This document shows positions 1 through 40,325 of a stretch of DNA of 40,325 nt, in pieces. The notes under the pieces are model-generated. The model was not told the DNA's origin, ran no database searches, and saw only the letters and a program-made list of their open reading frames with translations. How positions within the stretch are numbered: position 1 is the first letter of the stretch; each line of letters begins with the position of its first letter. A program made the position numbers and the translations under genes. This stretch comes from a virus: the UHGV virus genome UHGV-0382853. One strand, 5' to 3'.

Positions 1-64
1 GGTCAATAAATAACAATACACCAGAAATTATCACACTCAAAATAATTAAAAACACAACACTTCC

Positions 65-2539
65 TTATTGCGGAGTGACATCCTGAGGTCGCCACCAGTA
101 TGTCTGGTTAAACTCTTTCTTCGAACGTTGCTCCATTTTACGCAAATAGCCTGGTGAAAAATACTCCTGCATCTGGTTAAAGATCATGTGATCGAGAGCC
201 GCCTTCAAGTACCAGAGATTCGCACCAGGCATCAAACCTTTCCCCAGCTTCACCAGATCACCACCAGTCTGCTCACTCTTCCCTTCCACAGCATTTAACG
301 GTATGCCCTGAGCAATCTTCACTACGTCATCAACTAGACCAGCTACCGGGCCAAGCATCGACGCCAGCGCGCCGCTTCCGTACCTAGTGTGATCTGACAA
401 TAAAAAGTCACCGTAAAGGCCAAGACCACCACCTTTCAGTAGAGCACCAAGCCAGAATTTTGCGGCATCTTCTCCTGTCATCTCTCGAGGATTACGACCA
501 GACGCAAGGTCGTTAAGTTGTTGCGACAAAGCGCCAAGAATGGTCGTACTGGCAATAAACGTCGCAATATATGCCGCACGCCCACCAGCAGACGGCATAC
601 CCATAGCGCGTGACCAGTGACGCATAACAACCGAGATAGGGAACGATTTAAACAGGAAAACACTTCTCGTTAATTCACCTTTCCATGTTCCACGCTGAAT
701 ACCAGAACCGGTTATCAGTTGCTCACGTGCTCCCGGTGTAATAACAGCCATATCAACTTCTTCAGTTACGGCACCGAGCAGTTTACGCATTGCCTCAAAT
801 TTCACGCGTTCAGGCTCACCAAGATGTTTAACTGCTGAATCAGGGATACGCATAATGCTTTCCGGTGTCAGCATCGTATTATTACCGTTCCCCCAGTCCT
901 CCTGTTGCGCCAACTTCCATACGCTCCAGTCTGTGTCAGTAATCCCTTTGCTTTTCAGGATACGAAAATCAGAGTCATCGAGGCGACGAAGGTCTGGTGT
1001 CCGTGACACTACTTCTCCCAGGCTTCCCATCATGGTTACGCCATAGGCGCGCTTGTGCGCATCTGACCATGCTGTAAGCCCACTGGCACGCATTACCGCC
1101 GTTGCAGCCCAACGAGACACAGACGGCCCCATATTATCCATCGCCCAGCGGTTAACGCTGCCAAGTAGAGATTCCATCGCCAGACCAGCGCGGCGCGCCC
1201 GCGCAAGTTCTGTACGGTTCGTTGGGTCCATAGCTTCAAGCTGGTTGCGGAATAACTGGTTCATTGGAAGGTTGGTAACCTTCGCAGACAGATACATGGT
1301 TCCAAGATCAGAGAACGATGACAGCAACGCGGATCCGAGTCTGCTGGCAACCAGCCAGTTGCGGATATTGTCAGACCATCGCGCGATGTGCGGATTCGCT
1401 ACAGGCTGTGTCTTTCCGGAAATAAAGTTGTACAGATTCTCTGTGTTGTTCGCCAGCCGCTCGACTTTACCGGTTTTACTCGGGTTAGCTGTTGCCGTTT
1501 CTGCCTTCACCTGATCAAGAAGAGAGCGGAAAACATGATCGGGGTTTGGACCATATGTTTCCACCAGTGCAATATCTTTACTGATACCTTCCAGGTGACC
1601 GACCATGATTTCCCATAGAGAGCGATCGCCATAAAGTTGCTGATATTGCAGATAGGAATCTGCATCTTTGAAATGTATCTGTCGTGATGCATTACCACGG
1701 TTAGCACGTGCGCCGGAAATTCGCATTCCGGTATCAGTAAGCTTATTCAGCCCACCAGTAGCGATCGTGTTATAAGCCTCTCCAAGAAATGCAGACAACT
1801 CGGCATCGTTCATCAGTTGTCCATCGGCTCGGGTATAATATTTGCGATCCAGCTTACCTATAACATCGCTAACCCATTTATCTTTTGATACCGCCCCAAC
1901 CTTTTCCATAGAATGATGTTGAGGGATCCCCCAGTTTTCGAGATAGCCAATGTCCCCACCAGCATCATTAAACCGGCGGCGCAGTAGCTCTGTCACTTCT
2001 CTCCACGCCTTAGCACCTTTTCTTGCTTTAGCATTGCCAGTATTTTGCCCCAGCATTTCATATACCAGGTCACGTACGCCCGCTTCATCTTCAAACAGAC
2101 CAAAAAAGCGAGGATCAACTGCTTCGAATGCCTCCTGCAATTGACTCAATGCATAATCACGGGTGGCTTTTGTTCTGGATTCAACAGAGAGGAAATTCGA
2201 TTTACCGTCTGCATTAAAAGCAATAGTACGGTTAAGAGCGCCAAGTTTCCCATCAGCCCCTTGATAGCTATTGATAAATTTATCCAATCTCTGACGTGCG
2301 GCTATAGTGAGGGCCACACGACGTTTCTTTAATGCCGCTTCTCGCTGTAATTCTTCAGATGCCAATTGTGCTGCACGATACAGCCGCTCTGATTCGGAAA
2401 GTTGTCGCCACGACATCGGGTCATCACGAGCAATGGAGCGCATATTTCGATAAATGCGGTCTTCAATGTTCTGTATTTCTCGCGCCGTTAACGTGCGCTG
2501 CGCCGCCTGCTGGACCGCTTGTATACATTCCTGTCTCAT
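65..2539 (-). CDS. large internal virion / ejection protein (T7 gp16-like position), last gene of structural operon
   Basis: 824-aa ORF, ATG with GAGAGG SD; follows the gp14/gp15-like genes in T7-like order; no specific domain recognised. Confidence 0.5.
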   Translation of the reverse strand: MRQECIQAVQQAAQRTLTAREIQNIEDRIYRNMRSIARDDPMSWRQLSESERLYRAAQLASEELQREAALKKRRVALTIAARQRLDKFINSYQGADGKLGALNRTIAFNADGKSNFLSVESRTKATRDYALSQLQEAFEAVDPRFFGLFEDEAGVRDLVYEMLGQNTGNAKARKGAKAWREVTELLRRRFNDAGGDIGYLENWGIPQHHSMEKVGAVSKDKWVSDVIGKLDRKYYTRADGQLMNDAELSAFLGEAYNTIATGGLNKLTDTGMRISGARANRGNASRQIHFKDADSYLQYQQLYGDRSLWEIMVGHLEGISKDIALVETYGPNPDHVFRSLLDQVKAETATANPSKTGKVERLANNTENLYNFISGKTQPVANPHIARWSDNIRNWLVASRLGSALLSSFSDLGTMYLSAKVTNLPMNQLFRNQLEAMDPTNRTELARARRAGLAMESLLGSVNRWAMDNMGPSVSRWAATAVMRASGLTAWSDAHKRAYGVTMMGSLGEVVSRTPDLRRLDDSDFRILKSKGITDTDWSVWKLAQQEDWGNGNNTMLTPESIMRIPDSAVKHLGEPERVKFEAMRKLLGAVTEEVDMAVITPGAREQLITGSGIQRGTWKGELTRSVFLFKSFPISVVMRHWSRAMGMPSAGGRAAYIATFIASTTILGALSQQLNDLASGRNPREMTGEDAAKFWLGALLKGGGLGLYGDFLLSDHTRYGSGALASMLGPVAGLVDDVVKIAQGIPLNAVEGKSEQTGGDLVKLGKGLMPGANLWYLKAALDHMIFNQMQEYFSPGYLRKMEQRSKKEFNQTYWWRPQDVTPQ

Positions 2540-2544
2540 TTAAT

Positions 2545-4347
2545 TTAACCTCTCAAGAAACACGCCACAGCAACATCAAACAGGCTGGAATCCTGTATTG
2601 CCTGCTCACTTTCCCTGTTCGCTTCATCCAGTACTTCACGCGCACTGCGCGATTGTGGATTACCATCATCATCCAGCACGGTGATTATCATGTCAGGTGA
2701 TTCAAGCAGCGAGTCTTCAGCTATACGCAGATCAATATCTCCTGCCGGATCTGCCATCATTTTTTGTTCTGTCTGTTGCAATATCTTACCGGGCTCAAAA
2801 GGAGCTACTTCTTCTGGCGTCCTGACCTCTGCTGTTTTATAGAATGAAACAGCCTGAGCATTAAGTTCACTTTCTGCCTGCTGTCGTCGTGCCAGTTCTG
2901 CTCGAGCTTCAAAAAACTGACCTCCAGGCTCGTGCGGCGCCAACGCGTTACGAGAAAATTCCAGGCGTTCTTGTGCCTGCCGGATTCGTTGGTCAATATC
3001 GCGAAGTCTGGCCTGTTTATCTGATCGAGCACGAGATAAAGCCTTACCGCTACCGGTTGGCTCTTCTGCAAGAATTTGTGCGCGCTGTTCAGTGAGATTT
3101 TCAATAATTCGTTGGCTATTAGCGATTTCAGACTGGTAAACCTTTCTATCGCCACGCGACAAAAGCTGCGCGGCCTGTTCTTCAAGCAACCGATTTTCTA
3201 TAGCGCGCGCCGTTACTCCATCATCTACAGATGACAGAGCCTCATTAACTGCCTGAGACAGCAGACTCTTGCGACCAGGAATTTCACTGAAAGATGCAGA
3301 CTCAACAATGCTGGCAACGTCTACAGGTCTCCCCTGGCTAACATCAGACATGGCTTTTCGCAGAGCCTGAATGTGCGAATTACGCGAAAGCACGTTGATC
3401 GGAACGCCGGGAGCAATATCAATTTCAGCATGATGAGCGGCATTCGCCGCCAGTGCAGCATCAATATCAACTGGTGAAAAATTTGGTGCGCTTGTAGACT
3501 CGCCGCGAGAGTTAATAAATCTGCCGACACCACCAAACGCCACCCCAAGAACAGCATCAATAGCAATTGCCTGTCGATCCAACACATCATACTGGTTAGC
3601 CATTTCGCTATAGCCACCATCACGAAGCGTTTTTGCAGTAAGCCCACGCTGTGCCATACCGAACGCAATATTTGTACCTGCGGCATAGGCAATATCTGGC
3701 GTTGCACGTACTGCTGTTGCTGCGGCGCGTCGCACTGAACTCTCACCCGTCCGCGCAAGCTGAGCCGCCACACCTTCCGCCAGCGCACCACCAGCACGTA
3801 ACCCGAGGCTCATAGGGATCAGTGTTCCGGCACCAGCAGTAATACCCTGCACTAATCCCGCTTCCTGCGCCGTCCTGAAATCAACACCCTGTGCTGTCAG
3901 CCGTTCAAACTCAGAAAAACCCTGTAGCGAAGTTACCGCCGCAGCACCTCCGACCGGACCACCGAGCGTTGTACCGATAACAGCCTGCCCGCCCATATCG
4001 AACAACCCATAAAGAACCTGCCCGGCGGTTCCGGTTGTCGCGGCATCAGGCGTCAGCCGCTTAACCTGCTGCTCTGCTAGTTTTCTCTGCTCGGCAATGT
4101 ATGAAACTGAAGTGTCATTGAGCGAGGTGTTTTCGTTAACAAACTGAGCAATCGGGGATACGATTTTATCCATCCCTGCCCAGAGCAACTGATCTGGCTT
4201 TGCCACCAGCCCGGAGTACAAACCAGACAATGCCGCTCCTACAGCATTGTCGAAAAAACCAACATCGCTGTTAAAGCCAGCTGGATTTGATGCTGCTTCG
4301 TCAAGCTGCTGATTCTGGTTTACTGGATTAAGGCCAAAGTAACTCAT
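2545..4347 (-). CDS. internal virion protein (ejectosome component)
   Basis: 600-aa ORF; its start overlaps the upstream stop (ATGA); Ala/Gly-rich; position in virion module. Confidence 0.5.
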   Translation of the reverse strand: MSYFGLNPVNQNQQLDEAASNPAGFNSDVGFFDNAVGAALSGLYSGLVAKPDQLLWAGMDKIVSPIAQFVNENTSLNDTSVSYIAEQRKLAEQQVKRLTPDAATTGTAGQVLYGLFDMGGQAVIGTTLGGPVGGAAAVTSLQGFSEFERLTAQGVDFRTAQEAGLVQGITAGAGTLIPMSLGLRAGGALAEGVAAQLARTGESSVRRAAATAVRATPDIAYAAGTNIAFGMAQRGLTAKTLRDGGYSEMANQYDVLDRQAIAIDAVLGVAFGGVGRFINSRGESTSAPNFSPVDIDAALAANAAHHAEIDIAPGVPINVLSRNSHIQALRKAMSDVSQGRPVDVASIVESASFSEIPGRKSLLSQAVNEALSSVDDGVTARAIENRLLEEQAAQLLSRGDRKVYQSEIANSQRIIENLTEQRAQILAEEPTGSGKALSRARSDKQARLRDIDQRIRQAQERLEFSRNALAPHEPGGQFFEARAELARRQQAESELNAQAVSFYKTAEVRTPEEVAPFEPGKILQQTEQKMMADPAGDIDLRIAEDSLLESPDMIITVLDDDGNPQSRSAREVLDEANRESEQAIQDSSLFDVAVACFLRG

Positions 4348-6857
4348 TGCGGAATATCTCCGGAGAATCTCTGACGCTTCTGTGTCAGATCAAGAACAAC
4401 GGGAGAACCATCATCTTTTAGCAGATAACCAGTACCAAGTTTCACCAGGTACTGACTATCGCCGTAACTTTGCAAACCATACTGACCATGCGGTGTTTTT
4501 ATCCCTGTGCCAACAACTTGTTCATTCCAAGCCTGATTAACCTGCTTATCGAATTGCTCTGCAGACATTCCCCACGGCAAAAGAACATTCCCCATTCCGT
4601 TATAGTCATGCACGCCACCTGTAGCTACGTTAACAGCCTGTTTCCAGATATCATTGTCAATTTCGCCTGATACCACGCCTTTTTTCGCCATCACACCAGC
4701 GTAATAGTCCTTTGCGATCTCGTATGCCATTGATGCCCCCTGAGCATCACCAGCAAATGCATCCTTCACCATGTCAGAAAACTCAAGGCGGAGATCAGCA
4801 TCTTTAGGCATCGGAATACCTTTCGCGTCATCAGTACCTTTACGAGCCGCCGCGCCAGCAAGAATTGTCTGCGCAGCGGTTTCAGGAGACACGGAAACAT
4901 CCGGATTAAACCAGTTTTTTTCTGCCAAAATACCACCTGGCTTATCCATCAGTATCCCGGCAACGGCAGCAGATGGAGCGTTGGCACTGATCTGCTGTAG
5001 TGCTGACATATACACCTGCCCACCACCAGTGCTCTGCCTGATGGTATCGAGATATGCTGCCTGTTGGGAAACGGGCGCATCACGAAAGAAAACACCGATC
5101 TGATTGGCCTCGTCTTTGGAAAAGAACGTCAGTGGAGTGCCATATGACTTAGCAAGGTCACTGACCTGAGCAGCACGCAAGGCAACGCTCTGTCCAAAGT
5201 TATCCTTATTGCTCATGTCGATAGGCTTTGCCTGTCCGGCGGCAAGAGAGAACTGTACAGGATCAGCCTGTCGCTGCTTTATCACCTGACTTGCAGCCGA
5301 AACAACGTTGTCATAAAGAGCGGCTCGTGCCGCATAACCCTCCCCTGTCTCACCAGTATCCGGGCGTAATTGCTCAACATATGCTGTAATGCTGCTTGTC
5401 GGCATGTTGCGGAAAGAGCCTATATACTGTCCGGCGATTTGCGTATTTCTGAACTCGGTATATCGCAGGTTTCCTTCTCTTACTCCATAAGCTGCAATAA
5501 AATCAGCCTCACCAGGTGGGTTAGGAAATTCAACGCCACGCATATACGCAGCTGTCGCATCGCGAACCTGGCTGTCAATCATCGTTTTATATTCAGCCTG
5601 CTGCTGCCGACGCAGTTGATCCGCCTGTCGCATAAAACTTGCCTGCGCCTCAGGAGATGCCGCATCGAATGCTGCATTACCGGTATAGCGTTTGGTGTTG
5701 GTTGGAATTGTTGATAAACCAAGTGCTGCACTGACACCAGCAGTTAACTGCTGATCACTGTATGGCTGGCTACCGTTCTCATGATGGATAATGGCTGCAC
5801 AAAGCGCCTTCAGGGTATCAGGATTAGATGCATCGAGAGGCTCATCAGCAGAAACGCCAAGTTGTTCGCACACTGCTTTGATATACGACATAGTGTCATT
5901 TTTATCAGTAGGCGGTGCCCAGCGATTAATTATCTCGCTGACGGTATCAATACCCTGCCTCTGATACGACATCAGGTTCCGCCCTAATGCACGAATCCCG
6001 TGTTCAGGTGTTTCGAATTTAGCAAATCGACCATCATCACCGGTCTGGCCTACCCACGGATTAGTTTTGCTGTATTCGAGATTTCCTGGGTTATTGTTGC
6101 GTATGCCACGGGCACGCTCGGAAGAGTCACTATCTGCTACAGCACGGCGAGCTCCAGCAGCAGTATCACTTAACTCGCCATTACTTTGGATGAATGCGGT
6201 CGCATTGTTTGCCGACCACTGGGACAATGCAGCATCAGCAACCTTCTCTTTAAACTCGATTTTCTTGGCCTGGATTTGCTCGTCACTCCAGCCATGTGCA
6301 ATGCCGTAATCCTCAATTTGCTGGAAAGTTTGCTTATTAGCCAATACGTATGCGGCGTTGTCGCCATACAATGCTGCGGCATTTTTACCATTGTTCAGCA
6401 GCGTAGCCTGAAACTGGCCTTCTTCGTAGGCATTTATTTGCCCTATCTCGTGCCGCCCTGCCTGCGTAGTGAACTGAATGCGCTGCTGCTGCGCCTGCTG
6501 CATGAAAGCATTACGAGCCTGTTCATCCGGCAGCGACATAGCCAGTTGTTCGACCTGAGCATCAAACTGCTGCGTATACTCCTGACCTTTTCCAATAGCA
6601 TTTTTCCCTTTCAGGTTAAGCAATCCTGTTTCAGGATTATTCAGCAGATCACTGCTTATCTGACTGAGGTTAAGAGATGCCTCCTGAGCCAGAGCGATAT
6701 TGGCACGCTGTTTTGCCTGACCAAAAACATCAATTGCCTCTGTCCCTGCCCGAACAAAAGCATCACCAATACCTGGCTGAGAAAACGTCTGCAAGCCTGC
6801 TGACTGAACTCCACGGCTCTGAACCTGACGGCCGGATACTGTTGGTACGACTGGCAT
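4344..6857 (-). CDS. internal virion protein (T7 gp15/gp16-like), possible enzymatic domain
   Basis: Start moved to ATG at 6857, which has a GGAGG SD 7 nt upstream (track start 6932 is GTG); contains a conserved-looking motif RGIRNNNPGNLEY...W.G...FETPEHGIRA. Confidence 0.5.
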   Translation of the reverse strand: MPVVPTVSGRQVQSRGVQSAGLQTFSQPGIGDAFVRAGTEAIDVFGQAKQRANIALAQEASLNLSQISSDLLNNPETGLLNLKGKNAIGKGQEYTQQFDAQVEQLAMSLPDEQARNAFMQQAQQQRIQFTTQAGRHEIGQINAYEEGQFQATLLNNGKNAAALYGDNAAYVLANKQTFQQIEDYGIAHGWSDEQIQAKKIEFKEKVADAALSQWSANNATAFIQSNGELSDTAAGARRAVADSDSSERARGIRNNNPGNLEYSKTNPWVGQTGDDGRFAKFETPEHGIRALGRNLMSYQRQGIDTVSEIINRWAPPTDKNDTMSYIKAVCEQLGVSADEPLDASNPDTLKALCAAIIHHENGSQPYSDQQLTAGVSAALGLSTIPTNTKRYTGNAAFDAASPEAQASFMRQADQLRRQQQAEYKTMIDSQVRDATAAYMRGVEFPNPPGEADFIAAYGVREGNLRYTEFRNTQIAGQYIGSFRNMPTSSITAYVEQLRPDTGETGEGYAARAALYDNVVSAASQVIKQRQADPVQFSLAAGQAKPIDMSNKDNFGQSVALRAAQVSDLAKSYGTPLTFFSKDEANQIGVFFRDAPVSQQAAYLDTIRQSTGGGQVYMSALQQISANAPSAAVAGILMDKPGGILAEKNWFNPDVSVSPETAAQTILAGAAARKGTDDAKGIPMPKDADLRLEFSDMVKDAFAGDAQGASMAYEIAKDYYAGVMAKKGVVSGEIDNDIWKQAVNVATGGVHDYNGMGNVLLPWGMSAEQFDKQVNQAWNEQVVGTGIKTPHGQYGLQSYGDSQYLVKLGTGYLLKDDGSPVVLDLTQKRQRFSGDIPQ

Positions 6858-7402
6858 TATAATCCTCCGGGTAATCTGGTTCCTGCTGCTGCCCCGATTG
6901 GCGCAGGGGTGCTTTGAGTAAACGGACTCCACGTCCCACCAAACATCTGGTACGCACCGTATGCCTTCAGAGGCGCAGTGAGCAATGTTGTTGCTGCTCC
7001 CACATTCCCCTGTTTACGGGCTGAACTGGCTTCTGCTTTATAGTTGGCAGCCTGAACCTGATAACCGTAAGCCTCGCGTTGCGCGTTATTCACCGTCGTC
7101 AGAGAATCAAGAGCGCCAAACTGGGCAGTGTCGCCAAATATATCCAGCGCGTTACCTGTAGATAAATCAGCGCCGGTAGCCCCCATTGTCGCCGCCTGTG
7201 TACCAAGCCGCTGTCGGGTCTCTCTGCGTCGTTGCTCAGCTTCAGCGTTACCTCTGTTTATTGCATCATTTGCCTGAGCTGTGGCTATATCTGCGTTCGC
7301 TTCTGCAACCTTCGAGGCATACTTTCCCTGTTGGTACTGGGTGTATGCCTGAATGCCACTCATGGCGAGCATTGCGCCACCAGCAATAACCGGATCGCAC
7401 AT
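6857..7402 (-). CDS. internal virion protein A (T7 gp14-like)
   Basis: 181 aa; N-terminus MC...SGIQA and C-terminus APIGAAAGT resemble T7 gp14; GGAGAG SD. Confidence 0.5.
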   Translation of the reverse strand: MCDPVIAGGAMLAMSGIQAYTQYQQGKYASKVAEANADIATAQANDAINRGNAEAEQRRRETRQRLGTQAATMGATGADLSTGNALDIFGDTAQFGALDSLTTVNNAQREAYGYQVQAANYKAEASSARKQGNVGAATTLLTAPLKAYGAYQMFGGTWSPFTQSTPAPIGAAAGTRLPGGL

Positions 7403-7866
7403 TATTTTCTCTCCATGTGAAATCTGTGGAAATTAAGACCAAGAGCACCATAAGGCGCGGCTTCTTCAAGCCTGAACCCAAGCCAGTGCAGCCATGCTTT
7501 GGCAACATGGTTTCGCTCGTCGACGTAGTTTTCCAGGCGCGGATAAACTGCCAGCATCTGCTGCAATACAGGGCGGCAGTGGCGCAGAAATGTCTTCTGA
7601 TATTTTTCAATACGGCTGGTTCCTACCAGCCAGGGCGTACCATTGCCACCGATCATTGACGCCGGAGATACACCAAACATGGTTACCAGTTCTCCGTTCG
7701 CGAACCCTGACCAGGCCATAGTCGCAGTGCGAAGACCAACGCGCAGCGCATCTTCGGTAGTCATCAGCGATACCGCATACAGTTCGTCAATATCAGCCTG
7801 ACGAACATCCGGCAAAATCATCTGAAGATGCTCTTCGGTAGCGGGAATAATTTGAACATCGATCAT
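7402..7866 (-). CDS. virion protein (T7 gp13-like position)
   Basis: 154-aa ORF translationally coupled between the tail tubular B-like and gp14-like genes. Confidence 0.4.
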   Translation of the reverse strand: MIDVQIIPATEEHLQMILPDVRQADIDELYAVSLMTTEDALRVGLRTATMAWSGFANGELVTMFGVSPASMIGGNGTPWLVGTSRIEKYQKTFLRHCRPVLQQMLAVYPRLENYVDERNHVAKAWLHWLGFRLEEAAPYGALGLNFHRFHMERK

Positions 7867-10337
7867 CAGAATCCCCCAACAGTAAGGCGAGGAATAACGG
7901 CAAGAACAGACAGCGGCAACGGGTCAAGCTGACGGATTTTTACACGCCCGTTTTTGCCCCAGTTACTGTCCAGTTTCACTTCTACTTTTCCGGTAGCATC
8001 ATCAACAGGATCATCGTAGAACTCGAATTCACGCTGTGGATATTCGTACCATTTACCGCCGGGCGTAGTCGCCCAGATGCCGCGACTGGCATTCACAACC
8101 AGAGTAACGGACGGGATCACCTGTTTTTTGTCCAGCAGCGTTTCCTGTCCGTTAATGTTGATATCCAGTGTTTCGAATTCAGCAGTTATTGGCAGGCCGA
8201 TGTGCACAACAGCCCCCGGTGATTCCAGCGTGACGGCACCTCCGGAAACCACTTTTTGTGGTTCCACGTTCGCATCAGAGAGGATGTTTACGGTCTGGCC
8301 TTCAAGATGAGACAAGCCGCCAAATGTCCGGCGCGCCATCTGCCAGTTCGTGGTGGCCACATTCCTGAGGGATGGCGGGACGTTCCTGTTAGCACGAACC
8401 ACTACTGCGGTATTGCTGGTTACAGAAATAATGTCGCAACGTAATTCTTTTGACACTTCATCGCCAGTATCAGGATCAGCTCCGGTATAAGGGAACTGTA
8501 GTTGCGCACCAACATCACTACTGGTGAAGTACGCACCACCAGAAACACTGATTGTATATTCCGCGTGGTAATCCCATTCACCAGAACCACCAGTGATGGT
8601 CATCGTTCTGTCAGACGTATTTCTTCCATCATAGCTAAGGCCAGAATCAACAAAGAAAGCATCTTCATCGCTGGTAAATAAACGGCTGGACAGTCGCTCT
8701 ATGTATCTCACTGTTTGCCCGTTAACGGTTCGGTTAACGACGAAATACACCGCATCTTCATTGCCTTCGCTGATACTGCATGTGCTTTCATATTTTCCGG
8801 TACTGGATTGTGGTGCCCATGCAAAAACCTGCTGATCACGCAAATAGGTCATCACCAGTAATTTACCGTCATCACGAATGCAGAAGGCGCTGGAGTAAGG
8901 GACAATAGAGAAGCACCAGTCAACAATGCTGTGCTTCTGAAAAAGATGATTGGCAAGGATGGTCAGGTCGTTCCCCTGATAGCCGTCAACATCGAATGAG
9001 TAGGCCAGATCACGGACAACACTGCCTTTCTCCTGGACGAACAGAGCAATATTCGCCACGGCAATTGGTGGGACGTTGCTTGAGCCATTTGATCCCTGAG
9101 AGCTGAATGCAAATGATGATGGGGTTAACACTTTGTTCTGGTCGCCGGTGATGACGTACTCACCTCCGGAAGTCAGCGCCACCAGCGAACCAACATCAAT
9201 CAGGTGGCGGATCTCATTAACCTGACGCCCGGCATAGGTGTAGATAATTCTGTCGTCATCCTGCGTAGGATTGCTTTTGCCAAAATCCTTATAATCCCCG
9301 GTACGGCTGGCCCAGATAGTCTGAGGGAACGCAGTCGATGCGGCGAAGTAAAGACGTTGTTGATAATAAACAACAGTGCCAGGATAACCATTAACACTGT
9401 TCCAGGCATATTTAGCCCATTTATAGCTGGCATTATCCTCGCCAACGACCTGCGAAGGGATATAGGAAATCACCTCGGCAGTTGCAGTAGTGCCGTTTAC
9501 AGCAGTGATACGGGCAATGCCAAACCCACTGTGCAGATACTCCCACTCAATGCCAGTATCATCATCACCGGATCCGCCCCAGCCATCCCATGATGTGCCT
9601 TCTGTATGCGAAGGGCGCAAAGTGCCTGTTTTGCCTGCTGTAACGGCGCGATAGTAATTACTGTCTGCACGGCGAATATCGCCAATCGACGTACTCTTAC
9701 TGGTTTCCCATACCGGCACTGAATCCACTGCAGGCTGTTCCAGATAGAACAATTTGCCTACCTGCTCCGCGCCAAAAATAGAGGCGCTTGCCGTTAACGT
9801 AATTGTCCCGGTGCTGGCGCTGGCATAAACCGTCACTGACTCGTCAATATTGATATCTTCAAATGGCCCGTTCTTCGTTACCACATCAACCAGTTGCCAG
9901 TTGTCATGCGCGTAGCGGCGCAACTCTTTCGGCGGGTATGCCGGGTGAACCAGCGTAAGCACGTCGGCGCTTTGCGTGAATTTAATTCGGAACAGATCGG
10001 CTTCAGTATATGGCGTGGCAATTTCATAAATAACATTGCTGCTGTTCAGCACCAACGCACCATCTTTGATAACGCGCATGTACTGGTGCCCGAACTCCAG
10101 AGCATAGGTCTGAACCGTCGAGAACTGGAACGGGATCAGGCGGCATTTCCGATTTGGGTATTTGGCGGCACCGACAAAACGCGTACCAGGTCGATTCTCA
10201 ACGCCGCCATACTGCCGCACGATAAAGTTATCGCACTTGCGCAATGCCACCTGGTACTTCGCCATGTCGATACGTCCGTACAACGACGGTCCAATCTCAC
10301 CACCGGCAAAGCTGGGCTGGATCCAACTGATAGCCAT
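7866..10337 (-). CDS. tail tubular protein B (T7 gp12-like)
   Basis: 823 aa; N-terminal ...SFAGGEIGPS... and internal DDD-containing block resemble T7 gp12; follows the gp11-like gene. Confidence 0.6.
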   Translation of the reverse strand: MAISWIQPSFAGGEIGPSLYGRIDMAKYQVALRKCDNFIVRQYGGVENRPGTRFVGAAKYPNRKCRLIPFQFSTVQTYALEFGHQYMRVIKDGALVLNSSNVIYEIATPYTEADLFRIKFTQSADVLTLVHPAYPPKELRRYAHDNWQLVDVVTKNGPFEDINIDESVTVYASASTGTITLTASASIFGAEQVGKLFYLEQPAVDSVPVWETSKSTSIGDIRRADSNYYRAVTAGKTGTLRPSHTEGTSWDGWGGSGDDDTGIEWEYLHSGFGIARITAVNGTTATAEVISYIPSQVVGEDNASYKWAKYAWNSVNGYPGTVVYYQQRLYFAASTAFPQTIWASRTGDYKDFGKSNPTQDDDRIIYTYAGRQVNEIRHLIDVGSLVALTSGGEYVITGDQNKVLTPSSFAFSSQGSNGSSNVPPIAVANIALFVQEKGSVVRDLAYSFDVDGYQGNDLTILANHLFQKHSIVDWCFSIVPYSSAFCIRDDGKLLVMTYLRDQQVFAWAPQSSTGKYESTCSISEGNEDAVYFVVNRTVNGQTVRYIERLSSRLFTSDEDAFFVDSGLSYDGRNTSDRTMTITGGSGEWDYHAEYTISVSGGAYFTSSDVGAQLQFPYTGADPDTGDEVSKELRCDIISVTSNTAVVVRANRNVPPSLRNVATTNWQMARRTFGGLSHLEGQTVNILSDANVEPQKVVSGGAVTLESPGAVVHIGLPITAEFETLDININGQETLLDKKQVIPSVTLVVNASRGIWATTPGGKWYEYPQREFEFYDDPVDDATGKVEVKLDSNWGKNGRVKIRQLDPLPLSVLAVIPRLTVGGF

Positions 10338-10942
10338 CAGGACAACCTCGCAATGGTAAACTCGTCAACCGGTGGCTGTGGTTCCTGTGATTCATTCTGG
10401 CTATGCGAGCCAGCACTAAGAATCACGCGATTGTACATATTGAGGGCAAACGTACCGAGGTCTGCATTCCCAGTCAGCGCCATGTTAATAGCTGCCGCAA
10501 GACGCCAGGCCAACGCCTCCATAAAAATGGCATCAAACATGTTCACATCTGAAACGCGAGAGACATACTTGAGCCATGCCTGCGGCTGGTCTGTGTAGAT
10601 CAACTTTCCTGTTCCGTTGGTGTCTGCACCAACTTCGTACTGAATGCGCATTGCTGCTGTTGGATTGCGTACACCAGGAAGCATAATTTCAGTAATGCGC
10701 AGACAATCGGACGGGTACTGATACGCATATTCCCAGTCAGGCGGTGGATTGCTCGTATTTGCAAGCGCCACGCGTTTGGTAGCAAAGTTCCAGTCAAAAT
10801 CAGAAAGCACAGCATCACGGCAGGCCTCAAAGTGCAGCGAACATTCCCCCGCTTCCTTGCTGGCTTCCGTCAGGCTGTTAATGCTGCGGCTGTTGCCAAT
10901 ATTGGACAGCGCACGATTGCAGATCTCTACTACAGAGGCCAT
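10337..10942 (-). CDS. tail tubular protein A (T7 gp11-like)
   Basis: 201 aa; size, position and motifs (SNIG, TSGQ-like) consistent with gp11 family. Confidence 0.5.
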   Translation of the reverse strand: MASVVEICNRALSNIGNSRSINSLTEASKEAGECSLHFEACRDAVLSDFDWNFATKRVALANTSNPPPDWEYAYQYPSDCLRITEIMLPGVRNPTAAMRIQYEVGADTNGTGKLIYTDQPQAWLKYVSRVSDVNMFDAIFMEALAWRLAAAINMALTGNADLGTFALNMYNRVILSAGSHSQNESQEPQPPVDEFTIARLS

Positions 10943-11265
10943 TACTCACCCCCATTGCCGTACAGGGTTTCAGCCGCTGATTTTTCTACATCACCGGAAA
11001 CAGGAGCGATTGCCATATCAGTGATCTGCAGATCGGCGCTGCGATTAACACCATCGTCAGTTTCTCTGGCATACAGGCCTCGAATAACAGCCTTTGCAGT
11101 TATCATCACTTCTGTTCCGACGCCCTGAGGTTGCGCCTTCAGCTTATTCAATGTGTCGTTATTAAGAGTGATGCACAGCCCCCACGGGTATTCATCGCGA
11201 GTTCTGGTTTCTCCGCTCTCATCCTGGTAGCTGTCAGTGCCGGTTTTGAGGTTTACGAGTTCCAT
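10942..11265 (-). CDS. hypothetical virion-module protein
   Basis: ORF with start moved to ATG 11265 (AGGAGTG SD); track start 11271 is GTG. Confidence 0.4.
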   Translation of the reverse strand: MELVNLKTGTDSYQDESGETRTRDEYPWGLCITLNNDTLNKLKAQPQGVGTEVMITAKAVIRGLYARETDDGVNRSADLQITDMAIAPVSGDVEKSAAETLYGNGGE

Positions 11266-11315
11266 ATACACTCCTGCAATAAAGGGGCCGAAGCCCCTTG
11301 TCTGATCCGCGAGGC

Positions 11316-11651
11316 TTACACGCCCAGTTCTTTACGCTTATCTGCGATCTTCTCGCGGAGCGTTTCAGCTTTGGCGTTATGGTGTGGCTTCTCGTTAAAG
11401 AGCAATTCGTACTCTTCACGGAGCTTATCCAGTTCACCATCATCTGACACATCGTTGATGATTTTGGTGCTGGTTGCTGCCATTGACACCTTTACTGCAA
11501 CTTTTGCTTTTGCCTGTCTGGCTGCATCGTTAACAGGTTCCAGTGCGCTACCAGGCTCACCTTCGTATTCGATTTCTGCCCCCTCCGGCCACAGTGTGTT
11601 ATGGATATGAGAGAGGCGCAGAACGCGGTATCTTGGTTTCTCACCTGACAT
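11316..11651 (-). CDS. hypothetical virion-module protein
   Basis: Start moved to ATG 11651 with AAGGTGA SD; charged, coiled-coil-like C-terminus. Confidence 0.4.
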   Translation of the reverse strand: MSGEKPRYRVLRLSHIHNTLWPEGAEIEYEGEPGSALEPVNDAARQAKAKVAVKVSMAATSTKIINDVSDDGELDKLREEYELLFNEKPHHNAKAETLREKIADKRKELGV

Positions 11652-11661
11652 CGATATCACC

Positions 11662-12099
11662 TTAACCAGTTACTTTTGAGCGGATCGGGTACGGCGTATT
11701 GGCATCAACATCCAGACTGATACCCGCAGTGAATTTGCCGGCCGTTAGTGGGCCAGTTGCGACGGAGTAGTTAACACGCAGATATCGCTGAACACCGGCT
11801 GGCACCTTTGCAGAAACAACTCGCTTACCTGCTGTCAGGGTGGCCTTTGCCAACGCACCACTATCATAAATAGTGGTCCAAGAGCTGTTATTCTCACTCG
11901 TCTGCAACTGGATGTTTACAGTTGCCTCACCACTTGCCGTGGCGGCTTCGTTAACCAGCCCCCAAAACTCAAGCGGGTAACCCACACCGATATCGCGACG
12001 GTTTCCATCAATTGGACCGAGATCGATTACGTCAGTAGAAGCCGCGGTATCAGTTACCGCCTGTGCTTCGGAGAACATCAACAGTTTGTCGGTGATCAT
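11662..12099 (-). CDS. hypothetical capsid-associated protein (possible decoration protein)
   Basis: 145-aa ORF immediately after the major capsid gene; GGAGAAAG SD; beta-rich composition. Confidence 0.35.
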   Translation of the reverse strand: MITDKLLMFSEAQAVTDTAASTDVIDLGPIDGNRRDIGVGYPLEFWGLVNEAATASGEATVNIQLQTSENNSSWTTIYDSGALAKATLTAGKRVVSAKVPAGVQRYLRVNYSVATGPLTAGKFTAGISLDVDANTPYPIRSKVTG

Positions 12100-12150
12100 C
12101 TTCTTTCTCCATTAGTGGGTCTGTTACGACCCACAGGTTAATAACAGGCG

Positions 12151-13137
12151 TTACACCACGCGGGCTTCTGTTTCCAGAAGCGCATCAGTTTCACGGATTG
12201 GTACACCACGGAATGACGTCCACCACTCGCCTTCAGTCTCTTTTACGCTAATCGCCAGAGATGTTTTCTCCAGAGACTGCAGATCAAGAGCCTGGCCTAC
12301 AGTGCGGTTCATGTAGAACACCGGGCGACCCATGCCACGGTTTGGAATGCGATGCAGTGCTTTAACCATCAACTTCGCAATATTTGCGGCAGAGGAAGGT
12401 TCTGAAAGATTGCTGACATCGATGTTTGCAATGCGAACAACATAACGCCAGTCACGCAGAGCAAGTCCGTTATCCCATTTGTAATGGGTGCGATAGCCTT
12501 CGTACTTGCCGCCATTAGCATCTTCCAGTGTCACCTGGCCTTTATCTTCCATCTGGATGCCAGCCTTCTGCCCTTTCGGGAAGATGCCATGCACGGTGTT
12601 TTCGCCCCACACTACTAACCAGATTGAGGTGTTATCTGTACCCGTGCCACCAGCATCAATGATGTTCTGAGCATTACCCGCAGACAGGCTGGAATAGCGG
12701 GAGGACAGTCCCATAAACTGCTGAGGGTTAACGCTGGAATCACCATAAAACAGTGTCTGCGCCATCTGCTGATTCATCGCTTCAATAAATGCGCGGTCTT
12801 CAGACAGGCGGAATTCGGCGGTATTACCGTTCAGATCAGCCAGTGACTTATCGACTTCAGCATAGGTTTCCAGCATTCCAACGGAATCGGTGACCTGCAC
12901 TGTGGTTGATTTGCTTGGCTGTACGCCATAGTTCAGCAAACGCCAGGTGGCTGAAGGTAAACCAGAACGAATGGTGGTTCGGTGTCCGGTAGGAAGGTTC
13001 CCTTCGACAAAAGGCATATCCTGAAGGATCGGGTTAGTTTGACCGAGAAGCTCGATAATCTTATCGACTTTCCCGTTTGGATCGACGCGCTTACCCCAGT
13101 CAGCCAGCGTTAGCGCAGTTAAGCCTTTAACAGCCAT
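12151..13137 (-). CDS. major capsid protein
   Basis: About 330 aa, directly downstream of the scaffold gene, strong SD (AGAGAGG) positioned for the ATG at 13137; typical capsid size and position. Confidence 0.7.
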   Translation of the reverse strand: MAVKGLTALTLADWGKRVDPNGKVDKIIELLGQTNPILQDMPFVEGNLPTGHRTTIRSGLPSATWRLLNYGVQPSKSTTVQVTDSVGMLETYAEVDKSLADLNGNTAEFRLSEDRAFIEAMNQQMAQTLFYGDSSVNPQQFMGLSSRYSSLSAGNAQNIIDAGGTGTDNTSIWLVVWGENTVHGIFPKGQKAGIQMEDKGQVTLEDANGGKYEGYRTHYKWDNGLALRDWRYVVRIANIDVSNLSEPSSAANIAKLMVKALHRIPNRGMGRPVFYMNRTVGQALDLQSLEKTSLAISVKETEGEWWTSFRGVPIRETDALLETEARVV

Positions 13138-13151
13138 TGTCATTTCCTCTC

Positions 13152-13847
13152 TTATTTGCCATAGAGCACTTCGGCCGCACTACGCTGGCCTTCATTACCA
13201 CCGGTGACCATGCCATCTTCAGACATCGCCTTTCCGATTTTCACGAACGTTTTGACCAGATCAGGGTGATTACCCAGTCCGGTGGTGTTCAGATATTCTT
13301 TGAGTTCAGGTGTCCCGAACTGGTCAAGCGCACGCTGTGCGGCGCTAAGGTTAGAAATCAACTTGTCGCCACCGATTTCTTTGTCAGCTTTTACATCCGC
13401 AGCCCACTGCTCGGTTGTTTTCTGCCAGGCTTCTGCCTGGCGCTGCTGAACACCTGCCAGAATCTTCGGATAAGCATCAACCAGCTTTTGCGCTTGCTCG
13501 TTGGTCAGGTTTAGTTCTCGCGCCACCGGCTCGAATTCCTTCAACGCTTCTGTATCCAGCTCTACGCCTTCGGCAGCCTGAAACTCGTACTTCTCAGGCG
13601 CACCCTCTGGTTTATCGCCGCCCTTTTTTTCATCCTGCTTATCGTTTTCAGGCTTTTTGTCATCAGCAGGTTTATCGCCATCAGCAACAGGTTGTGGCTT
13701 ATCACCTTCCGGTTGTGATGGATCACCAACTGGAGCAGGGTTATCACCTGCAGGCGCTGACGGTTCTGACGCAGCCGGAGCTGCTCCACCATCGACTGGT
13801 TGCTCATTGCAAAGACGGCGATACAGCAAACGCTCAAATAAATTCAT
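13152..13847 (-). CDS. scaffolding protein
   Basis: Acidic, Pro/Asp/Lys-rich low-complexity N-terminal half and helical C-terminus; lies between portal and capsid; start moved to ATG 13847 with CAGGAGTGA SD. Confidence 0.6.
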   Translation of the reverse strand: MNLFERLLYRRLCNEQPVDGGAAPAASEPSAPAGDNPAPVGDPSQPEGDKPQPVADGDKPADDKKPENDKQDEKKGGDKPEGAPEKYEFQAAEGVELDTEALKEFEPVARELNLTNEQAQKLVDAYPKILAGVQQRQAEAWQKTTEQWAADVKADKEIGGDKLISNLSAAQRALDQFGTPELKEYLNTTGLGNHPDLVKTFVKIGKAMSEDGMVTGGNEGQRSAAEVLYGK

Positions 13848-13849
13848 GA

Positions 13850-14146
13850 TCACTCCTGTTCACTGGCCTCTTTGGCCATCTTCAAATACTGTTCAGGGCA
13901 ATGCGCCATAACGCGCTGAAACAGTTCCAGCGCCAGATTGCGTTGCCCCTCATTAAATGCCATTGCCATAGAGTCCATCGGTGAGATAGCGGAAAACACA
14001 CGGCCTTTCTCCAGCACCGACCAGACAACGCGACGCCCCTGTTCACTGCTCATGACAAAGCGAATGTCATCAATTTCACGCTGTGCCATGTCACATTGCT
14101 TACGGGCGTTTTCTTCTTTCAGTTGATCATCTTCGTAATCTGTCAT
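13850..14146 (-). CDS. hypothetical head-assembly protein
   Basis: 98-aa acidic ORF coupled to the portal stop (ATGA overlap). Confidence 0.4.
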   Translation of the reverse strand: MTDYEDDQLKEENARKQCDMAQREIDDIRFVMSSEQGRRVVWSVLEKGRVFSAISPMDSMAMAFNEGQRNLALELFQRVMAHCPEQYLKMAKEASEQE

Positions 14147-15822
14147 TGTGATTGCCCACCCTGACCACTAACTGCATTCGCCATAGCTGACAAAACACTC
14201 GGATCCGAAGTTTTAGCTTCGCTTAGCGTCTTGGCACCCTGTGCCGCCGCCATCCCCATCGCCATCATTTGTTGCTGCTGTTGTTGCTGTGCCCGTTGCT
14301 GGCGAGCCTGCTCAACCTGTTCCTGCGGAACAATGACGGTTGGAGACACTCCAGACATATCAGCGAATGCATCGATCGCCTGATCAACGTTGAGTTTGTC
14401 GAGAGCTTCTGGTTTCGCTTGCGCAAGTTGACCAATGAAGTTAACCGTGGATGCCAGACTGGACAGGCCGATAGACTTCTGCGCCTGAGCCATGACGGAA
14501 ATGTATTCGACCTTCAGGGGCATGCCTTCCATCGCGTCAGGCGGTGGCGGCAACATGTTTTTACGCACCATCATCGAGAAAGCGCGGTCAATGAGAGGAT
14601 TAAGACATTCGTCGTTCAGACGCTCCAGAACCGGCCCCAACATCAGAAGTTTTTCTTCTTTCATTTCGATCACCGCTTCAACAGGCATCGAGCGGGTATT
14701 GATGTTCTGCAACATCATGAACAGATCGACAAAGTAGGCGCTGTTAATGATTTGACGAGTGTCCTGAATGTCTGCCACCAAATCTGCTGTACTGGGGTTA
14801 ACCAGATAAGCAGGCCTGAAGCCATCCTGACCAGTAATCTGATCGATATACGTGATGTCGCCAGGAAGAAGGGAGGCGCGCTGATTCTTGAGGGAAGTCG
14901 GAGCAACCATCGGAGGATTGGTGGCTTTATCAATCAACTGCGACTTGCGCTTCTGGAGAAGCTGCAATGCCTTAACAGGTCCAAGCGCCAGCATACCCGG
15001 GCATGATGATCCATAAACATCTTCGCCGTTAACTTCCCAGCGCGGAGCCATAATTGGAAACTCATCGAATCCGGACTCACGCAACAACTTGTCGTTATCG
15101 CCACCAACCTCGTAATAAACCGATTTGAATGGCTTGTTCTTGCTATCCAGCTTCGATGTATCGCGGTCAATGTTCGGGTAAACCGAATGCATCACTTCAA
15201 TCCACTTCTCGTAGGTGCCGCTTTCCCACATGCTTTTTACGGATTCGCTGACGTTATTTAGTCCGAATTCCTGAACAAGCTGACGAACAGTCATAGAGAA
15301 CTTGCGAAAACAGGTGTCCACACTGCCACGAGGTGAGTTAGCCAGGTAGTAACTTCCTATCGGGAATGGCATTGTACGAATGATGTCCTCGTCATCCTCC
15401 AGCACCGCCATTGCACCGGTGCTGTATGTGCCGAGGCTTCCGTATAACTGCGGCAGCGACTGATAGAGATTCGACTTATTGAACATATCGTTCATGCGGT
15501 TCTGCACTGCCTCAAGCCACAACTTAACAGGGCCATAATCCATCATTTCAGGATCTGGCGTAGCCAGGCGAAACCACGGACGCGCGGGGCTTGTGATGCC
15601 CGACATCATGCCGCTGGCGAGAGTGCGCGCCGCCATAGTCCCAGTCGAATCAATAATGCGTGTATTGCGTCGATCGTTACGGTTGACCTCAGAAGTCAGA
15701 AAGCGGGAACCACGCGGGTTGATGTAATCACTCAACTCGCGCCAGTGCGGCTCGAACGACTGACGCTCGCTTTCAAGTTGTGCGAACTGTTTGTTCAATC
15801 GCTCTTTAGTTGTTTCCGCCAT
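14143..15822 (-). CDS. portal protein
   Basis: 559 aa, downstream of terminase, Gln/Ala-rich C-terminus; GGAGT SD; size and position typical. Confidence 0.75.
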   Translation of the reverse strand: MAETTKERLNKQFAQLESERQSFEPHWRELSDYINPRGSRFLTSEVNRNDRRNTRIIDSTGTMAARTLASGMMSGITSPARPWFRLATPDPEMMDYGPVKLWLEAVQNRMNDMFNKSNLYQSLPQLYGSLGTYSTGAMAVLEDDEDIIRTMPFPIGSYYLANSPRGSVDTCFRKFSMTVRQLVQEFGLNNVSESVKSMWESGTYEKWIEVMHSVYPNIDRDTSKLDSKNKPFKSVYYEVGGDNDKLLRESGFDEFPIMAPRWEVNGEDVYGSSCPGMLALGPVKALQLLQKRKSQLIDKATNPPMVAPTSLKNQRASLLPGDITYIDQITGQDGFRPAYLVNPSTADLVADIQDTRQIINSAYFVDLFMMLQNINTRSMPVEAVIEMKEEKLLMLGPVLERLNDECLNPLIDRAFSMMVRKNMLPPPPDAMEGMPLKVEYISVMAQAQKSIGLSSLASTVNFIGQLAQAKPEALDKLNVDQAIDAFADMSGVSPTVIVPQEQVEQARQQRAQQQQQQQMMAMGMAAAQGAKTLSEAKTSDPSVLSAMANAVSGQGGQSQ

Positions 15823-15836
15823 TTCAATGACTCCGG

Positions 15837-16043
15837 TTACTGACCAAGCAGCGTTTTACCGCTGGTATTAGCGGTTGATGTGTCGCCCTGAGAACCGGTA
15901 AGCAGCGTAGAACTACGACCAGCAGCAACGCGACGGCGACGAGTTTCTTCGTCGCGGGCATCAACAACGGCGGCATCCTGCTCCTGTGGTGCTGCCTGAA
16001 CTTCTGGTGTTGCAGGCACTGATGGTGAGCTACCCATGCACAT
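15837..16043 (-). CDS. hypothetical small protein
   Basis: 68 aa; the sequence just upstream of its start is nearly identical to that upstream of the portal start (shared tcaatgactcc 11-mer on + strand). Confidence 0.3.
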   Translation of the reverse strand: MCMGSSPSVPATPEVQAAPQEQDAAVVDARDEETRRRRVAAGRSSTLLTGSQGDTSTANTSGKTLLGQ

Positions 16044-16133
16044 ATCAATGACTCCGTACGCAATTAAATTATTACCAATTTAACCACATATGATTTATTT
16101 ATCGTAGATAGTTGACATTTAACGCACAAATTA

Positions 16134-16148
16134 TTACCTTTAAGGTAA
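16134..16148. promoter_or_regulatory. TTACC-N5-GGTAA palindrome (putative operator) upstream of the portal-side transcription unit
   Basis: ttacctttaaggtaa; TTGACA-like hexamer at 16112-16117. Confidence 0.5.
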
Positions 16149-16470
16149 CCAAAGAGTTCATTCCGGTTACTAACCTGACTGGCTTGTCGTTAAATTGAAC
16201 AGGTGGAGTGAGCTTTTATTTTGAGCAGTACGGCGTATGGCACATGCGCCGATAGCGGTCTGGATACGTTTAAGGGGCACCCTCCCTTGCTCGGGCAAAC
16301 GAACCAGGTAGCCGGAATGTGCAAGTCGAGCGGTTTTATTCCGCGCACGGGGATTCACCATCCCGGCGATTCGGTGTGACGCCTCGGAAGAGACGAGGGT
16401 ACAACGATGAGAGCATTTATGGAGCCGCGACAAAGTGTGGCGCCTTAACAGGCTAAGTGCTCTCAGCGTT

Positions 16471-16547
16471 GTGGCATTAGCTCAGTTGGACAGAGCAACC
16501 GCCTTCTAAGCGGTTGGTCGCAGGTTCGAATCCTGCATGCCACGCCA
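16471..16547 (+). tRNA. tRNA-Arg (anticodon TCT, reads AGA)
   Basis: Cloverleaf by eye: acceptor stem gtggcat/atgccac, anticodon loop cTTCTAAg, T-arm ggttcgaatcc, 3' CCA encoded. Confidence 0.85.
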
Positions 16548-16590
16548 GAATCACGCCTAAGGACCGTGATGCCAGAAGTTCCAGGGGCTT

Positions 16591-16632
16591 GGCGGTGATG
16601 GTTTCCCTTGAATGACTATCACCGCCCTTTTT
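16591..16632 (+). terminator. possible terminator hairpin after the tRNA
   Basis: ggcggtgat...atcaccgcc followed by cttttt; large loop, so weak. Confidence 0.3.
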
Positions 16633-16710
16633 ACAGCAGGACGCCATTGCGATGACTTCATGCTGTAAACCAGTACAGCCACGGAAGGCATAACTCATTG
16701 CTTCCAGTTC

Positions 16711-16734
16711 GCCCGGTTCGCCGGGCATTTTTTT
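16711..16734 (+). terminator. rho-independent terminator
   Basis: gcccgg-ttcg-ccgggc followed by attttttt. Confidence 0.6.
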
Positions 16735-16745
16735 AAGGTGAGATT

Positions 16746-17117
16746 ATGAACGACCAGCAAATCGAAAAAGAAATCGTTGAGAAAGGCAAAACTGCTCCGC
16801 GCGTTACGCCAGACCATATCGAAAGCATTATTGCTCAGGAGGCATATTTCACAGCAGAGGATGGTGCCTTTGGCAAAGCCATAAAAGCGAAACATACTGG
16901 CGGAGAGGTAAACTACCAGCCGCACGAATCACTTTCTCTGCTGACGTTCTGCGTCCTGGTGCTGCGCAACGGCTTCACCGTCACCGGAGAGAGCGCCTGT
17001 GCAAGCCCGGAAAACTTTGATGCAGAAATTGGTCGGAAGATTGCCCGGCAGAATGCTGTAAACAAAATCTGGATGCTTGAAGGTTACTTGCTGAAGCAGA
17101 AGTTAAGCGAGCAATAA
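16746..17117 (+). CDS. Gp49-like phage protein (Phage_gp49_66 family), moron
   Basis: 123 aa; N-terminal MNDQQIEKEIVEKGKTAPRVTPDHIE pattern typical of this family; opposite strand to flanking late genes; has its own SD. Confidence 0.55.
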   Translation: MNDQQIEKEIVEKGKTAPRVTPDHIESIIAQEAYFTAEDGAFGKAIKAKHTGGEVNYQPHESLSLLTFCVLVLRNGFTVTGESACASPENFDAEIGRKIARQNAVNKIWMLEGYLLKQKLSEQ

Positions 17118-17137
17118 CACCGTGACATGTCATAAAC

Positions 17138-17164
17138 AGCCAGCCTATGAGCTGGCTTTGTTTT
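17138..17164. terminator. bidirectional terminator between Gp49-like gene and terminase
   Basis: agccagc-ctatga-gctggct followed by ttgtttt; A-rich on the other side. Confidence 0.5.
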
Positions 17165-17207
17165 ATCCTCACCAGAGGATATCAATGACATTATCCCCAC
17201 CAGCGGA

Positions 17208-18683
17208 TTAAGCATAGGGATCGTAATCTGTAATGGCCTTGCCTTGCTGGTTCTGCTGCCCGGGAAGTCGCAGGCGCTTTGACACCGGGAAAGCAAACGT
17301 CAGCAGTAGCGCATCGCCTTTACCAGGAGAACGCCCAAGACGCTCTTTGATATCTTCCTTCGGTTCGATAACGATTTTACCGTCCACACGAACTTTGTAC
17401 TCTGCCGCCGACAGGTCGTCTGCAGTTTCCTGGTCATCCAGCATGCCGCCCAGCCTCAGCCATGTCTTACATGAGTTGAACATCTCCCCACGCTTGTTAA
17501 GCATCTGCGGGTCAGTGGACGCACCGCCGAACGGAACAAGTTGCCATGTACGCCCCCAGCCATCACCGATTGACTTCAAACCGGTTCCGTAACCGAAGTC
17601 GATGAACACCGCGTCAGCCTGATACTGGTCTTCAAAGTCAGCGATACGCTTCGCCATTATCAGATCGTCAGTGGTCTTGTTGCCAGTCCACAGCACCTTA
17701 CTGTGCAGCCCCTGCCGCAGGTATATCACAGCGTCATCAACTCCGGAGTATGCCGGGTCAACGCCGATTATCACCGGAGCATGTGCAACCTGCGCAGCGG
17801 TTACCACCCGTTTCATTGCCTCATCAGTAAGACCGGTAGGGATAAACTGCAATTCAGATGCATCAGGGAATATGCCGCGCACACGGATTTTAACGAAGTC
17901 GCTGTCTTCCCCGTAGTCATCAACCCATTTCTGCAACTGCTGTTTGTTAGTGCCTTCCACCGTCCGGCTGTCAATCTGCGCAGTTTTCCAGCGGTGTTTG
18001 TATTTGCGGAAACATTCGCGAAAACGCCCGGTGTTACGTGTAGGGTTTCCGAACGCCACCCAGATAATCTCAGTGTCTTCGTCCGTTAGCGCACCCTCGG
18101 CAACTTCCCACACCAGATCCGCAATGTTCGACGCTTCATCGAATACCACGATGATGCGTTTGCGCTCGTTGTGTAGTCCGGCGAATGCCTCAGTGTTGTG
18201 CTCAGACCAGGGGATTGCGTCAGCTCGCCACCGTTTGTCGTGCCCAGGATCATTGCTGTACATCGCGGTAGCGGTACAGGTAAACCAGTCTTTCGTGATA
18301 GCAAGGTTCGACCACTTGATAATTTCCGGCCAGGTCTTCGTTCGTAGCTGGTTGTCGGTGTTGGCGGTCACCACGACCTTACAATCCTCGCAAGTGGACA
18401 TGCCCCAGTTGATCAGCATTGAGATGAATGCGGATTTACCAATACCGTGACCAGAAGCGCGTGCCAGCATAAGCGGCTGATAGCGCGTCTCTGGATTCTG
18501 CAGGTGATCACGTATCTCTCTGAACGCATCGGCCTGCCACTGACGTGGACCGGTGGCATGTGCCAGTTCAGTACCCTCTTCCCCCCACGGGAACGCATAG
18601 AGGGCATAGCCAAGCGGATCGTGAGTGAACCCTGCAATATCCTCGATTAACTGCTCTTCAGGAGATAACGCTGTATCTGTCAC
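17208..18683 (-). CDS. terminase large subunit
   Basis: 491 aa; Walker A-like ASGHGIGKS; GTG start overlapping the small-subunit stop. Confidence 0.85.
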   Translation of the reverse strand: MTDTALSPEEQLIEDIAGFTHDPLGYALYAFPWGEEGTELAHATGPRQWQADAFREIRDHLQNPETRYQPLMLARASGHGIGKSAFISMLINWGMSTCEDCKVVVTANTDNQLRTKTWPEIIKWSNLAITKDWFTCTATAMYSNDPGHDKRWRADAIPWSEHNTEAFAGLHNERKRIIVVFDEASNIADLVWEVAEGALTDEDTEIIWVAFGNPTRNTGRFRECFRKYKHRWKTAQIDSRTVEGTNKQQLQKWVDDYGEDSDFVKIRVRGIFPDASELQFIPTGLTDEAMKRVVTAAQVAHAPVIIGVDPAYSGVDDAVIYLRQGLHSKVLWTGNKTTDDLIMAKRIADFEDQYQADAVFIDFGYGTGLKSIGDGWGRTWQLVPFGGASTDPQMLNKRGEMFNSCKTWLRLGGMLDDQETADDLSAAEYKVRVDGKIVIEPKEDIKERLGRSPGKGDALLLTFAFPVSKRLRLPGQQNQQGKAITDYDPYA

Positions 18684-19276
18684 TGATTGCCATCCTGACG
18701 TTCTTTCAGTCTCTTCCTGGCTGCCGCTATGCGATCAGCAATTGTCACATTCACATTAACATCCAGGCGTTCTTTGAACGCGTTGACGTCGACGTGCTTA
18801 CCAATCAGTTCGAGGTTCTTCACCTTGTCAGGCCATTTAATTTTTTTGAGGATTGTCTCTATCGAATCCTCGTCCATGTTCATGATGGTAGATGACAGAT
18901 CAAAGCCACTAAGCGTAGTGCGCCAGATTTTCGGCCACTCGCGGATTGGCTTAAGGCTTCCATCGTCGTTGAGGATATCAATCACGTCCATCTGGTCGAT
19001 CTCCACCAGGCGCATGAGAACGTAATCAGCACTGACGCGCATTCGTTTGTTGCGCTCCTCCATCAACTCGGCAATCCGTTTTTGAATGCGTTCATCGCGC
19101 ATCATGACACTGGCTTTAACTGCCGCTGTATTTGGGGAGAATCCTGCGTTAATCGCAGCCTGACTCTGGTTTTCAGGCGTTTTGATGTATGACTGGCAAT
19201 AAGCCTCCTGCATTGCTGTGAGCGGCTTAAATTGCGTTGATTTGCGTTTATAGGTTTTAGGTTCAGCAGGCATCAT
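18680..19276 (-). CDS. terminase small subunit
   Basis: Start moved to ATG 19276 (MMPAEPKTYKRK...) with GGGTGG SD; the track N-terminal extension is discarded; sits directly upstream of the large subunit. Confidence 0.65.
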   Translation of the reverse strand: MMPAEPKTYKRKSTQFKPLTAMQEAYCQSYIKTPENQSQAAINAGFSPNTAAVKASVMMRDERIQKRIAELMEERNKRMRVSADYVLMRLVEIDQMDVIDILNDDGSLKPIREWPKIWRTTLSGFDLSSTIMNMDEDSIETILKKIKWPDKVKNLELIGKHVDVNAFKERLDVNVNVTIADRIAAARKRLKERQDGNQ

Positions 19277-19293
19277 AACCACCCTGGTAATTG

Positions 19294-19308
19294 TTACCGT
19301 CGTGGTAA
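19294..19308. promoter_or_regulatory. TTACC-N5-GGTAA palindrome immediately upstream of terminase small subunit
   Basis: ttaccgtcgtggtaa between the terminator hairpin and the terminase start. Confidence 0.5.
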
Positions 19309-19320
19309 TAGTAACATGCA

Positions 19321-19345
19321 AAATAAAGCCGCCATAGTTGGCGGC
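19321..19345 (-). terminator. rho-independent terminator preceding the late (terminase) operon
   Basis: Hairpin gccgcca-tagt-tggcggc with T-tract on the minus strand (plus-strand aaataaa). Confidence 0.55.
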
Positions 19346-19394
19346 AGTATTCAAAACCCATCAAATTCATCATGCATAATCTACTCGTGACATG

Positions 19395-19733
19395 TCACAC
19401 TATTAATTTCGTTTCATGCCAGCCTTTAGTCACCCAGCATTGCGAGTCACCATTGCACGGGCATGAATTAACTGGAACTCTCTCGCCGCACTTACCGCAA
19501 CGTTTTCTGCTGATCGATTTTATACGCCCGCGCACGCGTGCATCATCCTGGCGGATCAGTAACGCTATATACTCACCAAATTCGTAAGGCGCACGCCCGG
19601 GGCGACGCGTGGCACAGTTACGCTCCAGCATTTCAATTTCCTGAGCATCAAGCACAATCTCCAGCTTACGTACACCGGATGCAGCTTGTCTGGCTCTCTG
19701 AGCGGCTTTGCGCTCTGCTGCTGATTTAGCCAT
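19395..19733 (-). CDS. zinc-ribbon protein, candidate late-gene regulator
   Basis: 112 aa; C-terminal CGKCGER...CPCNG...C cysteine cluster; last gene before terminator and terminase; AGGAAA SD. Confidence 0.4.
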   Translation of the reverse strand: MAKSAAERKAAQRARQAASGVRKLEIVLDAQEIEMLERNCATRRPGRAPYEFGEYIALLIRQDDARVRGRIKSISRKRCGKCGERVPVNSCPCNGDSQCWVTKGWHETKLIV

Positions 19734-20097
19734 TCTGATTTTCCTGCATCATGAGAAAGACAATCATGGCGGCGCGGAGTGGGTTGTTGTCTATGGTAAT
19801 AAATTTACAAAATCTATCCGCCTCCCACCAATATTCATTCTTCATTCCAGGATTATTTCTTTCGTATGCACATATGCTGATCTGATGTTTTGCGATTACA
19901 GGCCATGCAGCTCTCGGATCATTGCAGTAGTCAGGTAAAGGGTTTAATGGCTCAAAAGTTGTATCAGTATTTCCGTAATACCATTTGTTGGTGTTATTCC
20001 CTGATGTTTCCGGTTTACACGCCCAAAGGCCTTTAAAAATTATGTCTCCTACCATTCTGTTAATTTCAAAATCACTTAACTGTGAATAGTCCATCAT
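19726..20097 (-). CDS. DUF2591/NinX-like phage protein
   Basis: 123-aa ORF beginning MMDYSQLSDFEINRMVG; nin-region position. Confidence 0.4.
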   Translation of the reverse strand: MMDYSQLSDFEINRMVGDIIFKGLWACKPETSGNNTNKWYYGNTDTTFEPLNPLPDYCNDPRAAWPVIAKHQISICAYERNNPGMKNEYWWEADRFCKFITIDNNPLRAAMIVFLMMQENQNG

Positions 20098-20726
20098 TTC
20101 ACCTCCTGCGGCGGTTCTGGTAGAGGCATCCAGTGGGTTACGTCATCCAAGATATATCCTGATAAATACGTGAAAGCTCTATATTTTTTGTAATCAATTG
20201 GATTTACAACCCAGTTCCAATATGCGGCCACGATTTCACCTTGACTAAATGCCAGTAACATTTTGGTGTCTTCCGGCATTCGCTCACTACAGCTTATCCA
20301 ACCATCCGGAGTTACCGGAGAGTTGCCCGATAGCTTGTTCAACTTGTAATTCTGGCTTACAGGTTGGCTACCATGAAGCATGGCAGCACGGCAGGCATTC
20401 CAGCCTCTCACCTCTGCAATAGCGGCAACAGCATCGACCGCGTACATTTTAAGAGGGTTGGGCATTGGTTTTTCTTCAGGTACTACTGGCATTGGAGGGG
20501 CGGCGTATACTTCAATAATCCCATTATCAATAGGCCATTCTCCATCCTTGAGGTAGTCACTTGTGCCGTCAACTTGCTGTTCTGCAATGTGGAATGCACC
20601 TATTGGTTTTGCTTCCAGCGATGCCAGAGCAATTCGTGCCAGTTCCATTTGTTCACCACGGGTAAGCCCGTTTTCAAGCGGATTTTTAATGAACAATTCA
20701 ATACGTTCTTTGGTAATAGTGGTCAT
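20094..20726 (-). CDS. DUF551-domain phage protein
   Basis: C-terminal ...HWMPLPEPP motif typical of DUF551; AAGGAGT SD. Confidence 0.5.
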   Translation of the reverse strand: MTTITKERIELFIKNPLENGLTRGEQMELARIALASLEAKPIGAFHIAEQQVDGTSDYLKDGEWPIDNGIIEVYAAPPMPVVPEEKPMPNPLKMYAVDAVAAIAEVRGWNACRAAMLHGSQPVSQNYKLNKLSGNSPVTPDGWISCSERMPEDTKMLLAFSQGEIVAAYWNWVVNPIDYKKYRAFTYLSGYILDDVTHWMPLPEPPQEVK

Positions 20727-20736
20727 GTGTTACTCC

Positions 20737-21000
20737 TTAACCCGCAGTGCTTTCAACTGATGAGGGGAATAAAATCTTTTCATCAAATCCGGCATTCATA
20801 TCATGGACAGCAACACACCAATCCATCGACGAACGATTATCAAGAGCCTCCATGATTTCATCCATGCGGCGCAGGTCATACAGGTAAATGCTTTTATCGC
20901 CAATGGTGTAAAAACCAATTTTTTTCGGTGATGGGCAGCGATCAAGAACGTCCTGTAATTCGTTCAACCATGCCCGTTCTTTTTTTGTTAAAGTTGCCAT
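20737..21000 (-). CDS. hypothetical protein
   Basis: Start moved to ATG 21000 (MATLTKKERAW...) with AAGGAGAG SD. Confidence 0.4.
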   Translation of the reverse strand: MATLTKKERAWLNELQDVLDRCPSPKKIGFYTIGDKSIYLYDLRRMDEIMEALDNRSSMDWCVAVHDMNAGFDEKILFPSSVESTAG

Positions 21001-21001
21001 A

Positions 21002-21688
21002 TCACTCTCCTTTGATGCGAATGCCAGCGGCACGGGAATCATTCCATCGCTTTACTTCTTCACGAATTACGTCAATGCATTCTTTCGAATCCATTAGGTA
21101 ATCTTCATCAAAAAGCCTTTCCTGTTCGTTTTCTATCGCAACAATGATTGCTTCAACTAACTTTTGTGCCTGAGAACCACTTTCTAACTCTGCAATGCGC
21201 TTCTCTGCGGCTTCCAGCTTCTCGCGCATATCGTCAACGTACTCGACCAGAGATCCGCCAGCAGGAATTTCGCACTCCTCGACCAGTTGGAAGTAGATAT
21301 CAGCTGCGGCCCGTGTGTTGCTATGCCTAGCGTCGCCCATCTCACCTTCACGAAGAGCATCGCGTTCGGCGGTAAGATTGGCTATTTTGCTGTCTTTGCC
21401 TTCCAGCTCAACGCGAAGCCTCCCTACCGTTAGCGCAATATCCTCGTTCTCCTGGTCGCGGCGTTTTATGTATTGCTGGTTTCTTTCCCGTTCATCCAGC
21501 AGTGCCAGCACGGTTTCTGGTCCGGCCAGAAATTTGAAGGCGTTGAGCGCATCAATATCCACACCGTAATCTTTAAGTTCCTGTTCGCTTATCAGATCAT
21601 CATCAACTGGCAACATTAACAGGCGTTCCATTGCCGGAATTGCACGTTCTGCCGCCTCACGCAGTGCCTGATAGTTAATTTTGGTCAT
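21002..21688 (-). CDS. Ead/Ea22-like coiled-coil protein
   Basis: 228 aa, acidic, coiled-coil-rich, typical of lambdoid Ea22-like genes. Confidence 0.4.
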   Translation of the reverse strand: MTKINYQALREAAERAIPAMERLLMLPVDDDLISEQELKDYGVDIDALNAFKFLAGPETVLALLDERERNQQYIKRRDQENEDIALTVGRLRVELEGKDSKIANLTAERDALREGEMGDARHSNTRAAADIYFQLVEECEIPAGGSLVEYVDDMREKLEAAEKRIAELESGSQAQKLVEAIIVAIENEQERLFDEDYLMDSKECIDVIREEVKRWNDSRAAGIRIKGE

Positions 21689-21689
21689 A

Positions 21690-21989
21690 TCACATCACCC
21701 TGAAGCCGTTGCATTTACGTAAAAAATCGCAGATATAGCCCTTCATTTTTTCGTGCCAATCTCGATCATTCCCATTGCACCAACCATCAGGTGGAGTCCA
21801 GTTTTCTATCAGAGCAGCCATTTTCTTTGCTTTCGCCGGAGTAGCTGTTGCGGTATCGCAGTAATGACGAGTGTCAACCAACGTATCCATACCATCGATA
21901 TCAAGTACGCAAAACCATGTGTGATTCGGCATTTCAACAGATGGTATTTGTTGCCCGCGTCGACGTTTATCAATAAGACATACAGTCAC
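21690..21989 (-). CDS. hypothetical protein
   Basis: GTG start with strong AAGGAGG SD; coupled to the neighbouring gene. Confidence 0.4.
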   Translation of the reverse strand: MTVCLIDKRRRGQQIPSVEMPNHTWFCVLDIDGMDTLVDTRHYCDTATATPAKAKKMAALIENWTPPDGWCNGNDRDWHEKMKGYICDFLRKCNGFRVM

Positions 21990-22603
21990 TGGTTGCCTCC
22001 TTTGCGAAGCTGGGCAGCAAAGTCAACTAACCACTCAGTCATTTCAACCTTCCCTACCAGGTCTGAACCAGGGTGCATACAGCAATCACTCTGCGCCGCT
22101 TTGAAATCCTTATACTCATATTCTTGGGCCACCAGATTTTTTGCAGCTTCTATAGCAGCATCCACCCCCTGCGCCCGCACTTCAGCCAGGCATTTGCGAA
22201 ACTCGGAAACGTACTGTTCGACGCTCATTCCCCAGCTAAGTGGACATTCATTGAATGTTTCGCCTTCGTGCTCTTCATCAGGTAGCTCTTTGGTAAAGAA
22301 CTCACGTTCAATGGCGTGGAGTGTGTCAGCAAAACGACGTAAGTTACTCAAACCTGTCGTAATGGAGAATTCAGGAGCATCACATCCGACGCCCATCTGC
22401 TGATAAACGGCGGTTTTGAAGGCCTTAAGCCCCGCATTCTCCGCCGCAAGCGCATTAGCACGCACCAGTTGCACTTCCAGTTGCGTTGCCAAATCGCTGA
22501 TCAGCTTTGCCACACTGCGCATATCAACGGCACCACATTCTGCTTTCAGTTCCGAAGCCATCTCATGCCCGGCGGCAACTAACCCTTTGATATTACTTTC
22601 CAT
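21986..22603 (-). CDS. hypothetical protein
   Basis: 205-aa ORF; coupled to the downstream gene (GTGA overlap). Confidence 0.4.
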   Translation of the reverse strand: MESNIKGLVAAGHEMASELKAECGAVDMRSVAKLISDLATQLEVQLVRANALAAENAGLKAFKTAVYQQMGVGCDAPEFSITTGLSNLRRFADTLHAIEREFFTKELPDEEHEGETFNECPLSWGMSVEQYVSEFRKCLAEVRAQGVDAAIEAAKNLVAQEYEYKDFKAAQSDCCMHPGSDLVGKVEMTEWLVDFAAQLRKGGNQ

Positions 22604-22664
22604 CTTTACCCTCGCTTATCCACATAACTTATTGATTACATTGATAACTAAAAAGATCGTCGAT

Positions 22665-23009
22665 TCAGAACTCTTCGATGTTCCAGCCACCACCTGCTTT
22701 CTTTGGTTTAACCGTTACCCCGATGATTCGGAACGGATACTGATCTGCGGCGACTTTGGTTTTCACCCTGGCGTCGTCGGTCCAGAAACCTTTCACTTCG
22801 TGCAGTTCCATCTCGCCGGTGGCGAGCATCACAGCAAAATCGGGCGTATAGAACGTGTTGTCAGCTAACCGCAACTTGATACCCTCAAATCGATACCAGA
22901 CGATTTCCCCTGCACGTTTACGCTGCTCAAGGTGCTGGCAATACGCAGATTCTGTTTTGTTCATCTGGCCTGTTTTGAGTCGACCAAGAGCCTGTATCTG
23001 TTTTCTCAT
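22665..23009 (-). CDS. DUF1064-like phage protein
   Basis: 114 aa; motif ...YTPDFAV...ELHEVKG...; position after replication genes. Confidence 0.45.
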   Translation of the reverse strand: MRKQIQALGRLKTGQMNKTESAYCQHLEQRKRAGEIVWYRFEGIKLRLADNTFYTPDFAVMLATGEMELHEVKGFWTDDARVKTKVAADQYPFRIIGVTVKPKKAGGGWNIEEF

Positions 23010-23012
23010 GAT

Positions 23013-23027
23013 TTACCTCTAAGGTAA
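23013..23027. promoter_or_regulatory. TTACC-N5-GGTAA palindrome
   Basis: ttacctctaaggtaa, 4 bp upstream of the start codon at 23009 (overlaps its RBS region). Confidence 0.5.
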
Positions 23028-23074
23028 TTAAAAACCACATAAGACACGAAATCAATAGAGTTTAGAATATTTTG

Positions 23075-23089
23075 TTACCCAACAGGTAA
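23075..23089. promoter_or_regulatory. TTACC-N5-GGTAA palindrome
   Basis: ttacccaacaggtaa in the P/DUF1064 intergenic region. Confidence 0.5.
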
Positions 23090-23126
23090 TTGCCGAGGCG
23101 TAAAAAAATGCGCTATCGCGCTGGTA

Positions 23127-23927
23127 TTACTTGATAAATCCTGCCGCCTTTCCCCGCCTGTATTCCTCCATCAGCCACTGCGCCGGTGTTATTCCCCCAA
23201 GGGTGGCGGCGTTAGGCATGCACCCGAAACTTCTCCCTGGTGGATGGTAAACGTCTCTCCCTGTGCCCGGAGGTGTACTCATGGGCTCTGGCTTTGCCTG
23301 TATGCTGATCACCGGATCGGGTATCTGCTGTCCGGAAGCCACCTTTTTCGCCCAATCATCGAGCAGCCTGCGCGCGTGTTTCTCAACCTCAATCTCGCTA
23401 AGCTGGCGCTGATACATTGCACGGCGGGTATCACATACGACCCAGTACATAACCGGATGTCGCCACGGGAATCTTTCGGGACCACCAGGATATAAACTTT
23501 TTTCCTTGCTGTACCGGTGAAACTCCGCCATCACATCGTCAATGGTGACGCCAAGAACCATCTTGCTGTCTTTACACCACTTGATGAATTGCCCTGGCGA
23601 CGGCCAGAACGGAGACTCACTGGCGCGGGCGTGGCGCATACCAGCAGAAACCTGTTCACGGGTTCGGATCCCCCCTTCGGCAAACGCAGCAATCCACTGC
23701 TGTTTTGCAGCAACTTCCTGCTCTGGCGTCTTCAGGTTGGTTACCACTGCCGCCGGAAACAGTTGTTTCAGCTGTTTGAAAAGGGCATCAACAAGCCTCT
23801 CTGCTGACATGTTCACCACATTGTCATTGTTGACGTACTGATGCTCATAACCTGACATGCGAGAAAGGGCTTCTCCGTCACGGTTTTGTATCGCGGTAAA
23901 AACGTTGTTCACAAGAAATCCTCCCAT
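23127..23927 (-). CDS. replication protein P-like (helicase loader)
   Basis: Block WIAAFAEGGIRTREQVSAGMRHARASESPFWPSPGQFIKWCKD closely parallels the lambda P motif W..AF.E.GI.T.EQV.AGMR.AR....PF.PSPGQF..WC. Confidence 0.8.
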   Translation of the reverse strand: MGGFLVNNVFTAIQNRDGEALSRMSGYEHQYVNNDNVVNMSAERLVDALFKQLKQLFPAAVVTNLKTPEQEVAAKQQWIAAFAEGGIRTREQVSAGMRHARASESPFWPSPGQFIKWCKDSKMVLGVTIDDVMAEFHRYSKEKSLYPGGPERFPWRHPVMYWVVCDTRRAMYQRQLSEIEVEKHARRLLDDWAKKVASGQQIPDPVISIQAKPEPMSTPPGTGRDVYHPPGRSFGCMPNAATLGGITPAQWLMEEYRRGKAAGFIK

Positions 23928-24724
23928 GCTTCAGGGCTGTTCCAGTGCGGAACGTTGTTATCAGGTAATGTTGATTGCTTCTGTCTGCTAATCTGCAGCC
24001 GCCTTGCCAGCTTCTGCTCCCACTGTGCCTGATGGTATGCCTTACCCTCAGCCATCCAGTAAATTCTGAACTCTGCAAGTTCCTGTGCCGTTGGCAGACT
24101 GTCCAGGTAGATCCCCTGCAATGAGCTTTTCCGAAGAAAGTCATCTGATGGCTGCCATTGTTCATGCATGACAAATTTGCCTAATTGCCCTGGCCCACCA
24201 GGAGGAACAAAGTTATTCATCACGGCGTTGTTTGCGTTGGGGTCATGATGCACAGAATCCCCGTTTTTTGTCCTGCTCTCCCTCTCTTGGTTAAATGACT
24301 GGTTATATGACTGGTTCTGGATCCCGTTTTTGGGATCATTCAACATCCCGTTTTTGGGATCATTCAACATCCCGTTTTTGGGTATATTCCCGCTTTCGGT
24401 AACATTACCGTTTTCGGGTTCATTACCCCCTTCCCGGTTGCCTTTAATGTTCCCTTTTTTGGTTATATTAAGAGAGAAAACCCGTACTCTTTTCGTCGCC
24501 CCCTTTCTCTCTCCGGTATCTGAAATAAGCCCCATTTTCATGAGCGATATAAGCCCGGCCTGCACGGTTTTTTTATTCAGGCAAGTGTCTTTAACGAGGC
24601 GTTCTATGCTGGGGTAGCAGAGGTTATATTCATCGGCTCTGTCAGCCATCGAGAGCAGTATGAGCTTTAATGATGAGCTACCTGGATCTGTCTCCCAGGC
24701 CCAATCTGTTGCATGTCTGCTCAT
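23909..24724 (-). CDS. replication initiator O-like protein
   Basis: N-terminal winged-HTH-like domain; central peptide repeats (PKNGMLND x2-3) coincide with DNA iterons; overlaps the P-like gene; GGAGAT SD. Confidence 0.7.
   Translation of the reverse strand: MSRHATDWAWETDPGSSSLKLILLSMADRADEYNLCYPSIERLVKDTCLNKKTVQAGLISLMKMGLISDTGERKGATKRVRVFSLNITKKGNIKGNREGGNEPENGNVTESGNIPKNGMLNDPKNGMLNDPKNGIQNQSYNQSFNQERESRTKNGDSVHHDPNANNAVMNNFVPPGGPGQLGKFVMHEQWQPSDDFLRKSSLQGIYLDSLPTAQELAEFRIYWMAEGKAYHQAQWEQKLARRLQISRQKQSTLPDNNVPHWNSPEAWEDFL
24321..24480. repeat. replication origin: 24-bp-period iterons with dyad ATCCC-N6-GGGAT plus adjacent AT-rich tract, inside the O-like gene
   Basis: atcccgtttttgggat at 24321 and 24345, degenerate copies at about 24369 and 24405, then tttttt/ttatatta AT-rich stretch. 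Confidence 0.65.
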
Positions 24725-24739
24725 GATTAATCTCCGCTA

Positions 24740-24940
24740 TCAGCCTGAGTGTTGTGGGGAGGAATTAATCATGATCTGCTTAATCTCTGCCCTGATGCGA
24801 CGGTTTGATTCCATGGTGCACTCAACACAGTGTCCGTTGTAAACCCAGCGTTCACTGTCATGTCCGTGCTTACATGTTTTTCCGGTGTAGTAGCGTTTAA
24901 GTCCGCGCTTTGCGGCATCAATACGTGTAATGATTTCCAT
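24740..24940 (-). CDS. small Cys/His-rich protein in the cII position
   Basis: Probable start at ATG 24940 (MEIITRID...); the track start is TTG; motif CKHGH...HCVEC. Confidence 0.35.
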   Translation of the reverse strand: MEIITRIDAAKRGLKRYYTGKTCKHGHDSERWVYNGHCVECTMESNRRIRAEIKQIMINSSPQHSG

Positions 24941-25020
24941 GGTAAGCCCTGTTATTGGTATTGGGATTACGGTTATTTTGTGCTGACACAAAAAAAAGAT
25001 CAACCATATTTGGTTTTTTA

Positions 25021-25035
25021 TTACCTTTGAGGTAC
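25021..25035. promoter_or_regulatory. TTACC-N5-GGTAC palindrome variant
   Basis: ttacctttgaggtac, between the tR1-like terminator and the next gene. Confidence 0.35.
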
Positions 25036-25040
25036 GAATA

Positions 25041-25068
25041 GATATGAAAAGACCGCCGGATGGCGGTC
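25041..25068 (-). terminator. tR1-like terminator downstream of the cro-like gene
   Basis: Hairpin gaccgcc-ggat-ggcggtc followed on the minus strand by TTTTC. Confidence 0.5.
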
Positions 25069-25090
25069 TACAGAGGGTTGTGGCTGGATA

Positions 25091-25321
25091 TCATGAGTAG
25101 AAGAAGTATGCCAGTTCTGCTTTTGAGCGCAGCCATTGTCTTGATTTACAGGCTTTAAAAAGCCCATTCATCAATACCTTACCTGGCATTTTGCGCTTAC
25201 CTGTTAAGTGAGTCTGGATATAGTGACTCGTCGTTCCGGCTTCCTGTGCGAAGGCTTCACGCTCATCCGGAGTAAGTGCAAGCCAGTGCTTTTTGAAATC
25301 GAAATGTCCGTTATCGCTCAT
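25091..25321 (-). CDS. Cro-like HTH regulator
   Basis: 76 aa, HTH-like segment TPDEREAFAQEAGTTSHYIQ; divergent from the repressor; first gene of the operon containing O and P. Confidence 0.5.
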   Translation of the reverse strand: MSDNGHFDFKKHWLALTPDEREAFAQEAGTTSHYIQTHLTGKRKMPGKVLMNGLFKACKSRQWLRSKAELAYFFYS

Positions 25322-25357
25322 AGCTATTGCCTGATATTTATTTCAGATAATAAATAT

Positions 25358-25372
25358 TCACCTATAAGGTAA
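25358..25372. promoter_or_regulatory. operator-like palindrome in immunity region
   Basis: tcacctataaggtaa (one-mismatch variant). Confidence 0.45.
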
Positions 25373-25405
25373 CAAAAATCAAGGATAGTTACCCATGAGG
25401 TGCAT

Positions 25406-25420
25406 TTACCTGTTGGGTAA
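25406..25420. promoter_or_regulatory. operator-like palindrome in immunity region
   Basis: ttacctgttgggtaa; an additional partial site ttacccatgaggtgc lies at about 25390-25404. Confidence 0.5.
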
Positions 25421-25475
25421 TATTGCTTTAAATTGAATCATCTTCTGATTCAGATATGAGGCGATTTTCCAGAAA

Positions 25476-26060
25476 ATGAAAAGTATCCAGGACGTCCGCA
25501 GGCAAAATCTCAACGACTTGATCGACCGTGAATTCAATGGTGTTCAGACGCGGATGGCTGAAAAACTTGGAACTCAGGCAAATCTGGTAAACCGCTGGGC
25601 TCTTGGCAAGAAGGTTATCGGCGACCAGGTTGCGCGAAAAATTGAAGCTGCCGCCAATAAACCCCGTAACTGGCTTGATATCGATCGCTCGCTTTCTCAG
25701 GAAGGTTTTCAGCCTGTCGGACCAAGCGACATTGGTCAACTGGCGGCTCACAACCTGAAACGCTGGATGAGCGAAAGCCGCGACCTTTCAACGCAGGGAA
25801 AACTTCACCGCGCATCCGGCGTCGCCCAGGTAACAATCAGTCGCCTGTTAAACAATGAGGTCAGCGTTTCCATTTCCACCCTGGAGAATGTTGCATCCGC
25901 ATTCGGGCGTCACGGCTATGAATTACTGATTCACCCGCACGACCCTGCGACCATCAACTATGACCGCTCGCGCTACGCATTGTTACCCGAAACCGAGAAA
26001 GCAAAGATCGAAAGTTACATTGAATTTGTCATCAACCAGAACGAAAAAAACAAACAATAA
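25476..26060 (+). CDS. phage repressor, tandem-HTH type with no recognisable peptidase (autocleavage) domain
   Basis: 194 aa; two HTH-like segments (QTRMAEKLGTQANLVNRWALGKK and LHRASGVAQVTISRLLNNEVS); no S24-like Ser/Lys motifs seen; divergent from cro-like gene. Confidence 0.6.
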   Translation: MKSIQDVRRQNLNDLIDREFNGVQTRMAEKLGTQANLVNRWALGKKVIGDQVARKIEAAANKPRNWLDIDRSLSQEGFQPVGPSDIGQLAAHNLKRWMSESRDLSTQGKLHRASGVAQVTISRLLNNEVSVSISTLENVASAFGRHGYELLIHPHDPATINYDRSRYALLPETEKAKIESYIEFVINQNEKNKQ

Positions 26061-26081
26061 AATCATACTCTTCAGTAAGTA

Positions 26082-26104
26082 AGCCGCCTTCTGGCGGCTT
26101 TTTT
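26082..26104 (+). terminator. rho-independent terminator after the repressor gene
   Basis: agccgcc-ttct-ggcggct followed by tttttt. Confidence 0.7.
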
Positions 26105-26117
26105 ATTGCCTATTTGA

Positions 26118-26132
26118 TTACCTAACGGGTAA
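26118..26132. promoter_or_regulatory. operator-like palindrome at early-left promoter
   Basis: ttacctaacgggtaa; TTGACA at 26152-26157. Confidence 0.5.
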
Positions 26133-26179
26133 TTTTTTTAACTCATATCTATTGACATCAAACCAGATACGCATAATTA

Positions 26180-26194
26180 TTACCTCAACGGTAA
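26180..26194. promoter_or_regulatory. operator-like palindrome at early-left promoter
   Basis: ttacctcaacggtaa, about 20 bp upstream of the first early-left ORF. Confidence 0.5.
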
Positions 26195-26213
26195 CAGACC
26201 GAGGTAACAAGTT

Positions 26214-26366
26214 ATGCAGTGGAAAATCATCAACGGTTGGTACTGCGTTACTGCATGCGGATTCATGAGCTGGAAGTTCCGCACCTTACAGGAAGGCATT
26301 AAGTGGGCTTTCGTCAGCAAAGAAGCTCGCGATGTGGCCAACGATAACGAGATATGGGAGGGCTGA
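26214..26366 (+). CDS. small early protein (50 aa)
   Basis: Not in the ORF track (<60 aa); ATG with GAGGT SD 7 nt upstream; stop abuts the next gene's RBS. Confidence 0.35.
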   Translation: MQWKIINGWYCVTACGFMSWKFRTLQEGIKWAFVSKEARDVANDNEIWEG

Positions 26367-26368
26367 TA

Positions 26369-26668
26369 ATGAACGTTAATCAGCAGAAAAATCTTCAAAA
26401 AATCATGCTGGCATTCGACAAGGACTACCGCCTGTCAGAACAGCTATATGACCGACAAGTTGAACTGATTGAGAGTATCCGGCTTCATCAACTGGCATCA
26501 ACTTTCGACGTTGTAACAGTTAAAGGCGTTCGCCAGGAAGTACTGGAGGCCGCTAAAGACAGTCCAGAGTTCGAAGAACTGATGGATTCCTACCGGCGCG
26601 AGGCAATGGCAATTATCGCCCGCTGGGATCTGGCTGATCAGCTTGATGGGCAGAGGGACGCGGCATGA
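26369..26668 (+). CDS. hypothetical early protein
   Basis: Start moved to ATG 26369 (MNVNQQ...) with GGGAGGG SD. Confidence 0.45.
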   Translation: MNVNQQKNLQKIMLAFDKDYRLSEQLYDRQVELIESIRLHQLASTFDVVTVKGVRQEVLEAAKDSPEFEELMDSYRREAMAIIARWDLADQLDGQRDAA

Positions 26669-26871
26669 AACCAACACTCCTCTCATTGCTGCGAGGTGGA
26701 AAACACAGCATCCGAGATATGGCAAAGATTCTTGGTATCTCAAGATCGAAGGTTTCTTGGTTCATCGCTGAGCTTGAACGTCGCAAATGGGTAGAGGTAA
26801 CCAGGAGCGCAATATATTTCCACGATGGAACCAGATCCAACAAGCAGAACGAATACAAGGTTAAGTTATGA
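26665..26871 (+). CDS. small HTH/winged-helix protein
   Basis: 68 aa; segment SIRDMAKILGISRSKVSWFIAELERRKW resembles an HTH; ATGA-coupled on both sides. Confidence 0.45.
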   Translation: MKPTLLSLLRGGKHSIRDMAKILGISRSKVSWFIAELERRKWVEVTRSAIYFHDGTRSNKQNEYKVKL

Positions 26872-27689
26872 ATACTGGCATCTATTTCGACATCAGCAAT
26901 GAGGACTACCACGCCGGTGACGGCGTGAGTAAGTCGCAACTAGACATGGTTGCCAAGAATCCGGCGCTTCTTAAATGGGTTCAGGCAGCACCAGAAGACG
27001 AAGAGAAAAAGTCTGCACTGGATATGGGAACCGCATTGCACTGTCTGCTTCTGGAGCCTGGAGAGTTCGACAAACGCTTCATTGTTTCACCGAAATTCGA
27101 TCGTCGGACAAAACAAGGTAAAGCTGACGAAGAAGCATTTCTTCGTGATGTGGCGGATATGGGTATTACGGTACTTGATGTCGAGCAGTGGCGAAAACTG
27201 GAGCTGATGCGTGATAGCGCAATGGCTCACCCGGCTGCACGCTGGATGCTGGAAGCACCTGGTTACTGCGAAGCATCAATGTACTGGAACGATGAAGAGA
27301 CTGGTGAGTTGTGCCGCATTCGTCCAGACAAATGGCTGAACGAGCACAACGTGATCGTCGACGTGAAAAAGGTTGCAGATATGGATCGTTTTGCACGCCA
27401 CATCGAGGAATTCCGCTACCACGTGCAGGACGCAATGTACCGCGAAGGAGCAATGAGGGTTACTGGTCAGTCGCATGGTTTTTTCTTTCTTGCCGTGAGC
27501 GAAAGCATTGATTGTGGTCGGTATCCGGTACGCGTGTTCGAGCTGGATGCGCCGGATGTCGATGCCGGGCACGCTCTGTTCCGCCGGGATCTGAATACCT
27601 ATCACGAATGCCGCATCAACGATGAATGGGGCGGAGTGGAAATTATTAAACGCCCTGACTGGGCACGTAAACAGGATATGTACGTATGA
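26868..27689 (+). CDS. PD-(D/E)XK exonuclease (RecE/exonuclease VIII-like)
   Basis: 273 aa; N-terminal GIYFDISNEDYHAGDGVSKSQL pattern typical of this prophage exonuclease family; directly upstream of the annealing protein. Confidence 0.6.
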   Translation: MNTGIYFDISNEDYHAGDGVSKSQLDMVAKNPALLKWVQAAPEDEEKKSALDMGTALHCLLLEPGEFDKRFIVSPKFDRRTKQGKADEEAFLRDVADMGITVLDVEQWRKLELMRDSAMAHPAARWMLEAPGYCEASMYWNDEETGELCRIRPDKWLNEHNVIVDVKKVADMDRFARHIEEFRYHVQDAMYREGAMRVTGQSHGFFFLAVSESIDCGRYPVRVFELDAPDVDAGHALFRRDLNTYHECRINDEWGGVEIIKRPDWARKQDMYV

Positions 27690-28567
27690 GCAATGATATC
27701 GCAATCACATCACAACCAGGCGCAACTGTAGGCACTGCTGCGGCAATCTTCAGCCCCGAGGGCATGAATCAACTGGTGCGTTTCGCGGAGTTGATGTCAC
27801 AAAGCAAAGCGACTGTACCGAGACATCTTGAAGGCAAACCTGCCGATTGCCTGGCGGTGACCATGCAGGCGGCACAGTGGGGAATGAACCCTTTCGCCGT
27901 GGCGCAGAAAACGCATGTGGTAAACGGAACGTTAGGCTACGAAGCACAGTTGGTAAACGCGGTCGTATCCTCTTCCAGCCTGCTGGCGACACGCCTGAAT
28001 TATCGCTGGAGCGGTGACTGGTCGAATGTTAACGGCAAAACAGATAAATCACCGAATCTGACGGTAACTGTGTCAGCAGTTCTTAAAGGAGAAGCAGAAC
28101 CCCGTGAGCTTACCATCAGTATGGCGCAAGCCGGAGTGCGTAACTCTCCATTGTGGGAACAGGATCCGCGCCAGCAGCTTGCCTATCTTTGCACGAAACG
28201 ATGGGCTCGCCTGCACGCTCCTGATGTACTTCTCGGTGTTTACACCCCTGACGAATTACAGGAAACGGCACCGCGCGTTGAGCGAGACATTACTCCGCAA
28301 ACGACTACTGCTGCGGGAATGAACAGTCTGATCAACGCTAAACCAGTGAAAAAGCCTGATGAGCAAACGCGTAAAGCGGATAGCCGTGATCCAGAAGAAA
28401 TGCTGATGGCCTTTACCAGCGCAGCGATGAATTACAGCACTGTCTCCGAACTGGATAAGGCTTACAAATACATTGCACAAAAACTTTCAGATGATGACGA
28501 ACTGCTGGCAAAAGCCACCGACGTTTACAGCGTTCGTCGGGAAGAATTAAACGAAACATCTATGTAA
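27686..28567 (+). CDS. single-strand annealing protein (Red-beta/RecT superfamily)
   Basis: Blocks QWGMNPFAVAQKTHV and PLWEQDP...TAPRVERDITP parallel lambda Bet (YGLNPWTKEIYAF; GPWQSHP...ERQPERDITP). Confidence 0.7.
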   Translation: MSNDIAITSQPGATVGTAAAIFSPEGMNQLVRFAELMSQSKATVPRHLEGKPADCLAVTMQAAQWGMNPFAVAQKTHVVNGTLGYEAQLVNAVVSSSSLLATRLNYRWSGDWSNVNGKTDKSPNLTVTVSAVLKGEAEPRELTISMAQAGVRNSPLWEQDPRQQLAYLCTKRWARLHAPDVLLGVYTPDELQETAPRVERDITPQTTTAAGMNSLINAKPVKKPDEQTRKADSRDPEEMLMAFTSAAMNYSTVSELDKAYKYIAQKLSDDDELLAKATDVYSVRREELNETSM

Positions 28568-28616
28568 CCACCACCGCGGCGCCACGCGCGCCGCACTGCA
28601 ACCAAGAGAGGTATTT

Positions 28617-28865
28617 ATGAAAGGTGCATTAGGTAAGAAGGAACTCCTGGCGGTGGTGCCACTGTCATGGAGCACTATCGACCGTATGGAGCGCGCAGGG
28701 GAATTTCCTAAACGCTGGTATATCACTGACAAACGCTGCGCATGGAACCGTGACGAAGTTGAGCGTTGGCTTGATGAACGTCAGGCAGCAAGCCCGGCAG
28801 AGTTCCAGGGTAAAAAGCCTCCTGTTCAGCAACGTGTATATCGTCCTGTGAGCAACGCTGCATGA
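28617..28865 (+). CDS. AlpA-family DNA-binding protein (candidate excisionase)
   Basis: 82 aa; segment LSWSTIDRMERAGEFPKRWYITDKRCAWNRDEVERWL typical of AlpA/Xis-type HTH; near integrase. Confidence 0.65.
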   Translation: MKGALGKKELLAVVPLSWSTIDRMERAGEFPKRWYITDKRCAWNRDEVERWLDERQAASPAEFQGKKPPVQQRVYRPVSNAA

Positions 28866-28978
28866 GTGCGCTGCTAAGGCACTGGAGCAAATGGTCAGGA
28901 TGGTACTTATTCCTGGCCTCTGTTTCAGCATGGCTTTATCTGCTGGCATTAATTTTCAGAGAGGGTTGGATTAAGTGA
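28862..28978 (+). CDS. small hydrophobic peptide (38 aa)
   Basis: Not in the track; ATG overlaps the AlpA stop (ATGA) and its stop overlaps the next GTG start; Trp-rich, one predicted TM segment. Confidence 0.3.
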   Translation: MSALLRHWSKWSGWYLFLASVSAWLYLLALIFREGWIK

Positions 28979-29274
28979 GAAAGTTAAGCCGACTTGAAAA
29001 ATATCACATGAACAAGGTTTCAATGCGCCGTCCTTCAAAGGTTATCGCCGTTACTCCTGCGGCGATAGAGTTCGAAAAACGCGCGATTGAAAGAGAGAAA
29101 AAAGGGCAGTTCCGCATTGCCGCCCACCTTTGGCTTCAGTGTATGGATGTTGCTTCTGGTGATGTTGAGCGTGCAAGGATCGCGGTTCGCAGGGACCAAT
29201 GTATCACAAAAGGTAACGGCCTTCGCCGTGGCGACTATAGCGGCATAGGATGTTGCGGGGTGGTTTATGACTAA
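28975..29274 (+). CDS. PerC-like transcriptional regulator (tentative)
   Basis: 99-aa ORF; motif ...AAIEFEKRAIEREKKGQFRIAAHLW... reminiscent of PerC/Pch family; start uncertain (GTG 28975 or ATG 29005). Confidence 0.35.
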   Translation: MRKLSRLEKYHMNKVSMRRPSKVIAVTPAAIEFEKRAIEREKKGQFRIAAHLWLQCMDVASGDVERARIAVRRDQCITKGNGLRRGDYSGIGCCGVVYD

Positions 29275-29917
29275 GAAATACACGCTAATCTATGCAGATC
29301 CACCATGGGTATACCGGGACAAAGCCGCAGATGGTAATCGCGGTGCCGGTTTTAAATATCCAGTTATGAGTGTGCTGGATATCTGCCGCCTTCCTGTGTG
29401 GGATTTGACCGCTGAAAACTGTCTGTTGGCCATGTGGTGGGTGCCAACACAACCACTCGAAGCACTAAAAGTTGTTGAAGCCTGGGGATTTCGTCTGATG
29501 ACCATGAAGGGCTTCACGTGGATAAAATGTGGTAGTCGACAACCAGATAAACTGGTTATGGGTATGGGACACATGACTCGCGCCAATAGTGAAGATTGCC
29601 TGTTTGCAGTAAAGGGAAAACTACCTACGCGCATTAATGCAGGGATCGTTCAGTCATTTACCGCACCGCGGCTTGAGCATTCAAGAAAACCAGATATTGT
29701 TCGTGAAAAACTTGTGCAATTGTTAGGCGATGTTTCTCGCATTGAACTATTCGCCCGCCAGACGTCTCATGGCTTCGATGTTTGGGGTAATCAGTGCGAA
29801 GACCCGGCAGTGCAACTACACCCTGGATACGCGTTGGATATTGCCGGATTAACAAATGCATTCAGCAATGCTCCGCTGTCACCAACAGACAACCAGGGGC
29901 GGGAGCGTGCAGCATGA
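29267..29917 (+). CDS. MT-A70-family DNA N6-adenine methyltransferase
   Basis: 216 aa; N-terminal LIYADPPW catalytic motif; no adjacent restriction gene. Confidence 0.75.
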   Translation: MTKKYTLIYADPPWVYRDKAADGNRGAGFKYPVMSVLDICRLPVWDLTAENCLLAMWWVPTQPLEALKVVEAWGFRLMTMKGFTWIKCGSRQPDKLVMGMGHMTRANSEDCLFAVKGKLPTRINAGIVQSFTAPRLEHSRKPDIVREKLVQLLGDVSRIELFARQTSHGFDVWGNQCEDPAVQLHPGYALDIAGLTNAFSNAPLSPTDNQGRERAA

Positions 29918-30108
29918 ACAGGGCATCACCAGCAGATTTAAGGAAATGCCTTGAAACTGCAAACATGCTTGCACACAGCGGGATCAGGTTTGTTCCAATT
30001 CCCGCTGTCACTGATGCTGAATTTGCAACGCTGTCAGCAATATTCGCAGACAAAATTGAATCACTGGCAGCAGAAGCCGAGATGGAAGAAAATCAGCAGA
30101 ACTATTAA
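29914..30108 (+). CDS. hypothetical protein
   Basis: 64 aa from ATG 29914 (ATGA overlap with methylase stop, GGGAG SD); track start at 29794 discarded. Confidence 0.4.
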   Translation: MNRASPADLRKCLETANMLAHSGIRFVPIPAVTDAEFATLSAIFADKIESLAAEAEMEENQQNY

Positions 30109-30114
30109 ACGTTA

Positions 30115-31362
30115 TTATCCCGCCATCCACTTCTCAAACTTCGACGGGGAGAACGGAATCAGATCCGTATGCTCCCCGTCAATCCAGGAATCAATCATAT
30201 CGGCCCACTGCTGCAACATGTAGGCGCGCTGTCTGGCGTATTCCGCTTTGTTATATACGGCGCGCACACCTTTCTGCTCATGTGCCAGAGCCTTTTCAAT
30301 CCAGTCTGAAGGATAACCAGCCTCATGCAACAACGTACTTGCTGTACGGCGCATATCGTGTACGGTGAAGCCCTGAATATGCTCACCATCTTCATTTATT
30401 ATTTTCACCGTTCTGTCGATCAGAGAGTTCAGCGCGGCATTAGATAATGGCTTCCGGAAATTGTAACGACCAGGAACCAGATATTCACTTCCACCAGCGC
30501 ACATCTGCAACCCGACCAATATATCCTGAGCCTGTTTAGGCAGGTAAATAACGTGCGCCCGGCTTCCCTTCATGCGGTCTGAAGGAATTGTCCATGTCCA
30601 TTTTTTAAAATCTATTTCATCCCACGTTGCGTTGGTGAATTCGCCTTTACGAACCATAGTGATAAGCACCAGCTTTAAAGCCATTTTCATAGTGCCCATA
30701 GCACCAATGGCATCCAGCGTGCGGAAGAACAGGCCAATTTCTTCTGGTGTCAGTGTTCGCTCTCGTGGTTTAAATATGGCGATAGACGAAGGTTTAATGT
30801 CAGCCGCAGGATTAAACAAACCATGACCACGGTCATTGGCGTGACGGTATACGCTGCTGATGATCTCCCTGGCCTGTACTGCTGTTGCCCGACCACCGCG
30901 TTCGACAATCCGGTCACACAAATCACGAACCATCGATGTGGTAATTTCAGCCATCATTTTGTTGCCAAGAACCGGAAGTATGTCACGGTCGATCACCGCC
31001 TGCTTCATTGCGCGGGTACTGTCAGCCAGGATGACGTGTTTCATATAACTGTCGGTATGTACCGCAAACGTCTCAGCACCACGAATCTTTTTGATACCGT
31101 CACGTTTAGCCGCAGCCGGTGACTGGCCTGCTTTAAGCAGCTTCTTTGCAGCAATCAGTTCTTCCCGCGCTTCTGCCAGGCTGATACCGTCACGCCCATA
31201 CTGCCCGATTACCAGTGTTTCGCGGCGACCGTTGATACGGTAGTCATAGCGAAACGAGACCGTGCCTGACGTAAGCACAGCTACATACAGCCCGTCACGA
31301 TCGGAGACCTTGTACAGTTTGTCCTGCGGCTTGAGGTTTTTTAATTTTGTATCGGTAAGCAC
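30115..31362 (-). CDS. int: tyrosine integrase (P4-type)
   Basis: 415 aa; N-terminal MLTDTKLKNLKP...DGLYVAV... (DUF4102-like arm-binding domain) and C-terminal HDMRRTASTLLHEAGY...YNKAEYARQ catalytic region. Confidence 0.9.
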   Translation of the reverse strand: MLTDTKLKNLKPQDKLYKVSDRDGLYVAVLTSGTVSFRYDYRINGRRETLVIGQYGRDGISLAEAREELIAAKKLLKAGQSPAAAKRDGIKKIRGAETFAVHTDSYMKHVILADSTRAMKQAVIDRDILPVLGNKMMAEITTSMVRDLCDRIVERGGRATAVQAREIISSVYRHANDRGHGLFNPAADIKPSSIAIFKPRERTLTPEEIGLFFRTLDAIGAMGTMKMALKLVLITMVRKGEFTNATWDEIDFKKWTWTIPSDRMKGSRAHVIYLPKQAQDILVGLQMCAGGSEYLVPGRYNFRKPLSNAALNSLIDRTVKIINEDGEHIQGFTVHDMRRTASTLLHEAGYPSDWIEKALAHEQKGVRAVYNKAEYARQRAYMLQQWADMIDSWIDGEHTDLIPFSPSKFEKWMAG

Positions 31363-31404
31363 AATTCACCCGTATAGAAACCATTTTCATGACGGTATGA
31401 GAGT

Positions 31405-31419
31405 ATACCTTTAAGGTAA
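31405..31419. promoter_or_regulatory. operator-like palindrome upstream of integrase, nested in a larger inverted repeat
   Basis: atacctttaaggtaa flanked by tgacggtat (31390-31398) and ataccgtca (31419-31427). Confidence 0.45.
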
Positions 31420-31679
31420 TACCGTCACCTGTACCGCCGAAAAATATGGTGTAGAGTGAATAGAAATGAATACATAAAAACAAAAACCCCCTGCAAAAAC
31501 AGAGGGTTGAGTTGGCATCTGAATAGGAATGATTTGCTATGAGTTAGCTGTTAATCATTCCCACTCAATTATTTACGATAACCATAACCAATTGAGTGAT
31601 AACATTTTTCCAAATCTCAATTTTTATCGTACCGTTTTATATACCGTCACCGGAAATCAGTACCATGAAAAATGCCATG

Positions 31680-32162
31680 CTATCTGGTCAGGGTGTCGTA
31701 CTGTTTTTCACAGACTCTTCCGGCTTCGGCTGCCCGGTCAGCATACTCTGCCAGTTGTCTGTTTCTCTCGAGAGATTTACTGAGCACGTCGGCAAGCAAA
31801 ACTCCGGTGTCTGCGGCTGACGTCCCAGCGCCGACAATGGCGTTATACTGCCTGAGCTGCTCACGGATGGCAACGAGCTGTTGCTGCAACCGGCCAGCGC
31901 GAGCGGCAGCATCAAGAGCATCATTGCGCGCCTGGTCGATCCTCTGCTGCGCTTCACGTTCATTGATCGCTTTCTCCTGTTCGTAGTGCTGACGAATTCT
32001 CTCATCTTCGGTTTTGCGGTCTTCTTTCGCCTGCGCATACCCGGCGTCGTACTGACGACTGCCGTGTACACTCCAGGCAACAACTCCTGATATGACCAGA
32101 ACAGCAAGCACCGCCATGATAATCAACTGTTTCCGGTATGCTTTTACGAATGCCCAGATCAT
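31680..32162 (-). CDS. i-spanin (Rz-like)
   Basis: 160 aa; N-terminal TM helix then Gln/Arg/Glu-rich coiled coil; directly downstream of the endolysin. Confidence 0.7.
31688..31924 (-). CDS. o-spanin (Rz1-like) embedded in the Rz frame
   Basis: Alternative frame encodes [17 protein letters not shown]... (signal peptide with LAGC lipobox); start could also be the upstream Met at 31963. Confidence 0.45.
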   Translation of the reverse strand: MMLLMLPLALAGCSNSSLPSVSSSGSITPLSALGRQPQTPEFCLPTCSVNLSRETDNWQSMLTGQPKPEESVKNSTTP

Positions 32163-32788
32163 ACCGCCAGCACCTTACTGGCATTGATGTATCGCGCGCG
32201 CCGGTCGTCGATGCCGTTCCGGCCACCATTGATAATCAGAGTTACACGTGCAATATCGCCGGTATACTTCATGCATCCTTTGCTGGCAAAGAACCACGCC
32301 GCGCTACGAGCCGCGTATTCGTCCTGCGCCAGCAGTTCAGGACTCTCCAGCAGGTCAACCTTAAGACCGTTTCCACAGTCACGATAGTTATTCAAACCGG
32401 TAACCTGGATAAGCCCGCGCCCACGGTAGTTCCAGCCATCACCAGGGGCATTGTTCCCCATGCGTTTGCTGTACACCAGATTGGCAATCGCTCTCTGGCG
32501 CTCAAGTGGCAATGGTGGTTCGCCTGCACGTCGCCCCAATGCGTTGGCCTGTCCCTGAGTGAGACGCCCAGCCCGAACAAAGTTAGCCAGTCCGCTGACG
32601 CTGTAGTTGAAATTCTCCTGCAACCGGGTGAAGCCTCCAGACTCATGCCCGACCTGAGCAATAAACATAGCCTGATCTTCTGGTTTGCTGATACCAAACT
32701 CTTTCATCGCAGAAGTTATATGCGAGAACCAGCGTGCGGCCAGTGCCTCGCTGATACCAGCAGCTCGCTGGAATTGTTTAATCTCCAT
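32159..32788 (-). CDS. endolysin, glycoside hydrolase family 19-like
   Basis: Motifs [12 protein letters not shown] and [16 protein letters not shown] typical of GH19 phage lysozymes; GAGGT SD. Confidence 0.8.
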
Positions 32789-33086
32789 GTTTAGACCTCG
32801 ATACTTTGAAAATTTGAACGACGTTACCGCGCGTTTTAATAACCGCAGCTAGCATGACAGCGTTGATAATGACCTCAGATAAATCCACAGCCATTGGCGT
32901 ACGTAACCAGATTGCATAGGCGACACGAACAGGAATACTGGCCGCAGCAACAATCAGGAAATAAGCAAGCCATCCTCCCCACCTTCGGTGTTGAGAGCCG
33001 TTACGCCGGAATGTGACAACGCGAATTGCTATGCCAGTGCAAATAACTGCATTGGTGATAAGCAAAAAAAACTCATGCGTTACCAT
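32778..33086 (-). CDS. putative holin
   Basis: 102 aa with 2-3 predicted TM helices and charged C-terminus; immediately upstream of the endolysin; GGGGAG SD. Confidence 0.5.
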
Positions 33087-33477
33087 CGTCTTTTCTCCCC
33101 GGAATTAACTCGCGTGGATTATCGGAACGGTGATAGAGCCATATACCAATACGCACAGCGACAATTGCTGACACGAATGCGCCTGCAGAGAAAACAATCC
33201 CTTTTTCAAAAGAGTCCTGCGTGATGGTAGGGATCAGGCTGGCTATGCCGATAAGAATTGATGCTGCTGGTTTGTAAAAGAGAAGGCCGCAAAGAAAGCT
33301 GAGCATCGACAGGAGCACCCGGCGACGGATGGGGTACTCTACTGCAGAGGTAACAAAAATTACCGCTCCAGCCAAAGCACCCAAAGCAACCTCAGGAGGA
33401 ACTCCTGCTATCACCGCCGCCAGAGAACTCATGCTAAGCCACTGATTTAAAGTTTCACTGGTTAGTTGAGCTGACAT
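33073..33477 (-). CDS. holin-like membrane protein (holin or antiholin)
   Basis: Start moved to ATG 33477 (GGTGGA SD); 3-4 hydrophobic helices; lysis-cassette position. Confidence 0.45.
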   Translation of the reverse strand: MSAQLTSETLNQWLSMSSLAAVIAGVPPEVALGALAGAVIFVTSAVEYPIRRRVLLSMLSFLCGLLFYKPAASILIGIASLIPTITQDSFEKGIVFSAGAFVSAIVAVRIGIWLYHRSDNPRELIPGRKDDGNA

Positions 33478-33679
33478 GTTTTCCACCGTTTATATGCATA
33501 ACAACCTCCTGAACAGTAAAGCATTACGCATAATAAACCATTTATGGTTTTTTGTTACTTTAACATCGTCAATTCCCTGTTTTTCATGCCGAGAATAAAG
33601 CTCACCTTTTACATGACTCTGAAGAAACAAACAGTGAAGAGCAGGTTGAATACCGCACCATTTAATGGCGCGGTAGCAG

Positions 33680-33976
33680 TCAAATAGAGAAATAAACACA
33701 AAAACAAAAAACAACAGGAACAGCAAAATCCAACAGACTTCCCACATCCCACACGCGTGGATCAAAACCTCCCCACCACGGCATGTTGATACGTTTCCCT
33801 TTCCCAAACTTTTCTATCCAGCGATATTCTGCCTGGGTGTGTTCACGCGCAATGAAGAACGTACAACCGGCTATCGCACCGTAAGCCCAGTTTCCGGTAA
33901 AAATACCAACCAGTACCTGAGCCACAAAAGCGCAAAGCGAGTGAAGAAATGGAGTGACATCAATGCTCTTAATCAT
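33680..33976 (-). CDS. small membrane protein co-transcribed with tailspike
   Basis: 98 aa, two hydrophobic segments; ATG overlaps the tailspike stop (ATGA). Confidence 0.45.
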   Translation of the reverse strand: MIKSIDVTPFLHSLCAFVAQVLVGIFTGNWAYGAIAGCTFFIAREHTQAEYRWIEKFGKGKRINMPWWGGFDPRVWDVGSLLDFAVPVVFCFCVYFSI

Positions 33977-36162
33977 GAAACTTCCCCATTGGTTGAAAAT
34001 ATGGCTCCTCCAACGCCAAGTGTATTTCGTGTTGTGCTCAACCTCAGAGGGCTGGAGTCAGAATTAGAATATCCTGTAGCAGAAATAAAAGATCCTCCAC
34101 TAATAGTCAACTGCGGAACATCGGCTATATCTGAATAAGTTCTGTCAGCAACAGTATTATTTATAGCCACATATGATCCAAAAAAACTTCTTATTGTTTG
34201 GTTTTTAACTTTACTTCCTTCAATGGTTATCCTACTACCACAGTCGGCAATAAATCCTGAATCTGCATCCAGCGTTGCATTCATAAAAGAAGCTTCAGAT
34301 CTCTCTACATCAATCCATCTAATATCTTTTGTGGGATTTGCACCAAATACATGACAAATATTAGAGTTAAACCTTACACCATCTTGGAGGTGCATTAATT
34401 TTTTTATATCTGTACCCCATAGCCTTGGAAAATTAACAGATGCTCCTGCATGGCAATCAAATCCCAGCTCAGCCCCTGAGATATCTACAGCCTTTCCTGA
34501 AATAACAGCACCAGTGTCTGCATTAACGGCTGTTCCACAATTGCGCATATCATTACCAGCAACATCAACGCAACCCGCACCATCAATACGCACACCAAGT
34601 GCACATCCATAAAAACCTTTTTCAATATTTGGTTCAAGGACTTTACCACTTGTTTCTGCATCACTTTCTTCAACGTCATGTCGTCTTGCATCAACATATG
34701 CTGTATGAATGCAGGTTAATCCACGATATGAGCAATGTATAGTTTTATGGTCGCGTATATTAACATTTGAACCATCTCTTACATTCCATCCTATATAACA
34801 ATAGCTTGCACTTGACCCCTGAAAATCTGCTTTAACATTATAAATACAATTAACTGACGCAACCGTACTCTCTGTGCACCGTTCAAACTTGCTTACAGGC
34901 ATTGATGCCTTGACATTATTTACCAGTTGCAGGGAAGAGTATCTGCTATAAGAAAAATCACATACGTAATACCCTTCTGGCATATATGCAGCAACACTTT
35001 CCTCATCAGGAGCACATCCGGTATGATATGCACTAATTTTTGCACCAAAACTACCATGAATTCCAACGTAGAACTTTCGAGCACCTGAATACGGATAGAA
35101 ATTAAGTTCAGCTTTTTGAGTTACAATAAATGCACAAACATCGCTATCATCTCTATTTTCTTCGATCTGAATAGCAAATACAGGACTTTTTGCTGCATCG
35201 CAAATGTAAAATAAATACTTGTATTCGTAATACGTTCTAACGATTTTAGTAAACAAACGAGTGTCAGAGAAAACCACTGAGTCTTCTGATGTTATTTTAA
35301 TCCAAGACAAATCAACACCTGAACTGAATTCAATTTGATAGTTGATAATATGCCCGGTCTTAATTCTTATTTCGCAGAAAGCATTACCACCATCCCACAT
35401 AGGTCTCATTGACTGGGCTGCAATGATTGCATCTTTGAGTGTAGGGTAATCACCCCATTCGCCAACAGTAATAACAAAAGTATAATATGAGTTAAAAACA
35501 GCGGCATTTTTGCCTTTGGATATCAACTCCTTAATCATAAAAATATTATCTTCGTAATCACAAGGAGAAATTATATCCCTCATTTTGCTTTGAAATGTTC
35601 GTTGTCTTGCCCCGCTTCCTGACGGTATAAACCAACCAAAACCACCAACAACCCCGGCGATTGCAGCATCGACATAATTACGCATTGAGCGATTATTTAC
35701 AGCATCCTGCTCAAGTGATGGATCTGCAAGGTTAGAAATTCTGTTTTGCTTTGCATCGTAATATTTTGCAAGCAGAGAGGGCTTCATCAATGCACGTCTG
35801 AACCACCCAAAACATTGCTGGATCAGCATCGTCAGGTAGTCAAAGGCATCTTCATGCACTTCGGGGAAAAATTTTCCCTGATTGCGAAGGTCTGTCTCCT
35901 GCACTACATCAAGCACACGATCTATCGTAATTCGCCATCCAGTAGCAAGCGGAGACGGAAGAACCACAGAACCGCCACTATAAGTGCCCGCCCCAGTTAC
36001 CGTATAACCGGTATCCAGGACCAATTCTGTTACGTTCCCGTTCAGGTCAGACACCTGAACAACCAGGTCTGATTTTCTGAAAATTCGAAAAGTATACGGA
36101 AACGATGTCGTAACGCCGTTACCGGTGTATTCGTTGTGGTCAACTTCGGTTGAGACCGTCAT
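33973..36162 (-). CDS. tailspike / tail fibre with conserved N-terminal anchor and probable beta-helix depolymerase C-terminal domain
   Basis: 729 aa; N-terminus ...YTGNGVTTSFPYTF...LDTGYTV...ITIDRVL...ETDLRNQG resembles podoviral tail-fibre N-terminal domain; the C-terminal two thirds are AT-rich with Cys/Asn/Ser/Gly-rich repeats. Confidence 0.65.
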   Translation of the reverse strand: MTVSTEVDHNEYTGNGVTTSFPYTFRIFRKSDLVVQVSDLNGNVTELVLDTGYTVTGAGTYSGGSVVLPSPLATGWRITIDRVLDVVQETDLRNQGKFFPEVHEDAFDYLTMLIQQCFGWFRRALMKPSLLAKYYDAKQNRISNLADPSLEQDAVNNRSMRNYVDAAIAGVVGGFGWFIPSGSGARQRTFQSKMRDIISPCDYEDNIFMIKELISKGKNAAVFNSYYTFVITVGEWGDYPTLKDAIIAAQSMRPMWDGGNAFCEIRIKTGHIINYQIEFSSGVDLSWIKITSEDSVVFSDTRLFTKIVRTYYEYKYLFYICDAAKSPVFAIQIEENRDDSDVCAFIVTQKAELNFYPYSGARKFYVGIHGSFGAKISAYHTGCAPDEESVAAYMPEGYYVCDFSYSRYSSLQLVNNVKASMPVSKFERCTESTVASVNCIYNVKADFQGSSASYCYIGWNVRDGSNVNIRDHKTIHCSYRGLTCIHTAYVDARRHDVEESDAETSGKVLEPNIEKGFYGCALGVRIDGAGCVDVAGNDMRNCGTAVNADTGAVISGKAVDISGAELGFDCHAGASVNFPRLWGTDIKKLMHLQDGVRFNSNICHVFGANPTKDIRWIDVERSEASFMNATLDADSGFIADCGSRITIEGSKVKNQTIRSFFGSYVAINNTVADRTYSDIADVPQLTISGGSFISATGYSNSDSSPLRLSTTRNTLGVGGAIFSTNGEVS

Positions 36163-36266
36163 GTTAAATCTCCAGATAGTCGCAGCACCCGTTGCGCCGC
36201 ATATCTGGTTATTCTATTACCTGAAAAACCACATATGGATAAAAAGGCTGTAAATACGAATAGATA

Positions 36267-36281
36267 TTACCTTTCAGGTAA
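36267..36281. promoter_or_regulatory. operator-like palindrome between tailspike and antirepressor
   Basis: ttacctttcaggtaa; half-site ttacctgaa at about 36217. Confidence 0.5.
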
Positions 36282-36320
36282 TTTGCAAAACGTGCTGGAT
36301 AGCAAACAAATTATTTGCTA

Positions 36321-36336
36321 CTGTATAAATATACAG
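36321..36336. promoter_or_regulatory. LexA (SOS) box
   Basis: taCTGTataaatatACAGtt: exact CTGT-N8-ACAG with AT-rich spacer, 22 bp upstream of the ATG at 36358. Confidence 0.75.
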
Positions 36337-36357
36337 TTATTGCATGGAGAAGATAAG

Positions 36358-36615
36358 ATGCAGCGGTATCACTATCCACTGGAAGACGGATTTACCGAAA
36401 GGATTCACACGCCGGGAGGCGTCAGGTCACTGGTGGAGGGATCGCACTTGATGAAATTACTCCGGGATCTCGATAAGGATGGATTTAATGTCGATGGCCC
36501 ACTTGCCGAACTGACTGCACTGATTAACTACGTTACCAGCTCACAGATGTCTATGCGGGATCTGCAAACACATCTCGACTATTGTGCCGAACAATTACGA
36601 AAACAAACCCGGTAA
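36358..36615 (+). CDS. small antirepressor-like protein, paralog of the C-terminal domain of the AntA-type antirepressor
   Basis: 85 aa from ATG 36358 (GGAGAAG SD); aligns with the C-terminus of the 37766..38422 product (IH.P.GV...LM.LL..L..DG..V.G..AELT...LRD.QTH); the track start 36235 lies upstream of the LexA box and is discarded. Confidence 0.6.
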   Translation: MQRYHYPLEDGFTERIHTPGGVRSLVEGSHLMKLLRDLDKDGFNVDGPLAELTALINYVTSSQMSMRDLQTHLDYCAEQLRKQTR

Positions 36616-36622
36616 ATTTAAA

Positions 36623-36638
36623 GGCCGCAAGAGCGGCC
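36623..36638. terminator. bidirectional terminator hairpin
   Basis: ggccgc-aaga-gcggcc flanked by T-rich sequence on both strands; between convergent genes. Confidence 0.5.
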
Positions 36639-37366
36639 TATCGTTTCGCTTTGTGCTCGTCCCAGCACGTTTTGCACCATGCCATTAAGCCATCCGCATT
36701 TTGATTATTAGGGTAAAAGCTTGTTCGTTTTCTGCGGACATTACAAATTGGGCACCACTTCATATGGCGTGTATTCTTTGGGCCATCGAGACACCTTGCA
36801 CACCACTTAGTCAATCCATCTGGATTTTTTGACGATTTCCTGAATTTTTCATATGGTAGGTTTATTCTGCATCGCAAGCACTGCTTGCTACCACTTGAAA
36901 CTCTGTTAGCTGATTCTTCTTTTGGCGGCGATACAGAAGGTATTCTTGCTGGCTCTGATACTGCCTGAGGTGCTTTTTTAGATGACTGAGACGATATGTC
37001 ATCACCAGGGAATCTTCCATGATATGCCGGACGCATTGACACTCCAGGTGGAAGCTCAGCTGTAAACGGCTTTGGCTGAATCAGTTGCCTCTCTTTTGCT
37101 AACTCCTGCTGTTTATAATATGTCTGGATTACCGCACTATCATAAGCAGGAGGTGCGGAAATATTAGGCGCATTACCTCCAGTTTTTTGAAACTGAGTAG
37201 AGGTGTGTTCTATCACCTGTGTACGATTAATCGTTATCTCCCCATCTTCGGTCTTTATCGTTTTGTTATGATTAACGACCGTACGATCAGAGATCTTAGT
37301 CTTGTTCTGGTTGATAACGTAAATAATCACCGCAACCACACCAACAACTATCCAGAAAACTTCCAT
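36638..37366 (-). CDS. membrane-anchored protein with duplicated C-terminal zinc-ribbon (CxxC-N-CxxC x2)
   Basis: 242 aa; N-terminal TM helix (FWIVVGVVAVIIYVI); C-terminal repeats C.RC...DGL..WC..C; GAGGAAAA SD. Confidence 0.5.
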   Translation of the reverse strand: MEVFWIVVGVVAVIIYVINQNKTKISDRTVVNHNKTIKTEDGEITINRTQVIEHTSTQFQKTGGNAPNISAPPAYDSAVIQTYYKQQELAKERQLIQPKPFTAELPPGVSMRPAYHGRFPGDDISSQSSKKAPQAVSEPARIPSVSPPKEESANRVSSGSKQCLRCRINLPYEKFRKSSKNPDGLTKWCARCLDGPKNTRHMKWCPICNVRRKRTSFYPNNQNADGLMAWCKTCWDEHKAKR

Positions 37367-37386
37367 TGCTTTTCCTCACAATAACA

Positions 37387-37401
37387 TTACCTTAAAGGTA
37401 A
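37387..37401. promoter_or_regulatory. operator-like palindrome
   Basis: ttaccttaaaggtaa, about 21 bp upstream of the minus-strand start at 37366. Confidence 0.5.
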
Positions 37402-37479
37402 TATCTTGCTTTCAGGTGATCAAGCGTTAAACGCAATCAACCAAATACGGTTGATTTTAATATTTCTTCGCGTTTATCA

Positions 37480-37494
37480 TTACCTTTGCGGTAA
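37480..37494. promoter_or_regulatory. operator-like palindrome
   Basis: ttacctttgcggtaa at the head of the antirepressor leader. Confidence 0.5.
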
Positions 37495-37585
37495 ATTTAC
37501 ATTGCACTCCTCTTGTGCCATAGTAATCGGGCACTGGCAAAATCCAGTGCCGGGATTGGTCTCCCGGATTACTAAGTGGCGCATA

Positions 37586-37607
37586 CCACGCCAGACGTGG
37601 TTTTTTT
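37586..37607 (+). terminator. rho-independent terminator inside the antirepressor leader
   Basis: ccacg-ccaga-cgtgg followed by ttttttt. Confidence 0.55.
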
Positions 37608-37765
37608 ATGCGTATAGCACAGTCATGCCAGAATTATGGTGGGCTGAATGGGGGTCCGAAAGGACGCCGGTACCACTTAGGCCGGTAAGACCAACTCCGT
37701 TCAGTTCACCACCATCTGATTGGTCTCAGCGGTGGTGATGTAATTCGCTAAGTGGAGACGCCATC

Positions 37766-38422
37766 ATGAACGCTCAACTCATCCCCGTATTCAACGGCAC
37801 TATATCTAACGAAACAGCCCTACTTTGTAATGCCCGCGATCTGCACACTTTTTTAGGTGTTAAAAAGGTGTTTGCAGCATGGATTACAAATCGCATATCA
37901 GAATACGAATTCATTGAAAATCAAGACTATATTTTGCTTTCCAATTTGGGAAAGCAAACATCTGGTAGAGGCGGCCACAACCGCAAAGAGTACCACCTCA
38001 CCCTTGATACAGCCAAAGAGCTGGCGATGGTCGAGCGTAACGAAAAAGGTCGCCAGGTGCGACGCTACTTCATTGAATGCGAGAAACGTTTAAGACAACA
38101 AGAAACAAAAGTGGAGAAGGTCTTGTCAGGCTTCATGCCCGCCATTATGGAGGCGATCAAGCTGGAAGACAAAAAAGAATACAGCGCCCCACTGAAGCCC
38201 GGCTACCGCAGCCTGATTCATTCTCCGTCTGGTGTTCTCGGACTGACGGAGAACTCACTGCTGATGAATCTGCTGAACCAGTTACAGGAAGACGGGCACG
38301 ACGTATCGGGCGCGGCGGCGGAGCTGACCACCATGTTCTGCTACATCGTCGGTGTGAGCAAATGCCTGCGTGATATCCAGACGCACGCGGAGTACATCAA
38401 CGACAAGGCAGGGTTCTTCTGA
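37766..38422 (+). CDS. antirepressor (AntA/AntB N-terminal domain)
   Basis: 218 aa; N-terminal IPVFNGT...LCNARDLHTFLGVKKVFAAWITNRISEYEFIENQDYIL typical of AntA domain; C-terminal domain paralogous to the 36358 product. Confidence 0.7.
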   Translation: MNAQLIPVFNGTISNETALLCNARDLHTFLGVKKVFAAWITNRISEYEFIENQDYILLSNLGKQTSGRGGHNRKEYHLTLDTAKELAMVERNEKGRQVRRYFIECEKRLRQQETKVEKVLSGFMPAIMEAIKLEDKKEYSAPLKPGYRSLIHSPSGVLGLTENSLLMNLLNQLQEDGHDVSGAAAELTTMFCYIVGVSKCLRDIQTHAEYINDKAGFF

Positions 38423-38431
38423 CAGAACGGC

Positions 38432-38453
38432 GGCACAGGGATGTGCCTTTAAA
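38432..38453 (+). terminator. possible terminator after antirepressor
   Basis: ggcaca-ggga-tgtgcc followed by tttaaata. Confidence 0.4.
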
Positions 38454-38495
38454 TAATTCTGTACAGATTGCAGACCGGGGGTGAATAGCGTACTA

Positions 38496-38510
38496 TTACC
38501 TTAAAGGTAA
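38496..38510. promoter_or_regulatory. operator-like palindrome
   Basis: ttaccttaaaggtaa, about 26 bp upstream of the ATG at 38537. Confidence 0.5.
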
Positions 38511-38536
38511 ACCATGTGTTTACATGAGGAGGAGAT

Positions 38537-38746
38537 ATGGGATTTTGGTTCGCTCGTACAAAAACGAGGGATAATGCACCCAGCCCTCAGGCAAAAAATG
38601 CAGAAGTTCCGGCGTCAGCGCAGGTTAACAAGCGTGGTGGTGTGTATATCTCATCACAGCAAATTTCTGAGCTTCCTGAGGTTAAGGAGATGCGTCGTCT
38701 CGCTGCTGCAATCGTTAAACAGGATCTTGCCACTGTAAGGAAATAG
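38537..38746 (+). CDS. small hydrophilic protein
   Basis: 69 aa; strong SD GAGGAGG 5 nt upstream; stop overlaps the next gene's GTG start. Confidence 0.45.
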   Translation: MGFWFARTKTRDNAPSPQAKNAEVPASAQVNKRGGVYISSQQISELPEVKEMRRLAAAIVKQDLATVRK

Positions 38747-39612
38747 TGTTGTTAGCTCTTCTAATTATCCCCATTCTGGTTAGTGGTTATATTATGATAA
38801 CCGCTAACCAGTATCATTATTTCCGTTTATACCGACATGAAGGCCAGCTTCTTTATATGAAAGTAGCTGCATTAGGTACATATTGCCTTGTTGCTTCGGT
38901 AATAATTGCCGCATTTATAAAATATAAATATCCTGATTTTCACCTAGTTCACGATATGGTGGAAACTTTTAATGTAACGTCAAAACCAGAAACAGATAGA
39001 ATTTACATGTGGCTGCTTCTTCTCTCAGCCACATCCATTTGCTTCTCTTTGTGTTATGTGTCTGTTGTGTGGGTGAAAGATTTTCTTCTTGGTTGTTTTT
39101 ATAAACGTGATATTTACGAGCAAAAAACAGAGGCAATGAAGGCCAGAGTACTGCGAAAAACTTACTCGCAAGGTTCTTTAGACTTACTATTGCTTGATGC
39201 TATTGAATCGGATCCTAAACGACCAATGCTGATTACTTTATCATCAAACAAAGTGTATGTTGGAATAATAAATGGTTCTGGTGAACCAACGGAAAATCAG
39301 GGTCCGCATCAGCACATATCTTTTGTTCCTTTAATGTCAGGATACAGGAACAAAGACAACTTATCTGTCACATTCACTAATGCTTATCCAGGAGAAATAC
39401 AGGTCAAGCGGACTGCAGCAATAAGAGGAATTAGCAGAAAGAAAGTGCCAGGACTTGAGATCATGGTGTCTATTGACGAAATAAGTTATATATCATGGTT
39501 TGATTTTGAAGTATATAAAGCAACAAATAACAAAGTAGAATCCAGGGGGCACGTTATTCGTGTTACCAAAAATGGAAGAAATATATATCAAAGAAATAGC
39601 AAAAAAGAATAG
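38746..39612 (+). CDS. membrane protein (3 N-terminal TM helices plus about 170-aa soluble domain), AT-rich
   Basis: 288 aa; GTG start coupled to the upstream stop; AT-rich codon usage unlike neighbouring genes; followed by a strong terminator. Confidence 0.5.
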   Translation: MLLALLIIPILVSGYIMITANQYHYFRLYRHEGQLLYMKVAALGTYCLVASVIIAAFIKYKYPDFHLVHDMVETFNVTSKPETDRIYMWLLLLSATSICFSLCYVSVVWVKDFLLGCFYKRDIYEQKTEAMKARVLRKTYSQGSLDLLLLDAIESDPKRPMLITLSSNKVYVGIINGSGEPTENQGPHQHISFVPLMSGYRNKDNLSVTFTNAYPGEIQVKRTAAIRGISRKKVPGLEIMVSIDEISYISWFDFEVYKATNNKVESRGHVIRVTKNGRNIYQRNSKKE

Positions 39613-39633
39613 CCCGCGCTGCGGGCTTTTTTG
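39611..39633 (+). terminator. rho-independent terminator
   Basis: agcccgc-gct-gcgggct followed by ttttttg. Confidence 0.7.
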
Positions 39634-39704
39634 TGGACGAAACAAAAGCCAGTGCTACACTCATTGACGCCACATTGAGGTGGCTTATAGATGGAAATTT
39701 CACA

Positions 39705-39866
39705 ATGAAAAAAGCATTTGCTGCACTGTTCGTTTTGTTGTCTCTGGTAGCTTCAACTCAGGCCTTTGCCGGTCGTTGTCAGCACGACAGCGATACTGCC
39801 GCTGACGGCTCCCGCTGCGGTGGGCGTTCTGCGGATTCCCGCCCGGGTGGCGGTGGCATTCGTTAA
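39705..39866 (+). CDS. small secreted protein
   Basis: 53 aa from the internal ATG (MKKAFAALFVLLSLVASTQAFA signal peptide); weak SD; the track start 39633 adds an unlikely N-terminus. Confidence 0.35.
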   Translation: MKKAFAALFVLLSLVASTQAFAGRCQHDSDTAADGSRCGGRSADSRPGGGGIR

Positions 39867-39871
39867 AAACA

Positions 39872-39889
39872 AGGCCGCGAAAGCGGCCT
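39872..39889. terminator. hairpin between convergent genes
   Basis: aggccgc-gaaa-gcggcct, near-identical stem to the hairpin at 36623. Confidence 0.4.
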
Positions 39890-39897
39890 GTGACATG

Positions 39898-40194
39898 TCA
39901 CGTCCCTTTTCTGAATGATAGCCATTCGAAAAATGATGACATTCCACCGCAGACAATAGCAAAGATGATCCCACCAAAGAAGAGAAGGCCAGCCTGCCAC
40001 CACTCCCACCGCCATACATCCACAGCGCCAACCATACCAACAATCGCTCCAACAAATGGAATATAGCTCACGATGAAAGCAATGGGGGCTGCAATTATCC
40101 AGTGCAATCCCCACCATGATTCAAGCCCAGCCATAATTGCTGCCAACTGAAAAAGACCAACGACGATATAAACAATGAATCCTATAGCTTGCAT
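39898..40194 (-). CDS. small membrane protein
   Basis: 98 aa, 3 predicted TM helices, Trp-rich; AGGTGA SD. Confidence 0.45.
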   Translation of the reverse strand: MQAIGFIVYIVVGLFQLAAIMAGLESWWGLHWIIAAPIAFIVSYIPFVGAIVGMVGAVDVWRWEWWQAGLLFFGGIIFAIVCGGMSSFFEWLSFRKGT

Positions 40195-40207
40195 GTAGTC
40201 ACCTATT

Positions 40208-40325
40208 TACCCAGTAAAAATAAGAGGCCTCCCCTCAATAAGGCTTGCAACAAGAACTACTCCCTGCACAACAAAGATGAACCAGCAAATAGCTTGAGTC
40301 TGAGGGTTAAGAAAATATTTGTAGC
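40208..40325 (-). CDS. partial ORF (3' end only), hydrophobic
   Basis: Open minus-strand frame running off the right edge of the window and ending at stop 40208-40210. Confidence 0.2.

What the first reader, a model, noticed from the sequence alone, without database searches (positions are those of the whole stretch)
36358..38422. Two antirepressor paralogs under different control: a short SOS-controlled form and a full-length AntA-type form behind operator palindromes
The 85-aa and 218-aa proteins share a C-terminal domain, but only the longer one has the AntA N-terminal domain. Their promoters differ: a LexA box for the short form, two TTACC-N5-GGTAA sites plus a leader terminator for the long form. 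This suggests a layered induction switch, or that one copy is an antirepressor against a related heteroimmune prophage.
Basis: partly seen in the sequence, partly recalled or inferred. Interest (0 to 1): 0.55.

Follow-up and report, generated by a model that had tools for sequence, protein, structure and literature searches.

The report
Two differently wired phage antirepressors
This prophage carries two antirepressors built on the same repressor-binding domain: a known small one switched on by DNA damage, and a longer one held in check by a P1-type antisense RNA, a well-precedented design with some new details.

Summary
The 85-aa and 218-aa proteins share a C-terminal domain (43% identity over 74 aa, E 1e-16), and only the long one has an AntA N-domain. 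The window is a phiV10/epsilon15-like temperate podophage.

The short gene is the ortholog of the SPC32H antirepressor Ant (PDB 5D50, E 3.5e-46). It sits behind a perfect LexA box, and an SPC32H-type Rep lies at 25476-26060.

Its "leader terminator" is the IsrK sRNA (37531-37607). A P1-type C4 antisense RNA follows (37632-37716). The a' and b' segments of C4 pair with a1/b1 in IsrK and with a2/b2 just upstream of the long gene; b2 overlaps its Shine-Dalgarno sequence.

In 80 related loci, seven leader types carry three a and four b alleles. These alleles covary perfectly and recombine with each other. The C-domain stays 90-100% identical while the N-domain swaps (Bro-N, AntA, P22_AR_N, ORF6N).

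TTACC-N5-GGTAA is a genome-wide operator: 15 sites, all intergenic. One also lies upstream of the short gene. The site at 37387 belongs to an inserted gene, not to the long gene.

The closest precedents are P1/P7 immI, Gifsy-1 isrK-anrP and N15. This is a new variant of a known kind, of moderate interest.

The parts
25476..26060 (+). Rep, the SPC32H-type prophage repressor (194 aa). It is the presumed target of both antirepressors.
   Evidence: phmmer against PDB 5D50_A 'Repressor': E 3.9e-42, residues 1-190. Operator sites flank the gene at 25358, 25406, 26118 and 26180.
36267..36281 (.). TTACC-N5-GGTAA operator between the tailspike gene and the short ant gene.
   Evidence: Exact match. Conserved at the same place in SPC32H. 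An exact copy is present in 59 of 80 related loci.
36321..36336 (.). LexA box CTGTATAAATATACAG, overlapping the promoter region of the short ant gene.
   Evidence: CTGT-N8-ACAG is kept in 79 of 80 loci. It aligns with the SPC32H ant LexA box.
36358..36615 (+). Short antirepressor (85 aa), the ortholog of SPC32H Ant.
   Evidence: PDB 5D50_E 'Anti-repressor protein': E 3.5e-46, residues 2-84. tblastn gives 87% identity to SPC32H ant. PHROG 450.
36622..36639 (.). GC-rich hairpin, a bidirectional terminator at the left edge of the inserted block.
   Evidence: Absent from phiv142-3, which lacks the insertion.
36638..37366 (-). Inserted 242-aa gene with an N-terminal hydrophobic segment and C-terminal Cys-rich zinc-ribbon-like repeats. 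It is not part of the antirepressor system.
   Evidence: PHROG 6762, unknown function, E 6e-151. Present in 21 of 80 related loci, always between short ant and isrK.
37387..37401 (.). Operator 20 nt upstream of the 242-aa gene. It belongs to the insertion, not to the long ant promoter.
37480..37494 (.). Operator abutting the -35 hexamer of the isrK promoter. It is conserved in all seven leader types.
37496..37524 (+). Promoter-like site PisrK: TTTACA, 17 nt, CATAGT, with TG before the second hexamer. The predicted start is at about 37531.
   Evidence: The sequence is nearly invariant across leader types. The Rfam isrK model starts at 37531.
37531..37607 (+). IsrK sRNA, equivalent to the a1/b1 region with an intrinsic terminator. 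a1 GATTGGTCTC is at 37554-37563 in a hairpin loop. b1 CTAAGTGG is at 37572-37579. The terminator is at 37585-37607.
   Evidence: RF01394: 67.7 bits against a gathering score of 50. RF03163 c4-a1b1: 39.9 bits against 46.7, E 5.5e-8. Motif positions. Terminator.
37632..37716 (+). C4-type antisense RNA. b' CCACTTAG is at 37673-37680 in the second hairpin loop. a' AGACCAA is at 37688-37694 in a single-stranded stretch. The 3' end reads ...CACCACCA.
   Evidence: RF01695: 61.2 bits against a gathering score of 45. The consensus fold has 6 pairs with compensatory changes. Motif positions.
37718..37757 (+). C4 targets on the long-ant mRNA. a2 GATTGGTCTC is at 37718-37727. b2 CTAAGTGG is at 37748-37755 and overlaps the Shine-Dalgarno GGAG at 37754-37757.
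37766..38422 (+). Long antirepressor (218 aa). The AntA N-domain spans aa 22-92. The SPC32H-Ant-like C-domain spans aa 137-213.
   Evidence: Pfam PF08346: 91.3 bits. PDB 5D50_E: E 4.7e-14, residues 137-213. PHROG 450: E 3.6e-36, residues 135-216.
38496..38510 (.). Operator upstream of the next operon (69-aa and 288-aa ORFs of unknown function).

Best explanation
The window is a phiV10/epsilon15-like temperate podophage. Its repressor Rep is not switched off by self-cleavage but by antirepressors. It carries two of them, built on one homologous Rep-binding domain and wired to different sensors.

1. The 85-aa protein is the SPC32H-type Ant. LexA sits on its promoter. DNA damage removes LexA, Ant is made, binds Rep and takes it off its TTACC-N5-GGTAA operators, and the prophage is induced.

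2. The 218-aa protein joins an AntA-type N-domain to the same kind of C-domain. It sits in a P1-type immI module.
- Transcription starts at a promoter whose -35 abuts a Rep operator.
- Most transcripts end at the IsrK terminator and yield the IsrK sRNA, which carries the sites a1 and b1.
- Read-through yields the C4 RNA. Its a' and b' segments pair with a2 and b2 on the same mRNA. Because b2 overlaps the Shine-Dalgarno sequence, the long antirepressor is not translated while cognate C4 is present.
- IsrK carries the same two sites, so it can titrate C4.

The a/b alleles differ between related phages that share the same Rep, as with P1 and P7. C4 therefore sets a second immunity specificity. 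A resident prophage silences the long antirepressor of an incoming phage only if the alleles match. Otherwise the incoming antirepressor disables the resident Rep.

Shown here:
- the protein homologies;
- the RNA family membership;
- the complementarity and its covariation;
- the positions of the operators and the LexA box.

Inferred:
- that the C-domain of the long protein binds this Rep;
- that C4 is processed and acts on translation;
- that the biological role is anti-immunity and second immunity.
For: Short form:
- 5D50_E hit, E 3.5e-46.
- Rep hit to 5D50_A, E 3.9e-42.
- The LexA box is conserved in 79 of 80 loci and aligned with that of SPC32H.
- The same position beside the tailspike gene as SPC32H ant.
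- The SPC32H Ant-Rep mechanism is summarised in PMC9638917 and PMC7380047.

Long form, protein:
- C-domain hit to 5D50_E, E 4.7e-14, and 43% identity to the short form.
- The C-domain is 90-100% identical across 89 copies while the N-domain is swapped: Bro-N (two types), AntA, P22_AR_N and ORF6N.
- In the phage collection every record with this domain also has a short-type Ant: 35 records, 53 places.
- The ZX5 ORF4 protein (Bro-N N-domain) is identical to the window's long protein over the last 80 residues. Overexpressing it lowered lysogens from 10^9 to 10^6 (PMC9782041). The paper reports the ZX5 Rep as the same sequence as those of phiV10 and phiv142-3, which are 99% identical to this window's Rep.

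Long form, RNA control:
- isrK scores 67.7 bits and C4 61.2 bits, both above their gathering scores.
- The C4 stem has 6 compensatory pairs.
- GATTGGTCTC occurs only twice in the 40-kb window, at a1 and a2. On the + strand CTAAGTGG occurs three times, at b1, at b2 and at one unrelated position (22236). Their complements lie in C4.
- Across seven leader types, cognate helices are 7 bp for a and 7-9 bp for b. Non-cognate helices are 3-6 bp for a and 4-7 bp for b. Three a alleles and four b alleles combine freely.

Precedents and conservation:
- Gifsy-1 has the same isrK-C4-antirepressor order. IsrK in trans activated anrP translation 139-fold there, and a processed RNA downstream of IsrK (STnc1160) is complementary to IsrK (PMC4825925).
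- The same layout is kept in a Klebsiella phage whose Rep is only 45% identical.
Against: - No binding or expression data exist for this phage.
- The AlphaFold model of the long protein was too poor to use (pLDDT 42), and no model of a complex could be made. Whether the long C-domain keeps the Rep-contact surface is therefore untested, and short and long domains are only 43% identical.
- The Rep operator abuts the only conserved promoter of the module. If Rep represses that promoter tightly, little C4 would be made in a lysogen and C4-based immunity would be weak. P1 solves this with a second, constitutive promoter. The only other promoter-like site here (37451-37480) straddles the insertion boundary and is not conserved.
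- There is no icd-like ORF between C4 and ant as in P1.
- In Gifsy-1 the authors explain activation by IsrK through structural remodelling of the mRNA and translation of orf45, not through titration of a C4 RNA.
Confidence: 0.6

Rival explanations
1. The long form is a feed-forward commitment amplifier for the phage's own induction, not an inter-phage weapon. SOS makes the short Ant, and Rep leaves the operator at the isrK promoter. IsrK then accumulates and titrates C4, and the long antirepressor is translated. It keeps Rep inactive even if LexA recovers. This is compatible with the best explanation and could hold alongside it.
For: - The Rep operator directly abuts the -35 of PisrK in all seven leader types.
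- In relatives without the insertion, the short ant stop codon is 28 nt from that operator with no terminator between. SOS transcription would therefore run into isrK.
- In Gifsy-1, IsrK in trans turns on anrP translation and AnrP induces the prophage.
Against: - It does not explain why a and b alleles diversify and recombine among phages with the same Rep, or why some prophages carry two or three cassettes with different alleles.
- SPC32H and epsilon15 are inducible phages with only the short gene, so the long form is not needed for induction.
Confidence: 0.3
2. The long form targets a different repressor, that of a co-resident or competing prophage, as Fels-1 FsoA acts on the Gifsy-2 repressor.
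For: - Short and long domains are only 43% identical although they sit in one genome with one Rep.
- Antirepressor cross-talk between unrelated prophages is documented (PMC3121763).
- The AntA N-domain is about 93% identical to that of Stx-phage antirepressors.
Against: - In the phage collection the C-domain occurs only in phages that also have the short Ant.
- It is 90-100% conserved wherever Rep is 99% identical, and it has diverged (53%) where Rep has diverged (45%).
- ZX5 ORF4, with an identical C-domain, shifts ZX5's own lysis-lysogeny balance.
- Stx-phage matches cover only the N-domain.
Confidence: 0.1
3. The long protein is not an antirepressor. The shared C-domain serves only as a tetramerisation module (SPC32H Ant is a tetramer). 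The AntA/Bro-N-type N-domain does an unrelated DNA-binding or host-takeover job.
For: - The function of Bro-N, AntA and ORF6N domains is poorly understood.
- Residues invariant between the short and long domains could be fold or oligomer residues rather than Rep contacts.
Against: - Five unrelated N-domains are fused to one almost invariant C-domain. This points to the C-domain as the part that defines function in this phage lineage.
- Natural stand-alone C-domain-type proteins and a short/long hybrid exist.
- Overexpression of ZX5 ORF4 lowers lysogeny 1000-fold.
- P1, Gifsy-1 and N15 place antirepressors behind the same kind of RNA control.
Confidence: 0.08

Closest known systems
SPC32H Ant-Rep system (Kim & Ryu 2013, J Virol; Kim et al. 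2016, PNAS; PDB 5D50/5D4Z). The primary papers are not held in the library; the details are from my own knowledge and from PMC9638917 and PMC7380047.
   Same: The short gene is the ortholog: 87% identity, the same size, the same LexA box, the same place beside the tailspike gene, and the same operator motif upstream. Rep is a homolog.
   Different: - Rep is only 42% identical.
- SPC32H has no isrK, no C4 and no long form.
P1/P7 immI operon, c4-icd-ant (Citron & Schuster 1990, Cell; Biere et al. 1992, Genes Dev). From my own knowledge, and cited in PMC7313666.
   Same: - A C4-family RNA lies in the leader of an antirepressor gene.
- a'/b' are complementary to an upstream a1/b1 and a downstream a2/b2, with b2 over a ribosome-binding site.
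- Allelic a/b differences occur between phages that share the main repressor.
- A main-repressor operator sits at the operon promoter.
   Different: - There is no icd ORF; b2 lies directly on the ant Shine-Dalgarno sequence.
- The a1/b1 segment carries its own terminator and so forms a separate sRNA (IsrK).
- The antirepressor protein is unrelated to P1 Ant1/2 in its repressor-binding part.
- No second constitutive promoter was identified.
Gifsy-1 isrK-orf45(STnc1160)-anrP, plus LexA-controlled GfoA (PMC4825925; PMC3121763).
   Same: - The same RNA order: isrK, C4, antirepressor gene.
- A prophage with one SOS-controlled small antirepressor and one RNA-controlled larger one.
- AnrP has an ORF6N N-domain, one of the N-domains also found fused to the Ant C-domain in relatives of this window.
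   Different: - GfoA and AnrP show no similarity to each other (E 8.2) or to the proteins here.
- Here the two antirepressors are paralogs in their C-domain.
- Gifsy-1 is a lambdoid siphophage with a CI-N-terminal-type repressor.
N15 anti-immunity system: CA RNA-controlled antA/antB plus LexA-controlled antC (Ravin et al. 1999, Mol Microbiol; Mardanov & Ravin 2007, J Bacteriol). From my own knowledge; AntC under LexA control is mentioned in PMC3121763.
   Same: One phage holds an AntA-family antirepressor under a small processed RNA and a separate SOS-controlled antirepressor.
   Different: - The N15 RNA acts by transcription termination, in the P4 CI style.
- The two N15 antirepressors are not known to share a domain.
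- This was not tested here.
P22 immI (mnt-arc-ant with sar RNA).
   Same: It is a second immunity region built around an antirepressor. A P22-type cassette (P22_AR_N N-domain, sar RNA, Arc/Mnt-like genes) fused to the same Ant C-domain occurs in the relative TL-2011b.
   Different: This cassette is not present in the window. Its control is by proteins plus sar RNA rather than by C4.

Membership tests
SPC32H-type small antirepressor Ant (PDB 5D50 chain E; PHROG 450) | Full-length sequence homology to SPC32H Ant, about 86 aa. | tested here: met
   Short form: E 3.5e-46, residues 2-84 of 85, 87% identity. Long form: domain-level only, residues 137-213, E 4.7e-14.
SPC32H-type small antirepressor Ant (PDB 5D50 chain E; PHROG 450) | LexA box at the promoter (SOS control). 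| tested here: met
   Short form: CTGTATAAATATACAG at 36321-36336, aligned with the SPC32H box. Long form: there is no LexA box. The only other CTGT-N8-ACAG matches in the window are at 12121 and 16663.
SPC32H-type small antirepressor Ant (PDB 5D50 chain E; PHROG 450) | A co-resident SPC32H-type Rep. | tested here: met
   Window 25476-26060 against 5D50_A: E 3.9e-42.
SPC32H-type small antirepressor Ant (PDB 5D50 chain E; PHROG 450) | Tetramer that binds the Rep C-terminal domains and releases Rep from DNA. | not testable with these tools
   Complex modelling was not available. The monomer model of the long form was unusable (pLDDT 42).
C4 antisense RNA (Rfam RF01695; P1/P7 c4) | Covariance-model score above the curated threshold. 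| tested here: met
   61.2 bits against 45, full-length match 1-87.
C4 antisense RNA (Rfam RF01695; P1/P7 c4) | Long closing stem and inner hairpins supported by covariation. | tested here: met
   25 predicted pairs, 6 with compensatory changes, among 8 sequences.
C4 antisense RNA (Rfam RF01695; P1/P7 c4) | a'/b' complementary to a2/b2 in front of the regulated gene, with b2 over the ribosome-binding site, and to an upstream a1/b1. | tested here: met
   Positions. Cognate helices are 7 bp (a) and 7-9 bp (b). Non-cognate helices are 3-6 bp (a) and 4-7 bp (b).
C4 antisense RNA (Rfam RF01695; P1/P7 c4) | Processing of the precursor by RNase P, and translational block with Rho-dependent polarity. 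| not testable with these tools
   Only the conserved 3' ...CACCACCA is visible.
P1 immI operon | An icd ORF between c4 and ant, to which ant translation is coupled. | tested here: not met
   C4 ends at 37716 and the ant ATG is at 37766. No ORF lies between, and b2 sits on the ant Shine-Dalgarno sequence.
IsrK sRNA (Rfam RF01394) / c4-a1b1 (RF03163) | Model score above threshold, with two 5' hairpins and an intrinsic terminator. | tested here: met
   isrK: 67.7 bits against 50. Terminator at 37585-37601 plus a T run. c4-a1b1 scores only 39.9 bits against 46.7, so that model is below threshold.
AntA/AntB antirepressor N-domain (Pfam PF08346) | Domain score above the gathering threshold. | tested here: met
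   91.3 bits against 27, residues 22-92 of the long form. There is no hit in the short form.
Rep operator TTACC-N5-GGTAA | Over-represented palindrome confined to intergenic regions and clustered around rep. | tested here: met
   15 sites against 0.66 expected. All 15 are intergenic, and 4 flank rep. The same motif is found around SPC32H rep, and no exact copy is found in Gifsy-1. Binding by Rep itself was not tested.

The most novel reading that the evidence does not exclude
Among E. coli phiV10-like prophages that share one Rep, the a and b segments of the C4 RNA form a combinatorial code for a second immunity. Three a alleles and four b alleles are seen in seven combinations. An incoming phage whose code is not matched by the resident prophage expresses its long antirepressor. 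That protein strips the shared Rep, lets the incoming phage grow and wakes the resident prophage. Prophages respond by stacking two or three cassettes with different codes. The SPC32H-type Rep-binding domain is a portable adaptor that this lineage has plugged into three regulatory chassis: LexA, P1-type C4/IsrK, and P22-type sar/Arc/Mnt.
Probability: 0.4. Interest if true: 0.55.

Novelty: new variant of a known kind. Interest (0 to 1): 0.42.

Why it matters
The locus is common. 866 of 5,426 complete E. coli genomes hold a match, and 89 hold the full layout. Yet it is annotated as 'hypothetical protein' plus 'antirepressor', with no RNA genes.

Reading it correctly links three separately studied systems into one modular picture: SPC32H Ant-Rep, P1 c4 and Gifsy-1 IsrK. 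A repressor-specific adaptor domain is shared, while the sensor is interchangeable (SOS, antisense RNA or protein repressors).

It also suggests that the Gifsy-1 'orf45' region is a C4 RNA and that IsrK is its a1/b1 decoy. That gives a simpler reading of the published IsrK data.

The covarying a/b alleles give a ready-made, testable system for how related prophages in one species exclude or induce each other. This bears on the spread of prophage-borne traits in pathogenic E. coli.

Tried and rejected
- AlphaFold2 on the long protein with a 12-row alignment gave pLDDT 42 and pTM 0.26. The model was too poor, so no fold search was run.
- I tested whether the Gifsy-1 pair GfoA/AnrP shows the same paralogy. 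It does not (E 8.2). AnrP is also unrelated to the long form here.
- RNAduplex energies on 35-50 nt segments did not separate cognate from non-cognate pairs, because unrelated GGTGGTG/CACCACC pairing dominates. I replaced this with counts of contiguous helices on the a and b segments.
- The search for homologous proteins with the C-domain returned only 23 clusters, mostly fragments and ORFs of about 95 aa called from an internal Met. That was useful for the hybrid P0016 but not for a census of domain architectures.
- The primary papers on SPC32H (J Virol 2013, PNAS 2016) and on epsilon15 (Virology 2007) are not held. The Rep-contact residues of Ant and any published operator sequence could therefore not be checked.
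- The 110-aa ORF at 37406-37738 that overlies isrK/C4 has no Pfam family. It is treated as spurious.
- The upstream promoter-like site at 37451-37480 was rejected as a conserved second promoter, because its -35 lies inside the insertion.
- PADLOC found nothing for the neighbouring unknown genes.
Full report
**What is there**

The window is a temperate podophage of the phiV10/epsilon15 group (Uetakevirus). The closest records over 36100-38800 are Escherichia phages TL-2011b, phiv142-3, HEMP4, ZX5 and phiV10. The finding's interval lies just beyond the start of the tailspike gene (33973-36162, minus strand). It holds:
- an 85-aa ORF at 36358-36615;
- a 242-aa ORF on the minus strand at 36638-37366;
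- a 218-aa ORF at 37766-38422.

**Check of the observation**

The two plus-strand proteins do share a C-terminal domain: 32 of 74 residues are identical, E 1e-16. Only the long one has the Pfam AntA domain (residues 22-92, 91.3 bits).

A perfect LexA-type palindrome, CTGTATAAATATACAG, lies at 36321-36336.

TTACC-N5-GGTAA occurs at 37387 and 37480, but these are 2 of 15 sites in the window against 0.66 expected. All 15 are intergenic, and four flank the repressor gene. One site lies upstream of the short gene (36267) and one downstream of the long gene (38496). The motif is therefore a genome-wide operator, not a mark of the long gene.

**The short form**

It is the ortholog of the SPC32H antirepressor Ant, whose complex with its repressor has been solved (PDB 5D50_E; E 3.5e-46; 87% identity).

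The window also encodes the matching repressor at 25476-26060 (5D50_A, E 3.9e-42).

The promoter region aligns with that of SPC32H ant, including the LexA box and the upstream operator. The LexA box is kept in 79 of 80 related loci.

In SPC32H, Rep is not cleaved. It is inactivated by Ant, whose gene is under LexA control. [quoted passage not shown] These points come from my own knowledge of Kim & Ryu 2013 and Kim et al. 2016, and are summarised in PMC7380047 and PMC9638917. This part of the finding is already known biology.

**The long form: RNA control**

Rfam places two RNAs in the leader, both above their curated thresholds: IsrK at 37531-37607 (67.7 bits) and a C4 antisense RNA at 37632-37716 (61.2 bits). 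The 'leader terminator' is the IsrK terminator.

The anatomy is that of the P1/P7 immI leader:
- The C4 loop CCACTTAG (b') is complementary to CTAAGTGG at 37572 (b1, in IsrK) and at 37748 (b2).
- The C4 stretch AGACCAA (a') is complementary to TTGGTCT inside GATTGGTCTC at 37554 (a1, an IsrK hairpin loop) and at 37718 (a2).
- GATTGGTCTC occurs nowhere else in the window. On the + strand CTAAGTGG has one further, unrelated copy at 22236.
- b2 overlaps the Shine-Dalgarno GGAG (37754-37757) of the long gene.

A promoter-like site (TTTACA, 17 nt, CATAGT, 37496-37524) would start transcription at the first base of the IsrK model. The operator at 37480-37494 abuts its -35 hexamer.

**Comparative evidence**

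I fetched 80 viral contigs encoding a short Ant of 98-100% identity.
- Of the 75 with at least 2.5 kb downstream, 71 carry at least one copy of the long C-domain and 10 carry two.
- The order is always short ant, an optional inserted gene, isrK, C4, long gene.
- The leaders fall into seven types. a1, a2 and the complement of a' change together: GGCGT, GGTCT (this window) or TGCAC.
- b1, b2 and the complement of b' also change together: CTAAGTGG (this window), CTAAAAGG, CTACAAAGG or CTAGTAGG.
- The a and b alleles occur in seven combinations.
- Cognate helices are 7 bp for a and 7-9 bp for b. Non-cognate helices are 3-6 bp for a and 4-7 bp for b.
- The C4 closing stem shows six pairs with compensatory changes.

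This is the pattern that defines the heteroimmunity of P1 and P7 (Citron & Schuster 1990, my own knowledge). It is strong evidence that the RNA pairing is functional and under diversifying selection.

**The long form: protein**

Residues 137-213 hit the SPC32H Ant chain (E 4.7e-14).

Across 89 copies the C-domain is 90-100% identical while the N-domain is exchanged:
- Bro-N type 1: 45 copies;
- AntA: 17 copies, including this window;
- Bro-N type 2: 15 copies;
- P22_AR_N: 6 copies;
- ORF6N: 2 copies.

The AntA part here is about 93% identical to that of Stx-phage antirepressors, whose C-terminal parts are different. Stand-alone C-domain-type proteins and a natural short/long hybrid exist.

The C-domain therefore behaves as the lineage-specific adaptor, and the N-domain as a generic exchangeable part.

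There is one piece of experimental support. ZX5 ORF4 (Bro-N N-domain) is identical to the window's long protein over the last 80 residues. When overexpressed during infection it lowered lysogens from 10^9 to 10^6. The paper reports the ZX5 Rep as the same sequence as those of phiV10 and phiv142-3, which are 99% identical to this window's Rep (PMC9782041). The authors noted neither the short gene nor the RNAs.

**The insertion**

The 242-aa gene, its operator at 37387 and the hairpin at 36622-36639 form a block of about 0.85 kb. The block is present in 21 of the 80 loci and absent from phiv142-3. In phiv142-3 the short gene's stop codon is 28 nt from the isrK operator, with no terminator between.

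**Most likely mechanism**

The short Ant couples induction to SOS.

The long antirepressor is held silent by Rep at the promoter, by the IsrK terminator and by C4 pairing over its ribosome-binding site. IsrK carries the same a and b sites and can titrate C4.

The experimental precedent is Gifsy-1. Rfam finds the same isrK-C4 order upstream of anrP there. IsrK in trans raised anrP translation 139-fold, and a processed RNA downstream of IsrK (STnc1160) is complementary to IsrK (PMC4825925).

Because the a/b alleles differ among phages with one Rep, I favour a second-immunity or anti-immunity role as in P1/P7. A commitment-amplifier role is a compatible alternative.

Steps that are inferred, not shown:
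- binding of the long C-domain to Rep;
- processing of C4;
- the direction of Rep's effect at PisrK, whose operator is centred at about -44.

**Comparison with known systems**

The closest systems are SPC32H Ant-Rep (short form), P1/P7 immI, Gifsy-1 isrK-anrP with GfoA, and N15 (RNA-controlled antA/antB with LexA-controlled antC, my own knowledge).

The design 'one SOS antirepressor plus one RNA-controlled antirepressor' is therefore precedented.

Three things appear not to have been described:
- The two antirepressors are paralogs in the repressor-binding domain. This is not so in Gifsy-1 (E 8.2).
- The same domain is also fused into a P22-type cassette with sar RNA in TL-2011b.
- The C4 alleles are combinatorial, and cassettes are stacked.

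The layout is old. A Klebsiella phage with a Rep 45% identical, a short Ant 61% identical and a long C-domain 53% identical has the same order, with a different gene inserted at the same spot.

**Verdict**

The short half is already known. The long half is a new variant of a known kind of module. Interest is moderate, at 0.42.

Noticed in passing
window 36612-37473 (ORF 36638-37366, minus strand): An inserted block of about 0.85 kb lies between short ant and isrK. It carries a 242-aa gene with an N-terminal hydrophobic segment and C-terminal Cys-rich repeats that weakly resemble endonuclease VII/Lar-like zinc ribbons (PHROG 6762, unknown function). It has its own operator (37387) and terminator. 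It is present in 21 of 80 related loci. A Klebsiella relative (L089) has a different 283-aa gene at the same spot, so this is an insertion hotspot for accessory genes.
   Followed up: partly
window, 15 sites from 16134 to 38496: TTACC-N5-GGTAA occurs 15 times (0.66 expected), and every site is intergenic, in front of most operons. This resembles the dispersed C1 operators of P1. The same motif is used in SPC32H although its Rep is only 42% identical.
   Followed up: partly
L001 (TL-2011b) 6025-7438: A third antirepressor cassette of P22 immI type: a P22_AR_N N-domain fused to the same Ant C-domain, a sar antisense RNA (RF00262, 44.8 bits), and Arc-like and Mnt-like small genes. HEMP4 and several IMG/VR loci also carry a second or third cassette, some in inverted orientation.
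   Followed up: partly
L004 (phiV10) 19551-20230: In phiV10 the long gene is split. The Ant C-domain matches in two pieces in different frames (PhiV10p23 plus the 30-aa PhiV10p22). This is either a frameshift or a sequencing error in the reference genome.
   Followed up: no
window 37406-37738; L087 (ZX5) 1313-1426; L004 (phiV10) 20336-20403: ORFs lying over isrK/C4 are annotated as proteins in public records ('ash family protein' in ZX5, 'similar to SF0880' in phiV10). RefSeq E. coli genomes list no RNA feature at this locus. The 110-aa ORF here has no Pfam match and is probably spurious.
   Followed up: partly
L086 (Gifsy-1) 34131-34214: The published 'orf45'/STnc1160 region of Gifsy-1 scores 69 bits as a C4 antisense RNA, and IsrK overlaps the Rfam c4-a1b1 model. 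The published activation by IsrK could therefore be read as a decoy titrating a C4 RNA.
   Followed up: partly
protein P0016: A natural 84-aa hybrid. Its first half resembles the short Ant and its second half the long C-domain. In the Klebsiella phage L089 the short Ant carries the long-type motif DGHDVSGAAAE. Both point to recombination or gene conversion between the two paralogs.
   Followed up: no
window 38514-39612: A 69-aa ORF and a 288-aa ORF (PHROG 5739 and 3630, unknown function, no PADLOC or Pfam hit) sit behind the operator at 38496. They occupy the place where relatives carry a second antirepressor cassette. TL-2011b has a YafO-toxin-like gene there.
   Followed up: partly
window 16471-16544: A tRNA gene (73.3 bits; the anticodon loop reads CUUCUAA, so probably tRNA-Arg UCU, as annotated in phiv142-3 and SPC32H).
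   Followed up: no
window 37766-38040: The AntA N-domain coding region is about 90% identical in DNA to lambdoid phages (PDP110P1/P2), and the protein is about 93% identical to Stx-phage antirepressors. The leader upstream of the ATG is Uetakevirus-specific. The recombination joints therefore sit at the start codon and at the domain boundary.
   Followed up: partly

What the first reader, a model, noticed from the sequence alone, without database searches (positions are those of the whole stretch)
36638..37366. Membrane-anchored protein with a duplicated zinc-ribbon, divergent from the antirepressor gene
A single N-terminal TM helix is followed by a low-complexity linker and two copies of a C.RC...F...N.DGL..WC..C motif. 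I do not recognise this combination as a standard lambdoid function. Its start sits 21 bp from an operator palindrome in the same control region as the antirepressor, suggesting co-regulation with the induction switch (candidate membrane sensor, exclusion protein or toxin).
Basis: seen in the sequence. Interest (0 to 1): 0.5.

Follow-up and report, generated by a model that had tools for sequence, protein, structure and literature searches.

The report
Membrane-tethered zinc-ribbon prophage accessory protein
This is a real, conserved but uncharacterised accessory gene of temperate phages: a protein anchored in the inner membrane that holds two zinc-binding modules in the cytoplasm, is wired to the phage's lysogeny switch, and is most likely a defence or exclusion function, though that is untested.

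Summary
ORF 36638-37366 (-) encodes 242 aa: one N-terminal TM helix, a conserved juxtamembrane segment, a variable Pro-rich linker and two Cys4 zinc ribbons. All eight Cys are conserved in homologues.

The window is an epsilon15/phiV10-like (Uetakevirus) prophage, not a classical lambdoid. The gene sits in an 874-bp cassette with its own promoter, operator and terminator; phiV10 lacks the cassette.

The palindrome 20 nt upstream is one of 15 TTACC-N5-GGTAA sites in the window. These look like the immunity repressor's operators, and this one overlaps the predicted -10. The antirepressor has its own operator plus isrK and C4 RNAs.

The zinc ribbons are basic, sub-threshold Stc1-type modules. Elsewhere they occur in arrays fused to viral HNH/EndoVII nucleases, Bro-N, KilA-N and helicases. 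No catalytic His is present.

In distant relatives the gene directly follows cI or mnt on the same strand. That is the slot held by rexAB in lambda and by orf59a/sieA in P22.

Best reading (about 0.4): a membrane-tethered, probably DNA-binding exclusion or defence protein tied to the lysogeny switch. A sensor role is unlikely, because only about two residues are extracytoplasmic. No function has been shown. Interest is moderate.

The parts
36638..37366 (-). Coding sequence of the 242-aa protein ('X'), stop codon included
   Evidence: ORF list. 33 full-length or partial homologues. Intact in 129/5426 complete E. coli genomes. PHROG 6762 matches over the full length, E=6e-151.
37310..37360 (-). 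Residues 3-19: the single N-terminal transmembrane helix. Predicted topology is N-out/C-in.
   Evidence: The only hydrophobic segment. AF2 helix 3-22 at pLDDT ~90. An acidic residue at position 2 and a basic NQNKTK motif after the helix are conserved in most homologues. Topology is inferred from the positive-inside rule.
37199..37309 (-). Residues 20-56: conserved juxtamembrane segment (NQNKTK.SDRTV....TIKTEDGEI.I.RTQV.D), modelled as a beta-hairpin
   Evidence: Conserved even in 25-40%-identical relatives; T39 and G42 are invariant. AF2 strands 30-39 and 42-51, but at low pLDDT.
36896..37186 (-). Residues 61-157: variable, Pro-rich, low-complexity linker (tether)
   Evidence: 14 Pro in 97 residues. 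Length and sequence vary between homologues, including PAPAPA runs. pLDDT <50. dN/dS ~1 against TL-2011b, from few substitutions.
36788..36886 (-). Residues 161-193: zinc ribbon 1 (C163, C166, C189, C192)
   Evidence: Cys invariant. AF2 pLDDT 92-97. Matches the Zn-ribbon part of PHROG 'endonuclease VII' families.
36659..36760 (-). Residues 203-236: zinc ribbon 2 (C205, C208, C231, C234)
   Evidence: Cys invariant or nearly invariant. Internal repeat of unit 1, score 69 against shuffle maximum 45. PHROG hits to endonuclease VII, HNH and Lar-like zinc ribbons.
37373..37377 (-). Shine-Dalgarno GAGGA, 6 nt before the ATG
   Evidence: Read directly from the sequence.
37386..37402 (.). Perfect 17-bp operator palindrome ATTACCTTAAAGGTAAT
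   Evidence: One of 15 TTACC-N5-GGTAA sites in the window, against 0.13 pattern matches expected. Sites cluster around the 194-aa HTH repressor gene and at most promoters. Equivalent sites precede the homologues in Serratia, Pectobacterium, Enterobacter/Citrobacter/Salmonella-type and Providencia phages.
37395..37423 (-). Predicted promoter of X: -35 TTGATC (37423-37418), 17-bp spacer, -10 TACCTT (37400-37395) inside the operator
   Evidence: The same architecture occurs with better -35 boxes at window site 16134 (TTGACA-17-TACCTT), in Pectobacterium (TTGACA-16-TACCTT) and in L077-L083 (TTGACC-17-TACCTT). This is inferred, not measured. The generic scan did not call it because the -10 is weak.
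36622..36639 (.). GC-rich hairpin AGGCCGCTCTTGCGGCCT. It acts as a bidirectional terminator shared with the convergent 85-aa gene.
   Evidence: Terminator scan.
36616..37489 (.). 874-bp cassette (terminator, X, promoter/operator, spacer hairpin) that is present or absent among Uetakeviruses
   Evidence: blastn against phiV10: homology stops at 36615 and resumes at 37490, with ~41 bp in phiV10 instead. Only TL-2011b among sequenced relatives keeps it.
37479..37495 (.). Context: separate operator at the isrK-C4-ant promoter (TTGATT-18-TATCAT, 37451-37480)
   Evidence: It is retained in phiV10, which lacks X.
37531..37716 (+). Context: isrK (37531-37607) and C4 antisense RNA (37632-37716) genes in the leader of ant (37766-38422)
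   Evidence: Rfam hits above gathering score: 67.7 and 61.2 bits. Ant matches Pfam AntA, E=6e-26.
25476..26060 (+). Context: 194-aa HTH repressor (no S24 peptidase domain), the presumed binder of the operator
   Evidence: Pfam HTH_3. Annotated as 'repressor' in phage ZX5. Over-expression of the ZX5 repressor (ORF21, corresponding to this gene) blocks lytic growth (PMC9782041). Flanked by operator sites 25358, 25406, 26118 and 26180.

Best explanation
X is an autonomous accessory ('moron') gene of temperate phages.

Architecture: it encodes a bitopic inner-membrane protein with only ~2 residues outside. These are followed by one TM helix, a conserved membrane-proximal segment and a ~100-residue flexible Pro-rich tether. 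At the end are two strongly basic Cys4 zinc ribbons in the cytoplasm.

The ribbons are non-catalytic Stc1-type modules. Viruses otherwise use these modules, often in arrays, next to HNH/EndoVII nuclease, Bro-N, KilA-N and helicase domains. The most likely activity is therefore binding nucleic acid, probably DNA, at the cytoplasmic face of the membrane.

Expression is coupled to the lysogeny switch. In this window and other Uetakevirus-like phages the immunity operator overlaps the -10 of its promoter. That predicts the gene is off in the lysogen and on after infection or induction. In other lineages it is co-transcribed with cI or mnt, which predicts it is on in the lysogen.

It occupies the genomic slot that holds orf59a/sieA in P22 and rexAB in lambda, and it has no conserved partner gene. 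I therefore propose that it acts alone as a superinfection-exclusion or defence protein that interferes with incoming phage DNA at the inner membrane.

Shown here: the gene, its architecture, its conservation, its cassette nature, the operator motif, the synteny and the domain associations. Inferred: topology, zinc binding, DNA binding, repression and the exclusion role.
For: Gene and architecture.

Conservation: all eight Cys are conserved, and the zinc-ribbon domain has 73% mean column identity across genera. dN/dS is 0.09 in the ribbons. The gene is intact in 129 of 129 carrier E. coli genomes.

Domain associations of the ribbons:
- A profile of the ribbons finds 3248 cluster representatives.
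- Of 76 multi-domain hits, 47 match Pfam Stc1, 14 HNH, 14 HNH_5, 7 Endonuclease_7, 2 Bro-N and 1 KilA-N. Others carry ResIII/DEAD or SF1 helicase domains.
- Foldseek against viral models gives 37 hits at E<1e-3, many of them annotated as HNH, EndoVII or beta-beta-alpha-Me nucleases.
- Weak PDB links to PacI and Hpy99I.
- The ribbon domain has pI 9.9, with 20 K/R against 6 D/E.

Moron character: own promoter, operator and terminator; absent from phiV10. It is found in podovirus immI regions, in a siphovirus tail module on the opposite strand, and in a small integrative element.

Repressor linkage:
- mnt->X in L017, L019/L020 and L106.
- cI(S24)->X in phiARM81mr, L109 and L107.
- X abuts cI in L110.
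- P22 map for comparison. SieA biology: PMC10883804.

No conserved neighbour. No plasmid copies.
Against: - No exclusion or defence phenotype is known for any member. PADLOC finds nothing and no literature was found.
- In this window the perfect operator over the -10 predicts silence in the lysogen. That is atypical for classical prophage exclusion genes such as sieA and rexAB, although T4 imm is an early lytic exclusion gene (own knowledge).
- DNA binding rests on guilt by association. The only characterised Stc1-family domain mediates protein-protein contact with Ago1 (PMC2875855).
- X itself is below the Pfam Stc1 threshold, 21.0 against 24.8 bits.
- The very high conservation of the ribbons and the juxtamembrane segment argues against recognition of fast-evolving phage proteins.
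- Immunity regions are general hot-spots for accessory genes, so position alone is weak evidence of function.
Confidence: 0.4

Rival explanations
1. X is a membrane tether that serves the phage's own lytic programme. It would anchor replicating or incoming phage DNA, or drag the host nucleoid to the membrane. The functional analogues are phi29 p16.7 (N-terminal TM helix plus cytoplasmic DNA-binding domain, made early) and T4 Ndd.
For: Same domain logic: TM anchor, flexible tether and basic zinc ribbons associated with DNA enzymes. In the window and four other Uetakevirus-type lineages the operator overlaps the -10, which predicts early-lytic expression. The analogues are cited from my own knowledge.
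Against: The gene is dispensable and patchy among near-identical phages; phiV10, ZX5 and PAS61 lack it. In at least three lineages it is co-transcribed with cI or mnt with an 12-19 bp gap, that is, in the lysogen, where a replication or nucleoid tether makes little sense. It also occurs in a non-phage-like integrative element.
Confidence: 0.2
2. X is a protein-protein adaptor. The tandem zinc fingers would act like a LIM/Stc1 domain and hold a host or phage protein at the membrane. That would modulate the lysis-lysogeny or induction switch, for example by sequestering a regulator, protease or antirepressor partner.
For: The only characterised Stc1-family domain binds a protein, Ago1 (PMC2875855). 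One relative fuses the same ribbons to a J-domain (P0145). X lies persistently next to ant, mnt or cI. The strongly conserved juxtamembrane segment suggests a conserved host partner.
Against: The neighbouring antirepressors belong to unrelated families (AntA, KilA-N/ANT, Bro-N, pRha, P22_AR_N) or are absent, so a specific Ant partner is unlikely. Most fusion partners of the ribbon are DNA enzymes.
Confidence: 0.15
3. X is an abortive-infection or toxic effector. Ligand binding by the ribbons would drive oligomerisation of the TM/hairpin module and damage the membrane, giving a Rex-like logic in one polypeptide. Alternatively it is a cell-division inhibitor made on induction.
For: It lies in the rexAB-like slot after cI. 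It neighbours toxin-antitoxin genes in some phages: HicAB in L013 and L077, YafO in L012. It has a single TM helix plus a conserved membrane-proximal segment.
Against: There is no known effector domain. It appears to be constitutively co-transcribed with cI or mnt in several lineages without an antitoxin. It is intact in all 129 carrier genomes. No PADLOC hit.
Confidence: 0.1
4. The Cys-rich domain is periplasmic (N-in/C-out) and disulfide-bonded. It would block a receptor or entry component from outside the cytoplasm, as Cor or Ltp-type exclusion proteins do.
For: Eight cysteines could form four disulfides. Many exclusion proteins act in the envelope (own knowledge).
Against: Charge distribution is the opposite of what this needs: M-E before the helix, K/R-rich after it. 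This is conserved in most homologues and exaggerated by a (KT)8 insertion in Yersinia phage YeP5. The CxxC...CxxC units are homologous to cytoplasmic zinc ribbons of nucleases.
Confidence: 0.03

Closest known systems
P22 SieA (superinfection exclusion, immI region)
   Same: Both are inner-membrane proteins encoded on the arm of the immI region that is divergent from arc-ant. In L017, L019 and L106, X directly follows mnt, where P22 has orf59a and sieA. Both are single genes with no partner.
   Different: There is no sequence similarity. SieA has three TM segments and an FxRYPxEAxxFNK motif (PMC10883804; sequence). X has one TM helix and cytoplasmic zinc ribbons. SieA is expressed from the prophage, whereas X in this window is predicted to be repressed in the lysogen.
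Lambda rexAB and other genes co-transcribed with cI
   Same: X sits immediately downstream of an S24-type cI gene, with an 18-19 bp gap and its own SD, in Aeromonas phiARM81mr and a Marinobacterium prophage. It also follows cI after a 55-bp gap in Acinetobacter.
   Different: There is no homology to RexA or RexB. X is a single protein. In the window it is not linked to the repressor gene, which lies 11 kb away.
Stc1-type zinc ribbons of viral HNH / endonuclease VII homing-type nucleases (Pfam PF12898 neighbourhood)
   Same: The same CxxC-x8-F-x7-DG-x4-CxxC unit. Links come from profile, PHROG and structure searches.
   Different: X has no nuclease domain and no His in either unit. Instead it has a membrane anchor. 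X scores just under the Pfam threshold.
phi29 p16.7 (membrane-anchored DNA-binding early protein) and ZipA-like bitopic architecture
   Same: An N-terminal TM anchor with almost nothing outside, a flexible linker and a cytoplasmic binding domain. This is an architectural analogy from my own knowledge.
   Different: The folds are unrelated and no homology was tested. p16.7 is a core replication-organising function of a virulent phage, whereas X is an accessory gene of temperate phages.
T4 Imm (early lytic superinfection exclusion)
   Same: A small membrane protein that is made early after infection and is not needed for growth (own knowledge). This matches the predicted timing of X in this window.
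   Different: No sequence or domain similarity. Imm has no cytoplasmic zinc domain.

Membership tests
Pfam Stc1 domain (PF12898) | Score at or above the curated gathering threshold (24.8 bits) | tested here: not met
   X scores 21.0 bits, E=5e-4.
Pfam Stc1 domain (PF12898) | Tandem CxxC...CxxC zinc-finger units, linked to bona fide members through intermediate sequences | tested here: met
   Eight conserved Cys in two repeated units. 47 of 76 proteins retrieved with X's ribbon profile match Stc1 at E<=1e-3, best 2.8e-18. BFVD hits are annotated 'Stc1 domain'.
HNH / endonuclease VII (beta-beta-alpha-Me) nucleases | Catalytic His (general base) and Asn/His metal ligand within the zinc-stabilised beta-beta-alpha motif, plus a Pfam HNH or Endonuclease_7 match | tested here: not met
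   No His between the Cys pairs of either unit (sequence). No HNH or Endonuclease_7 Pfam hit at E<=1. PHROG matches cover only the N-terminal ribbon part of the nuclease profiles. In fused relatives the DH...N motif lies after the ribbon array.
P22 SieA family | Three to four TM segments and the cytoplasmic FxRYPxEAxxFNK motif | tested here: not met
   X has one hydrophobic segment only. The motif is absent from the X sequence. SieA sequence and description.
P22 SieA family | Blocks DNA injection by related phages | not testable with these tools
   Requires infection assays.
Repressor-linked prophage exclusion genes (rexAB / sieA-type slot) | Encoded directly downstream of, and co-oriented with, the lysogeny-maintenance repressor | tested here: inconclusive
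   Met in six relatives: mnt->X three times and cI->X three times. Not met in this window, where X has its own operator-controlled promoter 11 kb from the repressor gene.
Known anti-phage defence systems (PADLOC-DB v2) | Match to any defence-system protein model | tested here: not met
   0 families at E<=0.1.
Phage 'moron' (autonomous accessory cassette) | Own promoter and terminator, presence/absence polymorphism among close relatives, often opposite in orientation to flanking genes | tested here: met
   Predicted promoter/operator and terminator hairpin. The 874-bp indel against phiV10. Opposite strand inside a siphovirus tail module.
Lar-like restriction alleviation proteins (PHROG 5558) | Full-length similarity to the Lar zinc-ribbon protein | tested here: inconclusive
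   PHROG 5558 hit at E=2.7e-9, but only residues 201-241 against profile positions 7-47 of 130. No Pfam Lar hit.
phi29 p16.7-like membrane DNA organisers | N-terminal TM anchor plus cytoplasmic DNA-binding domain; binds DNA in vitro | not tested
   The architecture is analogous. No p16.7 sequence was compared and DNA binding cannot be tested here.

The most novel reading that the evidence does not exclude
X could define a new single-protein class of immunity-linked phage defence or exclusion. In this reading a non-catalytic DNA-binding zinc-ribbon pair is held on a long leash at the inner membrane, where it captures or senses incoming foreign DNA at the point of entry. It might also signal through its conserved TM/juxtamembrane module. 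That would be a one-polypeptide counterpart of Rex-type sensor-plus-membrane-effector logic, spread across Gammaproteobacterial prophages.
Probability: 0.25. Interest if true: 0.7.

Novelty: new variant of a known kind. Interest (0 to 1): 0.45.

Why it matters
The family is catalogued only as 'unknown function'. Even so, it is present in about 2.4% of complete E. coli genomes and in prophages of Enterobacterales, Aeromonas, Acinetobacter and Oceanospirillales.

It recurs in the genomic positions next to cI, mnt or ant, where phages keep genes that decide who may infect a lysogen. If it is an exclusion or defence protein, it would add a new, very compact mechanism: a membrane-tethered DNA binder without a nuclease. 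It would also affect predictions of phage host range and phage-therapy outcomes for strains carrying Uetakevirus-like prophages.

It further shows that the Stc1-type zinc ribbon, abundant in viral homing nucleases, has been recruited to a membrane anchor. Finally, the work gives a concrete operator motif and regulon map for the epsilon15/phiV10 group.

Tried and rejected
- The PDB sequence profile search gave only marginal hits: PacI E=0.077 and thioredoxin-like 1v9w E=0.065.
- PADLOC and NCBIfam gave no hits.
- A profile of the N-terminal 60 residues found only truncated fragments of the same family, so no alternative C-terminal domains were seen.
- tblastn against plasmids found none.
- Literature searches for the accession, the PHROG, TL-2011b/phiv142-3 and 'Stc1 domain' plus phage found nothing on this protein.
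- I looked for a conserved partner gene. The downstream 287-aa (L017) and 269-aa (L019) proteins are unrelated. P22 orf59a and SieA show no resemblance to X.
- My first operator scan used the wrong spacer (N7). It was corrected to N5.
- The generic sigma-70 scan did not call X's promoter. I inferred it instead by comparing the same -35/-10/operator layout across lineages.
- I rejected 'degenerate active HNH' because there is no His.
- I rejected 'membrane sensor' because there is no external domain.
- I rejected 'specific partner of the antirepressor' because the Ant families differ or are absent.
Full report
**1. Observation**

The ORF at 36638..37366 on the minus strand is real and encodes 242 aa. 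A GAGGA Shine-Dalgarno lies 6 nt upstream of the ATG.

The protein has a single hydrophobic segment at residues ~3-19. AlphaFold2 models this as a confident helix, residues 3-22, at pLDDT ~90. Next comes a conserved juxtamembrane stretch, residues 20-56, then a Pro-rich, poorly conserved, low-confidence linker at residues 61-157.

The C-terminal 85 residues are modelled with pLDDT 92-97 as two beta-hairpin-plus-helix zinc-ribbon units. The two units are a genuine internal repeat: alignment score 69, against 22.7 +/- 4.9 and a maximum of 45 in 2000 shuffles.

In an alignment of 30 homologues all eight cysteines are invariant or nearly so. So are the TM helix and the juxtamembrane motif, while the linker varies in length and sequence.

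**2. What the window is**

The region matches epsilon15/phiV10-like podophages (Uetakevirus). The best match is Escherichia phage TL-2011b at 94% over the whole region. In the TL-2011b record the intact 242-aa ORF is left as a 'misc_feature'.

phiV10, ZX5, PAS61 and others match only the flanks. A blastn comparison shows that window 36616-37489 (874 bp) is replaced by ~41 bp in phiV10.

The gene therefore travels as a discrete cassette. The cassette comprises a terminator hairpin (36622-36639), the ORF, and a promoter/operator.

The cassette is found in 129 of 5426 complete E. coli genomes. It is always chromosomal, always full length, and annotated 'hypothetical protein'. One copy, in FDAARGOS_1285, is 100% identical. 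No plasmid copies exist in PLSDB.

**3. The palindrome and regulation**

The palindrome ATTACCTTAAAGGTAAT (37386-37402) is not an isolated feature. The 17-mer pattern gives 21 strand matches against 0.13 expected, and there are 15 distinct TTACC-N5-GGTAA sites with at most one mismatch.

These sites flank the 194-aa HTH repressor gene (25476..26060; Pfam HTH_3, no S24 domain). That gene is annotated 'repressor' in ZX5, and over-expression of the ZX5 repressor (ORF21, corresponding to this gene) abolishes lytic growth (PMC9782041). Sites also lie at the replication, recombination, integrase and tRNA promoters.

Four sites lie in the finding's neighbourhood:
- 36267, upstream of a perfect LexA box and the 85-aa gene.
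- 37387, at X.
- 37480, at the isrK-C4-ant promoter.
- 38496, at the 288-aa gene.

On the minus strand, X is preceded by TTGATC-17 bp-TACCTT, with the -10 lying inside the operator. The same layout recurs with better -35 boxes at window site 16134 (TTGACA-17-TACCTT). It also recurs upstream of the X homologues in three other groups:
- Pectobacterium: TTGACA-16-TACCTT. This locus has 12 operator sites in 14.6 kb against 0.47 expected.
- Enterobacter/Citrobacter/Salmonella-type phages: TTGACC-17-TACCTT.
- Serratia.

A Providencia phage has a perfect TTAACC-N5-GGTTAA palindrome at the same place.

I infer that in these phages X is repressed by the immunity repressor and fires after infection or induction. 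This has not been measured.

**4. Relation to the antirepressor**

X is divergent from ant (37766..38422; Pfam AntA), but the two are not one control unit. The 400-bp interval carries isrK and C4 antisense RNA genes above Rfam gathering scores, together with ant's own promoter and operator. All of these persist in phiV10 without X.

**5. What the domains are**

X hits PHROG 6762 (unknown function) end to end. The ribbons hit the zinc-ribbon portions of PHROG 'endonuclease VII', 'HNH endonuclease' and 'Lar-like' families. Pfam gives only a sub-threshold Stc1 hit, 21.0 against 24.8 bits.

A profile of the ribbon pair finds 3248 cluster representatives in 1.84 billion proteins. Many are 180-240-aa proteins with the same TM-hairpin-linker-ribbon architecture. 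Others are arrays of up to ten ribbons.

Of 76 longer hits, the Pfam matches are Stc1 (47), HNH (14), HNH_5 (14), Endonuclease_7 (7), Bro-N (2) and KilA-N (1). Individual proteins carry ResIII/DEAD or SF1 helicase domains, HEAT repeats or a J-domain. In the fused nucleases the DH...N catalytic motif lies after the ribbon array.

X has no His in either unit, so it is not a nuclease. The ribbon domain is strongly basic, with pI 9.9 and 20 K/R against 6 D/E. Nucleic-acid binding is therefore the most economical inference.

The one characterised Stc1 domain, however, binds a protein, Ago1 (PMC2875855). Protein binding remains a live alternative.

**6. Topology**

Position 2 is acidic in most homologues, and the residues after the helix are K/R-rich. 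A Yersinia phage version even has a (KT)8 insertion there. By the positive-inside rule the bulk of the protein is cytoplasmic, which also fits zinc-bound cysteines.

Only ~2 residues are outside, so a sensor of the exterior is unlikely. The overall layout is a short external tip, a TM anchor, a long Pro-rich leash and a cytoplasmic binding domain. This resembles ZipA and phi29 p16.7 in architecture only (own knowledge).

**7. Genomic context across lineages**

There is no conserved partner gene.

In Uetakevirus-like phages, X lies between the tailspike/small-antirepressor genes and the ejection-protein genes. It is usually beside Bro-N, AntA, pRha or KilA-N antirepressors, or beside HicAB.

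It also occurs on the opposite strand inside a siphovirus tail module, near baseplate genes, and in a small integrative element in Buttiauxella.

The most telling pattern is in distant relatives, where X directly follows a lysogeny-maintenance repressor on the same strand:

| Upstream repressor | Locus and host | Gap to X |
|---|---|---|
| mnt | L017 | 11 bp |
| mnt | L019/L020 | 13 bp |
| mnt | Acinetobacter L106 | ~80 bp, with a hairpin |
| cI (S24) | Aeromonas phage phiARM81mr | 18 bp |
| cI (S24) | Marinobacterium L109 | 18 bp |
| cI (S24) | Acinetobacter L107 | ~55 bp, with a hairpin |

In Oceanobacter (L110), X abuts cI convergently.

In P22 the arm divergent from arc-ant carries mnt, orf59a and sieA. 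SieA is an inner-membrane exclusion protein that blocks DNA injection (PMC10883804). In lambda the genes after cI are rexAB (own knowledge). X therefore sits in classic exclusion-gene slots.

**8. Synthesis**

X is an immunity-linked accessory gene. The wiring differs between lineages: in some it is repressed by the repressor, in others it is co-transcribed with the repressor. In all of them its expression is tied to the lysogeny switch and it acts without a dedicated partner.

A non-toxic function that is useful both in lysogens and early in infection fits best. That points to superinfection exclusion or defence acting on DNA at the inner membrane (about 0.4).

The very high conservation of the ribbons (73% mean column identity across genera; dN/dS 0.09) and of the juxtamembrane segment suggests a conserved target. 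DNA or a host membrane component is more likely than a fast-evolving phage protein.

The rivals are:
- a tether for the phage's own DNA or the host nucleoid (0.2);
- a protein adaptor that modulates the switch (0.15);
- an Abi or toxic effector (0.1);
- a periplasmic Cys-rich blocker (0.03).

**9. Novelty and verdict**

The family is catalogued but uncharacterised. No literature was found and no known defence model matches.

The domain is known and the membrane-tethered architecture is new. The likely role, exclusion or defence, is a known kind, so I file it as a new variant of a known kind.

The finding is real and worth a bench test, but nothing here shows function. Interest is 0.45.

Noticed in passing
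window 37531-37607 and 37632-37716 (+): isrK (67.7 bits) and C4 antisense RNA (61.2 bits) genes lie in tandem in the leader of the antirepressor gene. This is P1 immI / Gifsy-1-type RNA control of ant in a Uetakevirus. The arrangement is conserved in phiV10 at ~80% identity.
   Followed up: partly
window 36321-36340 and 36358-36615 (+): A perfect LexA box (TACTGTATAAATATACAGTT) lies just upstream of an 85-aa gene. Its product is 43% identical to the C-terminal domain of the 218-aa Ant, and it corresponds to phiV10p24 / epsilon15p19. The main repressor lacks an S24 domain. This looks like the SOS-controlled small antirepressor that triggers induction.
   Followed up: partly
window 16134, 19276, 19294, 23013, 23075, 25021, 25358, 25406, 26118, 26180, 31405, 36267, 37387, 37480, 38496: Fifteen TTACC-N5-GGTAA palindromes are dispersed over the genome at nearly every promoter. 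This suggests a P1-C1-like 'many operators' regulon for the 194-aa HTH repressor. I did not find this motif described in the papers searched.
   Followed up: partly
window 38746-39612 (+), with operator 38496 and promoter-like TTGCAG-17-TACTAT: A 288-aa protein with N-terminal hydrophobic segments (PHROG 3630, unknown function) is also operator-controlled. In TL-2011b and FDAARGOS_1285 this position instead carries a YafO-family toxin gene, so it is another swappable accessory slot.
   Followed up: no
L109 4654-5307 (Marinobacterium sp. MBR-109 prophage): The cI-X pair is followed by a gene that overlaps the end of X. It encodes a signal-peptide-bearing staphylococcal-nuclease homologue with an Excalibur domain. 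This may be a three-gene exclusion operon.
   Followed up: no
L022 1900-2634 (Yersinia phage YeP5): The homologue has a (KT)8 repeat inserted right after the TM helix. Its annotated start is probably ~29 codons too far upstream, since the conserved MEIFW start is internal.
   Followed up: no
L077-L083, about -75 relative to the X start: A 14-bp perfect palindrome TGTGACATGTCACA lies immediately upstream of the -35 of the X promoter in the Enterobacter/Citrobacter/Salmonella-type versions. It is absent from the window. It may be a second regulator site.
   Followed up: no
L001 5438-6526 (TL-2011b, JQ011317): The GenBank record marks this region only as a 1089-bp 'misc_feature similar to hypothetical protein', although an intact 242-aa ORF (5438-6166) is present. 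This is an annotation gap.
   Followed up: yes
window 16471-16544 (+): A tRNA gene (Rfam 73.3 bits) lies downstream of a consensus TTGACA-17-TACCTT promoter whose -10 sits inside operator 16134. The phage tRNA therefore appears to be under immunity control.
   Followed up: no
window 37435-37456: Hairpin AATCAACCAAATACGGTTGATT lies inside the cassette, between the X promoter and the ant-side promoter. Its right arm supplies the -35 (TTGATT) of the isrK-C4-ant promoter. It may act as an insulator or terminator between the divergent units.
   Followed up: no

What the first reader, a model, noticed from the sequence alone, without database searches (positions are those of the whole stretch)
38496..39633. 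AT-rich two-gene cassette (69-aa protein plus 288-aa membrane protein): candidate horizontally acquired exclusion/defense or cell-surface conversion module
The 38746..39612 gene is much more AT-rich than the surrounding phage backbone. It is translationally coupled to a small upstream gene with a strong SD, is preceded by an operator-type palindrome and is followed by a strong terminator, so it is an autonomous accessory unit. The product has three N-terminal TM helices and a soluble C-terminal domain with no motif I can assign. This architecture is common among superinfection-exclusion, abortive-infection and seroconversion proteins carried by prophages.
Basis: inference. Interest (0 to 1): 0.65.

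Follow-up and report, generated by a model that had tools for sequence, protein, structure and literature searches.

The report
Membrane Sm-domain two-gene phage cargo
A temperate E. coli phage carries, in a swappable cargo slot, a conserved two-gene module (a tiny soluble protein plus a membrane protein with an RNA-binding-type "Sm" barrel) that belongs to a large uncharacterised family found in known phage-defence hotspots, so it is a good candidate for a new phage-versus-phage weapon, though its function is untested.

Summary
Both ORFs (69 aa, 38537-38746; 288 aa, 38746-39612) are real genes under purifying selection. They overlap at ATAGTG and are AT-rich even at synonymous sites. An operator palindrome lies upstream and a strong terminator downstream.

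The window is a phiV10-like (Uetakevirus) temperate phage. The cassette is cargo (38512-39602) in a polymorphic slot whose promoter-operator and terminator belong to the phage. Other E. coli prophages carry a YafO toxin pair, DUF4760, DUF2335 or nothing there.

A homologous small gene sat immediately upstream wherever intact upstream sequence was available. The pair sits next to int/att, in the P2 old/tin hotspot beside bSEFIR, and beside CBASS.

The best reading is a membrane-acting phage-conflict module (exclusion or abortive type) with an antitoxin-like partner (about 0.45). No evidence supports seroconversion.

One caveat: the palindrome matches the phage's immunity-region operator motif (13 copies). 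Here the cassette is therefore probably repressed in stable lysogens and expressed early.

The parts
38468..38496 (+). Putative sigma-70 promoter of the slot (-35 TTGCAG 38468-73, 17-nt spacer, -10 TACTAT 38491-96). It belongs to the conserved phage flank, not to the cargo.
   Evidence: Read from the sequence. It matches the consensus at only 7 of 12 positions and was not picked up by the consensus scan. It has the same layout as the ant promoter at 37451-37480, where the last T of the -10 is also the first T of the operator. The region is conserved in TL-2011b, phiv142-3 and strain PKF4, which carry other cargos. The promoter is inferred.
38496..38510 (.). Operator palindrome TTACCTTaAAGGTAA, one of 13 copies of the phage's immunity-type operator motif.
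   Evidence: Perfect 7-nt arms. The pattern TTACCT-N3-AGGTAA gives 13 hits at one mismatch or fewer, against 0.04 expected. Five hits flank the divergent repressor genes at 25091-26060. Repressor binding is inferred and has not been shown.
38512..39602 (+). Exchangeable cargo segment (the cassette proper).
   Evidence: BLAST homology to TL-2011b and phiv142-3 stops at 38511/12 and resumes at 39602/04. Those phages carry other genes in between.
38537..38746 (+). Gene for a 69-aa soluble basic protein: disordered N-terminus starting MGFWF, then a beta-hairpin and a C-terminal helix (core motif KRGGVYISSQQISELPEVKEMRRLAAAIV).
   Evidence: ORF. SD GAGGAGGAG at 38526-34. Codon-position bias of 12/5/39. 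PHROG 5739, function unknown. A homologous small gene precedes the large gene in the 40 or more loci inspected where intact upstream sequence was available. AF2 model pLDDT 67, with a hairpin at 29-37 and helices at 40-44 and 47-68. No hydrophobic segment.
38746..39612 (+). Gene for a 288-aa inner-membrane protein: three TM helices (aa 1-19, 40-58, 90-116; nt 38746-39093), a helical linker, and an Sm-like barrel.
   Evidence: ORF. PHROG 3630, function unknown, E = 6e-114. No Pfam, NCBIfam or PADLOC match. AF2 pLDDT 73.5. Hydropathy and charge distribution suggest N-out/C-in topology (inference). Codon-position bias of 72/43/223.
38776..38811 (+). Conserved 15-bp hairpin inside the large ORF (codons 11-22), followed by a U-rich tract. 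Possible attenuator that limits synthesis of the membrane protein.
   Evidence: Flagged as terminator-like. MFE -22.5 kcal/mol, z = -6.9. Retained in homologues down to about 45% amino-acid identity. Covariation at pair 18-31 (UA 7, CG 6); 85% of cells paired against 19-59% when the partner is slid; covariation score 0.262 against 0.220 in shuffles (0 of 500 as high). Its function is inferred.
39166..39531 (+). Region encoding the Sm/LSm-fold domain (aa 141-262): helix 145-154, strands 161-165, 169-178, 190-201, 208-213, a variable disordered insert at 217-236, then strands 239-251. Invariant residues are K169, Y171, S198, G199, R201 and Y214.
39611..39633 (+). Intrinsic terminator (7-bp GC-rich stem, 3-nt loop, T6). 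Part of the conserved slot.
   Evidence: Terminator scan. It lies inside the right-hand conserved flank that starts at 39602.

Best explanation
The cassette is a mobile two-gene accessory module inserted as cargo into a polymorphic, repressor-controlled expression slot of a phiV10-like temperate podovirus. I think it most likely acts in conflict between phages, as a superinfection-exclusion or abortive-infection type of protection that works at the inner membrane.

Proposed working (inferred unless marked otherwise):
1. The slot promoter (38468-96) fires whenever the phage repressor is absent or inactivated. That covers fresh infection, induction, and attack by a competitor's antirepressor.
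2. The bicistronic mRNA gives the 69-aa cytoplasmic protein first.
3. Termination-reinitiation at ATAGTG then gives the 288-aa protein. The conserved hairpin at 38776-38811 probably reduces its amount further.
4. The large protein inserts N-out/C-in with three TM helices. Its strongly conserved TM1 (LLIPILVSGY) and GQLLY loop suggest that the membrane part is functional rather than a simple anchor.
5. Its cytoplasmic Sm-like barrels would assemble into a ring under the membrane, as characterised Sm/Hfq proteins do. That would bring many TM helices together.
6. The small hairpin-helix protein binds the cytoplasmic domain and keeps the assembly inactive or tunes it, in the manner of an antitoxin.
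7. A phage cue, or loss of the partner, lets the membrane part either block DNA entry or depolarise the cell.

Shown by the analyses here: the two genes are real and coupled. They form a conserved pair across a large family. The unit is swappable cargo. The soluble domain has a predicted Sm fold. Homologues sit in known defence hotspots.
For: - Accessory and mobile. Only 28 of 435 E. coli records matching the region carry this cargo. The same slot holds a YafO-family toxin pair, DUF4760, DUF2335, tiny ORFs or nothing. GC3 of 0.298 marks it as foreign.
- Conserved pair. A small upstream gene with the same hairpin-helix core is present in Providencia, Citrobacter, Pectobacterium, Yersinia, Arsenophonus, Brachymonas, Bowmanella, Thermoanaerobaculia and metagenomic loci, often overlapping the large gene.
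- Defence-type locations. Homologues lie between int and attP or the prophage end. They lie between gene A and the portal gene of the P2-like phages SEN5 and ST15-OXA48phi14.1, which is the old/tin hotspot; in the latter the neighbour is bSEFIR (PADLOC E = 7e-103). Other copies lie next to bacHORMA/AAA/lipase CBASS genes, next to an N6/N4 methyltransferase, and near an integrase, a transposase and a Phd antitoxin. Neighbour scans also hit MADS components.
- Prior. In P4 satellite hotspots, 6 of 8 randomly chosen unknown-function cargos protected against phages, and 19% of P2 phages have only unknown genes at their defence locus (PMC13586616).
- Architecture. Three TM helices plus a predicted cytoplasmic Sm/WYL-like barrel. 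WYL domains with this fold serve as ligand sensors in the defence regulators BrxR and CapW (listed).
- Toxin-like expression control. The small gene comes first, the start is overlapped, and a conserved hairpin with covariation lies early in the large ORF.
Against: - No experiment exists for any member. The literature searches that bear on this protein family and its accessions found nothing on it.
- No homology to any PADLOC v2 defence model or to P22 SieA (hhalign probability 0.5%).
- The defence association rests on a handful of inspected loci, without a background control.
- In this phage the promoter carries a perfect copy of the immunity-region operator over its -10/+1. The cassette is therefore probably silent in a stable lysogen, which argues against classical lysogen-expressed exclusion.
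- Ring formation, partner binding, topology and membrane activity are all inferred.
Confidence: 0.45

Rival explanations
1. An early lytic-cycle accessory function for the phage itself. Examples are host takeover, counter-defence, or control of lysis or entry during the phage's own infection. It would be expressed only when the repressor is absent and would do nothing for the lysogen.
For: - The operator at 38496-38510 is identical in type to those around the repressor genes and upstream of int and ant.
- It overlaps the putative -10/+1, as at the ant promoter.
- The repressor (99% identical to phiv142-3 Orf43) is the protein whose overexpression blocks lytic growth in the near-identical phage ZX5 (PMC9782041).
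- Early accessory regions of phages often hold counter-defence genes (general knowledge).
Against: - Most closely related phages lack the cassette and are viable.
- Homologous pairs occur outside phages, in chromosomal islands next to CBASS and methyltransferase genes.
- They also occur at int/att and P2 old/tin positions, which typically hold lysogen-expressed genes.
- A membrane protein with a partner is not a typical counter-defence architecture.
Confidence: 0.2
2. A pure toxin-antitoxin or addiction module. The membrane protein is a toxin and the small protein its antitoxin. The pair stabilises the mobile element that carries it and has no specific anti-phage role.
For: - Small gene first, overlapped start, and an expression-limiting hairpin in the second gene.
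- The commonest alternative cargo in the same slot is a small ORF plus a YafO-family toxin.
- One homologue lies beside a Phd antitoxin gene.
- Copies are decaying in the reduced genomes of Arsenophonus endosymbionts.
Against: - The small protein has no recognisable DNA-binding antitoxin fold, and the operator belongs to the phage slot rather than to the cassette.
- The large protein matches no toxin family.
- Many toxin-antitoxin pairs in such hotspots act as abortive-infection defences, so this rival overlaps with the best explanation rather than excluding it.
Confidence: 0.17
3. A cell-surface or serotype-conversion function. The membrane protein would modify or inhibit O-antigen synthesis, as the conversion genes next to the epsilon15 tailspike gene do.
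For: - Position near the tailspike gene in an epsilon15/phiV10-type genome, where conversion genes are known in epsilon15 (general knowledge).
- Inner-membrane location.
Against: - No glycosyltransferase, acyltransferase, GtrA/B, Wzy or Wzz signature.
- Only three TM helices.
- The conserved soluble domain is predicted cytoplasmic and has an Sm-type fold.
- The partner is a cytoplasmic protein.
- The family spans Enterobacterales, Pseudomonas, Betaproteobacteria, Alteromonadales and Acidobacteriota, which have unrelated surface polymers.
- Lysogeny by the closely related phage ZX5 caused no detectable change in the host phenotypes tested, though whether ZX5 carries this cassette was not checked.
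Confidence: 0.03

Closest known systems
Sm/LSm/Hfq fold proteins, including the WYL sensor domains of the defence regulators BrxR, CapW and DriD
   Different: There is no sequence match to the LSM, Hfq or WYL Pfam models. The conserved motifs are different (KVYVG, P-x-E, PLMSGYR, FTN-Y). A 20-residue disordered insert precedes the last strand. The domain is tethered to three TM helices, which known Sm, Hfq and WYL proteins are not. Ring formation and ligand binding are untested.
Pfam DUF6338 (PF19865), an uncharacterised membrane-protein family
   Same: One distant family member found with the family profile (P0208) passes the DUF6338 gathering threshold over its TM region (28.7 against 26.5 bits), and another scores weakly.
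   Different: The window protein and 54 diverse relatives do not match DUF6338 at all. The match covers only the membrane part. DUF6338 has no known function, and the one paper in the library that mentions it (a proteomics study) was not read for functional content.
P22 SieA, and membrane exclusion proteins in general (T4 Imm, HK97 gp15)
   Same: A small inner-membrane protein encoded as an accessory gene in the immI-like region between the tailspike/antirepressor genes and the ejection-protein genes. This is the position sieA occupies in P22.
   Different: No homology (hhalign probability 0.5%). SieA is a single gene with its own annotated promoter and is expressed in lysogens (general knowledge). 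Here there is an obligatory partner gene, a cytoplasmic Sm-like domain and a repressor operator on the promoter.
Cargo of phage defence hotspots (P2 old/tin/fun locus; Rousset et al. 2022, PMC9122126; PMC13586616)
   Same: Homologous pairs occupy exactly that locus, between gene A and the portal gene, in the P2-like phages SEN5 and ST15-OXA48phi14.1. In the latter the pair lies adjacent to bSEFIR. The window's own slot behaves the same way, with at least six alternative states.
   Different: It matches none of the described hotspot systems held in PADLOC v2. No phenotype has been reported.
Type II toxin-antitoxin pairs such as the YafO-family toxin cargo found in the same slot
   Same: Two-gene operon with the small gene first, overlapping the second. 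Same promoter-operator and terminator context.
   Different: The second gene encodes a 288-aa membrane protein, not a ribosome-dependent RNase. The first protein has no known antitoxin fold.
MscS-type mechanosensitive channels (architectural analogy only, from general knowledge)
   Same: About 286 aa, three N-terminal TM helices with N-out/C-in topology, followed by a cytoplasmic beta domain that SCOP classifies as Sm-like. MscS assembles as a heptamer.

Membership tests
Sm/LSm fold (structural superfamily) | N-terminal alpha-helix followed by five strongly bent antiparallel beta-strands forming a small barrel | tested here: met
Sm/LSm fold (structural superfamily) | Sm1/Sm2 sequence motifs, or a match to the LSM or Hfq sequence models | tested here: not met
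   No Pfam LSM, Hfq or WYL hit for the window protein or for 54 relatives. No PDB sequence match.
Sm/LSm fold (structural superfamily) | Hexameric or heptameric ring assembly and nucleic-acid or ligand binding | not testable with these tools
   Only single-chain prediction was available.
Pfam DUF6338 (PF19865) | Score above the Pfam gathering threshold | tested here: not met
   The window protein gives no hit, and none of 54 diverse relatives does. Only the distant relative P0208 passes (28.7 against 26.5 bits, TM region only). A remote superfamily link is possible but unproven.
Known anti-phage defence systems (PADLOC-DB v2.0.0) | Match to a defence-protein HMM | tested here: not met
   No hit for either protein. 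No meaningful hit for 54 relatives; one chance-level AbiEii match at E = 0.009. No hit for the phage homologues in SEN5, ST15-OXA48phi14.1, phiES15 and vB_Pae_U5.
Defence-hotspot cargo (operational class) | Variable gene content between conserved flanks in related mobile elements, with known defence or toxin genes as alternative or neighbouring cargo | tested here: met
   Cargo boundaries at 38512 and 39602. Alternative cargos are YafO toxin, DUF4760, DUF2335 or an empty slot. Homologues lie in the P2 hotspot next to bSEFIR and next to CBASS genes.
Defence-hotspot cargo (operational class) | Experimentally measured protection against phages | not testable with these tools
   No report was found in the literature searches that bear on the family or its accessions.
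P22 SieA-type superinfection exclusion | Sequence homology to SieA | tested here: not met
   hhalign of the family profile against P22 SieA gives probability 0.5% and E = 0.11.
P22 SieA-type superinfection exclusion | Expression from the prophage in lysogens | tested here: inconclusive
   No expression data. The promoter carries a perfect copy of the immunity-region operator over its -10/+1, which argues for repression in lysogens. Binding has not been shown.
Type II toxin-antitoxin module | Small antitoxin gene first, overlapping or adjacent toxin gene, co-transcribed | tested here: met
   ATAGTG overlap, a single promoter and a single terminator. This gene order is conserved in every locus where intact upstream sequence was available.
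Type II toxin-antitoxin module | Recognisable toxin family, and an antitoxin with a DNA-binding domain that autoregulates through its own operator | tested here: not met
   No family match for either protein. The operator lies in the conserved phage flank shared with other cargos.
Serotype-conversion genes (Gtr, O-acetyltransferase, Wzy or its inhibitors) | Glycosyltransferase, acyltransferase_3, GtrA or Wzy domains, or ten or more TM helices | tested here: not met
   No such Pfam or NCBIfam hits. Three hydrophobic segments only.
MscS-like channels | MS_channel sequence model, or a structural match to the MscS TM3-beta domain unit | tested here: not met

The most novel reading that the evidence does not exclude
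The pair defines a new, widespread anti-phage system. A membrane-tethered ring of Sm-like barrels would sense a phage-derived nucleic acid or small ligand at the cytoplasmic face of the inner membrane, possibly at the site of genome entry. It would then convert its 18-21 TM helices into a pore or an entry block. The small hairpin-helix protein would act as its gatekeeper. In phiV10-type phages the system would be wired to the prophage repressor, so that it fires only when immunity is breached.
Probability: 0.2. Interest if true: 0.8.

Novelty: new variant of a known kind. Interest (0 to 1): 0.55.

Why it matters
If the prediction holds, this would add a large family to the catalogue of phage-conflict systems. 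The family has about 2,300 cluster representatives at 50% identity. It has no matching Pfam model beyond a marginal link to DUF6338 and no PADLOC model.

The domain logic would also be unusual. An Sm/Hfq-type barrel is normally a soluble nucleic-acid-binding ring. Here it is anchored to the membrane and paired with a dedicated small partner.

The window gives a natural experimental handle. The cargo slot has conserved flanks and at least six alternative states, and the promoter appears to be wired to the prophage repressor. That raises a testable idea: some prophage cargo is armed by loss of immunity rather than expressed constitutively. The conserved in-ORF hairpin is a candidate dosage control for a potentially toxic membrane protein.

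Tried and rejected
- Sequence families: Pfam, NCBIfam, PADLOC and PDB sequence searches on both proteins and on family alignments found nothing usable.
- PHROGs only gave unknown-function families 3630 and 5739.
- Foldseek against viral BFVD returned only uncharacterised or Sm-like small proteins.
- The afdb50 library was unavailable.
- Homology to P22 SieA was tested and rejected.
- The search for related loci with the diverse alignment A2 failed for lack of a conserved stretch. The narrower A1 worked.
- Nine literature searches were run. Five bore directly on this protein family or its accessions: the RefSeq/PHROG accessions, Sm-like + defence, LSm + anti-phage, Sm-like + abortive infection, and DUF6338. 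The other four covered prophage-defence hotspots, phiV10/Uetakevirus biology, prophage defence arsenals and the alternative cargo domains DUF4760/DUF2335. None found any study of this family.
- Longer family members (336-401 aa) were checked for fusion with the small protein. They only have loop insertions or extra TM helices.
- The overlapping 74-aa ORF (38514-38738) was rejected as non-coding by codon-position statistics.
- The seroconversion, holin and MscS readings were considered and set aside; see the rival explanations and the membership test.
Full report
**Where the window comes from.** The window is essentially a complete genome of a phiV10/phiv142-3-like temperate podovirus (genus Uetakevirus) of E. 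coli. Its first 25 kb match phiv142-3, PAS61, ZX5 and phiV10 at about 98% identity. The cassette region is 100% identical to a prophage in E. coli strain CE0007a. The local gene order is tailspike (33973-36162, minus strand), a 242-aa gene (minus strand), antirepressor Ant (37766-38422), the cassette, a 53-aa secreted-peptide gene (39705-39866) and a 98-aa membrane-protein gene.

**The observation.**
- The 69-aa ORF (38537-38746) follows GAGGAGGAG.
- The 288-aa ORF (38746-39612) starts at a GTG that shares a base with the upstream TAG.
- A perfect 7-1-7 palindrome lies at 38496-38510.
- A GC-rich hairpin followed by T6 lies at 39611-39633.
- The large gene is 36% GC with GC3 of 0.30, against GC3 of 0.45-0.59 for five other phage genes measured. 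The small gene is not AT-rich.
- Across 14 distinct homologous DNA sequences, substitutions concentrate at third codon positions in both frames (12/5/39 and 72/43/223). In the overlapping 74-aa ORF they fall on position 2, so the two annotated genes are the real ones.

**It is cargo in a slot.** BLAST against phages TL-2011b and phiv142-3 shows the flanks are conserved up to 38511/12 and from 39602/04 onwards, while the interior differs.
- TL-2011b carries a 59-aa ORF plus a YafO-family toxin.
- phiv142-3 carries two tiny ORFs.
- Other E. coli prophages carry DUF4760, a 108-aa ORF plus DUF2335, or an empty junction.
- Only 28 of 435 E. coli records that match the region contain this cargo.

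The putative promoter, the palindrome and the terminator therefore belong to the phage's slot. The cassette proper is 38512-39602.

**The palindrome is the phage's operator.** TTACCT-N3-AGGTAA occurs 13 times at one mismatch or fewer, against 0.04 expected.
- Five copies surround a divergent pair of repressor-type genes: 25091-25321 (minus strand, 76 aa) and 25476-26060 (plus strand, 194 aa).
- The 194-aa protein is 99% identical to phiv142-3 Orf43.
- A published study reports that this protein has the same sequence as the ZX5 repressor, whose overexpression abolishes lytic growth (PMC9782041).
- The remaining copies lie in intergenic regions upstream of int, ant, the 242-aa gene, a 126-aa gene and the cassette.
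- At both the ant and the cassette promoters, the last T of the -10 hexamer is the first T of the operator.

I infer that the cassette belongs to the repressor regulon. It would be silent in a stable lysogen and expressed on infection, on induction, or whenever the repressor is inactivated. Binding has not been demonstrated.

**The large protein.** It has three hydrophobic segments (aa 1-19, 40-58, 90-116). The charge distribution fits N-out/C-in topology, which would put the C-terminal half in the cytoplasm (inference).

No Pfam, NCBIfam, PADLOC or PDB sequence match exists.

**The family.** The word-indexed search found only 28 clusters, all in Enterobacterales and all labelled 'hypothetical'. 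A profile search of 1.84 billion cluster representatives found 2,333 at E <= 1e-3 and 897 at E <= 1e-10.

In a 54-sequence alignment with 26% mean column identity, the invariant residues are Y37, K169, Y171, S198, G199, R201 and Y214. TM1 (L6, L11, G14) and the G33/L36 loop are nearly invariant. None of these 54 proteins matches any relevant Pfam or PADLOC model. One distant member passes Pfam DUF6338 over its TM region. The only paper in the library that mentions that family is a proteomics study, which I did not read for functional content.

**The small protein and the pair.** The 69-aa protein has no hydrophobic segment. AF2 (pLDDT 67) predicts a disordered N-terminus, a short hairpin and a long C-terminal helix.

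A gene of 57-112 aa immediately upstream of the large gene is present in every locus where intact upstream sequence is available. Nearly all share the core pattern h-V-x-x-x-G-x-h-x-h followed by an amphipathic helix. Many also share an aromatic N-terminal motif (MGFWF, MFGWL, KWLWG). The hosts include Providencia, Citrobacter, Pectobacterium, Yersinia, Arsenophonus, Symbiopectobacterium, Brachymonas, Bowmanella, a Thermoanaerobaculia MAG and marine metagenomes. The one clear outlier is the Acidobacteria MAG locus L024, where the only upstream ORF found has no recognisable core motif. This is therefore a conserved two-gene module. It has no family or PDB match.

**Genomic contexts of homologues.**
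- The same Uetakevirus-type slot in Providencia.
- Convergent with int at the prophage end in Citrobacter and Pectobacterium.
- Between int and attP in Cronobacter phage phiES15.
- Between gene A and the portal gene (the P2 old/tin hotspot) in Salmonella phage SEN5 and Klebsiella phage ST15-OXA48phi14.1. In the latter it lies directly beside a bSEFIR defence gene.
- Next to bacHORMA/AAA/lipase CBASS genes.
- Next to an N6/N4 methyltransferase between gyrB and recF.
- Near an integrase, a transposase and a Phd antitoxin.

A scan of 145 neighbouring proteins found integrases, P2 gene A, MADS components, methyltransferases and bSEFIR. There is no control set, so this is supportive rather than statistical. 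A recent survey found that 6 of 8 unknown-function cargos in P4 satellite hotspots protect against phages (PMC13586616), which raises the prior.

**A conserved hairpin.** Inside the large ORF, 38776-38811 forms a 15-bp hairpin (-22.5 kcal/mol, z = -6.9) followed by a U-rich tract. Homologues down to about 45% amino-acid identity keep it. The synonymous third base of the Gly codon covaries with the first base of the Thr/Ile/Val codon it pairs with (UA 7, CG 6). 85% of cells are paired, against 19-59% when the partner is slid. The covariation score exceeds all 500 shuffles. More distant relatives lack it. I read it as an attenuator or translation brake that keeps the membrane protein scarce relative to its partner. 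This is inference.

**Interpretation.** The evidence fits a mobile, membrane-acting conflict module with an antitoxin-like partner (confidence 0.45). The rivals are:
- an early function for the phage itself, favoured by the operator (0.20);
- a pure addiction module (0.17);
- seroconversion (0.03), which the domain content, the predicted topology and the host range all argue against.

It is not a member of any known defence, toxin, SieA, MscS or conversion family. It resembles them in position, operon form or gross architecture only.

**Limits.** Function, topology, oligomeric state, partner binding, promoter activity and repressor binding are all inferred. The fold assignment rests on a medium-confidence model. 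The defence association rests on about a dozen inspected loci.

Noticed in passing
window 16134, 23013, 23075, 25021, 25358, 25406, 26118, 26180, 31405, 36267, 37387, 37480, 38496 (15-nt sites): A genome-wide operator motif, TTACCT-N3-AGGTAA, gives 13 hits at one mismatch or fewer against 0.04 expected. It clusters around the divergent repressor genes (25091-26060) and also precedes int, ant, the 242-aa gene, a 126-aa gene and the cassette. This suggests one repressor controls many separate transcription units, including the accessory ones.
   Followed up: partly
window 38776-38811: A 15-bp hairpin lies inside the coding region for TM1 of the 288-aa protein. It is conserved with covariation in homologues down to about 45% amino-acid identity and is followed by a U-rich tract. 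It may be an attenuator or a translation brake.
   Followed up: partly
window 38512-39602; loci L002, L003, L066, L067, L068: The slot between the ant/BRO gene and the 53-aa peptide gene is a cargo hotspot in E. coli Uetakevirus-like prophages. Alternative states are a YafO-family toxin plus a small ORF (the commonest in the sampled rows), DUF4760, a 108-aa ORF plus DUF2335, two tiny ORFs, or an empty slot.
   Followed up: partly
window 36638-37366 (-): A 242-aa protein with an N-terminal hydrophobic segment and two C-terminal Cys-rich repeats. The repeats hit PHROG endonuclease VII, HNH and Lar-like families and weakly hit Pfam Stc1. The gene is in an AT-rich region with a perfect operator copy (37387) just upstream. 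Function unknown.
   Followed up: no
window 39705-39866 (+): A 53-aa protein with a signal-peptide-like N-terminus (MKKAFAALFVLLSLVASTQAFA) and Cys/Gly-rich tail (PHROG 14503, 'membrane associated protein', moron category). It is retained in every state of the slot, including the empty one, so it is not part of the cassette.
   Followed up: partly
window 33973-36162 (-): The tailspike gene is as AT-rich as the cassette (GC 0.40, GC3 0.29). Together with the GC dip at 33.5-37.5 kb, this fits a separately exchanged receptor-binding module.
   Followed up: no
window 36235-36615 (+) and 38147-38446: A 126-aa ORF carries the same C-terminal domain as Ant (PHROG 450/15539). The Ant C-terminal coding segment also recurs in inverted orientation in TL-2011b and CE0007a. 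This indicates shuffling of antirepressor modules around the slot.
   Followed up: no
loci L019, L021, L023 (Arsenophonus endosymbionts): In these reduced symbiont genomes the large gene is truncated or lacks a start, while in at least one of them (L021) the small gene is still intact. This suggests the module is decaying there.
   Followed up: no
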